Source: Halarcobacter sp. (GTDB lineage Bacteria; Campylobacterota; Campylobacteria; Campylobacterales; Arcobacteraceae). Taken from it: DNA of 64,000 nucleotides. A program made the translations under genes and the position numbers. The notes under the pieces are model-generated. The model searched no databases and had not been told where the DNA came from. It worked only from the letters and a program-made list of their open reading frames with translations. Positions within the stretch are counted from its first letter, which is position 1. Each line of letters opens with the position of its first letter. The stretch is taken from contig CP182352.1 in the NCBI GenBank assembly GCA_048571215.1, forward strand, positions 3,200,001-3,264,000, read 5' to 3'. This document shows, piece after piece, positions 1-64,000 of the stretch.

Positions 1-3000
1 TGTGATATCTATATTTGATACTGTTGTATTAATATCATCTACACTTGTTCCAACCCCTGTATTAGAGTTTATTGTTAATACATCTGCTATTACATTTGCT
101 GTTTCTGCACTTAGGTTATCACTAATATTTCCATTTGTTGCTGTTATATTTACATTTGAGCTTGTATCTATTACTGATAGTGCTACATTTGTATTTGCTG
201 TATATGTTACAACTCCATTTGTACTTGTTGTATTTTTACCACTATTCATGATAATTGAACCAGCACTTGATACTACATCTATATTTCCAGCTACAGAACT
301 AATAGCTCCATCTTGTGTGATATCTCCTAGAGTTGATACAATATTTACTACACCTAAGTTTGAACTTTGTGTTATTGCATCTATTGTTAAAGTATCTGTT
401 TCTTTAACATATATATCTCCACTTGTTGCATTTGTGATATCTATATTTGATACTGTTGTATTAAGGTTATTTGCTTGTGTTCCTATACCGTTTGTTGCAT
501 CTAATATTAGCTTATCAGAAATAATACTTACACTATTATCTGCTCTATCTAAAATAGAACCATTTGCAATTAATGAAACTGTTCCTGTTGAGTTTATACT
601 ATCTTGTGCATCATCTGTTCTTGCTGTTGTTAATCCATTTGTTCCAACTTTATTAACACTTATTGCTTCAACATTATCTATTAAGATATCTTTACTATTA
701 TCTAAATATAAACCATTTTTATTTACAACAGCACTTAATACATTTATAGAAGTTTCAATATTTTGTGTATTTGCTCCTACTACTCCTGCTCCACTTAAAT
801 AAACTCTTAATTTATTTGCTGTTATATCTGTATTTGTATCACCTGAGTCACTAAATACTCCTGTTAGGAATAATGAAACATTTGCAGTTCCTGCGTTTAA
901 TGATGAGATAGAGAAATCTTTTGCTTTTACTCTAATATTTGAATCACTTGTACTTACTTGTGAAGCATCACTCATAATCACATTTCCTGCTGTACTAAAA
1001 ATATCTATAGTTTTATTTGCAGTTTGAGTAGTTACATTGTCATTTATATTTATATTAGCACTTGCATCTAAAGTGATATTCCCACCGGTACTTAGTATTT
1101 GTGCATTTGAAGTGATATTAGTAGCAGATTTTACAAGAATATTTCCACTAGCTTCTATATTTCCTGTTATATCTAAGGTTGTTATTACACCACTTGCTTG
1201 TAATACTAAATTACCTAATGATGAAAGTTTTGTTTGTAGGGCATCTATTGTATTACTTGTAGATGCATCTGTACCTATTGTAGTAACAGTTATAGCTGAT
1301 GTTTGACCTATATTTACAGCATTTGCTTCTTTAACAAATACATCTCCAGAAACATTCGCACTTAAAGTTGCAAGATCTGTTTTTAAATTACTTGCATTTG
1401 TACCTAAGGTGCTTGCAGTTATTTTTAATTCATCTGCTTTTACATTATTAAATGGTGCAGTTGATATTAAATTATTTGTAATAGTTGTTGCAAGTAAACT
1501 AACATCACTAGTAGTTACAATTTGTCCTAAGCTTAATGTTGTTGTTGAAGCATATCTTACATTTGCAGCTGTTGCATCTGTTTTTGAAGTACTTGCCATT
1601 GATATAGCATTTGCTTGTACATCCACTGTTCCTACGGTTGTGATATTCGCATTTTGCGCAAATGTCCCACCTGTGATTATTGATAAAGCACCTGATGTTG
1701 AACTTAAGGCACTACTTAATGTTATATTATCTGCTTTTAATAGTGTATCGCCATTTGAAGAAACTGTAGCATTAGAAGTTACATCTATATCTCCACTTGC
1801 ACTTACTAAAATTAATTTATCTGTTGATACTAAATTCTCTTGGGCACTATTTGCTGTAGCTGTTATACTTCCATCACTATTCACCCCATTTACATCTACA
1901 CTTACAGAGTCTATTGATAAACCATCACTTTCACTTACAAACAATCCAGCACCTTTAGCACTTAAAGTTGTAACTGTTGTCTCTATGTGATTTGTTGCTG
2001 TTCCTATAAAACCTGTTATATCTAACAATAAGCTTGATGCTTGAATATCCACATCACTATTTGTTGTATCTATTGCATCTGTATCTACTAAATTACCAAG
2101 TGCTGTAATTGATACACTTCCTGTTCCTGCATTGATACTCTCAATATTTACATCATTTCCTGCATCTAATAAAATATTTCCACTATTTGTTGTAGCTATT
2201 TGTGTACCATCTGCCATTGTAATATCATTTAATGCTATTACTTGAATTGTTTTTGTTGCAGTTGATGCTATGATATTTGCATTTACTAATACATCATTAT
2301 CTGAAACTATTGAAATGTTTCCATTATTTGAAGTTACTATTCCATTTAATGTTATATCAAAGGCTTCATCATTAGCTACATCTTCTGTTGTTAATAGAAT
2401 ATTATTATTTGCTGTTATTGTTCCTGCTGTTATTGCTCCATTTATTGTTGAAACTACTGCATTACCTGTTGTTCCTAAAGCACTAAGTGAAGTTATACTT
2501 AAATCATCACTTTCTTGAATAAATATATCACCACTTGTTGTATTTGAAGCAGTAAGTGATGCTATTGTTGTATCTATATCTGCATCCCCACTTGCTCCTA
2601 TACCTGTTGCTGCAACTAAACTAACTACTGTTGTAGTTCCTTTTATATTTGCATCTTCTGTATCTAGGTTATCACTAATATTTCCATTTGTTGCTGTTAT
2701 ATTTACATTTGAGCTTGTATCTATTACTGATAGTGCTACATTTGTATTTGCTGTATATGTTACAACTCCACTTGTACTTGTTGTATTTTTACCACTATTC
2801 ATGATAATTGAACCAGCACTTGATACTACATCTATATTTCCAGCTACAGAACTAATAGCTCCATCTTGTGTGATATCTCCTAGGCTTGATACAATATTTA
2901 CTACACCTAAGTTTGAACTTTGTGTTATTGCATCTATTGTTAAAGTATCTGTTTCTTTAACATATATATCTCCACTTGTTGCATTTGTGATATCTATATT

Positions 3001-6000
3001 TGATACTGTTGTATTAATATCATCTACACTTGTTCCAACCCCTGTATTAGAGTTTATTGTTAATACATCTGCTATTACATTTGCTGTTTCTGCACTTAGG
3101 TTATCACTTATATATCCATTTGTTGCACTTAAGTTTACATTTGCTGTTGTTGAAACCAACGATAGTTTTATATTATTAGCTGCATTTAGGGTTATATCAT
3201 CTTGAGCTATTATGTTTTTACCATCAGTTATAGTAATAGAACCTGTTGTTGAAGTTATTGCTACTTCCCCACTTGAAGATATATTACTTTGAAGTGCATC
3301 TTCTGTATTTGTAGTACTTGCATCTGTATTTATTGTTGTAACACTTATTGCTGATGTTTCATTTATAGTAAGATTACCTGCTTGTGTTATAAATAAACTT
3401 CCACCATTTGAGCTTAATGTTGAAATATCTGTTTCAATGTAATCTAAAGTAGTTGCTGTTGAACCACTAACAGTTAATTTTAATTCATCTGCTGTGATAT
3501 TATTTGTATTAGCATTTGCATCACTAATTGAACTTGCAAGTAAACTAACATCACTAGTAGTTACAATTTGTCCTAAGCTTAATGTTGTTGTTGAAGCATA
3601 TCTTACATTTGCAGCTGTTGCATCTGTTTTTGAAGTACTTGCCATTGATATAGCATTTGCTTGTACATCCACTGTTCCTACGGTTGTGATATTCGCATTT
3701 TGCGCAAATGTCCCACCTGTGATTATTGATAAAGCACCTGATGTTGAACTTAAGGCACTACTTAATGTTATATTATCTGCTTTTAATAGTGTATCGCCAT
3801 TTGAAGAAACTGTAGCATTAGAAGTTACATCTATATCTCCACTTGCACTTACTAAAATTAATTTATCTGTTGATACTAAATTCTCTTGGGCACTATTTGC
3901 TGTAGCTGTTATACTTCCATCACTATTCACCCCATTTACATCTACACTTACAGAGTCTATTGATAAACCATCACTTTCACTTACAAACAATCCAGCACCT
4001 TTAGCACTTAAAGTTGTAACTGTTGTCTCTATGTGATTTGTTGCTGTTCCTATAAAACCTGTTATATCTAACAATAAGCTTGATGCTTGAATATCCACAT
4101 CACTATTTGTTGTATCTATTGCATCTGTATCTACTAAATTACCAAGTGCTGTAATTGATACACTTCCTGTTCCTGCATTGATACTCTCAATATTTACATC
4201 ATTTCCTGCATCTAATAAAATATTTCCACTATTTGTTGTAGCTATTTGTGTACCATCTGCCATTGTAATATCATTTAATGCTATTACTTGAATTGTTTTT
4301 GTTGCAGTTGATGCTATGATATTTGCATTTACTAATACATCATTATCTGAAACTATTGAAATGTTTCCATTATTTGAAGTTACTATTCCATTTAATGTTA
4401 TATCAAAGGCTTCATCATTAGCTACATCTTCTGTTGTTAATAGAATATTATTATTTGCTGTTATTGTTCCTGCTGTTATTGCTCCATTTATTGTTGAAAC
4501 TACTGCATTACCTGTTGTTCCTAAAGCACTAAGTGAAGTTATACTTAAATCATCACTTTCTTGAATAAATATATCACCACTTGTTGTATTTGAAGCAGTA
4601 AGTGATGCTATTGTTGTATCTATATCTGCATCCCCACTTGCTCCTATACCTGTTGCTGCAACTAAACTAACTACTGTTGTAGTTCCTTTTATATTTGCAT
4701 CTTCTGTATCTAGGTTATCACTAATATTTCCATTTGTTGCTGTTATATTTACATTTGAGCTTGTATCTATTACTGATAGTGCTACATTTGTATTTGCTGT
4801 ATATGTTACAACTCCACTTGTACTTGTTGTATTTTTACCACTATTCATGATAATTGAACCAGCACTTGATACTACATCTATATTTCCAGCTACAGAACTA
4901 ATAGCTCCATCTTGTGTGATATCTCCTAGGCTTGATACAATATTTACTACACCTAAGTTTGAACTTTGTGTTATTGCATCTATTGTTAAAGTATCTGTTT
5001 CTTTAACATATATATCTCCACTTGTTGCATTTGTGATATCTATATTTGATACTGTTGTATTAATATCATCTACACTTGTTCCAACCCCTGTATTAGAGTT
5101 TATTGTTAATACATCTGCTATTACATTTGCTGTTTCTGCACTTAGGTTATCACTTATATATCCATTTGTTGCACTTAAGTTTACATTTGCTGTTGTTGAA
5201 ACCAACGATAGTTTTATATTATTAGCTGCATTTAGGGTTATATCTGCACTATTAGAACTTTTTGTTAGGGTGTCATTATTCATAATGATTGAACCAGCAA
5301 TTGAACTTAAAGTTATAGTTCCACTTGTTGAGTTAATATCTCCATCTTGTGTTATATCTCCTAGAGTTGCTACAACACTTATATTACCTGCTAAGGTTTG
5401 TGTTATTGCATCTATTGTTAAAGTATCTGTTTCTTTAACATATATATCTCCACTTGTTGCATTTGTGATATCTATATTTGATACTGTTGTATTAATATCA
5501 TCTACACTTGTTCCAACCCCTGTATTAGAGTTTATTGTTAATACATCTGCTATTACATTTGCTGTTTCTGCACTTAGGTTATCACTAATATTTCCACTTG
5601 TTGCACTTAGGTTTACATTTGCTGCTGTTGAAACTAATGATAATTTTATATTATCATTTGCAGTGTAATTTATAATACCATTTGTAGATGAAGCACTTGT
5701 TGCATCAGCCATAACAATAGAATCATTATATGAAGTGATATTTATTGCCCCTGCTGCATATGTATGTGTTATATTTGCATTTATATTTATATTTCCATCA
5801 GCTTTTAAATTAACATTCTCTCCCGCACTAGTAATCGTTTCATTTACATTAACTACTGTATCTATCCCTGTATCTTTTGCTTGGATAGTTAAGCTTCCAC
5901 TTCCTGCATTACTAACCCCATTTTGTCCTGATGCTATTGTGATATTACCATTTTGAGTAGTTAAGCTTGTTGTTCCACCTGTTGCACTTTGAGATAATCT

Positions 6001-9000
6001 ATTTACTACTATATCTCCTCCACTTGCTAGCTCATTTATTTTTATATTCCCTGTCCCTAAGTTTTGGGCATCTAATGTTGTAACTTTTGTAAACATTAAA
6101 TCTATCCCTGTTTGTGAACTTACTGTAAGGGTATTTGAAACTAACTCTTCACTTGTTAATCCATCTGTAGAATCATTAATTTGTGAAATCTTACCTGATT
6201 GTGAATATAAAGTTATATCACTTGACTGGGCTTCTATATAGTTTGAAATAGTTATATTATTTATTGCATCTAAAGTGATATCTCCTGATGCTATTAATTT
6301 ATTATATTCATTTGAATAATCTTCTATTTTTATACTTCCACCATATATCTCTACATTATCTTTAAACGTTAATTGATTTGATGCTATTACACCTACTCTT
6401 ACTTCTCCAACTGCTGTTGATTTTGTATGGTTATCTATATCTTTATGTCCAAATATTATTTTAGAGAAACCATCTGTTAGTGTCCCCATTTCTGTTGCTG
6501 TTATATTTAGAGTATTTGCTGTTGTTTCTAGTGGTGGTGATGAAATTGACATATCATAACTTGTATTTGTTGGTCTTAATGTTAAGGTTCCTGCACCTGT
6601 ACTTGTTATTGATTCTTCTCCACCTTTGAAGTTTATCTCATTACCTTCAATTAAAATATCTCCACCTGCAGAAACGCCATCTTCAAACACTACTAAGTCT
6701 GCACCTATTATTGTTAGGTTTCCACTTAGTGTAAGTTGTTGATTAAAGGTTACTGTTCCTGTAGCATAAATATAAATATCTCCATCTACATTTACTTCCC
6801 CTTTAAAGGTAACATTTTCGGCACCTTCACTATTATCACTTGTATCTAAAATACTTAGACCTTCTAATTGGTCTGTGTATCCCACTGTACTATTTACAAC
6901 TATACTTCCACCATTTGCATTTAAGTTTAATGTATCTGTTGTTCCAGCATTACCATCTAATCTGTGAGTTGTTGATGCTCCTAGGGTAATATTACCTGTA
7001 CCATCTGTTCCTGCTGTTATTGAGTCATTACTTGTAACTACAATTGAATCACTTATTAATACATCATCTGCCAATGATATTGCTGTATCTGATCCACCTG
7101 ATCCAAAGTTTAAGGTATGTCCTGATCCATATATACTTAATGATGTACCTTCCCCTCCTATGAGATTATCATAGATGTACATCTCCCCTCCCAGGTTTGG
7201 ATTATTAACCACTAGAGAATTTTTTAAGTTAATATCAACATTTGAAGAATCATCTTGATCTCCAAAGATAATTATATTTCTACTGGTTTCATCACCTAAA
7301 ATAACAGAATTAAATCCCTCTTGAATAAAACCTAGTTCAGTTGAGTCTAAATACATAGAACCTGTAGTATCGTCAATTGTAGTACCAATGAAAACTTTTT
7401 TATTAGAAGTTGGATCAGATGCTTTAATATTTAAGTTTGCACCAACACTTCTAATTTCACTTGTAATAGTGATATCTTCTGAGGTAATATCTATATCTTC
7501 ACCACTTGCATCTAGGGCATTTGTAATCTCTTGAGTACCGCCTAGACTGGTTACATTTGTAGCACCACCTTTTGAACCTGCTTTATCACTTCCTATAACT
7601 TCAACACCATCCATAGTTGTAATAAATACATTATCTTTATTTGCACTATACATGGTTAATTCACTAGCATCAATTACAATAGATAATGCAATTTTTTCTA
7701 AAGCTTCTCTTGCCTCTTTTTGATCAGCTGTTTCGCTTGTTGGGTCAACTGCATCTGAGCTAGGTCTACCACCAATACTATTTTTAGCTTCAAGGGTAAG
7801 TAATCCTTGAGTTTGAATATAACTACCACCAGCTTTTCTTAATATAGTGTCATTTGTTAATTCATCATAAGATTGTGCATTTACAACTTTTATCTCTCCT
7901 GTATTTACATCTGTTTGGAATTTGAAGTTTTTAAATGCCCAAACTAAACTGTCATCAAAGTCATATTTCCCACTTCCATCTTTAAGCCATAGTAGATTTT
8001 CAATATCATTCAAAATAGAACCAGAAGAGGCAATAAGAGTAACACCTCCTATTCCATCAACTTTTATCCCTTCTTTTAATATTAAGTTTCCTTGTTCTGT
8101 AATAACTTCAACACTTCCACCACTTGTATTGATATCAGAATTTAGAGTAAAGAAACTATTTGTCCCACCTGCATAGATACTAAGTGAACCATCTTGTGAA
8201 GTGATACCTGTACCTTGAACAATTATTTCCCCATTAATAGTTTCAAAATCAATATTACCAGAACCTCCTTGAACTATTGAATTGATTTTTAATCCATCAA
8301 GTTCAGTAAATGAGATATCTTTTGAAGTACTATTCGTGATATCTATAGTGTCAACTTTAGTTTCAATAGAACCAAATACACCAGTACCAATACCAGTTGC
8401 AGATTTTAAAGTTACTAGATTAGTTGTAGCTGTAATATCAGCTGCACCTTCACCCGCATCAAGTATAGCTCCACTAGTAGAGGTGATATTAACTGCACTT
8501 AAATTTCCTGTATATGTACTAATCAATTTACCTATAGTAATATGATCTTGAGAAGTTATAGTTATAATATCTGAGGTTTGTATGACTGTTTCTACACTCA
8601 TTGTAAGTTTACCTGTACCTGCATCTATAGATATAGCTGAAGCAGAATTGATATCTGCTTGCTCATTCATAATAATACCACTACCTGCTGATAATGATAT
8701 ATCTGCATTTTCTGATGAGATAGGGCTATTTAAAGTAAGAGTACCAGTATTGTCTTTTCCAGCAGAAATATTTACAGTACTAGTTCCTGTTGCAATTATC
8801 TTATCATTTAACACCATATTTCCATTTGCATTTAGTGTTACATTTGCTGTAGTATCATTTCTAGTAAGGGTATTTATCGTTACATCATTTGTTTCATTTA
8901 CAATTACTTCACCATTTGAGATTATTTTTAGAGTATCTGCATCTAATGTTAAAGTTACATTACTTCCAGAAGTGATAACAACATCTTTAGCATCACTTAG

Positions 9001-12000
9001 TCCTTTAATTGTAACAGAACCCGTCGCTGTTATATTTATATTTCCAACTATACCAGTAATAGAATCAAAAACTACATCTCCAATAACATCAAAGTCTATA
9101 TCTCCACCATTCATAGCCAATGAAGTAACAGTTAAATCTCCATTTTGTTCAACATTTACATCTCCTGCACCTGTAACATCTAGTTCTAGATTATTAATTT
9201 CACTTTTTACTGAGAAGCTATCTTTTGCTGTAACATTTAAAGTATCAGCCGTAACTGTTCCCCCTAAACTAATGCCACCGTTTGCCGCATTTAAATTTAT
9301 AGTTCCACCATCTGTTCCATTTCCAACATTAAGTTCTGATACGATTGCTAAATCTGTTCCAGCAGTAAAAGTAATGTTCTCACCATTACCTGATGATTTA
9401 AATTTTGCAACTGTTAAACTCCCTGTTGCTTCTATAGAAGAATCTGTCGTAACTATATAAGGAATAATTAAAACTTTATCTCCATCATAAGAGTTAACAA
9501 AACTATTTGTAACTGTAGTATCTGATACAACTGCATTTGTAGTTGAAGTGTTAGCAACTTCAATATCATTTAGTCCTTCCCCTACATCATCTGCTGTGTT
9601 CATCATTTTGATAGTTGCACCACTACCTTTTATATAAACTTGTTTTGCAAATACATCAACTTCATTTTGGTCATCATCAAGTTCTGTTAAACTTCCTGCA
9701 AAATCAAGAACTACAACAGTGTTCTCTTTTAGTGACCCAGCTAATGAACCAGATTCTACATAGTCTACCCTCATATCACCAACTGAGCTTAGGAATATAT
9801 TATTTCCTGTAAAGCTTGATTTGTATCCTTCTTCATCCATTAGAGAATTTGCATTATTTTGTGCAGCTTGAGATGCACTTAATAGTGTATCATAACTACT
9901 TTGGGCATTGTCTTTTGTTGATTGTGCAGTAGTTAATGTATCGTTTAATGCACTTGCATCTGTTAAATCAGCTTTTGTTTGAGCAGCATCTTTAATAGAT
10001 GTTAATTGATTTTGTAAAGTAATATAAGCAGTAGCAGCATTGTCATAGTTTATTTGAGCTGTTATTTTTAAATTTTTCTTTTCAGATAATATTGCATTTG
10101 CATCAGTATAAGCAGTTTTCTTAGTGTCACTTTCAGCTAAAGTTGTAGCTTTATTTGTATTTTTAGTATTTAAATCATAGTTTGTTGAAATGGTTGTTAA
10201 AACATTGGCTAAATCATAATTATTGTTATAGTTTGTTATTGCTGATGATAAGTTAGTATTAGCAGTTGTTAAAGCACTATTTGTATCGTTTGATAATGTT
10301 GAAATACTTCCTCTAAGTGTTCCTATATCTGTAACCATCTGAGCTGTAGTATTTTGTGTTGCATCAGATTTCGCTTTTGCAGCAGTTGCTTGAGATACTA
10401 AAGAATCTGCATAGGTTTTAGCACTTTGTGCTTTTGTTTTTGCATCCGTACCATCTGCAAGAGAAGATACTAAGTTCGCTACACTTGTTTGTATTGCTTT
10501 TGCATTGTTAAAAGCTGTTGTCATTGCATCTTTTAAAGTTGTAGTAACTGTACCACTTTGAAGGTTTGTTATAGCTGTTTTAACTTCATCTGCCACTGTT
10601 AATAGTTGAGTTGTAACAGTTTTAACAGAAGTTATATCTACAACTACTTGTGCATTAGATACTAGAGTAGAACTTCCATCAACTATTGCTTTTAATGAAT
10701 TAGCCAAAGCTTGTAAGTCTGTTTTCGTTGTAGTATAATCAACCAATAAACGAGCATCATTATCCATTTTACTTGCTAAATCTATAGAACTAGCTTCTGT
10801 TACTAAACCATTTGTTGTAGCAGTTGCATTAGTTGATTTGTTAAGAATACTTGATGCATTTCCACTTGCTATAGCATCCTTAAAGTCACTTATATTGGTT
10901 TGTGCATTTGTTACATTAGGAACAATTAAGTTAAAGGCATAAGCAAGATCATATGCAGCAACAGCTGAATTATATGCATCTTTTGCAGTATTATATTCTG
11001 CAAGTTTTGTATCAACTGTTGCTTGTGCTGTTGCTACAGCAGCAGATGCATTAGTTAGGGCAGTTTGCGTAGTATTTTTATTTGCTGCTTCAGTACTGCT
11101 TGAGATATTGTCAAGATTAGTTTGAGCTGTTGTTAATGCTGCATCATCAGCTACTGCTTTATCATAAGCTGCTTGGGCACTTGCTAAAGAACTAATTGCT
11201 GCATCTAATGCAGTTTTTGCATTTATTAAGTCAGTATTATTTTCAGGACTTGAGGTGATAACTAAATTATCTGCTGTGTCTTTTGCAGTTATAACTTTAT
11301 ATGCGTCAAGTTTTCCACCGGCTGTAATATCTATTTTCCCATCATAAGCATATATATCTAAAAGTTTCACATCATCTGCTTCATTTATAATAATATTTCC
11401 AGTAGTAGTTGATTGAGCTGTTATAGTATCTACTAAAGTATTTAAAAGCATTCCCCCTTTTGTTGTAACAATTAAATCTTTACCTATAAAAATAGAACTA
11501 TCATCACTGCTTATCTCTGAAGCATTCATTTTTAGTGTGTTATTAGAGGCAATAATACCTCCTGTTACAGTTAATTTTTCACTTGTATTAGTATCTCCAT
11601 CATCTAAAGATATAGAGATGTTTTGTGCAGAATCAAAACCATCCAAACCACCTATAAAACCAGATAAATAAAAATTAGATTCTAGATTTATCGATATATC
11701 TTCTTTTGCTCTTATTTCAAAGTTTGTAGAGTCAATTCCTGTAGTATTTATTATGATATAACCTGTATTAAATTGAGCACCAGCATTATTTATCTTTTCA
11801 ACTGTTTTTGTACCTTCTGCGATAATCTTAACTTGACCAATATATCCTCCAGTACTTGAAACTATATCTCCTGTAATATTTATATTTTGAGCAGAAACTA
11901 ATTCCACATAGTTTTTAGCAGTAAGGGTCCCTGTAATAGATAAAGAGGAACCAGTTTCTAAAATAATAGAATCAGATGTGATATCAGCTGGTAATAATGC

Positions 12001-15000
12001 AGTCGTTTCACCTGGTGTATCTGTACCAAATTGGAATTTATCTCCAGCTCTATACTCAATAGAGCCACTTGCATTAAAGAATCTATAAAGATCAACAACT
12101 CCATCAGCCGCAAAACCAATACCTGTAGTATAGTGTAGAGAATCTCCACTTGTTGGTTTAGAAACAATTATATTTTTTTCTAAACTTTCTAATCTTATAT
12201 TGTCAGCAGTTAAAGAAGAGTTTTCTTTAACAAAAATAGAATTTTGGGCAATAATATTTATATTTGAAGTAGTATTTAAAGCTGATGATACTTCTAATAT
12301 AACTAAACCTTTAGTTACTTCTATGTCTCTATCACTTTCATATAACTCAATATTTCCTGATTCTGTAGTTATTTTAGTTAATTCATTTGCTATAAGTTCT
12401 AATCCAGTTATATCTGTTTTAGCTTCAAGGGTAATTTTATCTGCAACTATATCAGCATCTGTATCACTAAATGATTCATAAATTGCCCCTGCTGATTTAA
12501 TTATTAGATCACCAGTTGAGTTTATTGATGTTAATTTAGTTGAAACTGTTACTTCATTTATTTCATCATATGTATCTGTAAAGTATTCACCATTGATTAT
12601 TTCATAAGAACCAAATTTGATATTTTGGATTGAGATATCTTTTTGTGTTGCACTGGTTGTATTATTGATACTAATTACATTATCAACCCAAGTTGTTCCA
12701 TTATTTGGACTATTTGTATCTGTTTTTGAAATAAGATTTTTTATATCTATAGCACCATCTGATACTAAAGTAAAGTCACCATTATACACAATAACATCTT
12801 CTAATGTAAGTGATTTAGCTCCACTTTGAGTAATATTAACATCACCAATAGCATTTGATTCTAGTGAAATTTTTGATGCTTTCGTAAGTAAGGTTACATT
12901 TGTAAAAACATCAATTACAATCTCATCGGAATTTATAACGCCAGTAGTTTGAGAGATATTACCTTGTATATCAAATATAGCATCACCTCTTAATCCTAAT
13001 GTAATATTTTCTATTGTTACATTTGCTGTTGCAGAACCAATTTCATATGTATTTAATTTGAAATCATTTTTATCACTAGTTCCTAAAGTTTTTACATCTT
13101 TAACAATAGCATCACCAAATACATCTATTTTTATCTCACCATCCTGTGCCTGTGCTTTTGTGATTGTTAAATTTTTATCATTTTTGATTGAAATATCACC
13201 TTTATCTGTTAATGTTAAATCAACACTATTTACACTTGTATTTGCACTTATTTGAGATTCTGCTATAACATCTAAAGTATCACTTGTAACTAATCCTAAA
13301 GAGTGAAATAGTTTTCCACTTTCAATATTCATACTTATCGTATCTTTTGCTTCCAAGTTTGAACCTGTAAGTATTACATCTCCACCAATACTACCTGTAG
13401 TTAAAGTGATATCACTATTTGTATTTTCAACTTTAAGATTTGTTTCATAATCTCCAACTATAGAACCATCATTTATAGAACCAACAGTGCTATCACCTGC
13501 ATTTAATGTGATACTATCTTGAGCAGTTAAATTAGCACTAATTGCAATATTAGTTCCAGATTTTACAGTGATATCTTTTGCAGAAATCTCTAAAGTACCA
13601 TAAGTATATCCACCAACTGTATCATCTTCAACCACTTTTACTGTTTGATTAAATGCTGTTTCACTACCTAATGAGATATCATATTTTGAATTTATATTTG
13701 CACTTTCTGTTATAGTAAATGCTACAGAATCACTAATATCTATAGTATTTTTAGAATCTATTGAAATATTAGTTGCATTTATTTTACTTACTGTTTCAAC
13801 TGTTGCACCATTTGCATTAACCCCTGTTATAGTTAAAGTGTCTTTTGAAACTATATTTATATCATCTGTTGCACTAATAATACCCGTTAGATTTGTTGTT
13901 CCGTTTGATACAAAATTTATATTTGAACCACTAATTGTTTCTCCGGCAAATTCTCCCCCAAGAATATCAATCTCTTCATAATTTGTTTCTGTATATGTTT
14001 CAGTTTGAGTGTCGTATACAGTTTCATAAGTCCATACAGTTTCATTTGAGTAAGATATATTCTCTTTTTCAATGGTTTTTGTCTCAAAAATAGGTCTATC
14101 ATCATATATGTTATGGCTTTGAGTTACTAATTGATACTCAAGTTTTATTCTATTGTCATATATATTATGTGTATTAGAGGTCCATTTATATTCATAATCA
14201 TATTGAGTCTCAGTAACAATTGTAGTGTACTCATCTCTTGTTCTTGCATACCAGTGCATTGAATCTATTCCAGAAGAGTTATACCACCCTCTAGTTTGGA
14301 TTTGATGTCCATTACTACCATCACCAGTAAATGAATCCGCCCAGTTTTCATGCCATCCTCTTGTTCCATTCTCCCAATCAAAACTACTATAACTTGTACT
14401 TCCTGCCCAAGAGTAATATCTAACTTGTCCTCTATCATTCCAATCACCCCAGTACTTGAAACTACCAACTTTTACATTTGTTCTTGTTGATGAGTCGATT
14501 TGAGTTAAACTTGAAGTATCATTATCTAATACTGAATCATAAGTAGATAAGGCATAAATATTATCTGTATATCTTACAGTATTATAAGGATCGTTGGCAT
14601 ATGGATCACTAGAATTTGTCATTTCGGTTGATTCCCAAGTCCAATTTGGGTCTCTATTCGCACTTAGAACTCTAGTATCAGCATTACCTGCTATAACCTC
14701 GCCATCTAAATCATATACTCTATATCCTGTACCATCAGTATAAGTATTTTTTACTGTATCTATAGCATTAGTATTTGCTTTTGCTGAAGTATCATATTCT
14801 ACTTTCCATCTAGCTGCACTACTATCATAATCTACTTCGCTATTTCTACCACTCCATTCAGAAGAGTTATTTTTATCAGTTGTATTATATGTTGTTGTAG
14901 TTCCATCAAATCTTGATTTATCTTGAGTATAAATAACTTCTGAATAATCAACATATGAACCTACATATTCTCCCACTCCTGAAGTATCTAAACTATAACC

Positions 15001-18000
15001 TAAAGTTCCTGCAACAGCCATTTTTTGGGAGAAGGTTAAGTCTGCCCATTCTTTAGTTTCATCAATTGATGCTGTGTATCCTAATTTTGTAGCTTCTTTT
15101 ACTTTTGCTGCATATGTTAAGTTATCAAAATCAATTTTTTCAAGATAATAACCAAGAGATTGCATAACTGCTTGTTTTTGTACAGTTGATAAATTAGCAT
15201 ATTCTGTAGTCTCTGATGGAGCAGTTGCATTTAATAATCCCCAAGGGATATCTGCATTATTATAATCTGTTCCTAAGACTAAATTCTCTTTATAATAATC
15301 TAATTCAAATAATACAGCATATTGTTGAGTATAACTTAAGTCCTCAAAATCTGTATTTGAAGAAGGAGCTGTTGCTCCATAGGCTGACCAGTTTATAGTT
15401 TGTCCATTATATTGTGAACCTGAAACAGTTATTTCACTTATTAAGTCTTCAATTGATACATCTACAAAGATATTTTTACTTAAATCAGATAATGTTGTCG
15501 CACCTTTTTTGTAAACAATAGGTATCTCTGCCCCATAAGTTTCCCAAGAGATTGCTGCATTATTTGTATAATCAGTACCTTTTACAAAAGATGCTTTTTC
15601 ATTACCATTAACATTAACAAATTTCACTCCAGCTTCACTTGCAGATTTCCATGTTCCTGTGTTTCCAATGTCTGTAGAATCACCTGTTAAGTATTTTGCT
15701 TCACCTTGAGAAACTACTCTTAATATATCTTCTTGAGCACCTTCTGGCATAAGAATATATTTATCTTTCCAGCCATCAATTTGGATATTATAAACTTTTT
15801 GGCCTGCATCTTTCCATTCAGGTACATAAACTTGTGGGTCTGAAATAGTTCCATTTCTAACTTGGTTTTTTAAGGCATTTGTATAAGAAAACTGATATAC
15901 AGCTTTATAACCAGTTGCATTTAATACAGCTTGCTTTTGTGCGTCATTTAAACCTGTAAAAGTTTTATAATCACTTGATTTATAATCACTTGTAACTGAT
16001 TCTGCTGTTCTGTTTGGAGTTGCTTCATTTCCCGCATTTGCCCAATCAATATTATCATTTAAATAATCAATTCCTTCAATTAGAATCTCTCTAAATTTAT
16101 TTCCATCTGTTGCATTTGGATTATAATATCCTACCATTTCTAAAGAAACATCCATAGTGATATAATAGTTTCCAACTACAACTTTTTCTTCACCTACTTG
16201 CTCTGTTAATCTTGTAGAAACCCAAGTGATTTTAGGAACTTGTATTTGTTCTGCATGTGGAATACTTCCAGATACAACTGTATATTCTTTTGTATATGTA
16301 GTAACAACAGGTATTTCAACTTTAACATCACCAGATACAGAACTGTCTGCATTAACTGTAATATCATTTCCTGCTTGAGCAGTTATATCTCCATCAATTG
16401 CAGTTATAACACCTTGTTTTGAAATAAGTATATTGCCGTTTGTTAGACTTACAGATGATATTACACCTTCTAAAACAGCATTTGTGTTATCAGTATCTAT
16501 CCCTGCATTTAAATCTATATCATTTTTAGATTTTACAGTTCCTGTTATAATTAGGTCTTTACCAACATTTATTAATAGTCGAGAGTTATTCCCTGTTGTT
16601 TCAACAATACCATAGATTCTTGCAGTTGATGCAATAATATGAACTAAATTATCTGCTCTAACATATCCCTCTTCAGGTAAAGCTGCTGTATAAAAAGTTT
16701 CTGATGCTCTTAGAGTAATAGATGAGTTAGCACTTCTTGCAAATATATGTCCATCTATAATATTTATATTTTTTGAAATCACTTCAATATTATTTTTAGC
16801 TTCAACATTACCCATAATAGTTACATCTGAAGCAAGAACCTCAATATAAATTGAATCAGTTAATGCTACATTTTCATTATTTACTTCTACTACTTCACCT
16901 AAATTCCCTTTTATTAAAATTGAATTTTGAGAATACAATTCTATGCTACCTGAATCAGATGTTTTAACACTTCCTCCTGAAATATAGTCATCATTATCAT
17001 CTGTAATAAAACTATTTATAATAATACCAGCACCTGTTGTACTCGTACCACCTTTTAGAACTATCTTATCATCTGCATGTACAACACCATCAATTAGAAG
17101 AAGTGAATAACTTGTAATATTTAAATCAGCCCCATCATCAGTACTTTTAATATTTCCATATATTTGAATATCTCCATCACTTATGATGTTTATTACTCCA
17201 TCTGCTGTATCTGCAAATTGTCCATTTGTTGTAACATCAACTGCAATTATACTTTCAGAAGAAACAGAAAGACCAACTCTATTTACATCTTCACCAGTAG
17301 TAATAGAGATACTTCCTGTTGATTCAATATTGGCACCCCACGTAATTAGATTATTATTCTCATCTAAACCATTACCACCTAATATTGTACTACCTTGTGT
17401 TGTAATACTTATTTTTCCTAATGATGCAAGCCATTTTGATTTGTTTGCATCTGTATCAAAACTTGCCCCAGCCCTAATAGTTCCTATTGCTACAAGATTA
17501 TTAGCTGTAATTTTTATTTCGTTTTTACTTAAAATTTGTGCATCAAAGCCTACAAAAATATCTCCTTCAGCTCTTACATCTACATATCCATTTGCATCTA
17601 AGATAACAGCACCAGCACTTTCAACTCCATCTTGTGGTGTTGTATCTCCTAGATAAATATCTCCATCTGAATATAATTTTAAATGTTGGTTTGGATTATC
17701 AATTATTAATTTAAGGTTATTTAAAACTATATCTTCAGTTGTTTGAATTTTCATAGAACCATCAAGCTCTACAACCCCTTGTAGATTTACCCCTTTGTCA
17801 GCTATAAAACTTAATTCTTCATCATATAAAGAACTTGTATTTCTACTACTTAAAATTACCCCATGAACATCAATATTTCTACCACTTAGTATTATTTGAG
17901 CACCAGTTTCAATATAACCTGATTGTTTCTCAATAGATAAGTCACCTTTATATGCTAAGATAGTTAAGTTTTCAAGGTTTGTATTTACAATACCATCTTT

Positions 18001-21000
18001 ATCTTTACCAATGGTACTATTTATTACAACATCATTGTACCCTTGAATTCTGATATTTCCACCAACATCTAAAGTGGTAATAGAACTTGTACCAAAGGTT
18101 TCAATACTTGTTTCACCTTCATTTAAAACTTGACCAGCAGTTATAAAAATATCATCTTGTGCAGTTATACTACCTTTTATCTCTAAAGTATTTTTAGATT
18201 CTAAAATAATATCAGCACCTGCACCTCTTGCAATCAAATCACCTAATAAAACACCATTGTCTCCTGGATTTAGATAAATACTTCCAGATAAAGTTTCAAT
18301 TGTTCCAAATGCACCAAAATAGAAATCTTGATTACCACCATCTGTTGGTTTTTCTCCACTATAGAAATTAAGACCACTATGTGCTTTTATCCAGTTTGAT
18401 AAATATATAGAACCATTTTCTAAACCATTTTTACCAAGGTTTACAACTGAACCTTTTTGTGAAGCATCAACAGCAATTGAACTTACAGAAGATAAGTCAA
18501 CTCCTGTAGCAAAACCTAATTTATCTAAATTTATTGAATTCGATTTAATATCAAATGAATAATCTGAAGTAAGCATCAATCTTCCATCTACAACTCTTAC
18601 TGTTACTTTATTTTCAATGGTTTGAGTTGAGTTTAAAGCAGGAGTTCCTGATAGTGATTGAGTAACTGTGAAAGCAGTTGAGTTTATAGCATTTTGGATA
18701 TCTGCTTTTAAATCACTAATACTATTATTATCTAAAGTATCATTAGCACTTATTAGAACATCACCTTTTACTATGTGTGTACCTAAATCAATTTCTAAAG
18801 ATAAAGTTACATCTTGGGTTAATTGCCCATTAGCATATTCTAAGAAAGTTGAAGCTAATAACTCATCATTCCATACAGGAGCAAGGATAGCTAAATCACC
18901 ACTTGAACTTAATGTTATAGTACTATTTTCTTGTAATGTTTTGATATCAAGTCCAGCACCGATAACTAAACCTTGGTCTTTTAGATTAAAGAAATGTCCA
19001 TCTTCTCCAAGTGTCTCATCAATATCTCTTTGTGTACCATTTCCACCTCTAATATCAACTAAAGCACCTGCAACAATATCTCTACCTATTTCAACTTGAC
19101 TTTTTGATTCTATAATTACTTTTGAGTTTCCTCCATAATTATTTATCATATAACCTAGAGTTGTTCCTGTTGGATCATAATATGTATCAATAGAAGCACC
19201 TGCTGCTATTAAACCATATATTAAAGCATCATCATATGCTTTTAAAGTAATAACTCCATCAGCATCATGAGTTGCTAATTTTGCTCCTCCTGGTAAATAT
19301 ATACCGATATGATCATTGCTAACACCACCTATTATAGTTATTTCATTATTGGCTTGTATAATTCCACCAACCTCTACAATATCGCCACTTTGAGTTTCGG
19401 TATCTCCTGCAATTGATACCTTTCCTAAACTTTCAATAGTAACAGTTGAATATTCATCTGACCATGTAATATCTTCAGAAATTAAATTCCCCTGTGAATC
19501 AAAGGTTTGTTTAACTGTACCCCCTGAAAGTATCATCCCAATTGCTTCAATATCTCCAACAGTACTAATATTTATTGAACCACCTGAGTTGTCACTAGTC
19601 TCTCCCCCAACAGTTAAACCACCAGCACTTGTTATGATTAAACTTTTATTTAAATCGTCACTTGATGGAGCATTTAAGGTTTCAATTGTAATTGATTTTG
19701 AGGCTAAAATGGCAGTATTGATTAAAACTTGCTCTCCAGCTCCAATATAAACAGTTGAGTCATTACCTGCAAAGTTTATATTACCAATATCTAAGTTTAC
19801 TCCTGAAGCAACCTGTCCATGAATCTCTACATCTTTACCACCAATAACAGTGATATTATTTCCGCTACTAGTATTGTTTAATTTAGAAGTTGCATGTATA
19901 AATACACTTGTTTCTTTTACAGTATTCGTTATATCAAAAGTGTTTAAATCAACACCACCTAATATTGATATATCTCCTGTAACTTCAGCTTCACCTTCCC
20001 AATATACCCATTTGTCAGATTGAACAACTAAACTTGAGTTTTCTCCATATAAGTTGATGTTCCCTCTAACAATTGTATCTTCAGCTCCTGATATAACCAT
20101 ATCAGTATTATCTTGTAGTGAAGTTAGTGTTCCTGTAAGTAAGAAGCCATAACCTCTTTGTCCAACTAGTTCATGTTTTTCTTGAACTCTAATTTTTTCT
20201 GCAACTCCATCTCCTGTGATATCTTCCGCATAAAGGATATAACTATTTTCACCGTCAGATACAATCCATCTATTAGTTGAAGAGAATGAGGTAGTCCCCC
20301 AATCCATATTTGAGTTTGAATAATCTATACCCTCTTCAAAAGAACTAAGTAGTTTTTTGTTTTCAGCAGCATCAGCTTTATAATAGAATTTATTAGAATA
20401 TTCACTATATCCTGTTTGGTTTAATACATAATATTTTTGAGAAGCATTTAAGTCTTCAAATAAAACATCATCATCTGGAACTTCAACTTTACTCCATGTG
20501 ATTGAATCATTTGTGTAATCTCCTCCATCACCCTCAACAAAAGTTAATTTAAAATCTTCTCCATTTGTATAAACTACACCTGTGAAAAGTCTATATCCTT
20601 TTTCATTTAATACTATCTCTTTTTGTAAAGCATTTAAGTCTTTAAATTTAGCATCATCAGCTGGTTTGTTAACATCTTTCCAATCAATTGAGCTATTTGA
20701 ATAATCATCACCTTCAACTAGAGTTGTTAAAAGTTTTTTCCCATCTGCTGCATTGGTATTATAATAAATAGTATCATTGTATCTTGAATATTCAAGTGAT
20801 GTTAATACAACTTCTTGTTGAGCTAAAGTTAAAGATTCAAAAGTTGTTCCATCTTCAGGAGCTTTTACTCCTCCCCAATTGATATTTCTAACTTGGAAAT
20901 CTCCACCTGCTGTTGTAGATTTTACAATCTGTTTTCCATCTTCTAAATTAAGGTTTACATATACATCTTCATAAACTGCATATCCTAAACTTTGTGCAAC

Positions 21001-24000
21001 AACTATTTTTTGTTCTTTTGTTAAAGAGCTAAATGTAGCTGAATCATTTGGCGCTGTTATATCTCCCCAATAGATATCTTCATTTTTATAATCTGTAAGT
21101 ATCCCTTCAGTAAATGTTTTAAGATATTTTTTACCAGCATCTGCATTATAGTTATAAAATGAAACACCCTCATCATCTGTAGAGTATCCTAAACTTTGTG
21201 CAACAACTATTTTTTGAGCTGTTGTTAATTGTTCAAAGCTTGCATCTGCACTTGGAGCTCCTACACTCCCCCAATTTATTAAGTCATTGTCATAATCTGC
21301 TGAAACACCTTGTTTAAAAGAAGTTGCAAGGGTATTATTATCTAAATCAATAAATACCAAACCATCATAATATGTATAACCAGATTCAATATTTGGACCA
21401 TCACCATTTATAAGTGTTGTTATAAGTTGTTTTGTACCAGTGAAATCTTCATTAAAATAATAAGACTTATCACTTGGGTTATAAATTGTATAACCTAATG
21501 CAAGAGCAACTTGATCTTTTTGTTCATCACTTAAAGATGAAAAAGGTGTATAGTTAGATATAGAAGTGATACTTGGATTAGAACCAAGTTTTATATTATT
21601 TGTATTTAGTGCATCTATGATTTCTTGAGGTAAAGTCCCACTATTTATACTATCTTCTAAAGCTTTTGTATAATCTACATAGGTTAGATTTTCCCCTGGA
21701 ATTGTATCAAAATAATCTGCATGATCACTGTCTGAACCACCACCTATTAGATTCATTGCTCCTGATGATGTGATAGCTCCCGCTAGTTTCATCTCACCAG
21801 TTGTTTCTAAGGTAATAGATGAATCAGCACCAGTTTTTTCAAACTCTTTTGTATCTTGATTCCATTTAGCACCTGCAGTAATAGAACCACCACTATTAAT
21901 ATGTAAATAATCATCTGCACTTAAGTTAATAGAAGAGTTTGCTTCTCTTGCAGCTATAACTGCACCTTCTAATACTGTAAGACCTGTGTTTGATGACATA
22001 GTTATAGTTGAATTAGAACCAAAAGCCTTTATTGTAGTGGCACTATAAATTGAAGCTGCAGTATTTAAAGTGATTGTTGCTCCACTATTATATGTTGCAA
22101 AAACACTCCCTTGGTCTGCTGTGAAACTATTTGCTTCTGTCCCATAACCAACAATTGGGTTTGCACCAGTTGTTGAGTGGATATTAACATTTATACTGTC
22201 ATCAGCTCTTAACCATCCTGTTAAAATTAATTGCTCATCTAATTTTATATCTATATCTTTTGCATAGATTCCAGAGTCTGGAGTCCCCAATGGAGCATGA
22301 GTATTTGTTTTTCTAACTTCCATATATCTTGCAACAATTTCAATTTTGTCAGTAGATTTTACATCTCCTACTACATTTATTCTTCCTGCAAAAATAGAAA
22401 GATAATCAGTTAATTTTGCGTTAAATGAAAAGTTACCAATAATGCTATCTTCTAAATCTCCAAGATAGGTAGTTGTAGATGTTGTTTCATCTCCAATTGT
22501 AATATGAGAGAAACCATTTTTAAATGCAGAGAAGTCTTGCATAGATAAATGCATAAAACCATTTGCTAAACTATCTGATTTATCAATACCATATGTAGTT
22601 TGTGCAGCAGAACCTAAGTTATAGTTTTGGCTTGAAGATTTTGCTTTGATTGTTAAGTTACCAGTACCTATAACTTTGTCATTACCTGACTCTAACTCTA
22701 TATCATCTGCAATGATAGAAATATCTCCACCAGAAGTTGAGGTACTAATAGCACCAGAACTTAATGTTAATTGAGATTCATATGCATTTAATGTAATATC
22801 AATATTCCCATTTACTGTATAAATACCACCATTCGCTTTATTGTCATCAACAACTACTAAATCATTTTTTTCTATAATTGTGATATTCCCATTTGTATTA
22901 CTTGTGTTAACTATATTTATCTCTTTAACATCAGTAACTATATCCCCAATTATTCCATTTGATACTAAGCTTAATCTTGCAGTTGGTGCTATAAATTCAA
23001 GATCACTTACATTGATAGTTCCGTTAGATAATACTGTTAGCCCAGTATTTCCCCAAGTATCACCTTGAGAATTATTTTTTATTGTTGTAGATGTTGAAGT
23101 GTCTCTTACTTGAATCATCTCTAATGAATCGGTAGTATTTATTGTAATTCCGCCATAATTAAATAGTCTATTTCCTACTATAAGATCTTTATCTGATAGA
23201 ATATCAATAAAAACTTTATCATAACCACTTCCACCATCAATAGTTACAGTACCATTTTCAGTGATATTAATAATATCATCTCCACCTGCACTATTTACAG
23301 TATTGATTCCACCACCCATATCAATGATTTCACTTACATCTCCACCAATAAATTTGTCGTTTCCATCTTCACCGTAATATTTGATATTTGATGTTCCACC
23401 ACCAACAAGTAGGTCATTTCCTGAACCACCTCTAATAATACTATTTGATGCTCCACCTGCAATAATAAAGGTATCTTTACCATCACCTCCATCAAAAATT
23501 AATGTTTTTGTTACACTAGGATCGACAATGATTACATCATTACCTTCTCCTCCTGAACCATAAATTGTTTTTACTCCTGAGTAGGTTTTCTCTACACCCA
23601 TAGATTTTAATAAGATATTACCATTTTTATCTTCACTAATATTATAAGTTTCATGAATAACATCTTCATATAAATTACCTATTGCTCTATTTGCAGGAGT
23701 TTCTCTTTCTAGCCATCTATCACCCATATTTAAGTAAAGGGCATCACCTACTTGAGTTGCAATAATTGGTAAATCTCCCCAACTCCAAGTGATATCACCT
23801 GAGAAACTAATCCCTGCAACAGTTACTGAAGCTTGTAAATATGCACTAGCGGCTGTTAGTTCAATCTCACCTCTAAAACCAGCTAATGTTTCGTTTATTT
23901 CAAATAACCCAAGGTTTATATGTACATCAACACTTCCATATAACACTAATCCAACTATTGGACCTTTTTCAATGGTATTCCCAAAAGTCATCTCAACACC

Positions 24001-27000
24001 AGAAGTTATTTTAATAACCCCTAAGTCTATATTAAATCCAGCTTCACCTTCAATTAAGAAGTAACCATCACTTCTTAAGTAACCACTAATCCCTACATTT
24101 AAAATTCCAAAGAAGTCAACACTTGCATCATCAATTCTAAGTTCAAATACATTATCAACTATGCTAATTGAACCTTCAAAATTAGCTTTTAAGGCTAAAA
24201 TATTTAGCTTACCATCTAATTCTAGATTAAATAATGTCCCTTTTTCTACTCCTGCATAAACATTATTTTTACTTGTGTTAATTTGCACTTTTGCATTTGC
24301 ATCAATTCCAATAATACTTGCAAGTCCAAAAGAGATATCTGTTTCTAAACTCATCGCAAAAACAGCACCTTCATCTGCTGTATTTAATATAGATATAGCA
24401 CCATCTACATTAAGCTCTCCAAATTCTGCCAAATCAAGTTTTAATGCAGCATCTGCTTCAAAACCTTCTTCATTTACCTTAAGTGATATCTCACCATAAA
24501 GTGAAATAGCACCAGCTATTTTTATATTTGCAGTACCTGCAATAAATAATGTGCTTGCTGCAATATCCTCATCTACAAATTTTCCTGTTAATTGACCATT
24601 AGCATCTATTTCTAGTGCTTTTACACTTTGTTTTGAAGATGTAGTATTTACTTGTAATAAAAAACCACCTGATAGAGTAAATGCAGTTGCATCAATTAAT
24701 GGTGAGCCACCATTAAATGGATTCCCTAGCATCAATGAACCATAAAAACCACCCTCTGTTATACCTAATGTTCCAGTTACACCAATAGGCTCAATCACTG
24801 GTAAGTCTAAAATAGCTCCCACACTTAATACGATCCTAGTGTCCGTAAATAAAAAGTCAATATCACCTTTTAAGTCTAAGGCACTTAATAGATTTAATGT
24901 ACCTTTAGCTTCAAGCATCACATAGAAACTCATATCATCATCTTGGTAAGCTTCAGGTTTTGCTAAAATTGTTAGAGTTTCATAATCTACTTTATCTAAG
25001 AATTTTTCAGGAACTACATAAGTTATATCTTTTCCTGTTGTATTTATTGTTAAATCCAATTGCTCTATATTTAAAGTCATAACTGGACCTAAGTCAATAC
25101 CTGCATTTAATCTCGCTGTTAATGCCAACCCATCTTTGTCTATATATATAAGTGCAGATACAGCAGCTGTTATACTTATTGTACTATCATTTCCAATGAT
25201 TCCATCACCATCAATAAATAGCGTTAATCCTTCTGTATCTACACTTAGCTGGAAAACTGCTTGTAAAGAGAATACTCCCATTGTTTGTAAAGAAAGTTCA
25301 CCTGAAATATCTATAACAAATTCTTCATATTTTAAAACAATTGGATTTGCTTTATCTCCTGTTTCAATAGCATAACCTGTTTGTGTAGTACCATTTTCAT
25401 CTATCCAAGTTGATTTTGAGAAATCAACAGTCACTACACCAATTCCTATTGATGAGATATTTGCATTAAATTCAAGTTGTTCTATCTCTACTTCAACAAC
25501 ATCTGATGTTCCAACTAAACCAACTCTATCAATGCTTGTTGCAACAGCAAAATAAACATTAGTTAAGGTACCAACTTCTCTCATAAGGGTGGCACCTAAA
25601 TCCAAATCAGTAATTGCTAAACCTATTGCTGAAGAGTTAGTTGTATCTGCTTCTGTTATTCTTCCATCATTGTTTGTATCTTGATAATAATCTCCAACAC
25701 CTATAAATCCATAGGCATTAACTACTCCTAGTGATAAAGATATAACTTGAACTTCTCTTTGATCTGTTAATCGTACTGTTTCACTTCTTTTCGTAAATGC
25801 TAAAGAACCAAAAACTTGCAGACTTCCTAAAATATCTAATTTTGCATACTCTACACTAGCTTGAATAATTTCAGTATCAAAATCAATTGTGATAAAATCT
25901 AGACCCTCTTTTGATTCTTGACCTGGTGCAAGTTGGTAGCCAGTAGATACTTGTAAACCATTTGTTTCTGCAAAACTTTGTGTATAATCTATATATGGCA
26001 TTGCAGCTAATAATGTAGCTTGAGGTGGCAAACCTTTGATTAAACTTGTATTGATATTTATCTCCACACCTTCTAGTGACGCCTCAACATAATCTTCCAT
26101 ACCTATTAATGCAGCTTGATCAACGCTTGCTTTTGCAGTAACAAATTGGATTAGTCTACTTTGTATAATATCAGTTGGAGTCATAATTGCTGTTGCAAAA
26201 TTAACATTATCTATAAGTATTCCAGTAGCATTTGGATTTATTATTTCATAATCATTGTATGGATTACCATCACCATCAGAATCATAATCTAAATAGATAT
26301 CTTTCTTGTATGGACCACCAATACCAGCAAAACCAACCAAGTTTGCACCACCTAAAGTCATGATTGAAACCTCTTTTTCTCCACTAGGATAAAGTGTTTC
26401 AAAGTCTCCACTATCTACGAATACATTTGTTACTGTACCTTTTTCAAAAGAAAGAGAACCACTAAGATATAAGAATTCACTAACTTGAATAACTGCATTT
26501 CCTATTTCTGCACTTATTTTTTCATTCCCATCATAATCAATGGTCATTGATGTATCACCACCAGTTGGTATGACAAAGCCACCAGTAGAAGCAAAACTAT
26601 TTTCCCAATCTATAACAGCAGGACCCATATCTAAAGGCCATGAAGGTCCTGTATTTATTTGAATATCAATATCTCTAACATCTATTGTTAATACATTTTC
26701 CAAGCCCATAAATGCAGCTTTATCTGCAGTTGCTCTTACTGCTATAAATTCATCTAGGATTGGATTAATTATAGGAGATGTTGTAGTCATTATTGCCATT
26801 GCAAAATCAAGATTATCTATTGTTAAACCAACTGCATCATTATTGATTACATAGTCATTGTAAGGATTTCCATCCCCATCAGTGTCTGTAGATAAATCTT
26901 CATCAGCTTTATATGGTCCATTAATACCTACAAATGCTTGAACATTTGAAGCCCCAATAGTCATAGAAGCTACTTCAACTCCTTTAAGTAAAGAGTATGT

Positions 27001-30000
27001 TGAACCTGTTGTTGCTGCATCAAATAATGGATCTATAATAGGTTCAAAGTAATCTTTTTGACTAGCAGGTAATCCTGTTGCTATGTCTACTAGGTATGTA
27101 GGGCCTTTTTCGAAACTCATCCCTCCCTGAATATAGAGGAACTCACTAACTTGAAGTTTAGCTTGACCTATATCTACTCCAATTCTTTGGTTCCCATCAA
27201 AGTTTATATCCATTGAAGTTCCACCACCAGTTGGTATACTAAATATACCATCACCAGCACCAGCACTTGTCTCAAAGCTAGATGACCAATCAATAACAGC
27301 TGGTCCATATCCACCTAGCCATTCTGGTCCATCATTTACATTTATTGTAATATCATAAGCTTCAAGTACTAAGTTATCTCCAAAACCTACTAGTCCACCC
27401 ATTGCTGCTGTTGCTTTTACTGCTGTAAATCTATCTAATACTGGATTGATTATTGGTGATGTTGTATCCATAATCGCCATACCAAAATCTAAATCATCAA
27501 TTGTTACACCCATAGCATCATTATTTATTACATAGTCATTATAATTATTGCCATCTGTATATATTGAAGATAAAGTTCCATCAGTATTATAGATTAAACC
27601 TTTATATTTACCATTTGAATCTTTAGCCCAAGTTGTTAAATCTATTTCAGAACCTAAATCTTCATCAGCTTTATATGGTCCATTTAATCCTACGAATGCT
27701 TGTATATTAGATGCTCCAATAGTCATTGAAGCTACTTCAACATCATTTAACATTGAGTATGTTGAACCTGTTGCTGCTGCATCAAATAATGGATTTACTA
27801 AAGGACTTAATGTACTTTCTAAGTTTGCTGGTAAGCCTGTTGCTACATCTACTAAATATGTAGGACCTTTCTCAAATGCAAAGCCACCTTGTAGATATAC
27901 AAATTCACTAACTTGAAGTTTAGCTTGACCTATATCTACTCCAATTCTTTGGTTCCCATCAAAGTTTATATCCATTGAAGTTCCACCACCAGTTGGTATA
28001 CTAAATATACCATCACCAGCACCAGCACTTGTCTCAAAGCTAGATGACCAATCAATAACAGCTGGTCCATATCCACCTAGCCATTCTGGTCCATCATTTA
28101 CATTTATTGTAATATCATAAGCTTCAAGTACTAAGTTATCTCCAAAACCTACTAGTCCACCCATTGCTGCTGTTGCTTTTACTGCTGTAAATCTATCTAA
28201 TACTGGATTGATTATTGGTGATGTTGTATCCATAATCGCCATACCAAAATCTAAATCATCAATTGTTACACCCATAGCATCATTATTTATTACATAGTCA
28301 TTATAATTATTGCCATCTGTATATATTGAAGATAAAGTTCCATCAGTATTATAGATTAAACCTTTATATTTACCATTTGAATCTTTAGCCCAAGTTGTTA
28401 AATCTATTTCAGAACCTAAATCTTCATCAGCTTTATATGGTCCATTTAATCCTACGAATGCTTGTATATTAGATGCTCCAATAGTCATTGAAGCTACTTC
28501 AACATCATTTAACATTGAGTATGTTGAACCTGTTGCTGCTGCATCAAATAATGGATTTACTAAAGGACTTAATGTACTTTCTAAGTTTGCTGGTAAGCCT
28601 GTTGCTACATCTACTAAATATGTAGGACCTTTCTCAAATGCAAAGCCACCTTGTAGATATACAAATTCACTAACTTGAAGTTTAGCTTGACCTATATCTA
28701 CTCCAATTCTTTGGTTCCCATCAAAGTTTATATCCATTGAAGTTCCACCACCAGTTGGTATACTAAATATACCATCACCAGCACCAGCACTTGTCTCAAA
28801 GCTAGATGACCAATCAATAACAGCTGGTCCATATCCACCTAGCCATTCTGGTCCATCATTTACATTTATTGTAATATCATAAGCTTCAAGTACTAAGTTA
28901 TCTCCAAAACCTACTAGTCCACCCATTGCTGCTGTTGCTTTTACTGCTGTAAATCTATCTAATACTGGATTGATTATTGGTGATGTTGTATCCATAATCG
29001 CCATACCAAAATCTAAATCATCAATTGTTACACCCATAGCATCATTATTTATTACATAGTCATTATAATTATTGCCATCTGTATATATTGAAGATAAAGT
29101 TCCATCAGTATTATAGATTAAACCTTTATATTTACCATTTGAATCTTTAGCCCAAGTTGTTAAATCTATTTCAGAACCTAAATCTTCATCAGCTTTATAT
29201 GGTCCATTTAATCCTACGAATGCTTGTATATTAGATGCTCCAATAGTCATTGAAGCTACTTCAACATCATTTAACATTGAGTATGTTGAACCTGTTGCTG
29301 CTGCATCAAATAATGGATTTACTAAAGGACTTAATGTACTTTCTAAGTTTGCTGGTAAGCCTGTTGCTACATCTACTAAATATGTAGGACCTTTCTCAAA
29401 TGCAAAGCCACCTTGTAGATATACAAATTCACTAACTTGAAGTTTAGCTTGACCTATATCTACTCCAATTCTTTGGTTCCCATCAAAGTTTATATCCATT
29501 GAAGTTCCACCACCAGTTGGTATACTAAATATACCATCACCAGCACCAGCACTTGTCTCAAAGCTAGATGACCAATCAATAACAGCTGGTCCATATCCAC
29601 CTAGCCATTCTGGTCCATCATTTACATTTATTGTAATATCATAAGCTTCAAGTACTAAGTTATCTCCAAAACCTACTAGTCCACCCATTGCTGCTGTTGC
29701 TTTTACTGCTGTAAATCTATCTAATACTGGATTGATTATTGGTGATGTTGTATCCATAATCGCCATACCAAAATCTAAATCATCAATTGTTACACCCATA
29801 GCATCATTATTTATTACATAGTCATTATAATTATTGCCATCTGTATATATTGAAGATAAAGTTCCATCAGTATTATAGATTAAACCTTTATATTTACCAT
29901 TTGAATCTTTAGCCCAAGTTGTTAAATCTATTTCAGAACCTAAATCTTCATCAGCTTTATATGGTCCATTTAATCCTACGAATGCTTGTATATTAGATGC

Positions 30001-33000
30001 TCCAATAGTCATTGAAGCTACTTCAACATCATTTAACATTGAGTATGTTGAACCTGTTGCTGCTGCATCAAATAATGGATTTACTAAAGGACTTAATGTA
30101 CTTTCTAAGTTTGCTGGTAAGCCTGTTGCTACATCTACTAAATATGTAGGACCTTTCTCAAATGCAAAGCCACCTTGTAGATATACAAATTCACTAACTT
30201 GAAGTTTAGCTTGACCTATATCTACTCCAATTCTTTGGTTCCCATCAAAGTTTATATCCATTGAAGTTCCACCACCAGTTGGTATACTAAATATACCATC
30301 ACCAGCACCAGCACTTGTCTCAAAGCTAGATGACCAATCAATAACAGCTGGTCCATATCCACCTAGCCATTCTGGTCCATCATTTACATTTATTGTAATA
30401 TCATAAGCTTCAAGTACTAAGTTATCTCCAAAACCTACTAGTCCACCCATTGCTGCTGTTGCTTTTACTGCTGTAAATCTATCTAATACTGGATTGATTA
30501 TTGGTGATGTTGTATCCATAATCGCCATACCAAAATCTAAATCATCAATTGTTACACCCATAGCATCATTATTTATTACATAGTCATTATAATTATTGCC
30601 ATCTGTATATATTGAAGATAAAGTTCCATCAGTATTATAGATTAAACCTTTATATTTACCATTTGAATCTTTAGCCCAAGTTGTTAAATCTATTTCAGAA
30701 CCTAAATCTTCATCAGCTTTATATGGTCCATTTAATCCTACGAATGCTTGTATATTAGATGCTCCAATAGTCATTGAAGCTACTTCAACATCATTTAACA
30801 TTGAGTATGTTGAACCTGTTGCTGCTGCATCAAATAATGGATTTACTAAAGGACTTAATGTACTTTCTAAGTTTGCTGGTAAGCCTGTTGCTACATCTAC
30901 TAAATATGTAGGACCTTTCTCAAATGCAAAGCCACCTTGTAGATATACAAATTCACTAACTTGAAGTTTAGCTTGACCTATATCTACTCCAATTCTTTGG
31001 TTCCCATCAAAGTTTATATTTAAAATTTCAGAACCAGCTTTTACTTCATATCCATTAGTACCAAAAGAAGATTGAAAATCAACTGCAGGATCCCATAATT
31101 TATAAAGAAAAGTACTTAGAAAATCTAAATCTGGCACTGAGATATCTGGGATTGATAAGTTTGGAAGAGTAATATCAGGAATAGCAATATCTATATCAAA
31201 TTCTGGAATTGAAATATTAGGCATACTAATTGTTGGCATAGATATGGTTGGTAAACTAATTGATGGCAAACTTAAACTTGGTAAACCAATATCAGGAAAT
31301 TCAATATCAGGAAATTCAATATCAGGAAATTCAAAATCTGGAAGTTGAATAGTTGGAATAGAAATATCAGGTATAGTAATAGTTGGTATTTTTATTGCTG
31401 GAAAATCAATAGTTGGAAGTGTTATTTTGAATCCTAATTCAGGAATATCAATTTCTGGTAAAGTGATACTTGGGATTTGAATATCTGGCAAAGTGATACT
31501 TCCTAATGATAAATCAAAATCTGGTATAACAATATCAGGAATGGAGATGCTAGGAATAGTAATATCTGGTATATTGATATTAAACCCTAAGCCAGGAATT
31601 TTAATATCAGGAATAGTGATACTGGGAATTGTAATATCAGGAATACTTATCACTAAATCAGGGAAATCTACAGTTGGTACTTTAATTTCCGGAAAACTTA
31701 TCTTTGGAATACTAATTGAAGGGATACTAATTGAAGGGATACTAAAGTTTTGTAAGCCTGCTATTACACTATTTTTAAAACTACTATTTATATTTATATC
31801 TATATCTTTAGCTTCAGTTTGAATACCCTCTTCAAAACCAATTAATTTACCACTATCTGCATGACCATTTAATGCATAAAAATTCATATTGTTTAAACCA
31901 GCATCAATATTTACATTAGAGCTAGAATCTGGGACATCATATGTGCTCATAAAGGTAAATGCCAAATCTAAGTTATCAATTAATAAACCTACGGCATCTT
32001 GGTCTAAATTAGCTTTATAGTCACCACCAACTCCCATAAAAATATTAGCATTAGATACTCCAATATCAAATACAGATACAATTACATCATTAACCATAGG
32101 TTCAATCCCATCGAATAAATCTGCAACATTTTTTGAAAGCCCTGTATTAATATCTACTTCTGCATACTTCCCATATGATAATGTTAAGGAACCATCAATA
32201 TAAGCAAAATCTGCAATAGAGAATCCCCCATCAATATTGATAGTTTTTTCACTTATATTAAAATAGTCTTGGTTATAATAAAGACCTAAACTATTTTTTG
32301 TATCCCAATCATCAATGTCAAAAACAATATCCCCAACTTCTTTTGCAACTAGGGAGATTTTATTTTGGTATTGAATAACATCAAAATATAAACTTCCATC
32401 TCCAAAGCCATATAGTCCTTCTGCATTATCAAATTTACCAGAAATAGAATCGTAAGTCATAATGTCAAAAGTATCACCTGCTTTAACTTCATAATCTCCT
32501 AGTATTGAAACTGATAATGTACCATCTAAAGAAACAGCTCCAGAAGCATTTATTTGGTCAAAACCATTAAAAGTTCCAGCATTTCCAGTTCCAGCAATTT
32601 CTATTTCTAGAACTGCGTCATTTGTTTGAGTATAAGAATTTACATTTTGTACACCAGGAGAGTATCCAGGAGATACTTCACCTTGGTTTATTAAATCAAC
32701 AACTAAAGAACCACTACCACCTAATGTTGTACCATCATCAACAATAAGTGAACTAAGAGATAATAAAGAAGAATCAAGGTTTGAGAAATCAACAAGGTTA
32801 TTGTCATCTGCAAATGATTTTGTACTATATTCTATCTTTTGGGAATCTGTATTTGAATCAACTTGAACTATATTATTCTGGTCTTCATTTAAATATTCAA
32901 TCATACTTGCAGATATTGGATCTGCTGATAGAAGAATCCTATCTTCTAGCGAATTGATTGTAAATTTGTTTTGTCCAGATGCTAATAATCTCTTTTGCTT

Positions 33001-33075
33001 TTTTTTCTCTAGTTTTCTATGCGCAATTTCTCTTGCTCTTCTAAATATTCTTAATTCTTTTATACTTGTTGACAT
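1..33075 (-). CDS. Giant (>11,000 aa, 3' end outside the window) LEPR-XLL-motif repetitive surface or secreted protein, adhesin-like
   Basis: ATG at 33075 preceded by AAAGGG. N-terminus MSTSIKELRIFRRAREIAHRKLEKKKQKRLLASGQNKFTINSLEDRILLSAD contains the LEPR-XLL-like motif LEDRILLSAD. Spot translations near 31.7k, 23.4k, 14.3k and base 1 are all in the same frame. The long + strand shadow ORFs checked all start at positions 2 mod 3. The track reports no stop-terminated long minus ORF here, as expected for one ORF leaving the window. Confidence 0.9.
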   Translation of the reverse strand, partial: MSTSIKELRIFRRAREIAHRKLEKKKQKRLLASGQNKFTINSLEDRILLSADPISASMIEYLNEDQNNIVQVDSNTDSQKIEYSTKSFADDNNLVDFSNLDSSLLSLSSLIVDDGTTLGGSGSLVVDLINQGEVSPGYSPGVQNVNSYTQTNDAVLEIEIAGTGNAGTFNGFDQINASGAVSLDGTLSVSILGDYEVKAGDTFDIMTYDSISGKFDNAEGLYGFGDGSLYFDVIQYQNKISLVAKEVGDIVFDIDDWDTKNSLGLYYNQDYFNISEKTINIDGGFSIADFAYIDGSLTLSYGKYAEVDINTGLSKNVADLFDGIEPMVNDVIVSVFDIGVSNANIFMGVGGDYKANLDQDAVGLLIDNLDLAFTFMSTYDVPDSSSNVNIDAGLNNMNFYALNGHADSGKLIGFEEGIQTEAKDIDININSSFKNSVIAGLQNFSIPSISIPSISIPKISFPEIKVPTVDFPDLVISIPDITIPSITIPDIKIPGLGFNINIPDITIPSISIPDIVIPDFDLSLGSITLPDIQIPSITLPEIDIPELGFKITLPTIDFPAIKIPTITIPDISIPTIQLPDFEFPDIEFPDIEFPDIGLPSLSLPSISLPTISMPTISMPNISIPEFDIDIAIPDITLPNLSIPDISVPDLDFLSTFLYKLWDPAVDFQSSFGTNGYEVKAGSEILNINFDGNQRIGVDIGQAKLQVSEFVYLQGGFAFEKGPTYLVDVATGLPANLESTLSPLVNPLFDAAATGSTYSMLNDVEVASMTIGASNIQAFVGLNGPYKADEDLGSEIDLTTWAKDSNGKYKGLIYNTDGTLSSIYTDGNNYNDYVINNDAMGVTIDDLDFGMAIMDTTSPIINPVLDRFTAVKATAAMGGLVGFGDNLVLEAYDITINVNDGPEWLGGYGPAVIDWSSSFETSAGAGDGIFSIPTGGGTSMDINFDGNQRIGVDIGQAKLQVSEFVYLQGGFAFEKGPTYLVDVATGLPANLESTLSPLVNPLFDAAATGSTYSMLNDVEVASMTIGASNIQAFVGLNGPYKADEDLGSEIDLTTWAKDSNGKYKGLIYNTDGTLSSIYTDGNNYNDYVINNDAMGVTIDDLDFGMAIMDTTSPIINPVLDRFTAVKATAAMGGLVGFGDNLVLEAYDITINVNDGPEWLGGYGPAVIDWSSSFETSAGAGDGIFSIPTGGGTSMDINFDGNQRIGVDIGQAKLQVSEFVYLQGGFAFEKGPTYLVDVATGLPANLESTLSPLVNPLFDAAATGSTYSMLNDVEVASMTIGASNIQAFVGLNGPYKADEDLGSEIDLTTWAKDSNGKYKGLIYNTDGTLSSIYTDGNNYNDYVINNDAMGVTIDDLDFGMAIMDTTSPIINPVLDRFTAVKATAAMGGLVGFGDNLVLEAYDITINVNDGPEWLGGYGPAVIDWSSSFETSAGAGDGIFSIPTGGGTSMDINFDGNQRIGVDIGQAKLQVSEFVYLQGGFAFEKGPTYLVDVATGLPANLESTLSPLVNPLFDAAATGSTYSMLNDVEVASMTIGASNIQAFVGLNGPYKADEDLGSEIDLTTWAKDSNGKYKGLIYNTDGTLSSIYTDGNNYNDYVINNDAMGVTIDDLDFGMAIMDTTSPIINPVLDRFTAVKATAAMGGLVGFGDNLVLEAYDITINVNDGPEWLGGYGPAVIDWSSSFETSAGAGDGIFSIPTGGGTSMDINFDGNQRIGVDIGQAKLQVSEFVYLQGGFAFEKGPTYLVDVATGLPANLESTLSPLVNPLFDAAATGSTYSMLNDVEVASMTIGASNIQAFVGLNGPYKADEDLGSEIDLTTWAKDSNGKYKGLIYNTDGTLSSIYTDGNNYNDYVINNDAMGVTIDDLDFGMAIMDTTSPIINPVLDRFTAVKATAAMGGLVGFGDNLVLEAYDITINVNDGPEWLGGYGPAVIDWSSSFETSAGAGDGIFSIPTGGGTSMDINFDGNQRIGVDIGQAKLQVSEFLYIQGGMSFEKGPTYLVDIATGLPASQKDYFEPIIDPLFDAATTGSTYSLLKGVEVASMTIGASNVQAFVGINGPYKADEDLSTDTDGDGNPYNDYVINNDAVGLTIDNLDFAMAIMTTTSPIINPILDEFIAVRATADKAAFMGLENVLTIDVRDIDIQINTGPSWPLDMGPAVIDWENSFASTGGFVIPTGGDTSMTIDYDGNEKISAEIGNAVIQVSEFLYLSGSLSFEKGTVTNVFVDSGDFETLYPSGEKEVSIMTLGGANLVGFAGIGGPYKKDIYLDYDSDGDGNPYNDYEIINPNATGILIDNVNFATAIMTPTDIIQSRLIQFVTAKASVDQAALIGMEDYVEASLEGVEININTSLIKGLPPQATLLAAMPYIDYTQSFAETNGLQVSTGYQLAPGQESKEGLDFITIDFDTEIIQASVEYAKLDILGSLQVFGSLAFTKRSETVRLTDQREVQVISLSLGVVNAYGFIGVGDYYQDTNNDGRITEADTTNSSAIGLAITDLDLGATLMREVGTLTNVYFAVATSIDRVGLVGTSDVVEVEIEQLEFNANISSIGIGVVTVDFSKSTWIDENGTTQTGYAIETGDKANPIVLKYEEFVIDISGELSLQTMGVFSLQAVFQLSVDTEGLTLFIDGDGIIGNDSTISITAAVSALIYIDKDGLALTARLNAGIDLGPVMTLNIEQLDLTINTTGKDITYVVPEKFLDKVDYETLTILAKPEAYQDDDMSFYVMLEAKGTLNLLSALDLKGDIDFLFTDTRIVLSVGAILDLPVIEPIGVTGTLGITEGGFYGSLMLGNPFNGGSPLIDATAFTLSGGFLLQVNTTSSKQSVKALEIDANGQLTGKFVDEDIAASTLFIAGTANIKIAGAISLYGEISLKVNEEGFEADAALKLDLAEFGELNVDGAISILNTADEGAVFAMSLETDISFGLASIIGIDANAKVQINTSKNNVYAGVEKGTLFNLELDGKLNILALKANFEGSISIVDNVFELRIDDASVDFFGILNVGISGYLRSDGYFLIEGEAGFNIDLGVIKITSGVEMTFGNTIEKGPIVGLVLYGSVDVHINLGLFEINETLAGFRGEIELTAASAYLQASVTVAGISFSGDITWSWGDLPIIATQVGDALYLNMGDRWLERETPANRAIGNLYEDVIHETYNISEDKNGNILLKSMGVEKTYSGVKTIYGSGGEGNDVIIVDPSVTKTLIFDGGDGKDTFIIAGGASNSIIRGGSGNDLLVGGGTSNIKYYGEDGNDKFIGGDVSEIIDMGGGINTVNSAGGDDIINITENGTVTIDGGSGYDKVFIDILSDKDLIVGNRLFNYGGITINTTDSLEMIQVRDTSTSTTIKNNSQGDTWGNTGLTVLSNGTINVSDLEFIAPTARLSLVSNGIIGDIVTDVKEINIVNTSNTNGNITIIEKNDLVVVDDNKANGGIYTVNGNIDITLNAYESQLTLSSGAISTSTSGGDISIIADDIELESGNDKVIGTGNLTIKAKSSSQNYNLGSAAQTTYGIDKSDSLANGFMHLSMQDFSAFKNGFSHITIGDETTSTTTYLGDLEDSIIGNFSFNAKLTDYLSIFAGRINVVGDVKSTDKIEIVARYMEVRKTNTHAPLGTPDSGIYAKDIDIKLDEQLILTGWLRADDSINVNIHSTTGANPIVGYGTEANSFTADQGSVFATYNSGATITLNTAASIYSATTIKAFGSNSTITMSSNTGLTVLEGAVIAAREANSSINLSADDYLHINSGGSITAGAKWNQDTKEFEKTGADSSITLETTGEMKLAGAITSSGAMNLIGGGSDSDHADYFDTIPGENLTYVDYTKALEDSINSGTLPQEIIDALNTNNIKLGSNPSITSISNYTPFSSLSDEQKDQVALALGYTIYNPSDKSYYFNEDFTGTKQLITTLINGDGPNIESGYTYYDGLVFIDLDNNTLATSFKQGVSADYDNDLINWGSVGAPSADASFEQLTTAQKIVVAQSLGYSTDDEGVSFYNYNADAGKKYLKTFTEGILTDYKNEDIYWGDITAPNDSATFSSLTKEQKIVVAQSLGYAVYEDVYVNLNLEDGKQIVKSTTAGGDFQVRNINWGGVKAPEDGTTFESLTLAQQEVVLTSLEYSRYNDTIYYNTNAADGKKLLTTLVEGDDYSNSSIDWKDVNKPADDAKFKDLNALQKEIVLNEKGYRLFTGVVYTNGEDFKLTFVEGDGGDYTNDSITWSKVEVPDDDVLFEDLNASQKYYVLNQTGYSEYSNKFYYKADAAENKKLLSSFEEGIDYSNSNMDWGTTSFSSTNRWIVSDGENSYILYAEDITGDGVAEKIRVQEKHELVGQRGYGFLLTGTLTSLQDNTDMVISGAEDTIVRGNINLYGENSSLVVQSDKWVYWEGEAEVTGDISILGGVDLNTFDITNTVKETSVFIHATSKLNNTSSGNNITVIGGKDVEIHGQVASGVNLDIGNINFAGNDSTVYIGAGEQVLINTAILASKSITIETLNAPSSDDLNKSLIITSAGGLTVGGETSDNSGGSINISTVGDIEAIGMILSGGTVKQTFDSQGNLISEDITWSDEYSTVTIESLGKVSIAGDTETQSGDIVEVGGIIQANNEITIIGGVSNDHIGIYLPGGAKLATHDADGVITLKAYDDALIYGLIAAGASIDTYYDPTGTTLGYMINNYGGNSKVIIESKSQVEIGRDIVAGALVDIRGGNGTQRDIDETLGEDGHFFNLKDQGLVIGAGLDIKTLQENSTITLSSSGDLAILAPVWNDELLASTFLEYANGQLTQDVTLSLEIDLGTHIVKGDVLISANDTLDNNSISDLKADIQNAINSTAFTVTQSLSGTPALNSTQTIENKVTVRVVDGRLMLTSDYSFDIKSNSINLDKLGFATGVDLSSVSSIAVDASQKGSVVNLGKNGLENGSIYLSNWIKAHSGLNFYSGEKPTDGGNQDFYFGAFGTIETLSGSIYLNPGDNGVLLGDLIARGAGADIILESKNTLEIKGSITAQDDIFITAGQVLNEGETSIETFGTSSITTLDVGGNIRIQGYNDVVINSTIGKDKDGIVNTNLENLTILAYKGDLSIEKQSGYIETGAQIILSGRNIDVHGVILSSRNTSSLYDEELSFIADKGVNLQGVVELDGSMKIQTTEDIVLNNLKLIIDNPNQHLKLYSDGDIYLGDTTPQDGVESAGAVILDANGYVDVRAEGDIFVGFDAQILSKNEIKITANNLVAIGTIRAGASFDTDANKSKWLASLGKISITTQGSTILGGNGLDENNNLITWGANIESTGSISITTGEDVNRVGLSVSSESIIAVDVTTNGQFADTADGVINIISDGDIQIYGNIKSTDDGADLNITSYSLLLIDGVVHADDKIVLKGGTSTTGAGIIINSFITDDNDDYISGGSVKTSDSGSIELYSQNSILIKGNLGEVVEVNNENVALTDSIYIEVLASDVTIMGNVEAKNNIEVISKNINIIDGHIFARSANSSITLRASETFYTAALPEEGYVRADNLVHIIASTARIYGIVETTGNNSRLLINVGKDLIITGTVKSKNDIDLNAGIDTDNTNAVLEGVISSVSLTNGNILISKQGVITAIDGDITAQAGNDITVNADSSVSGDVKVEIPVVTTYTKEYTVVSGSIPHAEQIQVPKITWVSTRLTEQVGEEKVVVGNYYITMDVSLEMVGYYNPNATDGNKFREILIEGIDYLNDNIDWANAGNEATPNRTAESVTSDYKSSDYKTFTGLNDAQKQAVLNATGYKAVYQFSYTNALKNQVRNGTISDPQVYVPEWKDAGQKVYNIQIDGWKDKYILMPEGAQEDILRVVSQGEAKYLTGDSTDIGNTGTWKSASEAGVKFVNVNGNEKASFVKGTDYTNNAAISWETYGAEIPIVYKKGATTLSDLSKNIFVDVSIEDLISEITVSGSQYNGQTINWSAYGATAPSSNTDFEDLSYTQQYAVLFELDYYKENLVLGTDYNNADIPWGLLNATAPSETTEYANLSTVQKQAVMQSLGYYLEKIDFDNLTYAAKVKEATKLGYTASIDETKEWADLTFSQKMAVAGTLGYSLDTSGVGEYVGSYVDYSEVIYTQDKSRFDGTTTTYNTTDKNNSSEWSGRNSEVDYDSSAARWKVEYDTSAKANTNAIDTVKNTYTDGTGYRVYDLDGEVIAGNADTRVLSANRDPNWTWESTEMTNSSDPYANDPYNTVRYTDNIYALSTYDSVLDNDTSSLTQIDSSTRTNVKVGSFKYWGDWNDRGQVRYYSWAGSTSYSSFDWENGTRGWHENWADSFTGDGSNGHQIQTRGWYNSSGIDSMHWYARTRDEYTTIVTETQYDYEYKWTSNTHNIYDNRIKLEYQLVTQSHNIYDDRPIFETKTIEKENISYSNETVWTYETVYDTQTETYTETNYEEIDILGGEFAGETISGSNINFVSNGTTNLTGIISATDDINIVSKDTLTITGVNANGATVETVSKINATNISIDSKNTIDISDSVAFTITESANINSKYDISLGSETAFNQTVKVVEDDTVGGYTYGTLEISAKDITVKSGTNIAISANLTAQDSITLNAGDSTVGSINDGSIVGDYETNLKVENTNSDITLTTGSIGGDVILTGSNLEAKDTISMNIESGKLFHSLGLVTSDTLDVIAESQISANTSVNSVDLTLTDKGDISIKNDKNLTITKAQAQDGEIKIDVFGDAIVKDVKTLGTSDKNDFKLNTYEIGSATANVTIENITLGLRGDAIFDIQGNISQTTGVINSDEIVIDVFTNVTLLTKASKISLESNAIGDVNITQSGAKSLTLEDVIVYNGDFTLVSDGAIDIKNLISKTDTNSPNNGTTWVDNVISINNTTSATQKDISIQNIKFGSYEIINGEYFTDTYDEINEVTVSTKLTSINSTGDLIIKSAGAIYESFSDTDADIVADKITLEAKTDITGLELIANELTKITTESGNIELYESDRDIEVTKGLVILEVSSALNTTSNINIIAQNSIFVKENSSLTADNIRLESLEKNIIVSKPTSGDSLHYTTGIGFAADGVVDLYRFFNASGSIEYRAGDKFQFGTDTPGETTALLPADITSDSIILETGSSLSITGTLTAKNYVELVSAQNINITGDIVSSTGGYIGQVKIIAEGTKTVEKINNAGAQFNTGYIIINTTGIDSTNFEIRAKEDISINLESNFYLSGFIGGLDGFDSAQNISISLDDGDTNTSEKLTVTGGIIASNNTLKMNASEISSDDSSIFIGKDLIVTTKGGMLLNTLVDTITAQSTTTGNIIINEADDVKLLDIYAYDGKIDITAGGKLDAYKVITAKDTADNLVITSSPENNTDLINAKTALDAAISSLASAQAAYDKAVADDAALTTAQTNLDNISSSTEAANKNTTQTALTNASAAVATAQATVDTKLAEYNTAKDAYNSAVAAYDLAYAFNLIVPNVTNAQTNISDFKDAIASGNASSILNKSTNATATTNGLVTEASSIDLASKMDNDARLLVDYTTTKTDLQALANSLKAIVDGSSTLVSNAQVVVDITSVKTVTTQLLTVADEVKTAITNLQSGTVTTTLKDAMTTAFNNAKAIQTSVANLVSSLADGTDAKTKAQSAKTYADSLVSQATAAKAKSDATQNTTAQMVTDIGTLRGSISTLSNDTNSALTTANTNLSSAITNYNNNYDLANVLTTISTNYDLNTKNTNKATTLAESDTKKTAYTDANAILSEKKNLKITAQINYDNAATAYITLQNQLTSIKDAAQTKADLTDASALNDTLTTAQSTKDNAQSSYDTLLSASQAAQNNANSLMDEEGYKSSFTGNNIFLSSVGDMRVDYVESGSLAGSLKENTVVVLDFAGSLTELDDDQNEVDVFAKQVYIKGSGATIKMMNTADDVGEGLNDIEVANTSTTNAVVSDTTVTNSFVNSYDGDKVLIIPYIVTTDSSIEATGSLTVAKFKSSGNGENITFTAGTDLAIVSELNVGNGTDGGTINLNAANGGISLGGTVTADTLNVTAKDSFSVKSEINNLELDVTGAGDVNVEQNGDLTVTSLAMNGGDIDFDVIGDVVFDSITGIVGNINITATGSVTIKGLSDAKDVVITSGSNVTLTLDADTLKIISNGEVIVNETNDVTINTLTRNDTTANVTLNANGNMVLNDKIIATGTSTVNISAGKDNTGTLTLNSPISSENADISLSAGSGIIMNEQADINSASAISIDAGTGKLTMSVETVIQTSDIITITSQDHITIGKLISTYTGNLSAVNITSTSGAILDAGEGAADITATTNLVTLKSATGIGTGVFGSIETKVDTIDITNSTSKDISFTELDGLKINSIVQGGSGNIDFETINGEIIVQGTGITSQDGSLSIYAGGTNSFFTLNSDINTSGGSVEVITEQGNLILKEGIKVDGIGGVTLIASSGSILNDIENLLWLKDGSGKYDFDDSLVWAFKNFKFQTDVNTGEIKVVNAQSYDELTNDTILRKAGGSYIQTQGLLTLEAKNSIGGRPSSDAVDPTSETADQKEAREALEKIALSIVIDASELTMYSANKDNVFITTMDGVEVIGSDKAGSKGGATNVTSLGGTQEITNALDASGEDIDITSEDITITSEIRSVGANLNIKASDPTSNKKVFIGTTIDDTTGSMYLDSTELGFIQEGFNSVILGDETSRNIIIFGDQDDSSNVDINLKNSLVVNNPNLGGEMYIYDNLIGGEGTSLSIYGSGHTLNFGSGGSDTAISLADDVLISDSIVVTSNDSITAGTDGTGNITLGASTTHRLDGNAGTTDTLNLNANGGSIVVNSTVGYTDQLEGLSILDTSDNSEGAENVTFKGEVNVDGDIYIYATGTVTFNQQLTLSGNLTIIGADLVVFEDGVSAGGDILIEGNEINFKGGEESITSTGAGTLTLRPTNTSYDMSISSPPLETTANTLNITATEMGTLTDGFSKIIFGHKDIDNHTKSTAVGEVRVGVIASNQLTFKDNVEIYGGSIKIEDYSNEYNKLIASGDITLDAINNITISNYIEAQSSDITLYSQSGKISQINDSTDGLTSEELVSNTLTVSSQTGIDLMFTKVTTLDAQNLGTGNIKINELASGGDIVVNRLSQSATGGTTSLTTQNGNITIASGQNGVSNAGSGSLTIQAKDTGIDTVVNVNETITSAGENVNLKADGNININANITHTYAAGAINITSYNDSIVMADATSASSTNGIINYTANDNIKLSLVSTAANVNLSATSGNISDNLSAETANVIADVLTINSNTGVGTSVDDINTTVSNIDITNATSGDIYVKETDTLTIDAITQTLAGNISVVATLGDITQDGDINSTSGTITLSSIAGSIIMNNDTLTKSSNSADITLNAANNIKLSLVSTTANVNLSATNGYISDNLSAETANVIADVLTINSNTGVGTSVDDINTTVSNIDITNATSGDIYVKETDTLTIDAITQSSNLGVVNIVSSLGDITQDGAISSVAGNIDVVSSAGSIIMNSGKNTTSTSGVVTYTANTNVALSVIDTSSNVNITATNGNISDNLDTEDANIKGTTTVVSLVAATGIGASGDADIDTTIASLTASNTTSGDIFIQESDDLSITSLSALGTTGNAVVSTINGAITAGTITANNNILLTTEDVANDEAFDITLNGIVTSNNGNISIVSDNDVLVNANIIASTATKTIQVIALNDITMADGTQIATTNSGNILLDAGNDVNIESINAGTGSVSITALGNLVDTDAIDTTNSDVDIQASSLLLDITGFIGTATNHIETTVTTLSAKGAGLFVSESDGLSIDSVSVDVNGVNSDGSITATANSAQENLVSTDKLILVSASGDIDVTSNATVSSNGDTLLKADNITLSSALSSTSGALSIITGGTFAQNANITTVGTVDVQANAISMASTSKTDATAANVRYASTTTLSLGQIVTTSDVSLLASSISDANANTNNITADELKLTVSGSTATTLDYIETDISTLSSNGGSLFITQAGNLTINETSAISVTTINTDASTTNTEDALQSNISSSGEVAITSTTGSITITDGKNIIAQDDITLNAANNIKLSLVSTTANVNLSATNGYISDNLSAETANVIADVLTINSNTGVGTSVDDINTTVSNIDITNATSGDIYVKETDTLTIDAITQSSNLGVVNIVSSLGDITQDGAISSVAGNIDVVSSAGSIIMNSGKNTTSTSGVVTYTANTNVALSVIDTSSNVNITATNGNISDNLDTEDANIKGTTTVVSLVAATGIGASGDADIDTTIASLTASNTTSGDIFIQESDDLSITSLSALGTTGNAVVSTINGAITAGTITANNNILLTTEDVANDEAFDITLNGIVTSNNGNISIVSDNDVLVNANIIASTATKTIQVIALNDITMADGTQIATTNSGNILLDAGNDVNIESINAGTGSVSITALGNLVDTDAIDTTNSDVDIQASSLLLDITGFIGTATNHIETTVTTLSAKGAGLFVSESDGLSIDSVSVDVNGVNSDGSITATANSAQENLVSTDKLILVSASGDIDVTSNATVSSNGDTLLKADNITLSSALSSTSGALSIITGGTFAQNANITTVGTVDVQANAISMASTSKTDATAANVRYASTTTLSLGQIVTTSDVSLLATTITNNLISTAPFNNVKADELKITASTLGTNASNLKTDLATLSANVSGDVFVKEANAVNIGQTSAITVTTIGTDASTSNTIDALQTKLSSLGNLVLQASGVITTLDITGNIEASGNILVKSATNITSNAQILSTGGNITLDASANININDNVTTQTANKTIDIFSTAGNVIMSDASQVSTSDSNIRVKAKDFSISSLNAGTANVSLFLTGVFSDSGDTNTDITANKLRVYLSGAGVVGANTQNIETSINVLSAVVNKNGLYLDNSKDILIDNVEAISVNKVGTNGLTTARTDDAQDSINSTGTVSLIANGSILDRADNSVSIISDKLILDATNGIGTQANNLNTTVSNIDITNATSGDIYVKETDTLTIDAITQSSNLGVVNIVSTLGDITQDGAISSVAGNIDVVSSAGSIIMNSGKNTTSTNGVVTYTANTNVALSVIDTSSNVNITATNGNISDNLSAETANVIADVLTINSNTGVGTSVDDINTTVSNIDIT
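1488..5244. repeat. Direct repeat with 2046-bp period (682 aa), about 1.7 kb near-identical in two copies (1488-3198, 3534-5244)
   Basis: Identical shadow ORFs are offset by 2046 (2270 vs 4316, 2801 vs 4847). Sub-blocks recur at about 1-460 and 5398-5585. Confidence 0.93.
23260..23560 (-). other. RTX/hemolysin-type Ca-binding nonapeptide cluster in the giant protein
   Basis: GGEGNDVIV, GGDGKDTFI, GGSGNDLLV, GEDGNDKFI. Confidence 0.8.
27143..31019. repeat. Tandem array of about 5.1 near-identical 762-bp (254 aa) units within the giant gene
   Basis: Marker aaattcactaacttgaag at 27901, 28663, 29425, 30187 and 30949, spaced exactly 762 bp. Diverged copies flank the array at about 25550-27140 and 31020-32260. 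Confidence 0.95.
31110..31750 (-). repeat. Pro-rich pentapeptide repeat segment (IPxIx-like), about 215 aa
   Basis: Translation FSIPSISIPSISIPKISFPEIK...FPDIEFPDIEFPDIGLPSLSLPSISLPTISMPTISMPNISIPEF. Confidence 0.9.
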
Positions 33076-33304
33076 TGTAAACCCTTTGATTTATACAAGA
33101 TGGTATCTTATGATAATATTATACCATTTAGGTATCATATTAATATCACAAAAATTAGATTGCAATAGAATATATAAATTAATCAGTTTGTATATGTAAA
33201 ATATTTATAATATTGTATATTTTATAAACTGTAAAATTCCAGTTATTTAGTACACTTTTATATAAATAATAATAAAATGAAAAACATTATCTTGGAGGTG
33301 TGTA

Positions 33305-34669
33305 TTGGCAGAAAATAGAAATGCAGTGATTGAAACTTTTTGGGATATTTATTCAAATCAAGATAGACAAAAAGTTACAGAGTTTAAAAAGTATATGGAT
33401 AAGTTTGCAGTAAACTTCAATCTATATAAGGATGGGAATTTTATTGAAAGGTCTTTACCTTTTGATGTGATACCAAGAATAATGACCTCAGAAGAATTTG
33501 ATAAAATAAATAAGGGATTAAGTCAAAGAATAATCGCACTAAACCTTTTTTTAGAAGATTTATATACTGATAAAAAAATAGTAAAAGATAAGGTTGTTCC
33601 TGAAGAGTTTATTTATGAAGCAAAAGGTTATTTAAAAGAACTTCAAGGTTTTTCTCCTACAAAAAAACTTAGAACACACATAAATGGGATAGATTTAGTA
33701 AAAGATACAGTAACAGATGAATGGATAATATTAGAAGATAATTTAAGAGTTCCAAGTGGGGTTAGTTATCCTTTATCTATTAGAAATACTTTTAGAAAGA
33801 TATATCCAGAATTTTTTGAGAAGATGAAAATTAAGCCAATAAAAAATTATGCTTCAATATTAACTGAAGCTATGGATTATGTAAATTGTGATGGAATAAA
33901 TGTTGTATTAACTCCAGGGAGGTTTAATTCAGCATATTATGAACATGCATATTTAGCAGAAATCATAGGAGCAAAACTTGTTAGAAATAGTGAACTTGTT
34001 GTGGAAAATAAGATATTATATTTCAAAAACTACAATGGTAAAAAGATAAAAGTAGGTTCTATTTATAGAAGACTTGATGATGAGTTTTTAGATCCAAAAT
34101 ATTTCAATGAAGAGAGTTTAATCGGAGTTCCAGGTATCATGGAAGCATATTTAGCTGGAAATGTTTCAATTATGAATGCACCAGGTAATGGAGTAGCAGA
34201 TGATAAAGGTATATACTATTTTGTTCCAAAAATGATTAAGTATTATCTAAATGAAGAGCCTATTTTAAAAAATGCACCAACATATTTACCATATTTTGAA
34301 AAAGACAAAAACTATATTTTTGATAATATAGAAAAACTAGTTATAAAAGATGTAGCAGAAGCTGGTGGGTATGGTGTGATGTTTGGACATGCTATGTCAG
34401 AGCTTCAACTTCAAGATATAAAAACAATTATTAAGGCAAATCCAAGAAGATTCATTGCACAAGAATTGGTTGAGTTTTATGATGAAGATTGTTATATAAA
34501 TGATGAGATAGTAAAAAGAAAAGCAGACTTTAGAGCATATGTTGTTATGGCAGATGAGCCAAAAGTTTGGGCTTGTGGTTTGACGCGATATGCTTTGGAT
34601 GCTGGGAATTATTTAGTTAATTCATCACAAGGTGGCGGTTTTAAAGATACTTGGGTTATGGAGGCATAA
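33305..34669 (+). CDS. Circularly permuted type 2 ATP-grasp protein (DUF404 family)
   Basis: Motifs LPFDVIPR, LEDNLRVPSGVSY, LTPGRFNSAYYEH, IYRRLDD, NAPGNGVADDK, VNSSQGGGFKDTWV. SD GGAGG before a TTG start. Confidence 0.93.
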   Translation: MAENRNAVIETFWDIYSNQDRQKVTEFKKYMDKFAVNFNLYKDGNFIERSLPFDVIPRIMTSEEFDKINKGLSQRIIALNLFLEDLYTDKKIVKDKVVPEEFIYEAKGYLKELQGFSPTKKLRTHINGIDLVKDTVTDEWIILEDNLRVPSGVSYPLSIRNTFRKIYPEFFEKMKIKPIKNYASILTEAMDYVNCDGINVVLTPGRFNSAYYEHAYLAEIIGAKLVRNSELVVENKILYFKNYNGKKIKVGSIYRRLDDEFLDPKYFNEESLIGVPGIMEAYLAGNVSIMNAPGNGVADDKGIYYFVPKMIKYYLNEEPILKNAPTYLPYFEKDKNYIFDNIEKLVIKDVAEAGGYGVMFGHAMSELQLQDIKTIIKANPRRFIAQELVEFYDEDCYINDEIVKRKADFRAYVVMADEPKVWACGLTRYALDAGNYLVNSSQGGGFKDTWVMEA

Positions 34670-34670
34670 G

Positions 34671-35336
34671 ATGGAGCAATTATTAACAGCAAATGTAGCA
34701 AGTAACCTTTATTGGTTGGGAAGATATTTAGAAAGAATGGAATCAACTCTTATGGAGATAATTCCAGCTTTTGATAATATAATTGATGTAGATAAAGCCT
34801 CAGGAAAAAAACTATATAAAAGATTTGAGATTGATATCAAATACAAAAATGCAAATAGTTTTTTAGATGCTGCTGTTTTTGGAGAACATGATGCAAATAT
34901 TTATACTCTTATTAGTTATGTTAGAGAAAATGCGATTATTTCAAGATCATATATAGATGCAAATGCCTTTGGTTCTATTATAGAATTATCTGATACTTTA
35001 AAACAAGCAAATAATGATAACTTTGTTATTGATTGCTCCTTTGTTGAAAAAATCTCTTCAAGAGTTAGTGAAGTCTGGGGAGAATTAACAAGAAAACAAA
35101 AAAGAAATACAAGCGATTATTTTATTAGACTTGGAAAACTTGTTGAAAAAGTTGATTTTCATCTAAGATTAAAAAGAGACAAAACTTTTTCATTGGTGAT
35201 TATGGATGAGATAGATAGTATTGTATTAAGATTAAATCCTGAAGCAGAATTTGTAGCTCATGATGAGAGAGAATCTTATGATACAATTCTAAACTCTATA
35301 AATGGGAAAATAAATAAAATTATAGTTGAAGACTAA
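34671..35336 (+). CDS. Alpha-E domain protein (DUF403 family)
   Basis: ASNLYWLGRYLERME, RENA motif, position directly after the CP-ATP-grasp gene. ATG at 34671 preferred over the track start. Confidence 0.88.
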   Translation: MEQLLTANVASNLYWLGRYLERMESTLMEIIPAFDNIIDVDKASGKKLYKRFEIDIKYKNANSFLDAAVFGEHDANIYTLISYVRENAIISRSYIDANAFGSIIELSDTLKQANNDNFVIDCSFVEKISSRVSEVWGELTRKQKRNTSDYFIRLGKLVEKVDFHLRLKRDKTFSLVIMDEIDSIVLRLNPEAEFVAHDERESYDTILNSINGKINKIIVED

Positions 35337-36289
35337 TGAAAACAACTGAAATCTTCACTTCACAACTTCCAGTTGGGGAAAAACTATCTATAAAAAGAAC
35401 AAGGTTTCAAGCAAAAGGGAAAAAAAGTAAGAAGCTCAAAAGAATCTCTATAGTAAGTGGAATTCATGGGGATGAATTAGAGGGACAGTTGGTTATATAT
35501 TTACTTGCTAAATGGTTAAATGAAAATATAGATAAACTAAATGCAATAGTTGATATTTATCCTGCTGTAAACCCTCTAGGAATAGATACCATAACAAGAA
35601 GTTTCCCAAATTATGATGTGGATTTAAATAGGGCTTTCCCTGGAAGTGACAATGAGTTTCTCCCGGGACAAGTTGTTCATGCTCTAGCACAAGATATAAA
35701 AGGTAGTGACATAGCTATTGATATCCATTCTAGTAATATATTTTTAAGAGAAATTCCTCAAATAAGAATAAACAAAGAGTTTTCTAAAAAAACTCTGCCC
35801 TTAGCACGAGAGTTAAATTGTGATTTTATTTGGATACACGATGCAGTGACAGTTTTAGAAGCAACCTTTTCTCATACCTTAAACTCATTAGGAACTAAAA
35901 CTTTAGTTGTTGAGATGGGTGTTGGGATGAGACTTACAAAAGAGTATGGGCAACAGCTTTTAATTGGTATTTTAAATCTTATGAAAAAGCAAGGTATGAT
36001 AACTTGTGAGGAAACTTTTAAAGTAAAAACACCATTTAGTTCTTTAAAAGGGGATGTGTCTTATATAAATGCACCTAAAAGTGGCTTATTTGTACCCTCT
36101 CTTGACCATTGTGATATTATAAAAAAAGGTGATAAAATAGGTGAAATAGTAAATCCTTTAACAGGGGAAGTTTTAAGTGAATTATTAGCACCAAATGGTG
36201 GGATTTTATTTACACTAAGAGAATATCCTGTAGTATATGAGGGTTCCTTACTTGCAAGAATTTTTGGAGATAAAAGTGAAGAGAATTGA
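35336..36289 (+). CDS. M14 family metallopeptidase (succinylglutamate desuccinylase/aspartoacylase-like) with C-terminal barrel-sandwich hybrid region
   Basis: GIHGDELEG, DLNRAFPG, DIHSS, VVEMG, C-terminal APKSGLF...PVVYEG. Confidence 0.9.
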   Translation: MKTTEIFTSQLPVGEKLSIKRTRFQAKGKKSKKLKRISIVSGIHGDELEGQLVIYLLAKWLNENIDKLNAIVDIYPAVNPLGIDTITRSFPNYDVDLNRAFPGSDNEFLPGQVVHALAQDIKGSDIAIDIHSSNIFLREIPQIRINKEFSKKTLPLARELNCDFIWIHDAVTVLEATFSHTLNSLGTKTLVVEMGVGMRLTKEYGQQLLIGILNLMKKQGMITCEETFKVKTPFSSLKGDVSYINAPKSGLFVPSLDHCDIIKKGDKIGEIVNPLTGEVLSELLAPNGGILFTLREYPVVYEGSLLARIFGDKSEEN

Positions 36290-37208
36290 GGTTTTAAGAA
36301 TAGAATCTTTAAGTAGAGAACCTTTAGTTGTAGAAGGGTATTTATTTAAAGGTACAGTTAAAAATGCTCCTAAAGTTGCAATAGTAGGTGCAATGGAAGG
36401 GGAAGGAATTCTTGCTTTATATTGTGCTGCTAGACTTGTGGATTTTTTTAGAAATAGAATCGATAAAAAAAAGATAAAAGGTGATATCTTAATAATCCCT
36501 TCAATAAACCATTATGCTTTTAATACAGGAAAAAGGTTTTGGCCTTTAGACAATACAAATATCAATATGATGTTCCCAGGCTACGAGCTTGGAGAGACAA
36601 CACAAAAGATTGCAAAAAGAGTTTTTGATGTATTGCAAGGGTATGATTATGGGATTATTTTAGAAAAAAGACATGATCCTGTTAACTGTATCCCATATAT
36701 TAAACTTTTTCAAAGTAAGTTTGAGGATTTGAAGGCTGCAAAAAGATTTGGTTTTAAATTTATTCACCATAGAAAAATGAAATCTATAGATAGTGTGACT
36801 TTACAATATAATTGGCAATTATGGGGAACAAAAGCTTATTCTGTGATGTGCCCAACAACAAAACAAGTTGATAAAAAGATATCAAGTCAAATAAATCAAG
36901 CAATTCTTAGATTTATGAATAAATCTAAAATTATAGATTTTTCAATATTTAATGGATATGAATCTACAGTTGTAAAAACCGATGAGATAGATGTTATAAA
37001 AAGTCCCAAAAGCGGCATTTTTATTTCAAAAGAGAGTCCTGGAAATTATGTAAATAAAAACCAAGTAATAGGGGAGATTATAGATTCTTTAGAGGGGAAT
37101 ATATCCCATGAGTTCTTATCTCCATGTGATGGGATGATTACTTGTTTTTATAATGATTCTTTGATATACGAAAATGCAGTAGCTTTTAGGATTGCAAAGA
37201 TTGGCTAA
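36276..37208 (+). CDS. M14/AstE-AspA family paralogue, probably catalytically degenerate
   Basis: Collinear with the upstream paralogue, but HGDE is replaced by MEGE and NRAFPG by NMMFPG. Likely GTG start at 36276 after GGAGA. Confidence 0.8.
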   Translation: MKRIEVLRIESLSREPLVVEGYLFKGTVKNAPKVAIVGAMEGEGILALYCAARLVDFFRNRIDKKKIKGDILIIPSINHYAFNTGKRFWPLDNTNINMMFPGYELGETTQKIAKRVFDVLQGYDYGIILEKRHDPVNCIPYIKLFQSKFEDLKAAKRFGFKFIHHRKMKSIDSVTLQYNWQLWGTKAYSVMCPTTKQVDKKISSQINQAILRFMNKSKIIDFSIFNGYESTVVKTDEIDVIKSPKSGIFISKESPGNYVNKNQVIGEIIDSLEGNISHEFLSPCDGMITCFYNDSLIYENAVAFRIAKIG

Positions 37209-38134
37209 ATAGTTTGGCTTTGTGTTTGAGCTTGTGCATATTGAACATTTTCAATACTTTGTACATTTACTCTTACACTAAGTTTACTTTTCCCACTACT
37301 TTGTACTACACCTTTAAGGGGAGATATATCAGAATAATCCCTTCCATATCCTAACAATATATACTCTTCATTTGGCATTTTGTTATTTGTTGGATCAAAA
37401 TCAACCCAACCAAAACCAGGGATATATATAGAAAACCAGGCATGTGAAGCATCCGAACCAAATAGTTTTTTTTGTCCTTCTTTAGGGTAGGTTTGGATAT
37501 ATCCACTTACATATCGTGTTGGGACTCCTATACTTCTTAAAGCAGATATTGCAAATTGGGCAAAATCTTGACACACCCCTTTTTTTTGTTCAAAAACAAG
37601 CTCAATAGGGGTTGTTATATCTGTAAATCCTGATACAAATTTAAAATCATTAAAGATTCTTTGCATAAACTCATAAGTAGCTTCAAAAATAGGTCTATTT
37701 TCACTAAATGATTGAAGTACATACTCTTTTATATTTTTTGATGCCATTGGAATCGAATCGGTTTCAAATAAATAATGACAAGCTAGTACATCTGATGGAT
37801 CTTTTCTAAGTCTTTGTTTAGCTTCTTGATAAGTTATTGTTAAAGCTTTCGCCTTGTTTATCTCTTCGTAGATATAATTTTCTAAAAGTTCAACCTTTGA
37901 TTTTGAAGTAACAATTAAATCTTTATGGGCTTCACGTATTAGCATAAAGGTATTTTCATTTCCAAAATAGTCTGTAAACTCACTTGTCTCAAATGGAGTT
38001 GGAGATATCTCTAAGGTATGCTCTAAAAGTTTTTGTTTAGAACAGTTCTTTGGGGTTAACCTTGCTATATCGTGACTGAAAGTTACAAGTGATGGGTAGT
38101 TGAATTTTGTTTCGTGAAATATTTCGTATATCAT
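37205..38134 (-). CDS. Transglutaminase-like protein with bacterial transglutaminase N-terminal domain
   Basis: GVCQDFA (Cys), SHAW (His), WVDFDPTN (Asp), GRDYSDISPLKG. Confidence 0.93.
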   Translation of the reverse strand: MIYEIFHETKFNYPSLVTFSHDIARLTPKNCSKQKLLEHTLEISPTPFETSEFTDYFGNENTFMLIREAHKDLIVTSKSKVELLENYIYEEINKAKALTITYQEAKQRLRKDPSDVLACHYLFETDSIPMASKNIKEYVLQSFSENRPIFEATYEFMQRIFNDFKFVSGFTDITTPIELVFEQKKGVCQDFAQFAISALRSIGVPTRYVSGYIQTYPKEGQKKLFGSDASHAWFSIYIPGFGWVDFDPTNNKMPNEEYILLGYGRDYSDISPLKGVVQSSGKSKLSVRVNVQSIENVQYAQAQTQSQTI

Positions 38135-40629
38135 TATTGCTCATTATAGTGTGAAAAATATGTTTTTGTTAGCTCTTCTGATGTTTGTGTCAGAAAATCT
38201 GAAATTTGTGCTAAAAAAGTGTCCAATTCTAGATATATAAAATCCTCTTCTTTGGTTTCTAATAGTTTTTTTGCATTGCTTAATCTTAACATAGAATATA
38301 CTTTAAATACAGGTTCTTCAAAGCTATCAAGATAAAGACTTGTAGAGTTGTCTGGAAGCTCTTTTAGACTTTTTAAAAGTTCCTCAATAGTGTATATTAG
38401 TGATTTTGGATATTTATTATTAAGTAGCAAAAACTCTACTACACTTTCAAGTTCGAGTGTAGTTTTATAGTACCCTCTATAGGCATTATAACTCTCATAT
38501 GAGTTTAACATAGAATCAAGTATATCATACTCTAATGTTTTATCATATTTAGTTGTAAGCAAAGAACGAATTTTTGATATCAAAAGTTGTGAAATTTCGA
38601 TTTTACAACCAATATCATATAAAATCAAACCTTGGTCATTTGAGATACTCTCATCAATTAGCTCTTTATATGCTATTAGGTGTATCAAAAGGCTATCAAG
38701 TTCATTTATATGTTCTCTATTTGATAGTATAGATCTTTTATTGTATGCAAACCATTTTTTTCTCATCTTATCATAAACTCTCCAAGCATCCATGGTCAGA
38801 AGATTTTTGATATTTGCATTTATATTACTTAGCATTGAAAGGGTAAAAGATAAACTTCCTACTCTATTTTCATCTTGAATTATAGAAGTAATCTCTTGTA
38901 TTGGTTTTATCTCTTCCTCCTCTTCTAAAAAGCCAGGATAGGTCATAGTAAGGTGAGTTAGACATACATTTAAAATCTGATTGCTAGTATTTGAGGTGTT
39001 TCTCTCCTCATATCTATTTAGGTGTAATAAGCTTTTTAGATTAAATCTTAACATCCTTGTAGTGATAATTGCTCTATTTAGATATCTTCCAAGCCAAAAT
39101 AGGTTTTCAGCCCGTTTAGTAGATATATTTTCTAGTTTTGTATCTAAAAGACCTCTTTGTTTTATAATCCTACTTATTTTTTCCTCTTCATCTTTTCCAA
39201 GTATCCATAAATCTTTACTTGTTCCTCCTCTTTGGTTGGAAACCACTAAAGAGTCTTTTTTATTTGATACTCTTACTAATCCACTTGGCATAACTTCATA
39301 TTCATCATCTTTCAAATATGAAAAGGCTCTAATCACTGCATTTCTAGGTTCAATATGGTTATTTGTATATGAAGGAGTTGTAGAAAAATCAATAATCTCT
39401 TGACCCACATAATAAATAGGAGAAGTTAGAATTTTCTCTTTTAAAGAGATTTGCTCCTCTTCACTTAATTTATTTCCAAAATAAACCTCTATGGTTTCAG
39501 TTCTGTCAATTTTTTTAATAATAAGATTATGAATATTTGCTAATACAAAATCTAATTCTTTTTTTTGACCACACCACCATGTTGCTATTTGTGGAAGAAT
39601 TAAATCTTCATTTAGAAAAAATTTAGCAATATTTTTCATAAAAGGGTTTAATCCTACATTTTCAAGTACCCCTATACCTATCGGATTTATCATAGAGAGA
39701 TTATCATTTCTAAGGGTATTTATTAATCCTGCAACTCCAAGGTGAGAACCACTTTCTAATTCTAATGGGTCACAAAATTTTGAATCAACTCTTCTTATCA
39801 TAGAATCAACTTTTTTTAATCCACTTAGGGTTTTTAGCCAAAGTTGATTGTTTTTTGTAAGTAAGTCTTCCCCTTGAACCAAAGTTAGATTTAAAAAAGA
39901 GCTAAGATATGAGTGCTCAAAATAGGTTTCGTTGTGAGGACCAGGAGTTAAAAGTACTATTAGAGGTTCTTCATTTTTCCTATTTGCACTTTTTATTAGC
40001 ATATCCTTATACCCTTCAATAAAGCCTGCAATTTTTTTTATATCTACACCTTGGTATAAATCAGACAAAATCGAGTTCATTGTGAGTCTATTCTCTATGG
40101 CATAACCAAGACCTGAAGGTGATTGAGTTCTATCATTTATAACCCAAAACTTCCCATCTGGACCCCTACTTATATCAGAGGCATAAAATTTCATTTTGTA
40201 GTAGTCTTGATTTTTGAAGTTAAAAACCTCAGGAAGAAAACTTTTATGGGCAAAGATAATCTCAGCTGGAACAATTTTCTCTTTTATCAATCTTTGTTCT
40301 GTATATAAGTCCTTAAAGGTTAAGCTTAAAAGTTTTGCTCTTTGTTTTAAGCCAGCACTTACTTCATCCCACTCTTTGGAACTTAATATAAAAGGTATAG
40401 GGTCTAAGTTCCATCTTCTATTTGTACCCTCTGGGTCATTATATACATTGTATGTAACCCCATTATCTTCAAGTCTCCAGTCTATCTCAGTTTGTTTTTG
40501 TTCAAGCATTTCAAGACCTGAATTTTCTAAAGATGCTTTAATATTTTGCCAATGTTCCCTTACATTGCAGTTTTTATCAAACATCTCATCAAAAGCTGAG
40601 TCTAATTTACAACTATCAAAAATATCCAT
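38134..40629 (-). CDS. Circularly permuted ATP-grasp plus alpha-E fusion protein
   Basis: LDPIPF, DRTQSPSGLGYAIENR, LTPGPHNETYFEH, RRVD, GGTSKDLW, then RAENLFWLGRY at the alpha-E start. Confidence 0.92.
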   Translation of the reverse strand: MDIFDSCKLDSAFDEMFDKNCNVREHWQNIKASLENSGLEMLEQKQTEIDWRLEDNGVTYNVYNDPEGTNRRWNLDPIPFILSSKEWDEVSAGLKQRAKLLSLTFKDLYTEQRLIKEKIVPAEIIFAHKSFLPEVFNFKNQDYYKMKFYASDISRGPDGKFWVINDRTQSPSGLGYAIENRLTMNSILSDLYQGVDIKKIAGFIEGYKDMLIKSANRKNEEPLIVLLTPGPHNETYFEHSYLSSFLNLTLVQGEDLLTKNNQLWLKTLSGLKKVDSMIRRVDSKFCDPLELESGSHLGVAGLINTLRNDNLSMINPIGIGVLENVGLNPFMKNIAKFFLNEDLILPQIATWWCGQKKELDFVLANIHNLIIKKIDRTETIEVYFGNKLSEEEQISLKEKILTSPIYYVGQEIIDFSTTPSYTNNHIEPRNAVIRAFSYLKDDEYEVMPSGLVRVSNKKDSLVVSNQRGGTSKDLWILGKDEEEKISRIIKQRGLLDTKLENISTKRAENLFWLGRYLNRAIITTRMLRFNLKSLLHLNRYEERNTSNTSNQILNVCLTHLTMTYPGFLEEEEEIKPIQEITSIIQDENRVGSLSFTLSMLSNINANIKNLLTMDAWRVYDKMRKKWFAYNKRSILSNREHINELDSLLIHLIAYKELIDESISNDQGLILYDIGCKIEISQLLISKIRSLLTTKYDKTLEYDILDSMLNSYESYNAYRGYYKTTLELESVVEFLLLNNKYPKSLIYTIEELLKSLKELPDNSTSLYLDSFEEPVFKVYSMLRLSNAKKLLETKEEDFIYLELDTFLAQISDFLTQTSEELTKTYFSHYNEQ

Positions 40630-43600
40630 TTAGTTTTTCATCCATCTTTGTCTTAAGTCTAAAGTATGAGGATACTCTTTATTTTTTGGCATCTCATGGA
40701 AATATAGTTTTTCAAGACCTTTTTTCTCCACAACAGCTCTTTTTGCTCCATTTGCAAATATTGTGTTTTTGCCTGATGTTACAATTGGGTCAAAAGTTTC
40801 AATTTCCCCTTGAGAATGGTTAAAGTCCCAATATCTATTGATTCTTCTTGATTCTGCTTCATATGAATTTACTGGAAATGAATCATAACTTCTACCACCT
40901 GGATGGGAAACAAAGTAGTTAAACCCTCCAATTGATCTATCATTCCATTTATCAATAATATCGAAAGTTAGAGGTGTATCAACCCCAATAGTGGGGTGCA
41001 ATGATGACCAAGGTTGCCAAGCTTTATATCTAACACCACTTACATATACCCCTTCAATTGGTGTTTTGCTAAGGGGAATTTGAACTCCATTACAAGCTAG
41101 GGTATATCTATCTTCATTGAAGTTTTCAATTTTTATTTGAAGCCTTTCAACAGAAGAATCAACATATCTCGCAGTTCCTTGTGAACTAGATTCTTCCCCT
41201 AATACATTCCAAGGTTCAATTGCAGCTCTAATCTCAACATTCATTTTATCAATGGTTGTCATACCATATAATGGAAATCTAAATTCAAAAAATGGATCAA
41301 ACCAATCAAGTTTAAACTCATAGCCATTTTCATTTAAAAAATCTACAACCTCTTTTATATCTTGTTTTACATAGTGCTCTAGTAAAAACTCATCATGAAG
41401 TCTTGTTCCCCAACGCACTAGTTTATGCTTATATGGATTTTTCCAAAAAGATGAAACCAAGGCTCTTACAAGTAACATTTGTAAAAGTGCCATTTGTGAG
41501 TGTGGTGGCATATCAAAAGCACGCAACTCTAAAATACCAAGTCTTCCCGAGCTACTGTCAGGAGAGTATAATTTATCTATACAAAACTCACTTCTATGGG
41601 TATTTCCTGTTATATCTGTTAACATATGTCTAAAAAGTCTATCAGTTAACCAAAATGGAACATCACCAGAATCAGGTATTTGTGAAAAGGCTATTTCTAA
41701 TTCATATAGATTTTCCATTCTGCCTTCATCTACTCTTGGAGCTTGTGAAGTTGGTCCTATAAATGCCCCACTAAACAAATATGACAATCCTGGGTGGTGT
41801 TGCCAAAAGGTGATAAGGCTTCTAAGAAGATTTGGATTTCTTAAAAGTGGTGAATCACTAGGTTTTGCTGCACCTATTGTAACATGGTTACCACCACCTG
41901 TTCCTGTATGCCTTCCATCTATCATAAATTTCTCTGTTCCAAGTCTACATAATCTAGCATCCTCATATAGTTGGAGTAAGTTATCACTTAAATCTTTCCA
42001 AGTGCTTGTAGGTTGAATATTTACCTCTATTACACCTGGATCTGGAGTAACTTTTATTCTGTCTGTTCTAAGATCTTCAGGTGGCTCATACCCTTCAATA
42101 ATAACAGCCAAATTAAGCATTTTTGCTGTTTCTTCTATCGAGGCAATAAGATCTAAAAATGGCTCAGTTTGCTCTACTGGTGGTAAAAATATGCAAATCT
42201 TTTCATCTCTTAGTTCTATAGAAATAGCAGTTCTAACAAAAGCACTATAAGTGTTTTGTTCTGTTGTTTTATCATCAATATCTTTTGCTCTTTGCTCAAC
42301 TTGTGATATATAATCTCCAAGTTCTGGATAAGATGCAAATAAATCTGGCTCAAAGTTTTTTTCTATCTCAATATGTGGTTTTACAATAAGTGATTCTAAT
42401 GGAAGTCTAAGTCCAAGTGGTGAGTTACCAGCACTTAGAAAAAGATAACCTCTTCTAAACTCCCATTTGGAAGTAATCCATTTCGTTCTTCCAAACCCTA
42501 AAGGTAAAACATAGCCAACCTCTTCGTTTAGTCCTTGTGATAATTTTTGGGCTATTGTTCTTCTTTCAAGTGGGTCTTTTAGATTATATTCCATAGGATC
42601 AATATCAAGTGGAAGTCCAGCTTCTTTCATAATATAATAAACAGGATCTTCAAAAGCAGGGATAATATTTTTATCACTTACTCCTAAAACTAAAGCTAAA
42701 GTTGATAAGAATTTTTTAGCATCTGCTGTTGTGTATGGATAGCTCTTGTTTTTGTCAGCTAAAAGATTTGGGTCTTTCCATACAGGTTTTCCATCTTTTC
42801 TCCAAAATACAGTTGTTTGCCATCGTGGAATAGGTTCCCCTGGATACCATTTTCCTTGGGCATGATGTAGAAAACCTCCTGTTGTAGTTGAGTCTAGAAT
42901 TTTTCTTGCTAGATTGTTTGCAAGTTCTCTTTTGTGTTCCCCATCAGCTTTTGTATTCCATTGGTCTGATTCCATATCATCAATAGATACAAAAGTAGGC
43001 TCTCCACCCATAGTAAGTCTAACATCATTTGCAATTAGGTCTTCATCTACTTTAAAACCTAATTTATATATCTCATCCCATTGTTCTTGTCTATATGGTT
43101 TTGTAACTCTTGGTGATTCGAAAATTCTTGTTACTTTGTTTTCAAAACTAAATTCAGTTTCACATTTATCTGCTAAACCTTCTATAGCATGGGCGCTAGA
43201 ATAGTTTGGCGTACATGCAAGAGGTATATGACCTTCTCCTGCAAATAAACCACTGGTACTATCAAGTCCAATCCATCCTGCACCTGGAACATAAACCTCT
43301 GTCCATGCATGAAGGTCTGTAAAATCCTCTTCTGGTCCACTTGGTCCATCAAGAGATTTAACATCTGCTGTTAATTGAACTAAATACCCAGATACAAAAC
43401 GAGCAGCAAGTCCAAGATGTCTTAATACTTGAACAAAAAGCCAAGCAAAATCTCTACAACTACCAAGTTTCTTATCTAAAGTCTCTTTTGGAGTTTGAAC
43501 TCCTGCTTCCATTCTTACTGTGTAGTTTAAAGTATTGTGGATTTTTTGATTTATCTCAACTAAAAAGTCGTTTATATTTTTTTCAGATTTATCAATAGTT

Positions 43601-43995
43601 TTTACAAAATCGTGAAGCTCTTGACAATCCTCTTCTATCTCTAAATAAGGACTGAGCTCCTTTTTTAAATCTTTTTTATATTCAAATGGGAAATTTTTTG
43701 CAGAATCTTCAACAAAGAAGTCAAAAGGGTTTATCGTAACCATATCGGCAATAATCTCAACATCCACACTAAAATGGTCAGTTTTTTCAGGGAAAACTAT
43801 TCTAGCTAGGTAGTTTCCAAAAGGATCTTGTTGCCAATTTATAAAATGATTTTCAGGTTTTATTTTTAATGAATATGCTTCAATAGGAGTTCTACTATGG
43901 GGTGCTGGACGCAACCTAATGATATGTGGTGACATTGATATACTTCTATCATACTTGTATGCAGTTTTATGTGAGATTACAATTTTCAAAGCCAT
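40630..43995 (-). CDS. Transglutaminase plus DUF2126 (putative COOH-NH2 ligase) fusion protein
   Basis: GSCRDFA, DLHAWTEVY and GWIGLD triad, then LTMGGEPTFVS, VTPDPGVIEVN, GTGGGNH, ELRAFDMPPH, NSYEAESRR. Confidence 0.93.
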   Translation of the reverse strand: MALKIVISHKTAYKYDRSISMSPHIIRLRPAPHSRTPIEAYSLKIKPENHFINWQQDPFGNYLARIVFPEKTDHFSVDVEIIADMVTINPFDFFVEDSAKNFPFEYKKDLKKELSPYLEIEEDCQELHDFVKTIDKSEKNINDFLVEINQKIHNTLNYTVRMEAGVQTPKETLDKKLGSCRDFAWLFVQVLRHLGLAARFVSGYLVQLTADVKSLDGPSGPEEDFTDLHAWTEVYVPGAGWIGLDSTSGLFAGEGHIPLACTPNYSSAHAIEGLADKCETEFSFENKVTRIFESPRVTKPYRQEQWDEIYKLGFKVDEDLIANDVRLTMGGEPTFVSIDDMESDQWNTKADGEHKRELANNLARKILDSTTTGGFLHHAQGKWYPGEPIPRWQTTVFWRKDGKPVWKDPNLLADKNKSYPYTTADAKKFLSTLALVLGVSDKNIIPAFEDPVYYIMKEAGLPLDIDPMEYNLKDPLERRTIAQKLSQGLNEEVGYVLPLGFGRTKWITSKWEFRRGYLFLSAGNSPLGLRLPLESLIVKPHIEIEKNFEPDLFASYPELGDYISQVEQRAKDIDDKTTEQNTYSAFVRTAISIELRDEKICIFLPPVEQTEPFLDLIASIEETAKMLNLAVIIEGYEPPEDLRTDRIKVTPDPGVIEVNIQPTSTWKDLSDNLLQLYEDARLCRLGTEKFMIDGRHTGTGGGNHVTIGAAKPSDSPLLRNPNLLRSLITFWQHHPGLSYLFSGAFIGPTSQAPRVDEGRMENLYELEIAFSQIPDSGDVPFWLTDRLFRHMLTDITGNTHRSEFCIDKLYSPDSSSGRLGILELRAFDMPPHSQMALLQMLLVRALVSSFWKNPYKHKLVRWGTRLHDEFLLEHYVKQDIKEVVDFLNENGYEFKLDWFDPFFEFRFPLYGMTTIDKMNVEIRAAIEPWNVLGEESSSQGTARYVDSSVERLQIKIENFNEDRYTLACNGVQIPLSKTPIEGVYVSGVRYKAWQPWSSLHPTIGVDTPLTFDIIDKWNDRSIGGFNYFVSHPGGRSYDSFPVNSYEAESRRINRYWDFNHSQGEIETFDPIVTSGKNTIFANGAKRAVVEKKGLEKLYFHEMPKNKEYPHTLDLRQRWMKN

Positions 43996-44143
43996 TTTTT
44001 ATCCTAATATATAATATTAGAGAGATTATACAAAAATATTAAGTCTATCTAGTTGAAGCGAAAACTATAGTTTTTATTGTTTTGTTAGTAATCAAAAAAT
44101 ATGAAAGCAAAAAAAAGAAAAAAAGCATTTATAAGGCAAATTA

Positions 44144-44202
44144 TTAGCACTCTATTATAATAATTGCTAAAAATATTAGCAGTTACTCTTGACAAGTGCT
44201 AA
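44144..44202. promoter_or_regulatory. Two tandem CIRCE-like (HrcA) operators upstream of hsp20
   Basis: TTAGCACTC-N9-AATTGCTAA (44144-44170) and TTAGCAGTT-N9-AAGTGCTAA (44176-44202), against consensus TTAGCACTC-N9-GAGTGCTAA. Confidence 0.82.
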
Positions 44203-44218
44203 AAATATTTGTTATAAT
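44189..44218 (+). promoter_or_regulatory. Sigma70-type promoter of hsp20
   Basis: TTGACA (44189-44194), 18-bp spacer, extended -10 TGtTATAAT (TATAAT at 44213-44218). Confidence 0.75.
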
Positions 44219-44226
44219 TCCATTAA

Positions 44227-44247
44227 CTTGATAGGTGATACCTCAAG
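44227..44247. promoter_or_regulatory. HAIR-like (HspR) inverted repeat
   Basis: CTTGATA-N7-CCTCAAG against consensus CTTGAGT-N7-ACTCAAG, just downstream of the -10. Confidence 0.62.
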
Positions 44248-44273
44248 TAAATAAAATTTAAAAGGAGTTAATT

Positions 44274-44687
44274 ATGTTACTAACAAGATTTGATCCATTT
44301 AAACAAATGAAAAACTTAGAAAAAAATTTTTATAACTATCCAACAAATGAAGGTGTAAATGCTTTTGTCCCTGTTGTAAATACAAGAGAGGGTGAGGCTG
44401 CATATCATATTGATGTGGATTTACCTGGTATAAAAAAAGAGGATATAAAAGTTGATATCAATAAAGATATCTTAACTATTTCAGGTGAAAGAAAAACAAA
44501 AGAGGAAGTAAAAGAAGAAGATTACTACAAAGTAGAAACTTCTTTTGGTAAGTTTTCTAGAAGTTTTACCTTGCCAGAAAATATTGATGGAGAAAACATC
44601 GAAGCAAGAAGTGATAATGGAGTTTTAGAGATTATTATTCCAAAACTTGATGAAGCAAAAAATAAAAAAACTATAGAGATAAAATAG
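44274..44687 (+). CDS. hsp20: Hsp20/alpha-crystallin small heat shock protein
   Basis: DLPGIKKEDIKV, LTISGER, FGKFSRSFTLP, NGVLEIIIPK. SD AAGGAG. Confidence 0.95.
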   Translation: MLLTRFDPFKQMKNLEKNFYNYPTNEGVNAFVPVVNTREGEAAYHIDVDLPGIKKEDIKVDINKDILTISGERKTKEEVKEEDYYKVETSFGKFSRSFTLPENIDGENIEARSDNGVLEIIIPKLDEAKNKKTIEIK

Positions 44688-44711
44688 AAGGAGCTTTTAA
44701 TACTCCTTCTA
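44685..44711 (+). other. Stem-loop overlapping the hsp20 stop (terminator-like or anti-SD switch)
   Basis: TAGAAGGAG-cttttaata-CTCCTTCTA, with no U-tract after it on the + strand. Confidence 0.6.
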
Positions 44712-44725
44712 AAAGGAGTTAAGTA

Positions 44726-44827
44726 TTGAAAAACTTAAAACAGAAAGAAAATGACTATTTTGTCTCAATGACAATCTCACTTTTTACGATTATTATTTCC
44801 TTGTTTTTAATAAACAATACCCATTAG
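44726..44827 (+). CDS. Candidate 33-aa single-TM small protein
   Basis: AAGGAG 7 nt before TTG. MKNLKQKENDYFVSMTISLFTIIISLFLINNTH*. Followed by a terminator-like hairpin. Confidence 0.45.
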   Translation: MKNLKQKENDYFVSMTISLFTIIISLFLINNTH

Positions 44828-44850
44828 ATACCACAACTTTCCCCTTAAAA

Positions 44851-44877
44851 AAAAGTAGCTTTTTAAAAGCTACTTTT
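44851..44877. terminator. Palindromic, probably bidirectional intrinsic terminator
   Basis: AAAAGTAGCTTTT-T-AAAAGCTACTTTT. Confidence 0.6.
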
Positions 44878-44974
44878 AAAAAATCAAAAAAAATCAAATT
44901 TTTTATTAAATGTGACGTTAAAGTGACAACTTTTTTATATAATAGATTAATGATTTTATATAAGGTCTATCATT

Positions 44975-45712
44975 ATGAAATATTTTGAACTAAAATGCTT
45001 GGCATATATTAAAAAAGAGATTGAACTAAATGAAAGCTTTGATGCTCTATCTAGCTATATAAACTATTGTTTTACAAAAGATGAAGTATTGAAAAAACTA
45101 CATGAAGAAAAAGACTTCAAAAACTATTGTTTTGGGAATTTTTACCCAATAGAAAAAAACAAGGTATATAAAAAAGGAAACACTTATGAGTTTGTGATAC
45201 GCTCATTAGATGAAGAGTTTATTTATAAATTACAAAAACTATTAAGAGAAAATGTAAACAATAGTTTTTTTCAAGTACTACAAGCAACAAAAAAAGTGGT
45301 AAAACAATTTTTTGTAAGTGAACTATATACAATAACCCCAACCATCACAACAGTAAAAGATGAAAATGACAAATCAATATTTTGGACTCTAGATAAAGAT
45401 GGAGATATCTTAAAACTGCAAGAACAACTTCAAAAAAATCTTTTAAAAAAATACGAAAACTTTTATAATGAAAAACTAGAACCAACACAAAACTTTATCC
45501 AACTACTAAAAATCAAAAATCAAAAACCACAATCAATATATTTTATGAAAAAGATAAATGATAATAAAAGTATAAGAGTAAGACTCTTTGGAAATAAGTT
45601 TAAAATAGTACCAAATGAAGATGAAGTAAGTCAGAAGTTGGCGTTTGTTGCTTTAGCTTGTGGACTTGGGGAGAAACAAAGTTATGGTGGAGGGTTTTGT
45701 TTATGGAAGTAG
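44975..45712 (+). CDS. cas6: CRISPR-associated endoribonuclease Cas6
   Basis: C-terminal Gly-rich loop GLGEKQSYGGGF. First gene of the cas operon. Confidence 0.9.
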   Translation: MKYFELKCLAYIKKEIELNESFDALSSYINYCFTKDEVLKKLHEEKDFKNYCFGNFYPIEKNKVYKKGNTYEFVIRSLDEEFIYKLQKLLRENVNNSFFQVLQATKKVVKQFFVSELYTITPTITTVKDENDKSIFWTLDKDGDILKLQEQLQKNLLKKYENFYNEKLEPTQNFIQLLKIKNQKPQSIYFMKKINDNKSIRVRLFGNKFKIVPNEDEVSQKLAFVALACGLGEKQSYGGGFCLWK

Positions 45713-47466
45713 TTCAAGAAAATTTATTTAATGTTACACAAAAAGATAAAATTGTTTCTAAAAAGTTTACGGTAAAAGATGTATTTTTTAATAACGGTTT
45801 AGTAAATTTATACCAGTTCTTACAAGAGTATGCTTTTGATATTGATATTAAATTAGAAAAAAGTTTTTTAGAACTTAAATACCAAGATGAAGAAATCTTT
45901 TTTAAGATTTTGAATAAATTCTTAGAAGAAAAAGAGATAGTTACTTTTAATAAAAAAAATACAAGAATATTTTTTGATACAAATACAAATGAATTTACTC
46001 AAGCTGCTAAAGTAAATATAAAAAACGGTGGGAGTAATGATTCTAAAAATGCTTTGATAAGAGTTCATATTAGTGATTTATCTATATCAAAAGAAGAACT
46101 ATTAAAAAAAGAAGAAAAATATGTACAAGAAAATGAAAATCACACTAAAGATGAGTATAAGATAGAGAAGTGTTATTATGATAAATCAAAGCAGGAAATT
46201 TATGTATTATCATCTTTACAAGAACATATTGAAAAGTTTTCTTCATACTTAGTAAAAGATGATTTTTTGGCTTTAAATTCTTCTATTCATAATTTTGAAG
46301 ATGGGCAAAAAAGTTTTCATGATATGATAAAAATATCTAAAAATTATAATATAGACAAATGGGAAGCTTTAATTTACTGGTTTGGTACAAAAATACAACA
46401 CTATTTTAACTTTGCTTTTTTTATCTATCCAAACTCATCTAATATAGAAGCATTAAATATTTTTAAAAGAGATTTAAAAATAAAAGATGAAAAAAATAGT
46501 TTTAGAGATGAAAATGATACTTTAATAACGACAAATACAAATGTTAATTTTTATGACCAATTGAGAAAAGATAAGATATTTGGCAAAAAGTTTAAAAATT
46601 TTTATATCTCTAAAAGTGATGTTGAATTTGAATTAAAATTTTTTATGTATTTATTTTCAAAAATTTCTCATATAGAAAGTAGTTATGAAAAAGCTTTAGA
46701 TAAAGATAAAATGACAAAAAGAAAAGAAAAAATTTTTAATGCCTTACAAGAGATTACTTTTGTTGTCTATGTTGAAGATGGGACTTTCAAAAAGTCTTTA
46801 AATGAATATACAAAAGCATATCAGTTTATACAGTTTTTAGAGAAACTTAAAAAAACAAAAATAAATGTTCAAAAAGAATATGAGAGTAATCTTTTTGTTT
46901 ATCTTGCTGATATGATAGTGACATTTGGGTTATCTCAAAATTCAAAAGAAATAAATATAAATTTTCAGAAATGGTGTAAAGCTTTTTTAGAGTTTAAATC
47001 TCTTAGAAAGTATTATTATACAACTAGTTTTAATATTTTGAAAAATGAATCTAAATCTTTTGGTAAAGGTTTATATGAATTTGAAAAAATTTATTTAAAA
47101 AATATAATGAAAGGGAAAAATATGAACATTCTAGAAGAATCTAAAAAACTTGGTGAACAAATTGGTGATTTTGCATCTAAAAAATTTGATATGGTAGATA
47201 AAAAAGGGGATAAAGATTTATTATTTAAAATTAGAAATATTAAAAATAGTAAACAATTATTAAGTTTCTTAAAAGACGTAGAGTTTACATTTTTGAAAGA
47301 TTATAAAAGTGAGTCTACTAATAATTATTATCTTGATACAACAAAATTATTAGTAGATGAATCATTTATTACAAATAATTGGGAAGCAATAAGGGATTAT
47401 ATTTCAATTTTTGCGATAGATAAATATAAAAGAGTAATGTATAGTAAATCAAATAATCAAAAATAA
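45703..47466 (+). CDS. cas8: Type I-B Cascade large subunit (Cas8, divergent)
   Basis: Position between cas6 and cas7, about 587 aa, N-terminal FFNNGLVNL, helical C-terminal domain. ATG at 45703 follows GGAGGG. Confidence 0.75.
   Translation: MEVVQENLFNVTQKDKIVSKKFTVKDVFFNNGLVNLYQFLQEYAFDIDIKLEKSFLELKYQDEEIFFKILNKFLEEKEIVTFNKKNTRIFFDTNTNEFTQAAKVNIKNGGSNDSKNALIRVHISDLSISKEELLKKEEKYVQENENHTKDEYKIEKCYYDKSKQEIYVLSSLQEHIEKFSSYLVKDDFLALNSSIHNFEDGQKSFHDMIKISKNYNIDKWEALIYWFGTKIQHYFNFAFFIYPNSSNIEALNIFKRDLKIKDEKNSFRDENDTLITTNTNVNFYDQLRKDKIFGKKFKNFYISKSDVEFELKFFMYLFSKISHIESSYEKALDKDKMTKRKEKIFNALQEITFVVYVEDGTFKKSLNEYTKAYQFIQFLEKLKKTKINVQKEYESNLFVYLADMIVTFGLSQNSKEININFQKWCKAFLEFKSLRKYYYTTSFNILKNESKSFGKGLYEFEKIYLKNIMKGKNMNILEESKKLGEQIGDFASKKFDMVDKKGDKDLLFKIRNIKNSKQLLSFLKDVEFTFLKDYKSESTNNYYLDTTKLLVDESFITNNWEAIRDYISIFAIDKYKRVMYSKSNNQK
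47122..47466 (+). CDS. cas11: Probable Cas11 small subunit translated from an internal in-frame start in cas8
   Basis: AAGGGA-aaaat-ATG in frame with cas8, giving a 114-aa helical product MNILEESKKLGEQIG... Confidence 0.6.
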   Translation: MNILEESKKLGEQIGDFASKKFDMVDKKGDKDLLFKIRNIKNSKQLLSFLKDVEFTFLKDYKSESTNNYYLDTTKLLVDESFITNNWEAIRDYISIFAIDKYKRVMYSKSNNQK

Positions 47467-47475
47467 GGAGAAGAA

Positions 47476-48399
47476 ATGTTTTTAAATATCGCATATATTA
47501 CAAAAGTAAATTTAGCATCATTAAATGGTAGTGAAGGGACAGGTGGGAATATAACTGAAATGAAAAAAATTGCAAGTGCAAATGGTGAAGAGTATGCTTA
47601 TGTTTCGGGACAAGCTTTAAGAAGATATTTTAAAGAAACACTACTTCAACTAGGACAAAGAATTACAGAAGTTAGTGAAAATGGTAATCCAACTTTTAGA
47701 GATGAAAATGGTAAATATATAGATCTTGATAAAAAATTAAAAGATGTAAAAGAATTGGCCTATAAAAAGTTTATAGATCTTGATCTTTTTGGATATATGT
47801 TCCCAAATGGTGGCAGAAGATGGTCTCCTGTAAAAGTTACCCCTCTTATATCAATACTTCCATATAAAGGTGAATATGATTACCTTACAAGAAAACAAAA
47901 ACCAAAAAAAGAAAATGAAAAAAGTGGGAATATTGTACAAATAGAGATAGATACATTAAATTTTATGAGAGGGAATATTATGGTAAATACTTCTCATATA
48001 GGAAATGAAATCGATGAATATACTTATGATGTAAATGAAATTTTAGATAATGAAGAAAAAAATAGTAGATTAAATATTTTTTTAGATGCTATTAAAAACT
48101 TTAATGGTGGAGCAAAACAATCAAGAAACCTTGAAGATATTTCACCAAAATTTATAGTAATAGCTAAACAAAAAACTGGGAATCCATTTTTATTAAATAG
48201 CTTGGATGTGGATATTGAAGGTAATATAAATATTGAAAATATAAAAGAATCTATTGAAGACACAGATGTAGAATCTCTAACTATAGGCATATCAAAAGGG
48301 ATATTCAAAAATGAAGAAGAGATAAAAAATAGCTTTGAAAATGTAGTTTCTGTAGCAAAGGCAATAGAAGAGTATAAAGATATATTAAAGAGTAAATAA
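47476..48399 (+). CDS. cas7: Type I-B Cas7 (Cst2/DevR-like)
   Basis: ASLNGSEGTGGNITEMKK, YVSGQALRR, DLFGYM, RRWSPVKV, GGAKQSRNLEDISPKF. Confidence 0.92.
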   Translation: MFLNIAYITKVNLASLNGSEGTGGNITEMKKIASANGEEYAYVSGQALRRYFKETLLQLGQRITEVSENGNPTFRDENGKYIDLDKKLKDVKELAYKKFIDLDLFGYMFPNGGRRWSPVKVTPLISILPYKGEYDYLTRKQKPKKENEKSGNIVQIEIDTLNFMRGNIMVNTSHIGNEIDEYTYDVNEILDNEEKNSRLNIFLDAIKNFNGGAKQSRNLEDISPKFIVIAKQKTGNPFLLNSLDVDIEGNINIENIKESIEDTDVESLTIGISKGIFKNEEEIKNSFENVVSVAKAIEEYKDILKSK

Positions 48400-49118
48400 T
48401 GAAAGTTATAAGATTTGAGATACAAGGTCTTATGAATTCATATAGAATACCTTTTTTTAGAACTTATCATAAAAGTTTTTTAGCTCCACCAAAAACTACT
48501 ATCATAGGAATGCTTTGTAATATCTCATTAAAATCTCAAAAAGAGTTTTTTGAGATTTTAGATAAAGAGGTATTTGAAGTATCAGTTGTAATAAATGAGA
48601 TTAAAGGTAGAGCTAAAGATTTATGGTCATATAAAACTTTAGAGAAAAAAAATATGGGAAAAAGTGTAGTTAGAAGAGATAAACTTTTTTCTCCAAAATA
48701 CACGATATATCTAAAAATAAAAGATAAAAAACTTTATAATGAAATTTTAGAAAATCTAAGATTGCCTAAAAATACTCCATCTTTAGGAATGGATGATGAG
48801 TTGATAGAGATAAAAAATATCAAAACCTTAGAGATGGAAGAACATGACACTAATAAAATAAATTCTATTTTTTTAGATAAAAATATTTCTTATAAGGCAT
48901 ATGTGAAAGATTTATCAAAAAGTATAGAGCTTCCAACTATAAATTTAGCTTCTACAAAGTTTATAGCTTTTGATAAAAAAAATAAAAGAATACCAAAAGA
49001 GTCAAATAAAGATTTTGAATTTAGTCAAGTTGAGTATTTAAATTGTGAAATAGAGTTTGCTAAAGATATAGAGAGTTTTGTGGATGTTGAACTTAATAAT
49101 AAAGTGGTGTTTTACTAG
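48399..49118 (+). CDS. cas5: Cas5
   Basis: N-terminal SYRIPFFRTYHKSFLAPPKTTIIGML, LGMDDE. Confidence 0.92.
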   Translation: MKVIRFEIQGLMNSYRIPFFRTYHKSFLAPPKTTIIGMLCNISLKSQKEFFEILDKEVFEVSVVINEIKGRAKDLWSYKTLEKKNMGKSVVRRDKLFSPKYTIYLKIKDKKLYNEILENLRLPKNTPSLGMDDELIEIKNIKTLEMEEHDTNKINSIFLDKNISYKAYVKDLSKSIELPTINLASTKFIAFDKKNKRIPKESNKDFEFSQVEYLNCEIEFAKDIESFVDVELNNKVVFY

Positions 49119-51319
49119 TGAAAATATTAGCAAAAAAAATCGTAGAAGATGAGCAGATTAAAACTCAGACTTTACAAGAACATACAAATTGGGTTATGGA
49201 AGAAGCTTTGAAATTAATAGATGATAAGTCATTATCAAAAGTTTCTATAATAAGTGGTTGGAAAAAAGAAAAGATTTTAGATTTGATTTTTTTTAGCTGT
49301 TATTTTCATGATATTGGAAAAGCTACTATTGAATTTCAAAATACTATTAATAATGGAACTAATTCATATCATTCTTTATATAGTGTAAGTGTTTTAAACC
49401 AAATAAATGAATTTAATATTTCAGGTGAAGAAGATAGCACTATAAATTTATTACTAACTCTTTGTTTAACTCATCATACACTATTACCATATAATAGTAA
49501 TAATGCATATTTTACTTTTTTAGATAGTGTAGAGAGTATTTTTTTTAATTATAAAGACTCTTATAAAAATTATTTAAATAAAGAGTGTTTATATGATTTT
49601 GATTTTGAGATAGAAGAAGATATAGAAGATATTTTATTTGATATTGAAGATGATTTAAAGTACATAAAAGAAAATCATAAATTAAGAACACTTTACACAT
49701 ATTGTAGTGGTATATTGAACCTTGCAGATTGGCTTGCAAGTGCTAGGTTTAGCAGAAGTTTACCAAAAACATATTTTGAAAAACTACCCACAAAAGAAAA
49801 TTTTAAAGGAAAATTATCTTTCTTTCAATTAAGAGATTTTCAAAAAGATTTATCAATTTTAAGTAAGAGTGTACTTGTAGAAATACCAACAGGAGAAGGG
49901 AAAACAGAAGGTTCTCTCCTTTGGGCTATAAAAAATCTATATGATAAAAACTCTAAGGTTATATATACTCTTCCTACACAAGTAACTTCAAATAAATTAT
50001 ATGAAAGAGTGACTTCTCTTTTTGATAAAAATGAATGTGGACTTATACATTCATCTTCAAAGTTATATCTTGAGAAGGAGTATGAAAAAGAACATGGTTT
50101 AGTAGATGACTTCTTTAAAAGTGAAATAACTTTTAATAAAAACTTTTCAAAGCCTGTAACTGTTTCTACTATTGATTCTCTTTTAAAGTTTTTCATAAAT
50201 ATTGGTAGATTTAATATTGCAACAAAAAACTATTTAAATTCAGTTGTGATTATAGATGAAGTGCATTGTTATGATTTTAAACTAATGGGTTTTTTAAAAA
50301 AGTTTTTAGAACTTTGCAACGAATTTGATGTAAAAGTTTGTTTGATGAGTGCATCTATTCCTAAAAAGATAAAAGAATTATTAGGTATTGAAAACTATCC
50401 AATTATCACTGAGAAAAAATTATTTAAGAAAAAAGCAAATGAAATTATAAAAATAGATGAAGAACTTGATGAAAACTTTGATTTAATAATTAAAAAGTTC
50501 AAAGAAAATAAAAATATATTAATTATAAGAAATAGTGTAAAAAGTGCAACAGATACATATAAAAAGCTTAGAGATGATTATGGTATAGATGAAGATGATT
50601 TGATACTTTATCATTCTACATTTAAAAAAAGAGATAAAAATCAAAAAGAGAAGGATATTTTTGATAAGTTAGATGGTAATAAACCTTTTATTTTAATTGC
50701 AACTCAAATAGTAGAAATATCATTAGATATTGATTTTGACATAATGTTTACAGATAATGCTCCAATTGATTCTTTGATTCAAAGGTTTGGTAGAGTGAAT
50801 CGTAAAAAAGATGAAACTAAAAAGGGAGTAATATATATTTTTAAATATGAAAAAGAGTTCCCTTATAAGTCAAAGTATCTAATACAAACAACTTTTGATA
50901 CTATAGAAAATGGATATTTTGAACTTGGGGAATATGTAAAATGGCTAAATGTAGTTTATGATAAAGTATTTAAAAATGATATAAAGATAAATAATGAGAT
51001 AGATAGCCTATTTAAACAAGGATATAAAAAATATGATGATGTTCTAAAAGAATTAGATGGAATAAAAAAATCTGAAGATAATTATGACTTAAGACATATA
51101 GAGCAATCTAAAGTAGACTATTTATTAGTAGATGATTTTTTAGATGATAATATAGATTCAAAAAAATTTCATGAATATACTATTTCATTACCAAATTATT
51201 ATGGAAAAAAATATCTTTATATATCACAAAAAGAATCTTTTTATAAAGTTTTAGACTTAAAATATAATTATAGAGAGGGATTATTAATAGATGATGATAA
51301 GTCTTGCGAATTTATGTAA
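49118..51319 (+). CDS. cas3: Cas3 HD nuclease-helicase
   Basis: LQEHT, FHDIGKA, LADWLAS, IPTGEGKT, DEVH, MSAS, QRFGRVNR. Confidence 0.96.
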   Translation: MKILAKKIVEDEQIKTQTLQEHTNWVMEEALKLIDDKSLSKVSIISGWKKEKILDLIFFSCYFHDIGKATIEFQNTINNGTNSYHSLYSVSVLNQINEFNISGEEDSTINLLLTLCLTHHTLLPYNSNNAYFTFLDSVESIFFNYKDSYKNYLNKECLYDFDFEIEEDIEDILFDIEDDLKYIKENHKLRTLYTYCSGILNLADWLASARFSRSLPKTYFEKLPTKENFKGKLSFFQLRDFQKDLSILSKSVLVEIPTGEGKTEGSLLWAIKNLYDKNSKVIYTLPTQVTSNKLYERVTSLFDKNECGLIHSSSKLYLEKEYEKEHGLVDDFFKSEITFNKNFSKPVTVSTIDSLLKFFINIGRFNIATKNYLNSVVIIDEVHCYDFKLMGFLKKFLELCNEFDVKVCLMSASIPKKIKELLGIENYPIITEKKLFKKKANEIIKIDEELDENFDLIIKKFKENKNILIIRNSVKSATDTYKKLRDDYGIDEDDLILYHSTFKKRDKNQKEKDIFDKLDGNKPFILIATQIVEISLDIDFDIMFTDNAPIDSLIQRFGRVNRKKDETKKGVIYIFKYEKEFPYKSKYLIQTTFDTIENGYFELGEYVKWLNVVYDKVFKNDIKINNEIDSLFKQGYKKYDDVLKELDGIKKSEDNYDLRHIEQSKVDYLLVDDFLDDNIDSKKFHEYTISLPNYYGKKYLYISQKESFYKVLDLKYNYREGLLIDDDKSCEFM

Positions 51320-51330
51320 AAAGGTAGAAT

Positions 51331-52143
51331 ATGGACAAAATACAACTTTTTGAATCGAAACAGATAAGAAGTCATTGGGATGAAAATAGTGAATTGTGGT
51401 ATTTTAGTATTGTAGATGTAGTGACAATATTAACTCAAAGTGCTAGTCCTAGAAAATATTGGAATAAACTAAAACAGAGATTAAAAGAGGAAGGAAATGA
51501 AACGGTGACAAATTGTCACCAGTTGAAAATGAAAGCATCTGATGGTAAGATGAGACTTACTGATGTAGCTACTACAGAACAACTTTTAAGGCTTATCCAG
51601 TCTATTCCCTCACCTCAAGCTGAACCTTTTAAAATGTGGCTAGCAAAGGTTGGCTATGAGAGAATAGAAGCTATACAAGATCCTGAAAAGTCTATTGATA
51701 CTGCTTTGAGAGATTATATGAAACTTGGATACTCTGAAAAGTGGATAAACCAAAGACTTAAAAGTATTGAAGTAAGAAAAGAGCTAACTGATGAATGGAA
51801 ACAAAGAGGAGTAGAAGAGGGTAAGGAGTTTGCTCTTCTTACTGATATTATTTCAAAAGCTTGGAGTGGGAATACTACAAAAGAGTATAAAAAACTCAAA
51901 AATCTCAAAAAAGAGAATCTAAGAGACAATATGACAAATCTTGAGCTAGTTCTTAATATGCTTGCAGAAGCAACCACAACAGAAATCTCAAAAGAAAAAA
52001 AGCCAGATGGACTAGATGAAAGTAAAAAAATAGCTAAAGAGGGTGGAACAATAGCAGGAGATACGAGAAAAGCGATAGAAGAAAAAACAGGTAAAAGAGT
52101 TGTAACAAATCAAAATGCAAAAGACTTATTAGAAAACAAATGA
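51331..52143 (+). CDS. Bro-N domain (phage antirepressor-like) DNA-binding protein inserted in the cas operon
   Basis: LFESKQIRSHWD...WYFSIVDVV...YWNKLKQRL...LIQSIPSPQAEPFKMWLA, with C-terminal LRDNMTNLELVLNMLAE. Confidence 0.8.
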   Translation: MDKIQLFESKQIRSHWDENSELWYFSIVDVVTILTQSASPRKYWNKLKQRLKEEGNETVTNCHQLKMKASDGKMRLTDVATTEQLLRLIQSIPSPQAEPFKMWLAKVGYERIEAIQDPEKSIDTALRDYMKLGYSEKWINQRLKSIEVRKELTDEWKQRGVEEGKEFALLTDIISKAWSGNTTKEYKKLKNLKKENLRDNMTNLELVLNMLAEATTTEISKEKKPDGLDESKKIAKEGGTIAGDTRKAIEEKTGKRVVTNQNAKDLLENK

Positions 52144-52634
52144 AAATAAACGGCACTTTAATCTCATACTTTTTTATATGTAAAACAAAACTCTGGCTTC
52201 ACGCCAATCGCATAAACTTAGAAGACAATAGCGAAGATGTACGAATTGGTAAAATTTTACATGAGATAAATGAATCAAAGTCAAAAAAAGCTGAGATAAG
52301 TATTGACAATATCAAGATAGATAAACTCACCCGTGATTATTTGGTAGAGATTAAAAAAAGTGATAGTGATATAGAATCTGTACGATGGCAGGTTTTACTT
52401 TATCTTTATAAACTAAAACAAAAGGGTGTTGAAAGAAAAGGGAAAATAGAGTTTATTGAAAAAAATAAACAAGATAAAAAGATACATTATATTGACTTAG
52501 ATGAGGTAAATGAAAAAGAGCTTTTAAAAATATGTGATGAGATAGAAACTCTTATAAATGCACCAGTACCACCAACAGCAAAATTTGAAAACAAGTGTAA
52601 AAAGTGTGCTTATTATGAGTATTGTTTTATATAA
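52140..52634 (+). CDS. cas4: Cas4
   Basis: YFFICKTKLW, G..LHE, KID, VEIKKS, Q..LY, C-terminal CKKCAYYEYC. Confidence 0.95.
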   Translation: MKINGTLISYFFICKTKLWLHANRINLEDNSEDVRIGKILHEINESKSKKAEISIDNIKIDKLTRDYLVEIKKSDSDIESVRWQVLLYLYKLKQKGVERKGKIEFIEKNKQDKKIHYIDLDEVNEKELLKICDEIETLINAPVPPTAKFENKCKKCAYYEYCFI

Positions 52635-52642
52635 GGATTAAA

Positions 52643-53963
<1,321 letters not shown>

Positions 53964-54127
53964 TTTTTCCAAGCTACTTAAAAACAATATCATCTAAAAA
54001 CAGCTATAATAAGGCACTTTTAAAAAGTTCTTTCACAACTTATTGTTTTAAAATAATCGTTTGAAAAAACTTCTTTAAAGAACCAATTAAAGGGAAAGTG
54101 TATTTTAGAAATGCCTAAATCATCTTC
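53964..54127 (+). promoter_or_regulatory. CRISPR leader
   Basis: AT-rich non-coding segment between cas2 and the first repeat. Degenerate repeats lie at the opposite end of the array. Confidence 0.75.
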
Positions 54128-57100
54128 CTTGAACCAAGACATATAATGTATTGAAATGTTTTTACTTTATAAACTGGTATGGGACGAGACTACTTGAACC
54201 AAGACATATAATGTATTGAAATTTATAAATACTATCAATTAAAGCTTTTGGAAGTTGCTTGAACCAAGACATATAATGTATTGAAATTAGTTTTGTTTAA
54301 GTGGAATTAAATCGCCTTGATTGCCTTGAACCAAGACATATAATGTATTGAAATGCACTACCTCAAGAGTATTAAAATTTGTCAATGTCTTGAACCAAGA
54401 CATATAATGTATTGAAATATATTTAAAAAAAGGTAGCAAGGTTTTACTTGAGGGTCTTGAACCAAGACATATAATGTATTGAAATCGTTATCAGGTCGTT
54501 AACTTTAGTAGCTTCGGTTACCTTGAACCAAGACATATAATGTATTGAAATTCTTTAAAGTATTGCATCTGAGTTTCAGTTAGTCTAACTTGAACCAAGA
54601 CATATAATGTATTGAAATGAATTTGAATATATTAAAATAGAAGATAAAAGTAGCTTGAACCAAGACATATAATGTATTGAAATTCACTTTACCAAACAAT
54701 ACTAGCAGGTACTGGAAAAACTTGAACCAAGACATATAATGTATTGAAATTTCGTAATTTTAGATGTACCAGCGATATAGGGAGTCTTGAACCAAGACAT
54801 ATAATGTATTGAAATTAGTTAAACTTCTTTATTTATAGATGTTTTTGAACTCTTGAACCAAGACATATAATGTATTGAAATAACCCATAGTGAGTATGAG
54901 AACCTTGAAAAGTATTTCTTGAACCAAGACATATAATGTATTGAAATAATTTACCAATAGCTATTAATCTTAATCTATTGGACTTGAACCAAGACATATA
55001 ATGTATTGAAATCCAGCTCAATTAGTTAGACCTTCAATAACTGTTTCTTGAACCAAGACATATAATGTATTGAAATAGGACTATCTAGTTCTATGATTTA
55101 TGGAGCAGGAAGTCTTGAACCAAGACATATAATGTATTGAAATTAAATTGGTTTAGGCTCGTTGAAACAAAATATTTCAAACTTGAACCAAGACATATAA
55201 TGTATTGAAATTTAGCAGTAACAGATGTACAAGGTACAAAATTATCTTGAACCAAGACATATAATGTATTGAAATACATCTACATTTTATTTGACTGGGT
55301 ATGTAGTATCTTGAACCAAGACATATAATGTATTGAAATTTATATAGAACATCATTAAGTTATCCAAACGGTAACTTGAACCAAGACATATAATGTATTG
55401 AAATCATCAACCACCCCCAAATCTTTGGAGTGCAACTACTTGAACCAAGACATATAATGTATTGAAATTACTTAATAAAATATCATTCTCATTTGCTGAT
55501 GTCTTGAACCAAGACATATAATGTATTGAAATTTGTATGCAGCCATTTTGCTATTTAATTGTTGTTCCTTGAACCAAGACATATAATGTATTGAAATATT
55601 GACTTTTCATCTATTTGTTTTCTTAGTATTTCCTTGAACCAAGACATATAATGTATTGAAATAAATTAGAAATTGTCCCTACTTTATTATTCCCCTCACT
55701 TGAACCAAGACATATAATGTATTGAAATCCCTTAGTACTAAACTTAGTACTATTACACCAAACACTTGAACCAAGACATATAATGTATTGAAATTAATAA
55801 GAACCTTTCTTAAATTAAAAATTAATTAACTTGAACCAAGACATATAATGTATTGAAATATTAATAAATATTCTAAGCTGCTAAATCAAGAGTGTCTTGA
55901 ACCAAGACATATAATGTATTGAAATTTGATGAAAAACTAACAAAGGAAACTATATGAGAGCCTTGAACCAAGACATATAATGTATTGAAATTTGTTTGGT
56001 TGGATTTGGAGTAGAGAAAACAAAATACTTGAACCAAGACATATAATGTATTGAAATCGTAGAAAAATGGTAGAACAATGGAATAAAAGTGGACTTGAAC
56101 CAAGACATATAATGTATTGAAATCCAAAGTTTTCAGTTTCCCAAGCGACTATTGGTGTACTTGAACCAAGACATATAATGTATTGAAATAAAGCTACAAA
56201 TGTTGCTTATAAAGTATTTAATTTCTTGAACCAAGACATATAATGTATTGAAATTTTGAAGTTATTTTCAAATCATCAGGTCTAACCTTCTTGAACCAAG
56301 ACATATAATGTATTGAAATGCATCAAAAGTAATCACAACTTCGTCGCTATCAACCTTGAACCAAGACATATAATGTATTGAAATCTATTTTGATATTCAT
56401 CATCAGGATTTAATAAATCCTTGAACCAAGACATATAATGTATTGAAATAGGTATTGCAAATGGCGATTACTACATAATTCCTTACTTGAACCAAGACAT
56501 ATAATGTATTGAAATCAAGCTACAATATTTGTACAGTTTGCAGAAAAAGCCTTGAACCAAGACATATAATGTATTGAAATATGTATGCAAATCCAAACGG
56601 AGTATATTTCCCATTACCTTGAACCAAGACATATAATGTATTGAAATTGCACTTGATGCACTAAAATCATAGTCAGGCGAAACTTGAACCAAGACATATA
56701 ATGTATTGAAATACTGGAACAACGCTATCTCTTGGAAATAAAACAGGCCTTGAACCAAGACATATAATGTATTGAAATACTAAAGTAATAACACTAAAAC
56801 CATCATCATAAAGAGCTTGAACCAAGACATATAATGTATTGAAATCATGAAATTGCATTGACTGGGGGATATTTAATTTACCACTTGAACCAAGACATAT
56901 AATGTATTGAAATCCGCTTATAGAAATTACAAACATAGTTTTATTTGTACTTGAACCAAGACATATAATGTATTGAAATATCTCTACCCCATCTTAGAAG
57001 ATGAGATATCTTCCCCTTGAACCAAGACATATAATGTATTGAAATTCTGGTTTAAGCGTTAAGTAGCCGTTAGCATTGACTTGAACCAAGACATATAATG

Positions 57101-58085
57101 TATTGAAATTACATAGTTAAACCAATTGAAAGAGTTTGAATAACTTGAACCAAGACATATAATGTATTGAAATCGAAAATCCAGTTACTCTTTTATATTT
57201 ACTATATTCTTGAACCAAGACATATAATGTATTGAAATCAGAATGGAATATCTGGATATTTCACATTAATGAATACCTTGAACCAAGACATATAATGTAT
57301 TGAAATTAACTAAGTTAACGGCTGTCATAACTAGCACGAACTTGAACCAAGACATATAATGTATTGAAATCTCAATAGATTGATAATCATCCCCATGCAC
57401 AATAACCTTGAACCAAGACATATAATGTATTGAAATGAAACAGAGGAATCAGAACCATAACACTCAGGACTACTTGAACCAAGACATATAATGTATTGAA
57501 ATAAATGTATGAGGGGTTTCAAGGTTTAAAAAGATTCTTGAACCAAGACATATAATGTATTGAAATCACAGTTGCCATAATGTTCTTCAATTTCTAAATC
57601 ACTTGAACCAAAACATATGATGTATTGAAATAGAACTTTCTATTTTTTTGTTATCACAACCTGCACTTGAACCAAAACATATGATATATTGAAATTTAAC
57701 CGTACATTTTTGACTAATTTTCCAACCTTCTTGAATCAAGACATATGATGTATTGAAATATAATGCCTCTAAAAACACTAACAATACCAGTTTTCTTGAA
57801 CCAAGACATATGATGTATTGAAATATCATTGCACCTTTTAATAAGTTGTTTGTTGTCATTCTTGAACCAAGACATATGATGTATTGAAATAAGCTCACTC
57901 ATGCTGAATGGGCTAAAAAAAAGGTACTTGAACCAAGACGTATAATGTATTGAAATTTCTTTTTTATTTCTTAGTATAGCTACCATGCTTTCTTGAACCA
58001 AAACATATGATGTATTGAAATTTTGTATCTACATTGATATAATCAGGTTTTTCATACTTGAACCAAGACATATGATGTATTAAAT
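54128..58085 (+). CRISPR. CRISPR array, 30-bp repeat CTTGAACCAAGACATATAATGTATTGAAAT, about 61 repeats and 60 spacers of about 34-38 bp
   Basis: Manual count. The 3' ATTGAAAT end resembles the type I-B handle. The last 8 repeats are variant. Confidence 0.98.
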
Positions 58086-58245
58086 AATAGTATATGCTTT
58101 TTTTTAAGATTTTATTGTTAATGATATATTTAGAAATATATCATCTCAAGCCTTATCTATTGGTGTATTCATTTTTTATTTTAATAAATCTTTTGGACCT
58201 TAAAATTATTAAAAATTTCTAATATTTTATTTTTTGTATTTAATT

Positions 58246-58274
58246 TTGTCATTTAAATTATCTTGTGTTATAAT
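58246..58274 (+). promoter_or_regulatory. Near-consensus sigma70 promoter downstream of the CRISPR trailer
   Basis: TTGTCA (58246-58251), 17 bp, TATAAT (58269-58274) with extended TG. No + strand CDS follows. Confidence 0.65.
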
Positions 58275-58281
58275 TTTTTTT

Positions 58282-58369
58282 AAAAGCATCTGAATGTGAT
58301 TTTTCACCATGCGTCCCGTTCAAGCTAGCTTGAAGTGAGGGAGTAGACGACCTCTCCAGATGCTTCTTT
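58282..58369 (+). ncRNA. Candidate structured small RNA of unknown family
   Basis: GC-rich island in very AT-rich DNA. Closing stem AAGCATCTG/CAGATGCTT, hairpin GTGA-TTTT-TCAC, perfect palindrome TTCAAGCTAGCTTGAA, CGTC/GACG pairing, then T-rich sequence. Confidence 0.6.
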
Positions 58370-58411
58370 ACAAATCTTTTTAATTCATTTCATTTTGTAT
58401 TTATTAAAAGT

Positions 58412-58440
58412 TTTGAACCAAAATATATGTATAAAAAAAG
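58412..58440 (+). repeat. Orphan degenerate CRISPR repeat
   Basis: TTGAACCAAAATATATG matches the trailer repeat variant TTGAACCAAAACATATG at 16/17. The 3' part is decayed. Confidence 0.65.
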
Positions 58441-58464
58441 ATTTTTAATTTTTTAATATAAAAT

Positions 58465-58800
58465 CTATCCCAGTAAATCTTTCAATGACAAAAATTTTAG
58501 ATTTATCCCACTATATCTCATGATTTTTGCTGTTTCTTTCCATTGTTTTTTTTCATAGCAAGGGGTGGGGCATTTTCTACATTTTGGTTTTATTTCGTGG
58601 GAACACTCTTGGAGACGTTGAAAGGAATAGTTTATTTTTTCTAAACACTCTTTACATAGCTTCAAGTTTAAAGATATGTTTGTATCTTTGTATATCAAAG
58701 TAAGTTTCGTATTTATTTGATTTGTATGTTTTCTATCACAATAAAACTCAAAAAACTTTTTTAAGGTAGTTATTTCTTCATTGAACTTTTTTATTTCCAT
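58465..58800 (-). CDS. YgbA-like (nitrous oxide-stimulated promoter family) Cys-rich protein
   Basis: FYCDRKH, RLQEC, KPKCRKCPTPCY, IMRYSG. Confidence 0.85.
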   Translation of the reverse strand: MEIKKFNEEITTLKKFFEFYCDRKHTNQINTKLTLIYKDTNISLNLKLCKECLEKINYSFQRLQECSHEIKPKCRKCPTPCYEKKQWKETAKIMRYSGINLKFLSLKDLLG

Positions 58801-59043
58801 AACAAAAGTTTATTATAATCTATTTATAAATTCCTTGATATAAATCAAAGTAAATAGTTCCTATCCTAGAATTAAGTCTATTTAATATAAAATTTAAAGT
58901 TGTAGTAAAGTTCTTCAATTCTCTAATATTATGAATATCTGAAGACTTTTTAGGAGATGGATAACAAGAAAAAAGTAAAGAATTTAGTTTTATTAAAGAT
59001 AGATATATATTCTTATACTTAGTATATAAAAGAGTCAAGTTTT

Positions 59044-61356
59044 ATGATTGAAAAATACGATAACATTAAAAATCAAATATATTCTCATCCTAAACTGGGA
59101 CGGCGTATTGCAATTATTATCTTTGGGATACTTGCTTTTGTTAGTTATACAGTTCTTGTCTCTCTTAATCTAAATTATGCAAGAGAGCGAGAGTTGCAAA
59201 CAGGTTATGCGCAACAATCAAGCTTATCGAAGATTCTTGTTAGTCATGCAGAAGCAACATTAAAAAAAATTGATACAGCTTTATTATCAGTACAATTACA
59301 ATTATCCAATAAGTCAGAAGAATCTAGACCAAAACCTTCTGTTATAAATAATATATTAGCTTCTCATCTTGCGTTGATTGGGGAATCCCAAAGTTTACGT
59401 GTATCAAATGCATATGGACATTTTATTTATGATGCCAGTGGTATTTTACATTCTGCAACCATCAGTGATCGAGACTATTTTTTACGTAATCGTGATAATC
59501 CCTATGGTGGATTAGTGATATCAAAACCATTATATGCTCGTATTACCCATAATTGGGTAGTAACACTAAGTCGTGCAATAGTAAATGAAAAAGGACAGTT
59601 TGCTGGATTGATTCAGGCTGCTGTACGTGCTGAATATTTTCAAAGTATTTATGCTTCTTTAGATTTAAGTAAGCATCATAATATTACTTTATTTAATGAT
59701 AAACTTCAAATTATAGCTACTAGTTCACCTCAAATGCAAAGTCAATTAGGGAAAACTATAGATAGTAGTATTTTGCGTGATTTTGTAAAAAGTAAAGATT
59801 TAGAGAAAAGTTATACTTCTAACTTAGAAGAAGATGGTACAGAACGCTATTATATCGCTCGAAAGGTGGGGCAATATCCCCTTTATATCATTGTATCTCA
59901 TACTGTAAAAGATCAATTATTTGAATGGAATAGACAACTTATATGGAGTATTGTAGGTATATTTGTTTTGGCTTTTGTATTGATTGGCTGGATAGTTGTT
60001 TGGTTAAGAAGTTATGATTCTGCTTTAGCCCTTGCTAATCGTATGACCTCTGCTTATGAAAAAACATTACAAGAGATACAGTATTTAGCAGAACATGACT
60101 TTTTAACTGATTTGCCAAATCGTACTTTTTTGGAAGAGTATATGAATTCATTAACAAAAAATCAAGAAGAGAAGATTAAGATTGCCCTTCTTTTTCTTGA
60201 TTTAGATCATTTCAAAGATGTTAATGATACCCTTGGGCATACAGTGGGAGATAAGCTTTTAATTCAAGTAGCAAAACGTTTAATAAAAATTCTTGATAAT
60301 AAAAGTATTATATGTCGTCAAGGGGGTGATGAATTTGTTATTTTGTTAAAAGAGTATCCAAATTCTTTTTCCCTATCTGATACTGCTCAACGTTTAATTA
60401 AAGCTATTGAAAAACCTTTTTTGGTAGATGCACATGAATTTGTTATTTCAGCAAGTATTGGTATAAGTATATATCCCCAACATGGTACTGATGTTATAAC
60501 TTTACTTAAAAATGCTGATACAGCAATGTATCAATCCAAAGCAGATGGAGGGGGTAAATATCATTTCTTTAATGAAGAGATGAATATTAAAGTTCTTAAT
60601 CGTGTTGATATGATCTCTAACTTAAGACAAGCTATTATTAATAATGAATTTGTACTGCATTATCAACCTCAGGTTGATGGATTTAGTGGGCGGATAATTG
60701 GTGTTGAGGCATTGATTCGTTGGAACCATCCTAAGGAAGGAGAAATTTCCCCAGTTCAATTTATCCCAGCAGCTGAAGAGAGTGGTTTGATTAATCCTAT
60801 TGGAGACTGGGTTCTAAAAGAAGCTTGTAAGCAAGCAAAAATATGGAAAGATAAAGGATTGCCTAGTTTAACTATGGCAGTTAATGTATCAGCAGTACAA
60901 TTACGTCAAGCAGATTTTATCGATAAAGTTATGAGTATAGTAAAAAACTCTGGATTATCAGCAGATTGTATAGAGTTGGAAATCACTGAAAGTGCACTAA
61001 TAAGAGATACCCAACGTATAGTTAAAATACTTGAAAAACTAAGAGAAGAGGGTATAAGACTCTCTGTTGATGATTTTGGAACAGGTTATTCAAGTTTAGG
61101 GTATTTGAAGCATTTACCATTTAATAAGATAAAGATAGATCAATCTTTTGTTCGAGGAGTTCCTCAAAATGAAGATGATGTTTCAATAACTCAAGCTATT
61201 ATAGGACTTGCAAAGAGTTTAAAGATGGAACTAATCGCTGAGGGAGTAGAAACCCAAGAGCAATGTAAGTTTCTACTAAATCAAGATTGCCAAGAGATGC
61301 AGGGATATTATTTTGGCAAGCCAATGCCTGCAAGCAAAATAGAAGAGTTGTTATAA
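59044..61356 (+). CDS. Membrane-anchored Cache/PDC sensor GGDEF-EAL diguanylate cyclase/phosphodiesterase
   Basis: Two TM segments flanking a periplasmic region with DRDYF and ISKP. HDFLTDLPNR, DLDHFK, GGDEF, VEALIRW, ELEITES, DDFGTGYSS, KIDQSF, EGVE, QGYYF. Confidence 0.95.
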   Translation: MIEKYDNIKNQIYSHPKLGRRIAIIIFGILAFVSYTVLVSLNLNYARERELQTGYAQQSSLSKILVSHAEATLKKIDTALLSVQLQLSNKSEESRPKPSVINNILASHLALIGESQSLRVSNAYGHFIYDASGILHSATISDRDYFLRNRDNPYGGLVISKPLYARITHNWVVTLSRAIVNEKGQFAGLIQAAVRAEYFQSIYASLDLSKHHNITLFNDKLQIIATSSPQMQSQLGKTIDSSILRDFVKSKDLEKSYTSNLEEDGTERYYIARKVGQYPLYIIVSHTVKDQLFEWNRQLIWSIVGIFVLAFVLIGWIVVWLRSYDSALALANRMTSAYEKTLQEIQYLAEHDFLTDLPNRTFLEEYMNSLTKNQEEKIKIALLFLDLDHFKDVNDTLGHTVGDKLLIQVAKRLIKILDNKSIICRQGGDEFVILLKEYPNSFSLSDTAQRLIKAIEKPFLVDAHEFVISASIGISIYPQHGTDVITLLKNADTAMYQSKADGGGKYHFFNEEMNIKVLNRVDMISNLRQAIINNEFVLHYQPQVDGFSGRIIGVEALIRWNHPKEGEISPVQFIPAAEESGLINPIGDWVLKEACKQAKIWKDKGLPSLTMAVNVSAVQLRQADFIDKVMSIVKNSGLSADCIELEITESALIRDTQRIVKILEKLREEGIRLSVDDFGTGYSSLGYLKHLPFNKIKIDQSFVRGVPQNEDDVSITQAIIGLAKSLKMELIAEGVETQEQCKFLLNQDCQEMQGYYFGKPMPASKIEELL

Positions 61357-61421
61357 AGAAATTAATGACTATATAAAATTAAACCCTACTGCTGGGACAT
61401 TTTTAGATAAATTGATGTTCT

Positions 61422-62534
61422 TTACGCAGGAAGTAAACTTATGTAAGTTATCTCACTACTTGCACCCAATCTCATAGGTGGTCCCCAAAATCCTGTGCCT
61501 TTATTTACATAGATTTGAGTATCTTCATTGTGTTGATGTAGACCTTTTATATAGGGTTGTTGAAGTCTTACAAGTAAATTGAAAGGGGCTATTTGTCCTC
61601 CATGGGTATGTCCACTTAAGATTAAGTCAACTTTTTTATCAATCTCATTTATAAATCTTGGTTGATGGGCTAAAAGAATTATTGGGTTATTTTGTGTATT
61701 TTTTAAGGCTTTATTCAAATCAGGTTTATAAGCCTCCATTCTATATCCCATCACATCATAAACACCTGCTAAAAAGAACCCTTCATTTTTTTCTCCAATA
61801 TAGATATTTTCATTCTCTAAGGTTTTGATATTTAGTGTATTTACATATTTTATTATAGATTCTACTCCATGAAAATATTCATGGTTCCCAACTATAAAAT
61901 AGCTTCCATAAGTAGATTTTAGATTTTTTAATTTATTTAAAGCATCTTTCGCATATTTTATATTTGTATCAACTAAATCTCCTGTGATAACAATAAGATC
62001 AGGATTTAGCTCATTTACTCTTTGTACTAGATTTTTTATAAACTTTTGGTCTATCAGTCCACCAATATGTACATCACTTAATTGGACTATAGAGTAAGGT
62101 TTTTTTAGTTTTTTGATTTTTACTTTTATTTTTTCTAGCTCCACATGTTTTGCATTGTACATAGCCTTTGCATTAACAGATGTGGCAACTAATACGGAAC
62201 CAATATCAAAACTTTTTTTAAAGAAATCTCTTCTCTGTGAATTTATGGTAGTTTTTTCTAATATTCTTGAGGCAAGTTCATAAATAATAGTTGCTACAAA
62301 CAGCAGAAAAATTATACCAATAGGAATAGAGAGCAAAAAATATGCCCAGTTTGGCATTATTGGATTATATCTTGCGTACATATATCCAACAATACCTAGA
62401 AGATTTACTACTAAAAATATATTGATATATAGTTTGATTTTATTAGAAAAGTGTAATTTTCTAACAAATCGTCTACTAATTAGTAAGGTAAGAAGTGTCA
62501 TAACACTTAAAAATATAATTACAAAAAATTTCAT
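61422..62534 (-). CDS. Membrane-anchored metallophosphoesterase (YkuE-like)
   Basis: SDVH, TGDLVD, GNHE, LAHQP, SGHTHGGQ, GFWGPPMRLG. N-terminal TM helices. Confidence 0.93.
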   Translation of the reverse strand: MKFFVIIFLSVMTLLTLLISRRFVRKLHFSNKIKLYINIFLVVNLLGIVGYMYARYNPIMPNWAYFLLSIPIGIIFLLFVATIIYELASRILEKTTINSQRRDFFKKSFDIGSVLVATSVNAKAMYNAKHVELEKIKVKIKKLKKPYSIVQLSDVHIGGLIDQKFIKNLVQRVNELNPDLIVITGDLVDTNIKYAKDALNKLKNLKSTYGSYFIVGNHEYFHGVESIIKYVNTLNIKTLENENIYIGEKNEGFFLAGVYDVMGYRMEAYKPDLNKALKNTQNNPIILLAHQPRFINEIDKKVDLILSGHTHGGQIAPFNLLVRLQQPYIKGLHQHNEDTQIYVNKGTGFWGPPMRLGASSEITYISLLPA

Positions 62535-62560
62535 AAGTGATTATATAGTAAGAGTTTTAA

Positions 62561-63868
62561 CTAGATATTAATAGATTTTTTTAATGCATTAATTAAGTTA
62601 TCAATATCTTCAATTGTTTGGGAATAGTGAACAGAAAGTCTAAGCCATCCAGGTTTTCCATCAAGTTCATCTTTATTTTTCATATTAAGCAAATCATGTC
62701 CATATGGTCCAGCACAAGAACAACCAGCTCTTGTTTGATAACCACCATTTTTTGATAGGTTTTCACAGATTTTATAAGGGCTGATGTTAGTTATATTAAA
62801 AGAGACTATACCTATATTTTTAGATATTTTATTTCCGTAAATAATGATATTATCAAGTTTTTCAAGCTCTTTTATTAAGTGTTCATATAATGACTCTTTT
62901 CTTTTTAAGATAAAATCAAAACCAAACTCATTTCTAAGTTGATAGGCAAGTGCTGCTCTGATTAGTTGCAATATACCAGGAGTTCCTGCTGTTTCCCTTG
63001 CTGTAATATTCTCTTCATATTCTTGAGAAGAGTTATTTACATAGGTTACAGTTCCTCCACCAGCAAAAGTTGGACTTAAACTAGTATCAACTAAATCTTT
63101 TTTTATAACTAAAAGTCCACAACTTCCAGGACCCCCTAAAAGTTTGTGGGGAGATAGAAATAAAGCATCATAATAGTTACAATCTACATTCATATATGGA
63201 GAACTAGCAGCAGCATCAAAACAAACTAAGGCTTTATATTTTCTAAGAAGATTTGATATCTCTTTATAACAAGTTATGATTCCTGTTACATTTGAAGCTA
63301 TACAAAAACATCCTATTATCTCTCGATGACGATTCTCTTGTAGTAGCTCTTTTAGTTGTCTTAAGTCAATAAGTCCATCTGCTGTTAGTTTTATCCTTTG
63401 TACCTCACAAATAGCCTCTCTATAACTAACCTCATTTGAGTGGTGCTCATATGGACCAATGATTACTAAAGGTAGCTTTTTTTTAGCAACGCTTATTCCA
63501 TATCTTTTAACAGTTGCAGGTGGAATATATACACCAATTAGTTCTTGAAATTTTTTTATAGCACCAGTTGCTCCACAACCAGTTGGTATAAGTGCAAAAT
63601 CATCTGATATTTCTAAAGAGTTTTTTAAAGATTCAATTGATTCTTCATAATATGAGTTTGTTATATTTGCCATAGATGATTCTTTTGAGTGGGTATTAGC
63701 ATAGGTTTCTAATACATCTCTCATTCTATTTTCTACTTGTCTAAATGCAAGTCCTGAAGCTGTATAGTCAAAATACTCTTTCTTTTTTTTACCAATAGTG
63801 TTATATCGTATAAAGTCAAGTTTATTTGTATTTTTATCAAAAAATGGTCTAAATATATCTTTTTTCAT
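62561..63868 (-). CDS. Aminotransferase class V-fold PLP enzyme (cysteine desulfurase-like)
   Basis: YFDYTASG, EHHSN, SNVTG, DAAA, SPHKLLGGPG, GTP, RAGCSCA. Confidence 0.92.
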   Translation of the reverse strand: MKKDIFRPFFDKNTNKLDFIRYNTIGKKKKEYFDYTASGLAFRQVENRMRDVLETYANTHSKESSMANITNSYYEESIESLKNSLEISDDFALIPTGCGATGAIKKFQELIGVYIPPATVKRYGISVAKKKLPLVIIGPYEHHSNEVSYREAICEVQRIKLTADGLIDLRQLKELLQENRHREIIGCFCIASNVTGIITCYKEISNLLRKYKALVCFDAAASSPYMNVDCNYYDALFLSPHKLLGGPGSCGLLVIKKDLVDTSLSPTFAGGGTVTYVNNSSQEYEENITARETAGTPGILQLIRAALAYQLRNEFGFDFILKRKESLYEHLIKELEKLDNIIIYGNKISKNIGIVSFNITNISPYKICENLSKNGGYQTRAGCSCAGPYGHDLLNMKNKDELDGKPGWLRLSVHYSQTIEDIDNLINALKKSINI

Positions 63869-63905
63869 TTTATAATTTTAGCTTATTTTTATTATATATA
63901 ATATT

Positions 63906-63938
63906 AATAAAAAGGGAAAATATATTTCCCTTTTATTT
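63906..63938 (-). terminator. Intrinsic terminator hairpin after the partial gene at the right edge
   Basis: AAAAGGGAAA-atata-TTTCCCTTTT flanked by A/T tracts. Confidence 0.65.
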
Positions 63939-64000
63939 ATTTTGCTTTTGTTAGTAAAAAATCCCTAAGATTTTCGAAATTAGAATCTTGATATTCAGAG
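63937..64000 (-). CDS. 3' end of an unidentified gene entering from the right edge
   Basis: Open frame SEYQDSNFENLRDFLLTKAK* ends directly at the hairpin. Confidence 0.45.
   Translation of the reverse strand, partial: SEYQDSNFENLRDFLLTKAK

Follow-up and report, generated by a model that had tools for sequence, protein, structure and literature searches.

The trailer of the type I-B CRISPR array in the window (the whole 64,000-nt stretch of DNA analysed here) was found to contain a promoter-driven folded element. On the basis of sequence comparison, this element belongs to a structured-RNA family that is absent from Rfam 15 and lies antisense in the tail of a Cpp33/PBECR-like domain. The window element reads as a fragment captured from a nuclease gene of a phage or plasmid, in which the RNA is encoded on the reverse strand, and the 325 nt that separate the last repeat from a half repeat as the end of that foreign gene, in the position of an oversized last spacer. 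The alignments and the covariance model bear out membership in the family, the antisense position in the tail, the conservation of the fold, the origin of the window fragment and the recurrence of orphan copies. With regard to function, we give an even chance to an orphan antidote RNA, which would bind the nuclease of an incoming phage or plasmid in a type III-like manner and would need neither Cas6 nor Cascade.

Structure of the locus and the array trailer

The window contains a type I-B locus with the order hsp20, cas6, cas8b, cas7, cas5, cas3, Bro-N gene, cas4, cas1, cas2 and array, in a genome consisting of a single 3.6-Mb contig with 28.5% GC. Between the array end and the convergent ygbA-like gene, 378 nt of non-coding DNA were delimited (Table 1). 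The inverted repeat in this region overlaps two weak divergent promoter-like sites. Repeat variants of the trailer (57602-58086) were identical to the main repeat of the arrays of several relatives, which suggests that the repeat has changed in the lineage of the window.

Table 1. Features of the CRISPR trailer and of the RNA element, in window coordinates.
Feature	Position	Strand	Remark
Type I-B CRISPR array, 61 repeats, spacers 34-38 nt	54128..58086	+	cas6-cas8b-cas7-cas5-cas3-BroN-cas4-cas1-cas2 upstream
Last repeat of array, degenerate	58057-58086	+	
Putative foreign insert as oversized last spacer, 325 nt	58087..58411		outer limits inferred from flanking repeats
Perfect 11-bp inverted repeat, 2-nt centre; operator-like or remnant of repeat 3' half	58121..58144		sequence
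Sigma-70 promoter TTGTCA-17-TATAAT, extended -10 (TG)	58246..58274	+	11/12 consensus
Putative decayed coding remnant of nuclease tail, 43-codon open stretch	58263..58411	-	catalytic domain missing
Predicted small RNA, start and end inferred	58281..58370	+	
Helix P1	58284-58292/58357-58365	+	
Helix P2	58296-58299/58304-58307	+	
Mini-ORF, incidental	58309..58338	+	ATG there in 2/51 family members; no Shine-Dalgarno upstream
Probable pseudoknot	58312-58315/58346-58349	+	
Helix P3	58319-58324/58329-58334	+	
Helix P4	58337-58341/58352-58356	+	
CRISPR repeat 5' half, taken as truncated terminal repeat of array	58412..58429	+	16/17 to old repeat variant
ygbA-like gene, convergent; host gene, outside the module	58465..58800	-	

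The match to the 5' part of the repeat, proposed in a preliminary description of this DNA, is present, and is one of just two non-array matches genome-wide at ≤2 mismatches. The sibling set comprised all 26 related Cas1 loci among 184 family genomes, and in 6 of the 21 sibling arrays with a visible trailer a truncated or degenerate repeat closed the array at a distance of one spacer from the last full copy (four of these were 5' halves); the half repeat is therefore regarded as an ordinary array end. Comparison of 1607 spacers with genome G000 gave no convincing protospacer, hence no PAM was derived.

Further features of the locus and its siblings were observed. The Bro-N gene between cas3 and cas4 (51331-52143) corresponds to the PADLOC candidate PDC-S13 (E 3e-137) and is also found in several sibling I-B loci. 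In the sister genome G002 the whole cas operon was lost, and the first 90 nt of cas6 were fused to a single repeat (L060:1312-1500, C2) located 63 nt from ygbA. The cas1 gene was in two pieces, split at about the same position, in two genomes (G010:C1:434050-435050 and G180:C22:162458-163458), and a transposase-bearing insertion, which we take to be IS3-like, was identified within a sibling CRISPR array (L055:17139-18386, G031).

The promoter and folded element of the window

A near-consensus extended -10 promoter and a GC-rich element with a 9-bp closing stem and inner hairpins had been described previously, and both were recovered. The promoter was the best of 10 sites in 58050-59100, where shuffles give 8.8 sites of any score. 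The folded element (58284-58365) is 82 nt long with 47.6% GC, in comparison to 28.5% for the genome, and has three hairpins inside the closing stem. The fold scored z -2.3 to -2.6 on the plus strand, where 3 and 0 of 200 shuffles did equally well, and z -3.2 on the minus strand.

A known housekeeping RNA, considered earlier as an alternative, found no backing in Rfam, with no match at gathering score in the window and one junk match (E 7.4) near the element. Likewise, the element does not appear to serve as a terminator of the ygbA-like gene: no intrinsic terminator or terminator-like site was detected at the element, and in all 24 genus relatives ygbA was present and the element was not detected behind it. 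A BLAST query with an AT-rich 231-nt sequence returned short noise in 36 of 61 genomes, the element core had no real homologue in 184 family genomes, plasmids or phages, and a 15-mer viral scan yielded 73 loci with no match longer than 22 nt. Among 401 genomes of the order, 11 matched the core by BLAST, and two of these (G056 and G244) were real on inspection, sharing with the window element the promoter, the closing stem and the hairpins, with compensatory changes between them.

A structured RNA family

In both G056 and G244, a large protein gene carries the RNA on its reverse strand, directly behind a 110-residue domain with an HPEMF motif. A covariance model, R1, was built from 18 sequences, including the window copy, which scored 85 bits with this model of which it is a training member. 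At the 19 places of the domain, which are training loci, R1 detected an RNA in the tail strongly in 14 cases and weakly in four, with no match in one. Held-out matches were obtained in G103 (four), G308 (two) and G058 (one). In a set of loci collected by pattern scan, from which L246, overlapping L245, was left out, R1 matched all 18 submitted loci of Campylobacterales genomes and 11 of the 20 metagenome loci; seven non-Campylobacterales loci, the other nine metagenome loci and one viral locus gave no score with R1 and were dropped.

The family RNA is a single four-helix molecule of 80-115 nt. In 51 distinct sequences, related and thus non-independent and with an alignment fitted to the structure, 96.8% of cells were paired and 17 of 18 pairs had two-sided changes. 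The covariation score was 0.741, in contrast to 0.245 for shuffled and at most 0.148 for slid alignments. In the window copy all 18 model pairs are formed, four of them with two-sided changes in reference to the closest relative, the metagenome locus L262. On the promoter strand, G-U cells outnumbered A-C cells by 40 to 8, so that the fold is assigned to this strand rather than to the mRNA. The linker pairs with the P4 loop with a score of 13.0 for cognate combinations, against 11.4 for non-cognate and 11.0 for shuffled ones (maximum 11.8 of 200), and compensatory examples are present; this difference lends modest support to a pseudoknot, which is probable in the family RNA.

The promoter string TGnTAnnnT was present in 39 of the 51 members, which had partly been selected by the search pattern. 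Read in reverse complement, the extended -10 box gives the I-I-P-Q codons at the module end, and the window promoter on the minus strand likewise corresponds to codons ending the nuclease module (the I-I-P-Q motif of relatives). In intact homologues, the RNA is complementary to the nuclease mRNA, antisense in the predicted disordered C-terminal tail.

The family is rare, with occurrence in 2 of 150 family genomes and 9 of 150 order genomes, and in 1 of 61 and 0 of 32 genomes of two other families. In Rfam, nine homologous loci gave no relevant match (one at E 0.43). A scan for antisense promoters and folds over two whole polyvalent genes failed its positive control, as the known RNA scored z -0.3.

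Variation within the family was also seen. A shorter subtype has no P2 and retains the closing stem, P4 and the pseudoknot complementarity (L186:1766-1873, L187:1293-1400, L188:1383-1491). Second, different RNAs were located close behind the first, in or beside one gene, in L265, L266, L188 and L245, the last of which contains several cpp33-like modules in a row.

The associated nuclease-like domain

The HPEMF domain was identified in 12 of 301 order genomes (19 places). As solo Cpp33 it occurs on 141 plasmids, 133 of them conjugative, and in polyvalent prophage proteins it is fused with PBECR1/2/3, LPD23 and ART domains. The domain family comprised 316 clusters at 50% identity. It was not found in the phage collection, the ESM Atlas or one of two viral scans, and the other viral scan returned one locus.

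The structural model of the domain (pLDDT 64) has a helix-and-sheet core, followed by a disordered tail (residues 108-140) which encodes the RNA. The top structural matches were CdiA-CT, colicin D, colicin E5, MqsR and BrnT. All were at Z ≤4.9, and the best rows, weak matches to BECR RNases, had Z 4.9 (rmsd 4.6, 77 aligned) and Z 4.8 (rmsd 3.2, 74 aligned). The best Foldseek match was colicin E5 at E 0.44, with none below. At this level of similarity, a BECR RNase fold is likely for the modelled domain, short of proof. His37 is invariant at the end of helix 30-36 (13 of 13 rows), and the last strand of the domain is closed by an invariant His, with no invariant Ser/Thr that would correspond to the C-terminal Ser/Thr of the BECR active site. 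None of the Pfam PBECR1-4 cut-offs was reached; the best was PBECR2 at E 0.04, with 14.6 bits against a cut-off of 27.1. The domain presumably acts as a toxic RNase. Up to 26% of polyvalent proteins contain PBECR domains according to the available part of PMC5512222.

In L276 (1500-1580) and L178, different nuclease modules have almost the same junction sequence immediately downstream of the antisense promoter, possibly a crossover point for module shuffling.

Origin of the insert

The 325-nt insert was resolved into two parts, namely the 3'-terminal portion of a minus-strand Cpp33/PBECR-like gene and about 140 nt of AT-rich downstream DNA. Positions 58266-58390 are 72% identical to L262 (BLAST E 4e-18, with L262 held out of the model), where the RNA lies within the gene of an intact protein at least 1185 residues long. 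The minus-strand frame of the window aligned with the L262 protein at 33% identity over 52 residues (E 1e-6), and is broken by a stop codon five codons upstream of the RNA. Together, the L262 match, the broken frame and the absence of the catalytic part indicate that the insert is the end of a foreign gene. No cognate domain was found elsewhere in the window genome (best E 0.38).

These results also bear on the earlier suggestion of the orphaned RNA of a lost Abi gene, which is supported in so far as a promoter-driven RNA of a lost toxin-like gene is concerned. The gene, though, is a predicted PBECR/Cpp33-like RNase and not Abi/HEPN, and the abiF motif (RF03085) had no match at E ≤10 in 58050-58600, nor at E ≤1 in the nine homologous loci.

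The element was present in none of the 26 sibling I-B loci, and the insert was absent from the two relatives in which ygbA is flanked by an array or a repeat, with just 57-63 nt in its place. Of 1622 intervals in the arrays of the window and its siblings, two were oversized, and neither was of the gene-tail-with-RNA kind. The insertion may have come about by Cas1-Cas2, by recombination or by an integrating element.

CRISPR-linked and Bro-N-directed readings

The preliminary description had proposed a candidate CRISPR-linked RNA module, with a Cas6-processed guide among the possible readings, and had noted a weak handle-like tract (TTACAAAT, 58368-58375) one spacer length (36 nt) ahead of the half repeat. 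A CRISPR-linked mini-array is not supported by the comparisons. The coordinates and the gap are accurate, but the handle and 15 nt of the proposed spacer fall within the stretch matching L262 and are homologous to nuclease coding sequence, so the reading as handle and spacer is abandoned. CRISPR linkage of the homologues was not found either, as most lie in prophage or plasmid genes and the sibling I-B loci are without the element.

In the specific form of a CreTA/CreR-like system, the folded RNA would be the toxin, and the 36-nt tract a Cas6-processed guide repressing its promoter. The layout does resemble creT-creA with its gap of one spacer length, and the sister genome G002 is without both the cas genes and the element. 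Nevertheless, the tract agrees with the handle at only 5 of 8 positions, and at about 10 of 30 over the repeat length (by eye). Its seed (positions 1-5 and 7-11) matches the promoter of the element at 8 of 10 positions at best, and the cas6 promoter at 8-9 of 10, over nine registers; the CreA of H. hubeiense needs 10 of 10 (PMC8501985, available part). CreT is defined, in the parts available of PMC8501985 and 10.64898/2026.06.02.729485, by a Shine-Dalgarno sequence, a start codon, tandem rare or proline codons and then a hairpin. The mini-ORF had been placed correctly and described as lacking a clear Shine-Dalgarno sequence, but it carries no apparent significance: it has one rare Arg codon (1.1 per 1000) followed by Pro, with no tandem rare codons. 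A CreT identity was accordingly rejected on the missing Shine-Dalgarno sequence, the single Arg and Pro codons and the start codon conserved in so few members. With the homologues not being cas-linked, a CreTA/CreR-like system is very improbable. More generally, a CreTA locus can be mimicked by the combination of promoter, hairpin and half repeat at the end of an array.

Another reading makes the RNA a trans-antisense regulator of the Bro-N gene of the cas operon, since 58327-58348 is complementary to 51600-51621 at 20 of 22 positions and only 1 of 1000 shuffles was as good against the cas locus. Genome-wide, however, 82 of 1000 shuffles were as good, the match was noticed after the fact, and the segment is mostly the conserved P4 motif of the RNA family. 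Moreover, in four of four relatives with the gene there is no second copy, i.e. no partner for the pairing, and the match is therefore probably due to chance; a regulatory role towards Bro-N is extremely improbable.

Orphan copies and an array with several oversized inserts

Nuclease-free copies of the RNA, with no intact domain in any, were found as four in G103, two in G308 and one in G058. G103 has a tandem array of four different family RNAs (L209:364-884, C24). The array lies behind two promoters and follows a relaxase gene on a plasmid-like contig of 10 kb, where just a scrap of the nuclease gene is present. Extra RNAs also accumulate in some ORFs. The recurrence of orphan copies suggests that the RNA has a value in trans.

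A second array with RNA-bearing inserts was detected in G056 (L178:9006-11800, C5), where 64 repeats contain three oversized inserts. The first (400 nt) lies between full repeats 59 and 60 and consists of a gene tail and the start of a portal-like gene; the second (1822 nt), after the last repeat, is a polyvalent gene with two nuclease-like domains; and the third (about 235 nt) is between a half and a degenerate repeat. All three comprise a gene tail, an antisense promoter-like site and a closed-stem RNA, and two had not been selected for this. The z-scores of the RNAs, from -2.6 to -5.6, are best-of-window values. The G056 assembly, a MAG, is 8% contaminated and contains a related polyvalent gene on contig C25, so a chimeric assembly is possible and the array is suggestive evidence for RNA-bearing inserts.

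In view of the two relatives having the same ygbA junction without the element, the window copy may be a recent neutral passenger. Neutral debris could have arisen by aberrant spacer acquisition or from a decayed mobile element integrated in the terminal repeat; elements that integrate in CRISPR repeats are known (available parts of PMC11837452 and 10.1101/2020.10.09.333658). The single copy, the lack of a cognate domain in the genome and the absence from sibling loci agree with this origin. On the other hand, the promoter (11/12) and all 18 pairs are intact though the reading frame is broken, orphans recur, and the oversized inserts of G056 are each of the same gene-tail and antisense-RNA type. 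Neutral debris is on balance considered unlikely.

Proposed function

The antidote reading starts from the result of the comparisons that phages and conjugative plasmids of Campylobacterales encode the RNA antisense in the tail of a likely BECR-fold RNase domain, under a strong promoter of its own. The RNA would fold into a closed, four-helix pseudoknotted shape, and is predicted to bind and block the nuclease, as type III and AbiF antitoxins do. As RNA and nuclease are on the same DNA, each module carries its cognate RNA during domain shuffling. The 3' end of such a gene was inserted at the I-B array trailer as the 325-nt last spacer, with the nuclease part lost and the promoter and every base pair of the RNA intact. 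With these parts retained, the cell would make an antidote to a nuclease delivered by an incoming phage or plasmid, with no involvement of Cas6 or Cascade, and the window copy would thus be expressed and protective. Some PBECRs are speculated to cut crRNA (Iyer et al. 2017, PMC5512222, available part); if so, this would make the window copy an anti-anti-CRISPR.

Because the RNA is the full complement of its own mRNA, plain antisense control is also conceivable. The origin would be the same, and the RNA would act as a cis-antisense repressor (type I-like) by pairing with the nuclease mRNA, causing decay or a block of translation; orphan copies could then silence closely related incoming mRNAs. 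The perfect overlap with the mRNA and the strong promoter are in line with this, as are the type I systems with antisense antitoxins known in Helicobacter from the partially available literature. Yet pairing has no need of four conserved helices and a covarying pseudoknot, the overlap is in the middle of the ORF in kilobase-long proteins, far from the ribosome-binding site, and the closest known relative of the window copy is only 68-72% identical. Cis-antisense repression is accordingly a minor, doubtful option.

Instead of inhibiting, the RNA could be a cofactor, a guide or a decoy substrate in an active ribonucleoprotein with the domain. The compact tRNA-sized multibranch fold, with its variable arm P3 and loop-linker pairing, would suit such a role, and BECR relatives act on tRNA (PMC5512222, available part). 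Protein-free orphan arrays fit an antidote better, however, and P3 is paired, leaving no exposed guide; a cofactor role is quite improbable.

The antidote reading may also be extended to a general scheme. PBECR RNases delivered by phages and plasmids would each carry an antisense antidote in the tail, a toxin-antitoxin layout without an earlier description, hosts would steal these antidotes, and I-B arrays would archive them whole, with promoter, as oversized spacers, providing a second memory which neutralises an injected, possibly anti-CRISPR, nuclease without Cas proteins. This scheme is tentative and, in our judgement, rather unlikely to hold in full.

Relation to known systems

The arrangement would amount to an RNase with an RNA antidote in a layout that corresponds to neither type I nor type III, with orphan copies captured by hosts. 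The toxins of type I systems are short hydrophobic peptides. Antisense RNAs of that type (IsoA, H. pylori) resemble the present RNA in being antisense to the toxin mRNA with their own promoter; here, in contrast, the target is a folded enzyme domain in large proteins, and the RNA keeps a conserved tertiary fold. With type III systems (ToxIN, CptIN, TenpIN) the likeness is in the combination of an RNase toxin and a small pseudoknotted RNA, partner and binding being predicted in the present case. Antitoxins of type III form tandem repeats that precede the toxin gene and are co-transcribed with it, with a terminator between, whereas here the ORF itself contains one RNA on its opposite strand, which has a separate promoter and a BECR-like partner. 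The phage-borne 'pseudo-ToxI' illustrates that an antitoxin RNA can persist apart from its toxin (PMC5086642, available part).

In AbiF/RCd22, a structured RNA of about 100 nt neutralises the nuclease by protein binding, in cis and in trans, according to the available part of PMC12373285. The present RNA differs from AbiF (RF03085) in having no Rfam match, a non-HEPN partner and a position other than the 5' leader of the toxin mRNA. CreTA, CreR and crlRNA share with the window element a small promoter-driven RNA beside a I-B locus and a degenerate repeat nearby; the window element has no usable handle, seed match, Shine-Dalgarno sequence or tandem rare codons, and its sequence is nuclease-derived.

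With the PBECR polyvalent proteins (jhp1044 family, pTet Cpp33), the domain has in common the prophage and T4SS plasmid context, the mosaic modules and the His of the N-terminal helix, yet it remains below every Pfam PBECR1-4 cut-off. No immunity partner of PBECR was described in the literature searched, and an embedded RNA would explain both the survival of carriers and the free shuffling of domains. Besides adding an RNA family missing from Rfam, the results suggest that CRISPR trailers can keep functional RNA genes.

Precedents for expression

No description of antisense RNA in PBECR genes was found in a literature search largely outside subscription journals. The terms 'antisense' and 'RNA antitoxin' did not occur in the available part of the 2026 BECR classification, nor 'antisense' and 'noncoding RNA' in Iyer et al. 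(PMC5512222), and three sequence strings were absent from the eight supplements of PMC8040213 that were searched.

The proposed function would offer a testable role for strong, unexplained antisense RNAs, i.e. those of C. jejuni pTet cpp33 and of H. pylori Hp1116 and Hp0488. Of the latter two genes, Hp0488 presumably belongs to the Hp1116/jhp1044 mosaic family. Hp1116 and jhp1044 form a mosaic family according to the available part of PMC3221604, and two antisense RNAs each are reported for Hp1116 and Hp0488, with no function stated in the available part of PMC8322730.

In C. jejuni 81-176, an antisense start site with a step height of 8855, the second-highest pTet row, is located inside pTet cpp33 (PMC3656092, Tables S5 and S12, available part). 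The chromosomal start-site table of the same study, searched for promoter strings of the R1 type, gave no match. The pTet cpp33 gene is a sister module, as its RNA has no match to R1 and its protein could not be aligned with the domain (probability 1.5%). Its antisense promoter is, by eye, nearly the same as the one preceding a family RNA in L201 (NZ_CP017879.1:11428-15133). This locus, of a C. coli plasmid, consists of three tandem Rha and cpp33-type cassettes with different alleles, two of which contain an R1 RNA.
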